Origin: Puniceicoccales bacterium
GTDB lineage: Bacteria > Verrucomicrobiota > Verrucomicrobiia > Opitutales > LL51
Direction: 5' to 3'
Length of the DNA: 10,311 nt
Assembly: GCA_031283585.1 (NCBI GenBank)
Contig: JAITBP010000004.1
Span: 1 to 10,311, forward strand
Part shown: positions 1-10,311 of the stretch, one piece after another
Position numbering within the stretch: position 1 is the stretch's first letter
How the letters are laid out: each line of letters opens with the position of its first letter
Position numbers and translations under genes: made by a program
The notes under the pieces: model-generated
The model's database searches: none
What the model saw: the letters and a program-made list of their open reading frames with translations, nothing else
Told to the model about the DNA's origin: nothing

Positions 1-609
1 CTCGGTACCTAGTTGTATCACCGCTTGTTCCATTCCAGACACTATGTGAACATATTTGTTGTTGTTCTGCTTTTCTTCTTTCTTTTCATCATCATCACTA
101 TTATCGTCGGATATGTACGTGGTTGTAATACGTGATTCCTTGCTTACTATATGGTTATCCTGCCTATCTGTCATATACCAGGTTGAAAATAGAGTAATTG
201 TTTTATCAATGTCATTGGGAATAAAATCGTGGATTAGTACATGTATTTTATAATCAAGGTTGTTACTGTTGTTTGATTGTAACGTAACTATTTTCCTCAG
301 GTTGGAATTTTGGCCGATGGCATGGTGCAAGGTTCTGGTTATGCAGTCTTCTACGGGTTCCACCCACCGATTAAATTCATCCTGGACTATTTCATTGTCA
401 GAGATTTGCGTAACTATTTGTGGCTTATCTAAATAATGTGGGATAGAAACCTTGTCTATGCCAATGGAAGTGGCACAGGATTGGTTATCTGTCATATTTT
501 TTAACGCTATGCCCATGGTATAGAACCGGGTATGATCTACTACCGGAGTGAATAGACAGCCACTAAAAATAATAGGAAGTAAAAAGAGAATGTTTTTTAT
601 TTTGCGCAT
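1..609 (-). CDS. ABC-type transport auxiliary lipoprotein, PqiC/YmbA-like (DUF330 family); C-terminal end runs off the window
   Basis: Not in the ORF track because it has no stop in the window. My translation from ATG (rc of 607-609) is open to base 1: MRKIKNILFLLPIIFSGCLFTPVVDHTRFYTM...VSIPHYLDKPQIVTQISDNEIVQDEFNRWVEPVEDCITRTL...YKIHVLIHDFIP...LFSTWYMT...KYVHIVSGMEQAVIQLGTE. It has a lipobox (IFSG|C) after a basic/hydrophobic signal peptide. The order of motifs parallels E. coli PqiC as I recall it (VTVPDYL..., NLWASPL..., TEFNG, SGEWLL). It starts 3 nt after the MCE gene stop, the usual position for this lipoprotein. Confidence 0.7.
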   Translation of the reverse strand, partial: MRKIKNILFLLPIIFSGCLFTPVVDHTRFYTMGIALKNMTDNQSCATSIGIDKVSIPHYLDKPQIVTQISDNEIVQDEFNRWVEPVEDCITRTLHHAIGQNSNLRKIVTLQSNNSNNLDYKIHVLIHDFIPNDIDKTITLFSTWYMTDRQDNHIVSKESRITTTYISDDNSDDDEKKEEKQNNNKYVHIVSGMEQAVIQLGTE

Positions 610-612
610 AAA

Positions 613-1614
613 TTATTTTTTGGGATTTGCTTTTCCTGAAATTATAGCATTTGGGTTGCGTTCTAAATAATCTGCAAGCTCTTTTAATGATTTTGCCGCC
701 ATGGTTATTTCCTGAATAGCATCACCTAACCCATACTTAAGTTTCTTTTCTTCACGGAACATATTGTTTATAGAGCTGGACATATTTCCAAATTTATCGA
801 GAGCCAATTTACCACTGGCTAGTGTGGATCTTGTTTTGTCTGAAATTTTATTTACATTGGTTTTTAATATTGCTACAAAATCTTCGATAGAACCTAATGT
901 ATCATTAAAGTGCTTGAAGGTATTTGAAAAATCCGGTGAATCAAAAACTCTACCTATGGACTTGGCGGCAGAAGTCATTCCACTGACCATGGATTTTAGG
1001 TCTATGTTACTGAGAGTGTTGTCCGCTGTGGAAAGAATAGACGAAATCCTATCAAAAATTCCAATGAAATCGATTTTACTGATTTTTTTGATTATAACCT
1101 CGATGCTGCTCAGAAGTTCATCGATGCCGGAAGGTGTGGTTGGTATCTGAATATACTTGGTGCTATTTGTAGAGAATATGCGGATTTTTTTTGATGCATA
1201 GTAATCTAATTCTATAAATAATTTTCCTGTTACAATGCTTTCAAACGTTAATTTTGCAGCCAAGCCTTGTTTTATTTGTTTTTTGTAAAATTCTATGTTA
1301 TCCTCACCACTGGATTCATCTTTTACTGTATCAAACATTGAATTATCTATCTCTATTATCACCGGAGTAATGGATAAATCTTTGTCTTTGTCATAGAATA
1401 TGGATATTTTTTTTACGTTACCGATAGTAACTCCCTTAAATTTCACTGGAGATCCCACATCCAGGCCATTCAGTGATGAATCGAAATACAGAATAAATTT
1501 GTTTGTGCTATGGAAAAAATTGCCTTTGGAAAATAATAGGATGAATGATAATAGGACAGCAAACGAGCATACTATAAACATTCCTATGGCTAATGAATTG
1601 GCTTTTTTACTCAT
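613..1614 (-). CDS. MlaD/MCE-family substrate-binding protein (one N-terminal TM helix, single MCE domain, helical C-terminal region)
   Basis: 333-aa ORF. N-terminal TM segment (LAIGMFIVCSFAVLLSFILLF), MCE core (YFDSSLNGLDVGSPVKFKGVTIGNVKKISI) and C-terminal LKELADYLERNPNAIISGK, all typical of MlaD/PqiB-type proteins. Its ATG overlaps the upstream ATPase stop in ATGA (1611-1614). Confidence 0.88.
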   Translation of the reverse strand: MSKKANSLAIGMFIVCSFAVLLSFILLFSKGNFFHSTNKFILYFDSSLNGLDVGSPVKFKGVTIGNVKKISIFYDKDKDLSITPVIIEIDNSMFDTVKDESSGEDNIEFYKKQIKQGLAAKLTFESIVTGKLFIELDYYASKKIRIFSTNSTKYIQIPTTPSGIDELLSSIEVIIKKISKIDFIGIFDRISSILSTADNTLSNIDLKSMVSGMTSAAKSIGRVFDSPDFSNTFKHFNDTLGSIEDFVAILKTNVNKISDKTRSTLASGKLALDKFGNMSSSINNMFREEKKLKYGLGDAIQEITMAAKSLKELADYLERNPNAIISGKANPKK

Positions 1615-2420
1615 TTGTCATTCAACATTCCTCTTGAAAGAAAGTATTTTACTTTAGTGTGAAAATTTTCAAGTAATTGATTTGGTGAACCAATTGCCAG
1701 TACAGTTTTGGAATCGGCGTCAAGATACATTGCATTATCTCCAATGGCGAAAATACTATGCAAATCATGGGTTACGATCAGCATGGTAGTTCCAAGGGTT
1801 TTTCGTAGCTTGAGTATTAAATTATCGAGATTATTTGCGCTGATTGGGTCCAGCCCGGCCGATGGTTCATCGAGGAACAGTATGTCCGGATTAAGAGCAA
1901 TTGCTCTTGCCAGGCCGGCGCGCTTACGCATTCCTCCTGAGATTTCAGATGGATATAGGTGACCATGGTTTTCAAGTCCTACCAGCGATAGTTTCATATT
2001 TACCGCTTCTTTAATTTCGGATTTGGTCAGATTTGTGAATTCCTCCAGTACCAATGCTATGTTTTCCACTAATGTCATTGAACTCCATAGGGCTCCGCTT
2101 TGATACAGCACACCAAAGCGTGTTGCAAGTGGTTTGTCCGAATCATTTAATATATTTATAAAATCCGCACCATCATAGAACACTACTCCCTGGTTCGTAG
2201 GCTTTAGACCGATCATGTGTTTCAATAGTGTGCTTTTACCACAGCCACTCTCACCGATTATTAAAAAAATTTCACCAGCCTTTACGTTAAAACTAATATC
2301 GTTCATCACGATGGTTTTCCCATAGCTCATGGTCAAATTTTTAACTGAGATCTTATCTGCCAACGGATTAAGACTTATGAAATTGAGTAATTTGTAAAGA
2401 ATAACTGTGATTTTAAGCAC
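1611..2420 (-). CDS. mlaF: MlaF-like ABC transporter ATP-binding protein
   Basis: Walker [18 protein letters not shown] (MlaF LFQSGALF), signature [19 protein letters not shown], Walker [14 protein letters not shown]-loop VTHD, C-terminal VKYFLSRG. The start is uncertain: the track start at 2420 is GTG, and an in-frame TTG at 2363 (giving [10 protein letters not shown]...) would produce a more typical N-terminus. Neither has a clear Shine-Dalgarno sequence. Confidence 0.92.
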
Positions 2421-2533
2421 TAAAAGTGCAGAAATTTAAATTATTTTGGAAGAATTGCAAAAAAAAGCTTTACTACGGAGATAGGGTTCCTACTCATCCG
2501 CTTGGTAGTAGGTTTATATATAGAGGTTTTTCC

Positions 2534-2635
2534 ATGGGAAATCTGAAAAAAAAGCGCAGGTTAAAAATGAATAAGCATAAACGCAGCAAGCGTTCGCGAG
2601 CTAACAGACATAAGAAGAGAACCTGGGGAAATTGA
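2534..2635 (+). CDS. 33-aa highly basic protein, bS22-like (AURKAIP1/COX24-type) small ribosomal protein
   Basis: Internal ATG at 2534 of the 2426..2635 ORF, preceded by AGAGG (2522-2526) with a 7-nt spacer. Product [33 protein letters not shown] has the same length and MGxxxKKRRxxMxKxKxxK pattern as mycobacterial bS22 as I recall it ([33 protein letters not shown]). Confidence 0.65.
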
Positions 2636-2640
2636 TTTGA

Positions 2641-3411
2641 TTGCTTTTTGATGTGCGTACTGTTGTTGCCATACCAGCGAGATGGGCTTCTAGTAGATTC
2701 CCAGGTAAGGTATTAGCTGATTTAGATGGTGTGCCGATTTTAAAACGCGTATGGAACAACGCCTGTTCCGTTGTTGGCATTGATGAGGTGATAATCCTTG
2801 TGGATAATGATAAGGTTTACCTCGAAGCAACTTCTTGGGGTGCAAGAGTTATGGTTACATCACCGGATTGTTCCTGTGGAACGGAGAGAATAGCCTCGGT
2901 GTTGGGTAAGATCGATGGCGATTTTATTATAAACCTACAGGCTGATGAGCCGCTTCTGGACCTAGATGTCCTTGAGAAGATGGTACAATTTGCTGAAAAT
3001 AACAGCTGCCAGATGGTTACACCGGTGTTCAAACTCGTTGCTGGCGAAGATATTTTCGATGCTAATCTGGTAAAAGTTGTGGTAAATCCTGGCGGCGAAG
3101 CGATGTATTTTTCCAGGAGTCCGATACCATTTATTCGGGATGAAAATGATAGATCTAAATGGCCAGGCTACTATGATTTTCTTGGTCATATAGGTGTCTA
3201 TGGCTATTCAAGGGAAGTTTTAGCGAAGTATTACTCATTGCAACCCAGTAGGCTGGAGGATATTGAGAAATTGGAACAGTTGCGGTTTTTAGCCAATGGG
3301 GTTAGGATCCATACGTTGATGGCCAGCGGGCCAACCATCGAAATAAATACGCCGGAAGATATGGCTAAGGCAATGAGGTTTTTGAGTAGTTCTAAAAGTC
3401 ATCTGTCATAG
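2641..3411 (+). CDS. kdsB: 3-deoxy-manno-octulosonate cytidylyltransferase (CMP-KDO synthetase)
   Basis: N-terminal VAIPARWASSRFPGKVL, GTERIA, NLQADEPLL, YFSRSPIPF, HIGVYGY, LEQLRFLANG: the canonical KdsB motif series at the expected length (256 aa). The start is TTG 2641 or in-frame GTG 2653, which I cannot resolve. Confidence 0.9.
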   Translation: MLFDVRTVVAIPARWASSRFPGKVLADLDGVPILKRVWNNACSVVGIDEVIILVDNDKVYLEATSWGARVMVTSPDCSCGTERIASVLGKIDGDFIINLQADEPLLDLDVLEKMVQFAENNSCQMVTPVFKLVAGEDIFDANLVKVVVNPGGEAMYFSRSPIPFIRDENDRSKWPGYYDFLGHIGVYGYSREVLAKYYSLQPSRLEDIEKLEQLRFLANGVRIHTLMASGPTIEINTPEDMAKAMRFLSSSKSHLS

Positions 3412-4898
3412 ACTTCGGCCAATTCACGAAGGGTTTCAGCGGATTTTCCCAGTGTAAAAAATTGGTCTTCGGTCATCCGCCAGGTCCAGTTATTTGTTTG
3501 GGTTCCCGGGGTATTTAGTCTGGCATTTTGATCCAGGCCTAGAATGTCCTGGGTGCAGATTATGGCCGTGTTACAAGGTGATTTGTAGGCTTCGGTCAGA
3601 AGGGCCCAGACCAGAGAGTTGTCATCGGATTTTACATAGCGCCTGATGTTGTGTTTATCTATCTCGCCCAGAGAGTTAACCCAGCCCCGTAGGGTATTGT
3701 TGTCGTGGGTACCGGTGTACATGACGTTGTTTTGGTATTGGTTATGTGGCAGGTAGGTGCTTTGTGGAAAATTTGAAAATGCAAATTGTAAAACGGCCAT
3801 GCCTGGGAAACCTGTAGTTTTTAGCAGGTCTGTCACGCCTTTGTTCAGTTCCCCCAGGTTTTCGGCGATGCATTCCAATTTTGGGAATTTTTTTTTGATG
3901 ACTTTGAAAAAATCAACTCCTGGCCCAGCATTCCAGGAGCCATTTTTGGCAGTTTCTGAACCGAAAGGTACAGCCCAAAAGTCATAAAACCCACGAAAAT
4001 GATCCAGCCGTATCACATCGTAGAGTTCGAGATTTCTTTTAAGACGGTCTAGCCACCATTTGTAATTTATCTCCTTGAGCACCTGCCAGTTATACAATGG
4101 ATTTCCCCAAAGCTGTCCTGATTCCGAGAAGTAATCCGGAGGAACACCGGCCAGCTGGGTTGGGCGATTTTTGTCATCAAATAGGAAGATTTGTTTATTT
4201 GCCCAGACATCAGCGCTGTCCAGCCCAGGGAAAATCGGGATATCGCCGATTAGCTTGATGCCATTTTGCTGGGCATAGCTTCTGAGATCCGAGAATTGTT
4301 TATGGAAAACGTATTGTATGGCCTTGTGTATGTTGGCCAATTTTATCACTTCCGATGGAAGTTTTTTCAGATCCGATGAGGATGAAAATTCGGCTGGCCA
4401 CTGGTACCAGGGTTTTTTGTCAAAATACTCTTTCAGTGCCATGAAGTTGCAGAACGGATCAAGCCATTTTGCCGAACTTTTGAATTTATTAAAACCTTCG
4501 TCCAGGTTTTTGTATTTTTTTAAAAAATTTTCCGATGCCGAAAATATTATGGGCCAGAACAATTCATTGAGCTTGGAAAAATCAACCCGATCTCTTGAAA
4601 GTTCGGCTAAAGGTCTCGTATCTTCTTTGGATAAAAGGCCTTCGTTCACAAAATAGTTCAGATCTATCAGGTATGGATTACCGGCGAAGCTGGATAGACT
4701 CTGGTAGGGAGAGTCGCCGTAACCTGTTGGCGATAGTGGACAAACCTGCCAATATTTTATTTTGCCTGCCCGTAGAAAGTTCAGGAAATTTTTGGCATTT
4801 CCATCGATACAACCGATGCCCTGGTCGCTGGGAAGGCAGGTCAGGTGATGCAAAATTCCTGCAGAACGTTGTTGTAGACAATTGAATAGATGTTCCAT
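3399..4898 (-). CDS. malQ: 4-alpha-glucanotransferase (amylomaltase, GH77)
   Basis: About 500 aa with SPYQSLSSFAGNPYLID, GDIPIF...DSADVW, WGNPLYNW, IRLDHFRGF, IAENLG and YTGTHDNNT, the GH77 catalytic motif set. I prefer ATG at 4898 (AAAGGGA Shine-Dalgarno 5 nt upstream) over the track's TTG at 4901. Confidence 0.92.
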   Translation of the reverse strand: MEHLFNCLQQRSAGILHHLTCLPSDQGIGCIDGNAKNFLNFLRAGKIKYWQVCPLSPTGYGDSPYQSLSSFAGNPYLIDLNYFVNEGLLSKEDTRPLAELSRDRVDFSKLNELFWPIIFSASENFLKKYKNLDEGFNKFKSSAKWLDPFCNFMALKEYFDKKPWYQWPAEFSSSSDLKKLPSEVIKLANIHKAIQYVFHKQFSDLRSYAQQNGIKLIGDIPIFPGLDSADVWANKQIFLFDDKNRPTQLAGVPPDYFSESGQLWGNPLYNWQVLKEINYKWWLDRLKRNLELYDVIRLDHFRGFYDFWAVPFGSETAKNGSWNAGPGVDFFKVIKKKFPKLECIAENLGELNKGVTDLLKTTGFPGMAVLQFAFSNFPQSTYLPHNQYQNNVMYTGTHDNNTLRGWVNSLGEIDKHNIRRYVKSDDNSLVWALLTEAYKSPCNTAIICTQDILGLDQNARLNTPGTQTNNWTWRMTEDQFFTLGKSAETLRELAEVYDR

Positions 4899-4922
4899 CA
4901 AAATCCCTTTAACAGATTCTTG

Positions 4923-7079
4923 TCAAATTAGTTCTGATGCCAATAAAATTTCTCGATTTAGAAAAATTCCATGCTTTTCATATACCAGTTCTCTGGCGAT
5001 TTTTATCAAGGTTTTGACATCATTTGATGAAGCATTGCCGTTGTTTACTATGAAATTCGCATGTTTTGGCGAAATTGATGCACCGCCGATCCGGGTGCCT
5101 TTCAGTCCGCAGTCATCGATCAACCTTCCGGCCGACAGGTCTGGTGGATTTTTGAAGACGCTGCCGGCACTTGGAGCCACGGGTTGTGATGCTAACCTTT
5201 TACGCATGAATGCCTTCGATGCATCCATTATGTCTTTAACCGGTGCCTTGCTTTTGAATTGGAACGTGGCCGATAGTATTGTTCCTGATTTTGCATCGAT
5301 GCCGGATCTGTAACTAAACTGAATATCTGATTTATCAAGATTGTGTATTTTACCATTGGGATCCAGCAGTTTAACCGAAATCAATGGGTCAAAAATTTCC
5401 CGGTTGTTGGCCCCGGCATTCATGACTAGCGCTCCACCGATGGTTGAAGGAATGTTGCCCAGGCCGACCATATCCATGAACCCATGGGTGGCGACACGAT
5501 GGCATAGTGTTTTCAAAGATGTTCCAGCGAAAGCTATTACGGTTTCTTCATCAGGCCATATAATTTGCTTCCAGTGGTTATTTGTCAGGGCTATCACGGC
5601 ACCATCGAATCCTTCGTCGTCGAAAAGTATGTTGGATCCGTTGCCGAGAATGAGGTGAGGAAATTGGTATTTTTTTAGCATGGATAGAAGGTTGACTAGA
5701 GCATCTAGATCATTTGGCTCGGCGAAAATCTTTGCCGGTCCTCCTATTTTGAATGTGCTATGGTCCGCCAATTTTGTGGTCGTTGACAGCAGAATAGCCT
5801 CAGCTAATCCATTCGCATTCAGGGCATTAGTTATTTCGACCGTTTTTATATCTCTCACCAGGGCGTTGGCCATTAGGTTCAGATTGCCGGCGCCGATGAA
5901 CAGCAGATTTGCATCATCAGCCATTGCTGTAATTTGCGATACTTTTTCCCCTAGGTCCTGCTTGGTCTCAGAAAGGGAAACGTCCCAGCCATGGCATAGT
6001 TTCAATAAATCCTCGCTGGTACCTCCGGGAATTTCGTTGATTTCATCGGATTTGTACACCGGAAGAATGATAGCTTTGCCGGATTTTTTCAAAATTTCTG
6101 AAAATTCAACCAGGTACTGCTTCGTCCTGGTATATCTGTGGGGCTGAAACAAGATATGGTTTTTTTTGTCAGATTTCGATGCGATGTAGGCCGAGATTTC
6201 CGTTGGATTGTGAGCATAGTCACAGAAGATCGCATGGCCATTAATGGTGCCAAGGAAATCATTTCTGCGTAGCAACCCCTTGAATTTGTCTATCTTACTT
6301 AGATCTGGGCGGGCTCCGATGATGGCTTCAAAGGCACTGGAAACGGCAGCCAGGTTGTGGGCCTGGAATGAACCAGCATCCGGCTGAAATTCCACTGGTG
6401 CATGGTTGGCTTTGTTGGCCAAGTCTCTCAGTGCTTTGTCGTCTTGCGGCACAATTATCCTGTGGCTGGTTTGCAAAAATAGCTTAAAAATTGCTTTCTT
6501 CATAGACTCAAAGGAGCCGTAATTGGCCAGATGGTCGTCATCAAAATTTAACATTACCGTTATGTATGGGGCAAAATTTTCGATGGTACCATCGCTTTCA
6601 TCTACTTCACAAACAAGCAGTTTTGAATCTTTGTCAAAATTTGCTGGCAAAAAATGGTCCCTGGGTAGCGCTCCAATGATATGGCTAAAAGGAACCTGAT
6701 GTTCTTTAAGTAGATAGGTTAAAAATGCAGTGACGGAACTTTTTCCATGGGAGCCGGTGATTGCCACAAGTTTTTTATCTTTTGCGATTTTTGCCAAAAA
6801 TACACCGCGCCGCGTACATTCTAGATTGTTTGCATCAGCGTAATCAAATAAAAAATGATTTGGCCGGATAGCACTGGAATATATCAGCTGGTCGATGGAA
6901 TTTGGCAAGTGCCTGCCAGATAAAACTACAACGTTATTTTTCTCCAACAGAAGGGCCATGGATTCATTTTCGTTGTCGTCCCAGCCATAAACTGTATGTC
7001 CTTGTTGTGCAATGTATATAGCCAATGGAGCCATGCCCATCCCAAAGGCACCGACGAACATAAAATTTTTAAAGTGCAT
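4923..7079 (-). CDS. murC/murB: Fused UDP-N-acetylmuramate--L-alanine ligase (N-terminal ~415 aa) and UDP-N-acetylenolpyruvoylglucosamine reductase (C-terminal ~290 aa)
   Basis: MurC part: FVGAFGMGMAPLAIY...GHTVYGWD (Rossmann), ITGSHGKSSVT (P-loop), DYAHNPTEI, FQPHRYTRT, FIGAGNLN. MurB part: TFKIGGPAKIF, ILGNGSNILF, GLGNIPSTIGGALVMNAGA, FSYRSG, SAGSVFKNP, AGRLIDDCGLKG..IGGASISPKHANFIVN. It is one uninterrupted ORF. Confidence 0.9.
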   Translation of the reverse strand: MHFKNFMFVGAFGMGMAPLAIYIAQQGHTVYGWDDNENESMALLLEKNNVVVLSGRHLPNSIDQLIYSSAIRPNHFLFDYADANNLECTRRGVFLAKIAKDKKLVAITGSHGKSSVTAFLTYLLKEHQVPFSHIIGALPRDHFLPANFDKDSKLLVCEVDESDGTIENFAPYITVMLNFDDDHLANYGSFESMKKAIFKLFLQTSHRIIVPQDDKALRDLANKANHAPVEFQPDAGSFQAHNLAAVSSAFEAIIGARPDLSKIDKFKGLLRRNDFLGTINGHAIFCDYAHNPTEISAYIASKSDKKNHILFQPHRYTRTKQYLVEFSEILKKSGKAIILPVYKSDEINEIPGGTSEDLLKLCHGWDVSLSETKQDLGEKVSQITAMADDANLLFIGAGNLNLMANALVRDIKTVEITNALNANGLAEAILLSTTTKLADHSTFKIGGPAKIFAEPNDLDALVNLLSMLKKYQFPHLILGNGSNILFDDEGFDGAVIALTNNHWKQIIWPDEETVIAFAGTSLKTLCHRVATHGFMDMVGLGNIPSTIGGALVMNAGANNREIFDPLISVKLLDPNGKIHNLDKSDIQFSYRSGIDAKSGTILSATFQFKSKAPVKDIMDASKAFMRKRLASQPVAPSAGSVFKNPPDLSAGRLIDDCGLKGTRIGGASISPKHANFIVNNGNASSNDVKTLIKIARELVYEKHGIFLNREILLASELI

Positions 7080-7086
7080 CTTTTTT

Positions 7087-7115
7087 AGTATAAGTTTGTC
7101 GCGGTTTTATTTAAA
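7087..7115 (-). promoter_or_regulatory. Candidate sigma70-type promoter for murC/murB, placed so the transcript would be leaderless
   Basis: On the minus strand: TTTAAA (7115-7110), 17-nt spacer, TATACT (7092-7087), 7 nt (AAAAAAG), then ATG at 7079. There is no Shine-Dalgarno sequence upstream of this ATG, whereas priA, malQ, the bS22-like gene and the pseudopilin gene all have one. Based on motif inspection only. Confidence 0.3.
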
Positions 7116-7123
7116 CATTAAAA

Positions 7124-7158
7124 TGTGTAAAAATATTGCGATTTTTTGTGTAAAATAT
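7124..7158 (+). repeat. Direct repeat TGTGTAAAA(A)TAT x2 in the murC/murB-priA divergent intergenic region; the second copy contains a -10-like TAAAAT
   Basis: TGTGTAAAAATAT at 7124-7136 and TGTGTAAAATAT at 7147-7158, starts 23 bp apart. TAAAAT (7151-7156) lies 25 nt upstream of the priA ATG, with GAAGG (7171-7175) as the Shine-Dalgarno sequence. No good -35 is present. A role as promoter or operator is inference. Confidence 0.4.
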
Positions 7159-7181
7159 CGGATTAATTTAGAAGGTTAGCT

Positions 7182-9386
7182 ATGCAATTGGCCAGAGTAG
7201 TTTTGTTTTCGGCGGTGGATAGGGCATTTGTTTACATCGTCCGGAAGGAGCTGGTCGATGTGCTAGTGGTTGGCATGTTGGTCCAGGTACCGCTGGGCCC
7301 CAGGTTGGTCCAGGCTGTTGTGCTGGAATTGATTGATTCCGATGGTGATAGTTATGAATTTGAGCTCCGCGAAATTTCTAGTATAGTCCATGCGGTTCCG
7401 GTGGTAAGTAATGATGTCATCGCATTATGTCGTTGGGTATCAGAATATTATAATGCGTCATTGGCCAGTGTTTTCGAGTGTGCTGTGCCCAGCGTTTTGC
7501 GTAGAAATTTCTCAACCAGGTTATCAACGGTGATAAAGGTAGCTAAGTTGTTGGATGATAATGAGTTACTGAAACTATTTCGTAAAGCTCCAAAGCAGCA
7601 TCAGGCCTATAGTTATCTCAGGACCGCCGGTGGTTGCCCGAGGAAGGACTTGCTGGAATTGTTTTCGGTAAGTGTGGTTAACAGCTTGGTCGACAAAGGG
7701 ATATTTATCGAAGAATTTCGGAATGAACCGCGGCTGGCCCAGGACGATGACCAGGCCGAGGGTCATGGTTTTCGGGCCCTGACATTAACCAAAGCCCAAC
7801 AGGCCGTGGCAGATGACATAAAGGCCAGTTTGGCTAGGCGGTTGTTTTCCGTACATTTGCTTCAGGGCGTTACCGGATCCGGAAAAACTGAGGTATATCT
7901 CGATGCTATAGAAAGTGTTATAAAACATGGCGGCGAGGTTTTATATCTGGTACCTGAGTTGGCTTTGACGCCGCAGACGTTGGCCAGAATTCGGAATCGG
8001 TTTTCTGGGTACGGTGTGGTGCTATGGCACAGTAACCTTTCAGACGGAGAGAGAAAGGACGCATGGCTGGCCATTGCCAGTGGTGAAGTCAGTGTGGTTG
8101 TTGGGGCCAGATCCGCCCTGTTTGTACCGCTGAAAAATCTGCAGTTGGTAATTGTGGATGAGGAGCACGACCAATCCTACAAGCAGAGTGACCAGCCCAG
8201 GTATAACGGGCGGGATGTGGCTGTGTACCGGGCAAAACTTAACGATGCGCTGTGTATTTTAGGTTCGGCGACGCCGTCGACCGAGTCCTACCTCAATGTG
8301 TACCATAAGGGTTACAGGTTGAATGAGTTGAATCAGCGTGTCGGTAATAGTAGGTTGCCAACGATCCATTTGGTTGATAGAAGATATGAAAAATGTATTA
8401 TTTCTAACCTGTTGCGCGACAAGATCTTTGACAGGCTTGAAAAAAATGAGCAGGTGATTCTATTGCTCAATAGGAGGGGTTATGCGCCGACGGCCCTGTG
8501 TCCTAGTTGCGATTATGTGGCCAGATGTCCGAATTGCGATGTTTCCCTATCCTATCATCGCAGTCAGCAGGCGATGAAGTGCCATTTTTGCGGATACACC
8601 GAGCCACCGAGGACGAATTGCCCGAAGTGTGGTGGGTTGGAGATATTTTACAATGGCGTTGGTACGCAACGGCTTGAGCAAATTATTTCCGGGATGTTTC
8701 CCGGGGCATCCATTGCCCGGATAGATTCCGATGTCATGAGAAAAAAAGATGAATTTCGTATAATTTTATCAAAGTTTAGGAAAGGCCTTGTGGATATTTT
8801 GCTTGGAACCCAGATGATAGCTAAGGGGTTGGATTTTCCGAATGTCACGTTGGTTGGTGTGGTTGATTGCGATATCTCGTTGAATGTGCAGGACTTTCGG
8901 TCCATGGAGAGAACATTTCAGATGATCGTCCAGGTGGCTGGAAGAGCAGGGCGTGGCGACAGGAATGGTGAGGTTGTGTTGCAAACATTTAGGCCGGAGT
9001 GTATGGCCATAACCAAGGCTCGGAGTAACGACTTTTATGGTTTTATGGAGCTGGAGCTGGCCACCAGGCGGCATTTTGGTTATCCTCCCTACCGGAAGCT
9101 AATTCGGCATGTTATAATGAGTAGAAATGAGACCAAGGCGGAATTTTTTGCAAACAATTGGGGCCTATTTCTGGAAAAAAACATCACCGACCCGACCCTG
9201 GAGATGAAAGGCCCGACAAAATGTATGATTGAGAAGATAAACGGTTGGTATAGGTTTGCAATCTATTTTTTTGTGGTCGGTTCGGTGGGCAGTAGGGTAA
9301 AGACCCTCGATGCGCTGAGGAAGGAATTCGCCTTTCCTCGGGACATCAGGGAATACCTGGATGTGGATCCAGCGGACTGCGCCTAG
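7182..9386 (+). CDS. priA: Primosomal protein N' (replication restart helicase PriA)
   Basis: 734 aa. N-terminal 3'-DNA-binding-type region (VQVPLGPRLVQAVVLEL), Walker A GVTGSGKTEVY, DEEH box VIVDEEHD, Cys-rich zinc region CPSCDYVARCPNCDVSLSYH...CHFCGY...CPKCGG, helicase C motifs LGTQMIAKGLDFPNV and QVAGRAGRG. Confidence 0.95.
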   Translation: MQLARVVLFSAVDRAFVYIVRKELVDVLVVGMLVQVPLGPRLVQAVVLELIDSDGDSYEFELREISSIVHAVPVVSNDVIALCRWVSEYYNASLASVFECAVPSVLRRNFSTRLSTVIKVAKLLDDNELLKLFRKAPKQHQAYSYLRTAGGCPRKDLLELFSVSVVNSLVDKGIFIEEFRNEPRLAQDDDQAEGHGFRALTLTKAQQAVADDIKASLARRLFSVHLLQGVTGSGKTEVYLDAIESVIKHGGEVLYLVPELALTPQTLARIRNRFSGYGVVLWHSNLSDGERKDAWLAIASGEVSVVVGARSALFVPLKNLQLVIVDEEHDQSYKQSDQPRYNGRDVAVYRAKLNDALCILGSATPSTESYLNVYHKGYRLNELNQRVGNSRLPTIHLVDRRYEKCIISNLLRDKIFDRLEKNEQVILLLNRRGYAPTALCPSCDYVARCPNCDVSLSYHRSQQAMKCHFCGYTEPPRTNCPKCGGLEIFYNGVGTQRLEQIISGMFPGASIARIDSDVMRKKDEFRIILSKFRKGLVDILLGTQMIAKGLDFPNVTLVGVVDCDISLNVQDFRSMERTFQMIVQVAGRAGRGDRNGEVVLQTFRPECMAITKARSNDFYGFMELELATRRHFGYPPYRKLIRHVIMSRNETKAEFFANNWGLFLEKNITDPTLEMKGPTKCMIEKINGWYRFAIYFFVVGSVGSRVKTLDALRKEFAFPRDIREYLDVDPADCA

Positions 9387-9387
9387 G
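9318..9387 (+). repeat. Copy A of a 64-70-nt repeat (the native 3' end of priA including its stop codon)
   Basis: 9318-9333 is identical to 9999-10014 and 9340-9387 is identical to 10015-10062. The only difference is 6 nt (ttcctc, 9334-9339) present here and absent in copy B. Confidence 0.9.
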
Positions 9388-9388
9388 G

Positions 9389-9844
9389 TTATGGTTTGAC
9401 CTTAACCTCTATCTTGCCATCTTTAAACTCATAGGTGCCTGTGCCACCATTAGTACTCACGACCGTTAGTGTTTTAGTGTCACTAACATAACTAAAGTCC
9501 CACGGCGCCCCCCAGGGATCCAGTGGGATAGTACTGTCGAAAAAGTTCGCTAGCCCATTTAGGTTTGCTGTTGCAGGAGAAGCATCAGTAGCAGCCGTCA
9601 CCTTTATGCCATCAAGCGCTTTATTTACCAAGACATCATTATAATCCTTGTAGGCATAGAGGGCACTGCAGGCGGCTTTGACGGTGGATTCCAGGAAGGC
9701 CTTGGCGGCTTTCTTTTTACCGGAGTCCAACACACCACCCATGTTGCTGATACCCACACCGGCCAACACGGCTATAAGGGCGATGACAATCAGGATCTCC
9801 ATCAGCGTCATAGCCCGGTCTCTGTTTTTTAATATTCCATCCAT
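9389..9844 (-). CDS. GspG-like type II secretion pseudopilin with a prepilin-type N-terminal cleavage/methylation domain
   Basis: Short basic leader MDGILKNRDRA, then MTLMEILIVIALIAVLAGVGISN (Glu at +5, hydrophobic helix), GGVLDSGKKKAAKAFL, and LDPWGAPWDFSY matching the GspG DPWG motif. Strong Shine-Dalgarno sequence upstream. Its stop lies 2 nt from the priA stop (convergent). Confidence 0.85.
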   Translation of the reverse strand: MDGILKNRDRAMTLMEILIVIALIAVLAGVGISNMGGVLDSGKKKAAKAFLESTVKAACSALYAYKDYNDVLVNKALDGIKVTAATDASPATANLNGLANFFDSTIPLDPWGAPWDFSYVSDTKTLTVVSTNGGTGTYEFKDGKIEVKVKP

Positions 9845-9852
9845 AAATCAAA

Positions 9853-9858
9853 CTCCTT
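9853..9858 (-). promoter_or_regulatory. Shine-Dalgarno sequence AAGGAG for the pseudopilin gene
   Basis: The reverse complement of 9853-9858 is AAGGAG, 8 nt upstream of the ATG at 9844. Confidence 0.7.
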
Positions 9859-9904
9859 TTAAGATTTTTCTGCGTAGCAGTTTAGACAAAAACCGTACAT
9901 TGGC

Positions 9905-9948
9905 AAGAAAAAACAAAAAAAACGAAAAAAAACGAAAAAACAAAAAAA
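9905..9948. repeat. Array of five A-tracts (A6, A8, A8, A6, A7) separated by C or CG; T-rich on the pilin-coding strand
   Basis: gcaagAAAAAAcAAAAAAAAcgAAAAAAAAcgAAAAAAcAAAAAAAtgc. Tract centres are spaced about 8, 10, 9 and 7.5 bp apart. The array lies 61-104 bp upstream of the pseudopilin ATG (9844). Confidence 0.8.
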
Positions 9949-9996
9949 TGCAGCCAGCACAGTTACCAGTGTGATAGCGATCAAAATTTCCATCAT
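9949..9996 (-). pseudogene. Orphan fragment of a prepilin N-terminal hydrophobic helix (no leader peptide, no globular domain)
   Basis: Minus-strand ATGATGGAAATTTTGATCGCTATCACACTGGTAACTGTGCTGGCTGCA encodes MMEILIAITLVTVLAA, against pilin 1 LMEILIVIALIAVLAG (10/16 aa identical, 31/48 nt). The reading frame then runs through the T-tract array as Phe-rich low complexity to a TAA at 9859-9861 (45 codons in total). It abuts the priA relic with a 2-nt gap. Confidence 0.55.
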
Positions 9997-9998
9997 CT

Positions 9999-10062
9999 AG
10001 GAAGGAATTCGCCTGGGACATCAGGGAATACCTGGATGTGGATCCAGCGGACTGCGCCTAGG
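9999..10062 (+). pseudogene. Copy B of the repeat: relic of the priA 3' end (last 20 codons plus stop), not part of any ORF
   Basis: Would encode RKEFAWDIREYLDVDPADCA*, against native RKEFAFPRDIREYLDVDPADCA*. An in-frame TAG lies 24 nt upstream (9975-9977) and similarity to priA stops at 9998/9999. All 64 aligned nt are identical to 9318-9387. Confidence 0.85.
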
Positions 10063-10311
10063 CTTTGGGTATGATATCAACAGTTATCTTTCCATTTACA
10101 AACGTATAATTGCCTTTGTCACCATTACTACTCTCGACCTTTAGGGTAGGACCTATTACGTTCTTGTCGCTCTTATCAGCATAACTAAACTTCCACGGCG
10201 CCCCCCAGGGGTCCAGTGGGGTAGTACTGTCGAAAAAGGTCGCTAGCCCCTTTAGGTCCGTAATTGGAGTATTAGCATCCGTTGTTATGTCCTTAATCTC
10301 AGCCTTTACAT
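10058..10311 (-). CDS. Second GspG-like pseudopilin paralog; only the C-terminal ~84 codons are in the window
   Basis: My translation (open to the window edge): ...VKAEIKDITTDANTPITDLKGLATFFDSTTPLDPWGAPWKFSYADKSDKNVIGPTLKVESSNGDKGNYTFVNGKITVDIIPKA*. It aligns with pilin 1 (...NLNGLANFFDSTIPLDPWGAPWDFSYVSDTKTLTVVSTNGGTGTYEFKDGKIEVKVKP*). Its stop (rc of 10058-10060) shares the CCTAGG palindrome with the relic priA TAG. Confidence 0.85.
   Translation of the reverse strand, partial: VKAEIKDITTDANTPITDLKGLATFFDSTTPLDPWGAPWKFSYADKSDKNVIGPTLKVESSNGDKGNYTFVNGKITVDIIPKA

Follow-up and report, generated by a model that had tools for sequence, protein, structure and literature searches.

A non-coding copy of the priA 3' end beside a GspG-like pilin gene in a Puniceicoccales genome: probable passenger of a tandem duplication

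The window analyzed here is the entire 10,311-nt contig of a Puniceicoccales MAG, the right-hand part of which carries a complete priA gene followed, on the opposite strand, by two pilin genes, A and B (Table 1). Because the window is the entire contig, pilin B is truncated, position 10311 falling inside it. The PriA protein contains the Pfam domains PriA_3primeBD, DEAD, Helicase_C, Zn_ribbon_PriA and PriA_C, the last of which reaches residue 730 of 734, and its identical counterpart P0001 is annotated as 'MAG: primosomal protein N' [Puniceicoccales bacterium]'. An exact-protein look-up of the window PriA and pilin A gave no match among the indexed contigs.

Table 1. Features of the priA-pilin region (window positions; a dot marks features given without a strand).
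Feature	Coordinates	Strand	Basis
priA (primosomal protein N', 734 aa, complete)	7182..9386	+	Pfam; 100% identical to P0001
Copy A, original 70-nt priA tail (final 23 codons, TAG stop included, and 1 nt beyond)	9318..9387	+	
Pilin A, GspG-like prepilin, 151 aa; leader MDGILKNRDRA, mature N-terminus MTLME..., Glu at +5	9389..9844	-	
5' region of pilin A, with a Shine-Dalgarno (AAGGAG) 8 nt ahead of the ATG; putative sigma-70-like promoter TTGCCA-16-TAAACT (9906-9879)	9845..9906	-	consensus match only
Degenerate decamers forming an A-rich tract (AAAAAACGAA, ~3.4-4.6 copies) that borders the -35 hexamer on its upstream side	9904..9948	.	
Putative pilin N-terminal helix remnant (MMEILIAITLVTVLAA), cut at the duplication junction, in-frame TAG immediately upstream	9949..9996	-	
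Probable novel junction of a tandem duplication (unit 1 right end / unit 2 left end)	9998..9999	.	
Copy B, probable passenger copy of the priA tail, 64 nt, non-coding on the + strand	9999..10062	+	sequence and alignment
Pilin B, diverged paralog, C-terminal 83 codons and stop, cut by the contig end	10058..10311	-	translation; aligned with A, P0122 and P0123

Pilin A bears a prepilin motif (...RA/MTLME, with Glu at +5) and scores above the cut-offs of both Pfam N_methyl (24.9 bits versus 21.2) and TIGR02532 (22.9 bits versus 16.3). It resembles GspG (TIGR01710; PDB 5wda) in its leader, its cleavage/methylation motif, the Glu at +5, the hydrophobic N-terminal helix and a DPWG motif; its residues 11-131 align to GspG positions 2-115, and the GspG of PDB 5wda is matched with E = 2.5e-4. 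However, pilin A lies far below the family cut-off (36.3 bits against TIGR01710, its best NCBIfam match, for which the curated cut-off is 88.85), and its NCBI name is that of the GspH family; 'GspG-like' is a statement of resemblance, not of family membership. Genes for T2SS or T4P machinery are absent from the window.

Five pilin gene copies (A, B, P0122, P0123 and X), some of them truncated, were available for comparison on two short contigs, the window and L003, a related contig assembled independently from another sample and separated from the window by 12 substitutions near the junction in Table 1. L003 may come from the same genome, as a paralogous stretch, or from another strain, as the orthologous locus; its A-rich decamer tract is 12 nt shorter than that of the window. 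Two further relatives, L001 and L002, have PriA genes 76-78% identical to the window PriA, and in L002 a convergent pilin gene lies downstream of priA with no tail copy there. A PriA-based locus search of genomes returned only L002 again (as L004) and distant phyla, and did not further inform the downstream locus; a literature search on the habitat of these MAGs found nothing specific. All four related contigs terminate in the pilin region or shortly past it.

The initial annotation had reported that the end of priA recurs downstream as a non-coding sequence with an abrupt start, and these observations were reproduced in full. Copy A (9318-9387) recurs at 9999-10062 with 64/64 aligned nt identical and one 6-nt deletion, the first block being 9318-9333 = 9999-10014 (16 nt, AGGAAGGAATTCGCCT) and the second 9340-9387 = 10015-10062 (48 nt, exact); two matches to the 48-mer occurred in 0/200 dinucleotide-preserving shuffles. 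The similarity to priA begins at 9998/9999, an in-frame TAG lies at 9975-9977, and no + strand ORF of at least 50 aa crosses copy B. A 57-aa ORF on the - strand (9848-10021), which starts in copy B, was rejected as spurious, being Phe-rich and of low complexity with no Shine-Dalgarno sequence; in the window it has a TGA stop, whereas the L003 frame is open and was merged with the following pilin by the gene caller. The 6 nt in question, TTCCTC at 9334-9339, are present in copy A and absent from copy B, and are retained as Phe-Pro codons in the priA tails of L001 and L002; copy A is therefore ancestral and the deletion derived. Because these two tails differ from that of the window at ~30% of positions and keep the 6 nt, copy B comes from this lineage's own priA. 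The persistence of the 6-nt indel has no bearing on selection.

In both copies the element stands back-to-back with a pilin stop codon, as had also been claimed: the stop of pilin A (TAA, 9389-9391) lies 2 nt past the priA stop on the opposite strand, and that of pilin B (TAG, 10058-10060) is part of the CCTAGG with which copy B ends. On the - strand copy B provides pilin B with its stop codon and 3' flank. The stop codon of P0122 likewise falls within CCTAGG, and in pilin A the same TAG is in frame, two codons after the gene's own TAA. The unequal distances reported from the element to the point where conservation resumes, 99 nt in one copy and 117 nt in the other (spacing 675 versus 693), also hold. 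At the pilin 3' ends that can be seen, the element is present with zero substitutions in three of four (A, B and P0122); P0123 has no element, a 33-nt spacer there being followed by the next pilin.

Interval 9949..9996, to the left of copy B, has ~65% similarity to pilin A residues MEILIVIALIAVLAG and may be read as what is left of a pilin N-terminal helix; this interval is also conserved in L003, which carries the identical junction except for one substitution (T to G) that makes the priA homology 1 nt longer. The L003 copy is 64/64 identical, with the same 6-nt deletion and the same remnant; a different pilin, P0122, then follows, and the window and L003 are homologous up to exactly the final base of the element and no further, with different pilins beyond. 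Direct repeat families D1, D2 and D4, with spacings of 675, 693 and 681 nt, respectively, set 9318-9998 against 9999-10311 and beyond, giving two homologous units that are adjacent and in direct orientation. An 'AGGAAGG' microhomology (family D5) between pilin coding sequence at 9690-9706 and the junction at 9996-12 is regarded as a coincidence, the sequence left of the junction not fitting. Exact 35-mer scans of GTDB representative genomes and JGI metagenome contigs returned no copies of the element, and a conserved pilin 29-mer had no match in the metagenome contigs; both collections are without the source samples, because L003 holds the 35-mer yet went unreturned. A protein search with the L003 ORF that crosses the junction and the tail copy gave no further junction-bearing ORFs.

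Comparison of the pilin copies shows that divergence is distributed very unevenly. The first ~60 codons are 96.5-98.6% identical at the DNA level in all paralogs, and the 5' ~180 nt of every paralog together with the upstream junction region, as seen through L003, are 94-98.6% identical. For the N-terminal 48-59 codons dS is 0.03-0.07, versus 0.33-0.67 (dN/dS about 1) for the C-terminal part, a variable, indel-rich region in which alignment uncertainty inflates both dS and dN; pilins A and B have a nucleotide identity of 68.6% and a dS of 0.42. Identity breakpoints fall at nt 143-211 (Fisher p 1e-13 to 1e-16; synonymous-site contrast p = 0.007-0.016), and A, B and P0122 share informative sites in clusters, as a mosaic (runs test p = 4e-5). 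Since the variable regions are mosaic, recombination has probably occurred, and since divergence within the unit is heterogeneous, duplication with uniform drift is insufficient and recombination among paralogs has to be added; as far as sequence patterns can tell, the mosaic sites and the heterogeneity of dS indicate past exchange between paralogs. Gene conversion, as proposed in the initial annotation, thus survives as the best explanation of the heterogeneity (with recombination in general), although the persistence of the 6-nt indel argues against tracts spanning the whole element. Diversification by DGR-like mutagenesis was rejected, the paralog differences comprising all substitution types and the window containing no reverse transcriptase, as was invertible or shufflon-type switching, since 9250-10311 contains no inverted repeats beyond chance-level 13-15-mers.

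The element had been presented as a perfectly conserved relic beside diverged paralogs, a description that is right about the heterogeneity and incomplete in its framing, because the 5' half of pilin B lies past the contig end and the 5' parts prove, in L003, to be conserved as well (for pilin B itself and for the far end of the second unit, both beyond position 10311, this conservation is extrapolated from the four other paralogs). Perfect identity over 64 nt is irreconcilable with how far the adjacent pilin sequence has diverged (P between 1e-7 and 3e-11), and at the conserved-flank divergence of 1.4-3.5% the probability of zero changes in 64 nt is 0.10-0.41. The element does not stand out from the remaining window/L003 alignment (Fisher p = 0.19-0.23), and the lack of any substitution in three copies is borderline (P(0) ~0.02-0.15, by assumed divergence). 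Apart from the C-terminal two thirds of the pilin, every part of the unit with a comparable stretch in L003 is 94-100% identical, with the pilin core at ~54-74%. The element belongs to this conserved flank class and is no better conserved than the other flanks; since zero changes are unremarkable at flank divergence, the anomaly is the hypervariable pilin core and not the relic.

These observations are probably best accounted for if the copied priA tail is a passenger fragment, carried along at one edge of a tandemly duplicated unit, and if gene conversion has shaped the pilin family. A head-to-tail segmental duplication of one unit would have started 70 nt inside the 3' end of priA, crossed the convergent GspG-like pilin gene, whose stop abuts or overlaps that of priA in the palindrome CCTAGG, and ended ~150 nt upstream of the pilin. 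Because priA and the pilin touch, a duplication that includes the pilin 3' end plus a little flank takes a piece of priA with it; copy B would be that captured piece, with 6 nt lost afterwards. The variability of the pilin core would then stem from exchange between divergent paralogs by recombination or gene conversion, with selection for diversity probably contributing, and the conserved flanks, including the 48-nt exact tract, could act as homology without having been selected for that purpose.

Known systems resemble the locus to differing degrees. Neisseria silent pilin cassettes have no promoter, ribosome-binding site or N-terminal coding region, the expression locus has a G4-forming sequence on its 5' side, and Sma/Cla, a conserved repeat 3' of pilin loci, enhances conversion (PMC4402397). 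As in pilE/pilS, the genes here are type IV pilin-like, with conserved 5' and variable 3' parts and evidence of segmental exchange, and a conserved element of ~64 nt lies directly 3' of several copies, P0123 excepted. Unlike pilE/pilS, the copies here are full-length with start codons and include no 5'-truncated silent cassettes: pilin A, P0122 and X have an ATG, a complete leader and N-terminal helix coding, and P0123 has the helix coding, its leader being cut by the contig end. No G4 motif (G3+N1-7 x4) occurs on either strand of the window or L003; the element is recognizably a recent priA fragment, and variation here is read from sequences and not over time. Concerted evolution of tandem paralogs with diversified surface regions is matched in the low N-terminal and high C-terminal dS, the dN/dS of about 1 and the mosaic sites, although there are only five copies here, partly truncated, on two short contigs. 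Segmental tandem duplications that leave a fragment of a neighboring gene share with this locus the head-to-tail units (period 675-693 nt, with one boundary in priA), the single novel junction without homology, and the non-coding fragment with an in-frame stop upstream; unlike in such duplications, flanks in the window that are 94-100% identical adjoin a pilin core of only ~54-74%.

Several other readings of copy B were weighed against the passenger interpretation. By analogy with Sma/Cla, the priA-tail copy might have been co-opted, and be kept by selection, as a homology anchor on the 3' side when variable pilin cassettes are exchanged. This is unlikely, even though it would suit the substitution-free element at three of the four visible pilin 3' ends, the mosaic variable regions, and the end of window/L003 homology at the end of the element, which is the outcome expected of repeated crossovers within it; moreover, RecA-dependent exchange in E. 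coli needs a minimum of roughly 25 bp, which the 48-nt exact tract exceeds. However, the conservation is not significantly above that of other flanks, P0123 has no copy, the remaining hallmarks of the Neisseria system are absent, and every copy lies inside one tandem array, as plain duplication predicts, none having been found elsewhere in the collections without the source samples. It is distinctly unlikely that a captured 64-nt priA end now serves a Puniceicoccales bacterium as a domesticated 3' homology block, shared by the members of a pilin cassette-exchange system; if it did, the element and the homogenized 5' ~180 nt would frame the variable core, and whole variable regions would swap between tandem expressed paralogs. 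A truly selected anchor would be a counterpart of Sma/Cla that arose independently and whose origin can be traced, and would illustrate how anchors arise. Highly improbable is a functionless element kept identical by ongoing gene conversion from the PriA-constrained copy A: copy A is indeed coding and under constraint (PriA_C domain), there is evidence of conversion elsewhere in the array, and three copies show 0 differences in 64 nt, but such conversion is unnecessary for zero changes at 1.4-3.5% divergence, and since the B-type copies of the window and L003 split, no conversion tract has passed over the 6-nt site, the deletion being kept in both.

The remaining two readings are both very remote. 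The element might act as RNA, either as a 3' UTR, terminator or stabilizer of the pilin transcript or in trans as an antisense to the 3' end of priA mRNA, since the 3' UTR of pilin B is complementary to the priA tail and the element, which directly follows the stop codons of pilin B and P0122 on their 3' side, includes the stop; it also contains a 6-bp hairpin (CTGGAT-GTGG-ATCCAG), with a T-rich tract ~50 nt downstream on the pilin strand. But no intrinsic terminator (G+C-rich hairpin and T run) was found in or beside either copy in scans of both strands, fold energies do not differ from those of shuffles (z = -1.0 to -1.3), no Rfam family matches, and the hairpin is not kept in the priA tails of relatives. 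With no terminator, significant fold, Rfam match or G4, and with P0123 doing without the element, the previously suggested dedicated role as a recombination or 3'-end signal is not needed and gains no positive support, although the stop of window/L003 homology at the end of the element leaves it a small probability. An assembly artefact, in which the priA-pilin loci of two strains were joined at the contig end as a chimera or by collapse, might be suspected where a short-read MAG contig terminates within the second copy, the more so as related contigs also break in or soon after the region. Against this, the junction at 9998/9999 shares nothing with priA upstream of 9318, so a k-mer overlap could not have made the join, and the 64-nt repeat is shorter than k = 119 (a value taken from the contig name k119_... 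of a sister MAG and inferred for this assembly). The same junction and 6-nt deletion were assembled independently in another sample, with 12 substitutions nearby, and it is their occurrence in L003 next to a different pilin that makes an artefact unlikely.

If copy B is a passenger of the duplication, it is by itself a routine genomic scar, which would mark where the pilin tandem duplication began and place that event later than the split between this lineage and the closest relatives sequenced. More can be learned from the pattern around it: this uncultured Puniceicoccales lineage has an expanding array of GspG-like pilins with homogenized flanks and highly diverged, mosaic C-terminal cores, which points to diversification of surface filaments by recombination in Verrucomicrobiota. 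Contigs that end in or near the array may explain the under-sampling of such arrays in MAGs.

The repeat lies where the initial annotation placed it, as one block of 16 nt and another of 48 nt that are identical in the two copies; six additional bases (TTCCTC) separate the blocks in copy A, the 3' end of priA, and are missing from copy B. In none of the shuffles of the window did the 48-mer find two matches. Copy A is the true priA terminus, the product having a complete PriA domain set, and copy B is non-coding, as had been claimed, with an in-frame TAG and no + strand ORF of at least 50 aa across it. The distances to the next conserved block (99 nt vs 117 nt) were likewise given correctly. 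Each copy adjoins a GspG-like gene on the - strand (pilin A and pilin B), of which pilin B is cut off because the window is the complete contig and ends inside the gene. Pilin A carries the prepilin methylation motif (Glu at +5) and has a weak resemblance to GspG (36 bits, cut-off 88.85; PDB 5wda, E = 2.5e-4). A CCTAGG palindrome at the end of each copy supplies stop codons on both strands, on the + strand the TAG of priA and on the - strand that of pilin B and of its paralog P0122; pilin A has gained a TAA two codons ahead of this TAG, which is still in frame.

Coordinates of features in the window and in related contigs (L001, L002 and L003)
Feature	Contig	Position	Strand	Remark
MurC-MurB fusion	window	4923-7079	-	718 aa, single ORF
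priA	window	7182-9386	+
Copy A	window	9318-9333, 9340-9387		additional bases 9334-9339
CCTAGG	window	9382-9387, 10057-10062
Pilin A	window	9389-9844	-	stop 2 nt past priA stop
Frame equivalent to pilin X extension	window	9848-10021	-	TGA at 9848-9850
A-rich tract	window	9904-9948
A-rich tract	L003	about 241-286	reverse
Promoter-like site of duplicated unit				TTGCCA-16-TAAACT, sequence match; unit also with Shine-Dalgarno
Pilin-helix remnant	window	9949-9996
In-frame TAG	window	9975-9977	+
Copy B	window	9999-10014, 10015-10062
Pilin B	window	10058-10311	-	truncated by contig end; TAG within terminal CCTAGG of copy B
Small lipobox gene	L001	12237-12488	-
Small lipobox gene	L002	about 3630-3878	-
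P0123/P0122 gap	L003	392-424	+
Pilin X, as called	L003	971-1315	+
Contig ends	window	10311
Contig ends	L001	12582
Contig ends	L002	4670
Contig ends	L003	1 and 1317

The upstream genes of the window are housekeeping genes (MlaD, ABC ATPase, CTP_transf_3-family cytidylyltransferase, 4-alpha-glucanotransferase, MurC-MurB fusion) and are syntenic with L001 (PriA 76% identical). In the fusion, MurC-like Mur ligase domains are joined to the FAD-binding and C-terminal domains of MurB, and an ORF of equal length and domain content occupies the matching place in L001. The priA tails of L001 and L002 differ from that of the window at ~30% of positions but retain the six bases (Phe-Pro codons); copy B thus comes from this lineage's own priA, its 6-nt deletion is derived rather than ancestral, and the priA tail is not intrinsically ultra-conserved DNA. 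Downstream of priA in L002 (PriA 78% identical) come a small lipoprotein-like gene on the opposite strand and then a pilin, without a priA-tail copy; in L001 the small gene also follows priA, and the contig ends about 60 nt past it. This gene, marked by a lipobox (ILNSGC) and by repeats rich in Ala, Pro and Lys and lying between priA and the contig end (L001) or the pilin (L002), is missing from the window, where the pilin adjoins priA directly; the recorded + strand ORF call opposite it looks like a miscall.

A search with pilin A yielded two nearer paralogs, P0122 (70% identical) and P0123 (58% identical), which share one contig, L003, a 1,317-nt JGI contig from a different sample. Read in window orientation, L003 has the 5' part of pilin X, a 5' UTR, promoter-like region and A-rich tract, the probable remnant of a pilin N-terminal helix, the junction (9998/9999 in the window), a 6-nt-deleted priA-tail copy, P0122, a 33-nt spacer and P0123; everything from the 5' UTR to the deleted tail copy is common to both contigs. 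Window 9663-10062 differs from L003 by 12 mismatches and one 12-nt indel, the sole mismatch in the last 111 nt is the junction base, and similarity collapses right after CCTAGG, at the start of pilin B and P0122. Since the junction was assembled independently, with distinguishing substitutions close by, it is real. The 6-nt-deleted copy is accordingly older than the window/L003 split, be the two alleles from different strains or separate places within one array.

Comparison with L003 shows the pilin genes to be mosaics of two parts. In the first 48-59 codons, identity among A, X, P0122 and P0123 is 96.5-98.6% (dS 0.03-0.07), and beyond them dS is 0.33-0.67 with dN/dS about 1, the change-point falling 143-211 nt from the first aligned codon (Fisher p 1e-13 to 1e-16); the contrast is significant even when synonymous sites are taken by themselves (p = 0.007-0.016). 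Positive selection by itself does not raise dS, so that dS values which differ seven- to ten-fold between the two parts of a single gene pair suggest that these parts have had separate histories. Among A, B and P0122, sites where A equals B and sites where A equals P0122 alternate in blocks (26 runs, 88 informative sites, p = 4e-5); this pattern and the dS contrast both speak for recombination or gene conversion between the paralogs, with the caveat that the variable region has many indels and aligns with difficulty.

The initial annotation regarded the element, that is the priA-tail sequence, as perfectly kept beside diverged paralogs; its conservation is unusual against the adjoining pilin sequence but not significantly so against the other conserved flanks. 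For 64 nt to remain unchanged, the probability is 1e-7 to 3e-11 at the 22-31% divergence of the adjoining pilin sequence and 0.10-0.41 at the 1.4-3.5% divergence of the conserved class; with three copies counted it is ~0.02-0.15, borderline at most, and conservation is not significantly better than in the remainder of the window/L003 alignment (p = 0.19-0.23). As the element is unremarkable at conserved-class divergence, what has to be explained is the variable core, not the relic. The initial interpretation is supported in part, since recombination or gene conversion fits the mosaic pattern of the paralogs. Every test for a role of the element as such came out negative. Neither copy has a terminator-like site at or beside it, the predicted folding of the element (on either strand) and of the entire 3' region of pilin B was no more stable than in shuffles (z = -1.0 to -1.3), Rfam gave no match for the element up to E = 1, and there were no meaningful inverted repeats; a hairpin in the element (CTGGAT-GTGG-ATCCAG) is not kept in the priA tails of L001 and L002, and P0123 has no element copy on its 3' side.

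Pilin variation in Neisseria is the closest analogy for a possible working of the locus. In that system a Sma/Cla repeat on the 3' side of pilE promotes gene conversion with pilS cassettes as donors; the cassettes have no promoter, no ribosome-binding site and no N-terminal coding sequence, and a G4 motif is indispensable (PMC4402397). The element matches Sma/Cla in part only; unlike the 5'-deficient pilS cassettes the pilins of this locus are full-length copies, and it has no G4 motif, so that membership in the Neisseria type fails on both defining features tested. It is quite improbable that the priA fragment now serves as a co-opted anchor for recombination. A better fit for the locus is an array of tandem paralogs in concerted evolution, in which a passenger gene fragment marks the duplication boundary; the repeat, though real, is nothing out of the ordinary, most likely a priA fragment that hitch-hikes in a recombining pilin array. 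This array would most probably have started from a pilin and priA that were convergent with touching stop codons; in pilin A the TAG two codons past its TAA is still in frame. Head-to-tail duplication, with one end 70 nt within priA and the second inside a piece of an earlier pilin N-terminus, would have produced a unit of tail, pilin, promoter and remnant; copy B would later have lost 6 nt, and the variable cores would then have been exchanged or diversified while the flanks remained alike or were homogenised. With its own promoter-like site and Shine-Dalgarno, the unit may allow the downstream gene of each pair to be expressed alone.

An A-rich degenerate decamer tract (AAAAAACGAA) lies directly upstream of the promoter-like -35 hexamer of pilin A and is 12 nt shorter in L003, a length polymorphism that looks like slippage. 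The gene caller adds to pilin X a 55-aa N-terminal extension, which runs across the priA-tail copy, the remnant and a T-rich tract and is most likely an annotation artefact; the equivalent frame in the window has a TGA just before the Shine-Dalgarno-preceded ATG, and P0124 and P0125 have similarly long extensions. A gap of only 33 nt separates P0123 from P0122 and, unlike pilin A, the MDGILK... start of P0122 has no Shine-Dalgarno-like sequence ahead of it; P0122 may therefore really begin at the ATG inside ...RAMTLME, or the pair may form an operon and be co-translated. Each of the four related contigs stops in the pilin region or at most about 1.1 kb downstream of priA, and L003 has both ends within the near-identical pilin 5' block, which suggests that the pilin array regularly breaks short-read assemblies and that its true size is under-estimated.

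Follow-up and report, generated by a model that had tools for sequence, protein, structure and literature searches.

Recombination in the lpl lipoprotein cluster of Staphylococcus aureus takes place at a conserved stretch present in every open reading frame (ORF), and the 3′ end of a gene remains linked to the adjoining intergenic region and to the 5′ end of the following gene (Tsuru & Kobayashi 2008, PMC2568036). Homologous recombination between tandem paralogues has also been documented for T7SS immunity genes (PMC9484751). The pilE/pilS system of pilin antigenic variation in Neisseria gonorrhoeae has silent cassettes and a G4 initiator as its defining features (PMC3547852). The locus compared with these systems here, a tandem of pilin genes next to priA, is situated at the right end of the window, i.e. 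the whole analyzed stretch of 10,311 nt, which corresponds to the complete contig C2 of an assembly comprising 818 kb in 13 contigs (95% complete).

The priA gene occupies positions 7182-9386 of the plus strand and its ORF contains all PriA domains. Its last 69 nt (9318-9386), the true 3′ end of the gene, are the source of a relic found elsewhere in the window. Convergent with priA lies a complete pilin gene, termed W_C, on the minus strand (9389-9844), whose ORF encodes a GspG-like prepilin of 151 aa. A second pilin ORF on the same strand, W_B (10058-10311), is represented by its last 83 codons only and runs off the contig end. Directly 3′ of W_B, a non-coding relic of the priA tail was detected by alignment (9999-10060). 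On the pilin strand the relic is followed by an orphan prepilin helix fragment of 16 codons (MMEILIAITLVTVLAA; 9949-9996, minus strand), to which it is joined, and then by a region upstream of W_C (9845-9948, minus strand) comprising a T-tract, a promoter-like site (TTGCCA-16-TAAACT, 9906-9879) and the ribosome-binding site AAAGGAG. On the other side of priA, a single ORF of 718 aa on the minus strand (4923-7079) has Mur ligase and MurB domains and corresponds to a MurC-MurB fusion; the gene call on a Logan contig revealed the same pair of domain families. The left end of C2 overlaps the right end of contig C4 by 119 nt, thus C4 and C2 are adjacent.

The product of W_C exceeded the cut-offs of PF07963 (N_methyl; 24.9 vs. 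21.2 bits) and TIGR02532 (22.9 vs. 16.3 bits) and contains a prepilin motif with Glu at position +5 (RA↓MTLMEIL). By contrast, the scores for PF08334 (15.4 bits, cut-off 21) and for TIGR01710 GspG (E = 4.8e-9, 36.3 bits, cut-off 88.85) remained below the thresholds, and the protein is therefore called GspG-like and not a GspG equivalog. The best solved relative was PulG (PDB 5wda), in which PQDPWGSDYQL was aligned by phmmer to PLDPWGAPWDF of W_C (E = 2.5e-4). The AlphaFold2 model (mean pLDDT 61) had a pilin-like secondary structure, consisting of a helix (residues 14-64), a disordered loop (79-94), a second helix (96-102) and four strands (116-150). A Foldseek search with this model against the PDB gave no significant match. 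What W_C has in common with GspG and PulG is the prepilin leader, Glu5, the long N-terminal helix and the DPWG segment. What separates it from them, besides the scores below the curated cut-offs, is the predicted prepilin peptidase site (9811-9816, minus strand), where all pilins of the family possess Ala-Met or Ala-Met-Thr-Met instead of the usual Gly-Phe, and the position of the pilin genes, which are not located beside genes of a secretion machine. The genome harbors three T2SSE ATPase genes and one Peptidase_A24 gene, all with scores above the cut-offs; the single Peptidase_A24 gene is situated at C7:37880-38224.

The first-pass annotation had drawn attention to an ungapped match between 9487-9564 in W_C and 10180-10257 in W_B (both on the minus strand) with 72 identities in 78 nt, and recomputation gave the same count. 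The W_B copy was also recovered by gapped comparison with the W_C block, and repeat detection placed the pair inside a 103-nt family (9487-9589 vs. 10180-10282, 84% identity). A chance match of this quality within 10 kb is negligible. In W_C the block comprises codons 95-119, i.e. the helix end, the DPWG loop and the first beta-strand of the GspG-like head, and the protein reading of both copies is L(N/K)GLA(N/T)FFDST(I/T)PLDPWGAPW(D/K)FSY. The six differing bases fall into five codons. As stated previously, one difference is synonymous (GAT/GAC), and the other four codons change the residue (N/K, N/T, I/T and D/K, the latter with two differing bases). The earlier count of 21 identical codons out of 26 was right in substance, the exact figure being 20 out of 25 complete codons, which is a trivial difference.

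The earlier statement that identity at the wobble positions exceeds the effect of protein-level constraint was confirmed. Among the 19 codons specifying the same residue in both copies, 18 were identical, compared to 6.6 expected from the codon usage in 340 long ORFs of the same genome (P<2e-6). Many of the shared codons are rare (GGG 11%, GCG 13%, CCC 15%, CTA 15%). It is true that the block is the signature motif of the family and that D-P-W is encoded by the same codons even in the distant pilin A on contig C10. Yet constraint on the DPWG segment combined with codon bias, operating with neither recent exchange nor duplication, is so improbable an origin of the block that it can practically be dismissed, and as a sole cause it was rejected by the codon counts. 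Old paralogs with conserved residues are saturated at synonymous sites. The pilin gene at the end of C10 served as a control, since it shares the conserved N-terminal helix of W_C. In the N-terminal part, only 14 of 30 codons were identical to those of W_C (9.8 expected), with a dS of 1.14 and a dN of 0.31 overall and a dS of 1.68 in the helix. Thus, constraint alone does not fix codons in this genome, and the codon bias named by the first-pass annotation as a possible cause does not explain the block, the shared codons being often rare. Pilin A contains DPWG but consists otherwise of unrelated DNA (28-35 identities in the 78 nt of the block). Moreover, constraint on a protein would not apply to the adjoining non-coding priA relic, which is identical to its source at 63 of 63 positions. 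As the wobble identity lies far above what constraint and codon usage would yield, the two blocks share recent DNA ancestry, by duplication or by conversion. Folding of the block and the relic as RNA gave no structure signal (z-scores -1.7 to +1.0).

The young segment is considerably longer than the block. By gapped alignment, homology was followed from 9318 to approximately 9589 and from 9999 to approximately 10282, i.e. over at least 250 nt, and the spacing between the copies is 675-693 nt. In this order, the repeat contains the last 69 nt of priA, the pilin stop region, the C-terminal strands, the block and about 25 nt of weak similarity. The flanks had been described as aligning poorly. 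This does not hold for the 3′ flank, which aligns well once one 6-nt and one 12-nt in-frame indel in the C-terminal strands are allowed and which runs into the priA relic; the 5′ flank could be followed for only about 50 nt beyond the block, and the contig ends at 10311 inside W_B. In the tail (codons 121-151), 12 of 16 same-residue codons are identical (5.7 expected, P=8e-4), so the recent DNA ancestry is not confined to the block. From codon 95 to the end of the gene, 25 codons differ between W_B and W_C, five of them purely synonymously, giving a dN of 0.227 and a dS of 0.21. With a dN/dS of about 1 and all indels in frame, the diverged appearance of the flanks is owed mainly to accumulated replacements and to in-frame indels.

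Regional values were determined by the method of Nei and Gojobori; samples were small, with 16-19 codons per region in the comparisons of block and tail. The block had a dS of 0.058 and a dN of 0.107, the tail a dS of 0.375 and a dN of 0.343, although this dS value of the tail is alignment-dependent and rose to 0.66 when four sequences were aligned instead of two. For codons 80-94, which are only 15 codons and align poorly, a dS of about 1 and a dN of 0.66 were calculated. Lower synonymous divergence in the block than in its flanks had been expected from the first-pass annotation. In comparison to the tail alone this was not significant, purely synonymous codons numbering 1 of 19 in the block and 4 of 16 in the tail (Fisher p=0.16). 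It became significant when the relic, with 0 differences in 63 positions, was pooled with the block (Fisher p=0.002), and the block also differed from the old N-terminus (p=0.0006). A single duplication does not account for the modest, but real, surplus of synonymous changes in the tail. Because synonymous divergence is uneven among relic, block and tail, a single duplication followed by nothing but point substitution is an imperfect fit. This leaves a later re-homogenisation of block and relic or an uptake of foreign or paralogous sequence by the tail. A similar indication comes from the orphan fragment, in which 9 of 48 positions differ from the closest relative while none differ in the relic.

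It is conceivable, on these grounds, that the two genes are old paralogs in which a discrete short gene-conversion tract of about 80 nt around DPWG and, separately, the relic were recently overwritten. We consider this unlikely, though it deserves to be weighed. A conversion of this kind would account for the block dS of 0.058 against the nominal 0.375 in the tail and the value of about 1 in codons 80-94, as well as for the significance of the pooled comparison. However, a tail that has kept 12 of 16 codons is not old in the way of the paralogs with dS>1, the difference between block and tail alone is non-significant, and two tracts of 63-78 nt around an unconverted gap of 110 nt are less economical than one copied segment. 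Hence, of the exchange between genes postulated earlier, the recent shared DNA ancestry stands, whereas the discrete 78-nt tract in old flanks does not, the young segment being at least 250 nt in length.

The relic and its junction give information on how this segment was copied. The relic differs from the true priA tail by one 6-nt deletion only. This deletion removes part of the GAGGAAGG...CCTTTCCTC hairpin of the priA tail, and no terminator-like site was found in the relic. The stop codon of W_B is a TAG inside the palindrome CCTAGG, which also holds the TAG of priA on the opposite strand; W_C stops two codons earlier with TAA (CCA TAA CCC TAG). The best match of the orphan fragment is the pilin N-terminus at the C10 end (80% over 45 nt). 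One might suspect that 9999-10311 is merely a strain variant of 9318-9600 that was wrongly joined, given that the 13 contigs stem from a metagenome assembly, that the contig ends inside the second gene and that the deletion in the relic is in frame. Such an artefact is very improbable. Relic, deletion and orphan junction are also present on L031, an independently assembled contig that differs at 13 positions. In addition, a Logan contig of run SRR14710909, which corresponds to positions 861-9369 of the window at 99.93% identity, continues for exactly k-1=30 nt beyond the 6-nt site that distinguishes the priA tail from the relic, into sequence common to both, and ends there. The branch coincides with the point from which tail and relic are identical, as would be expected at a repeat in a graph with k=31. 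Left of the junction only 16 nt are shared, which are too few for a k-mer misjoin. The junction between relic and orphan is real. Relic, orphan and spacing together represent the anatomy of a head-to-tail duplication whose unit extended from inside the pilin N-terminus to inside priA.

L031 was detected by a protein search, which yielded two close relatives on this single JGI metagenome contig of 1,317 nt from a very close relative. It contains pilin gene M1, M2 after a further 33 nt, the priA relic, the orphan fragment, the T-tract and promoter, and the first 60 codons of a third pilin gene, M3. Like W_B, M2 ends with the TAG of the CCTAGG palindrome. From the relic onward, L031 and the window are 96.6% identical (373 identities, 13 mismatches, one 12-nt indel), with 62 of 62 identities in the relic; the region upstream of W_C is thereby kept. 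Further alleles were not found by protein-based scans of metagenome and genome contig collections, and exact-pattern scans for the block in metagenome contigs and for the relic in genome contigs were negative. A homology search with the W_B fragment returned only W_B itself, and exact look-ups of W_C and PriA gave no match. The first 60 codons of M1, M2, M3 and W_C are near-identical, with 2-6 nt differences and a dS of 0.03-0.07. The family follows a layout of a constant 5′ half, a variable loop, the DPWG block and a variable tail, so that the conserved framework with variable surface segments proposed for the two genes of the window also applies to two further members of the family. In every pair, conserved residues are nearly always encoded by the same codon, and dN equals or exceeds dS in block and tail. 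Between W_C and M2, 18 codons differ and none of them synonymously (P=0.0096 against neutrality). Judged from these sequences, the family is young at silent sites and fast at replacement sites. L031 may be the orthologous locus of a sister strain. It may also stem from the same array, as an additional unit whose short length prevented binning, in which case M3 would be the 5′ half of W_B. The conclusion on the block stands under either reading.

The right end of C2 overlaps no other contig end. The missing 5′ half of W_B may be the N-terminus of the C10-end pilin, because the right ends of C2 and C10 face each other at a distance of about 14 codons, both are dead ends and the orphan fragment is most similar to the C10-end gene. 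On the other hand, it may be of the constant type found in every family member on L031, and the first codons of W_B (GTA AAG GCT GAG) resemble those at the corresponding place in M1 (GTA AAT GCT GGG). The contig ends at 10311, C10:25460 and L031:1317 are independent of one another, and all three cut a pilin gene within codons 57-72, where the constant 5′ half passes into the variable loop. With three contig ends inside pilin genes, the array is probably larger than assembled, which should be considered in annotation, as should the fact that the priA-like 63 nt at 9999-10060 are a relic. The regions upstream of W_C (9879-9948, minus strand) and of the C10-end pilin (C10:25170-25289, plus strand) have the T-tract, TTGCCA and AAAGGAG in common, and their alignment contains 48 identities in 72 columns. 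Further A/T-tract strings of this kind (84-93% over about 41 nt) were located at C12:62971, C1:53780 and C12:49110. The shared T-tract may represent a UP-like promoter element that is common in this genome. Upstream of pilin A and beside accB/accC, a gene at C10:22801-23463 (minus strand; L032 7802-8464) encodes a protein of 220 aa with a prepilin N-methylation motif. Several unrelated pilin-like genes thus cluster at the C10 end, away from any secretion-machine genes.

Two genomes of the same genus (G001 and G002) have a different arrangement, in which priA adjoins a small lipoprotein gene. This gene (L026 at G002:C79, 793-1053; L027 at G001:C35, approximately 95-345) encodes Pro/Ala/Lys repeats and an LxxGC lipobox. 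In G002 a single pilin gene lies on the far side of the lipoprotein gene on the same contig, and in G001 the pilin gene is located on a contig other than that with the priA-adjacent lipoprotein gene. In the genome of the window the lipoprotein gene is missing, and the pilin stop is only 2 nt away from the priA stop. From this comparison, the pilin expansion appears to be specific to this lineage.

Several observations bear on recombination among the copies. Between the block and the stop codon, the comparison of W_B with M2 gave 142 identities, 41 mismatches and 38 gap columns; identity then jumps to 100% at the stop codon and remains at 96.6-100% from there onward. The last strand of W_C matches M2 with one difference in 37 nt and does not match W_B. 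In a triple alignment made by hand, 22 informative sites support W_C=W_B, 29 W_C=M2 and five W_B=M2, the W_C=W_B pattern of the block giving way to W_C=M2 in the tail. Their clustering was significant for the maximum run (12 sites, p=0.0075) and by maximum chi-square (p=0.019), the latter rising to p=0.17 without six doubtfully aligned sites. This pattern fits recombination among copies, although lineage-specific acceleration could mimic it. The block core reads ACT...GCG in both W_B and W_C, compared with GAT...CAG in both M1 and M2. Such sharing looks like homogenisation within a genome and would favor the short conversion tracts discussed above, but it concerns five sites, and the argument is gone if L031 belongs to the same array. 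A diversity-generating retroelement was rejected as the source of variation, since no RVT_1 match was obtained in the 95%-complete assembly and the differences run in both directions and include indels.

It might further be asked whether the locus is a working system of pilin variation, comparable to pilE/pilS in effect but operating without silent cassettes or G4. RecA would then swap loops and tails between full-length co-oriented genes, anchored in three homologous regions (constant 5′ half, DPWG block and priA relic), and the filament surface would change within a host population. Were this so, a genome-reduced bacterium would possess an active surface-variation device. The alternation of constant and variable parts (constant/variable/constant/variable/constant), the strong differences between window and L031 in the genes 5′ of the relic as opposed to the conserved sequence that begins at the stop codon, the M2-type last strand of W_C, the presence of RecA in the genome and the three contig ends at codons 57-72 would all be in line with such a system. 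Nonetheless, we regard it as improbable. The cassettes spoken of in the first-pass annotation were not recovered in promoterless, 5′-truncated form: a start codon is present wherever the 5′ end of a copy is included (ATG in W_C, M2 and M3, with M1 being cut off by the start of its contig), and the 16-codon orphan is the sole truncated piece. A search for the motif G3+N1-7 x4 on both strands of the window, the last 3 kb of C10 and L031 did not reveal any G-quadruplex. Furthermore, the 818-kb assembly contains only two block-bearing copies, and slow evolutionary recombination combined with selection explains all patterns equally well.

The explanation we favor, and hold to be probable, is a young tandem segmental duplication after which the GspG core was kept under purifying selection and the surface segments diversified, with some recombination among the copies. 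At the beginning, one copying event would have duplicated a unit of about 681 nt head to tail, comprising a pilin gene together with 69 nt from the 3′ end of the convergent priA. It would have left the non-coding priA relic behind the upstream pilin and the 16-codon pilin fragment at the junction. The core of the pilin head, FFDS..PLDPWG.PW.FSY, which is the signature segment of GspG-type pseudopilins, would then have been held by purifying selection, while many replacements and in-frame indels have accumulated in the loop that precedes the core and in the beta-strands that follow. We infer selection as the cause from counts in two to four related sequences. Loop and strands have a dN/dS of about 1 or higher, in keeping with exposed surfaces on which selection is diversifying or relaxed. 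In addition, segments were probably transferred from gene to gene by homologous recombination within three shared regions (constant 5′ half, block and relic), which would account for a share of the differences beside substitution in place.

The locus offers a small and clean example showing that surface-filament genes diversify even in a genome of 818 kb. After tandem copying, the structural core is retained and the exposed loop and strands evolve rapidly, while a fragment of the essential neighboring gene priA, carried along, marks the duplication event. This suggests a pressure on the pilin surface exerted by the host, phages or competitors.

With the pilE/pilS system the locus shares pilin genes whose N-terminal half is constant and which contain internal conserved blocks as well as variable segments, and the presence of RecA. 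Pilin loci of N. gonorrhoeae are followed at their 3′ side by a conserved repeat, the Sma/Cla repeat, and in the locus studied here the priA relic takes this position. The differences are that promoterless silent cassettes and a G4 element are lacking here, that only two to five copies are known, and that the genes encode GspG-like pseudopilins and not class I type IV pilins. With the lpl cluster, the agreement comprises tandem co-oriented genes for surface or secreted proteins, a conserved nucleotide stretch within each ORF between variable regions, and relatedness that appears to differ between segments of one ORF. The conserved unit from the 3′ end to the next 5′ end also has its counterpart, here made up of relic, orphan, promoter and constant 5′ half (96.6% identity between L031 and the window). 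The pilin genes differ from lpl in that each gene is conserved in two places, both in the 5′ half and in the DPWG block, and in a unit that carries a dead fragment of the unrelated essential gene priA; the incongruence between segments comes here from two loci and is weakly tested (p=0.0075 to 0.17). It is a known kind of evolution, ordinary for surface-protein families, and opens no new mechanism. By this comparison, the tandem-paralog evolution of the lpl cluster is the closest description of the locus.
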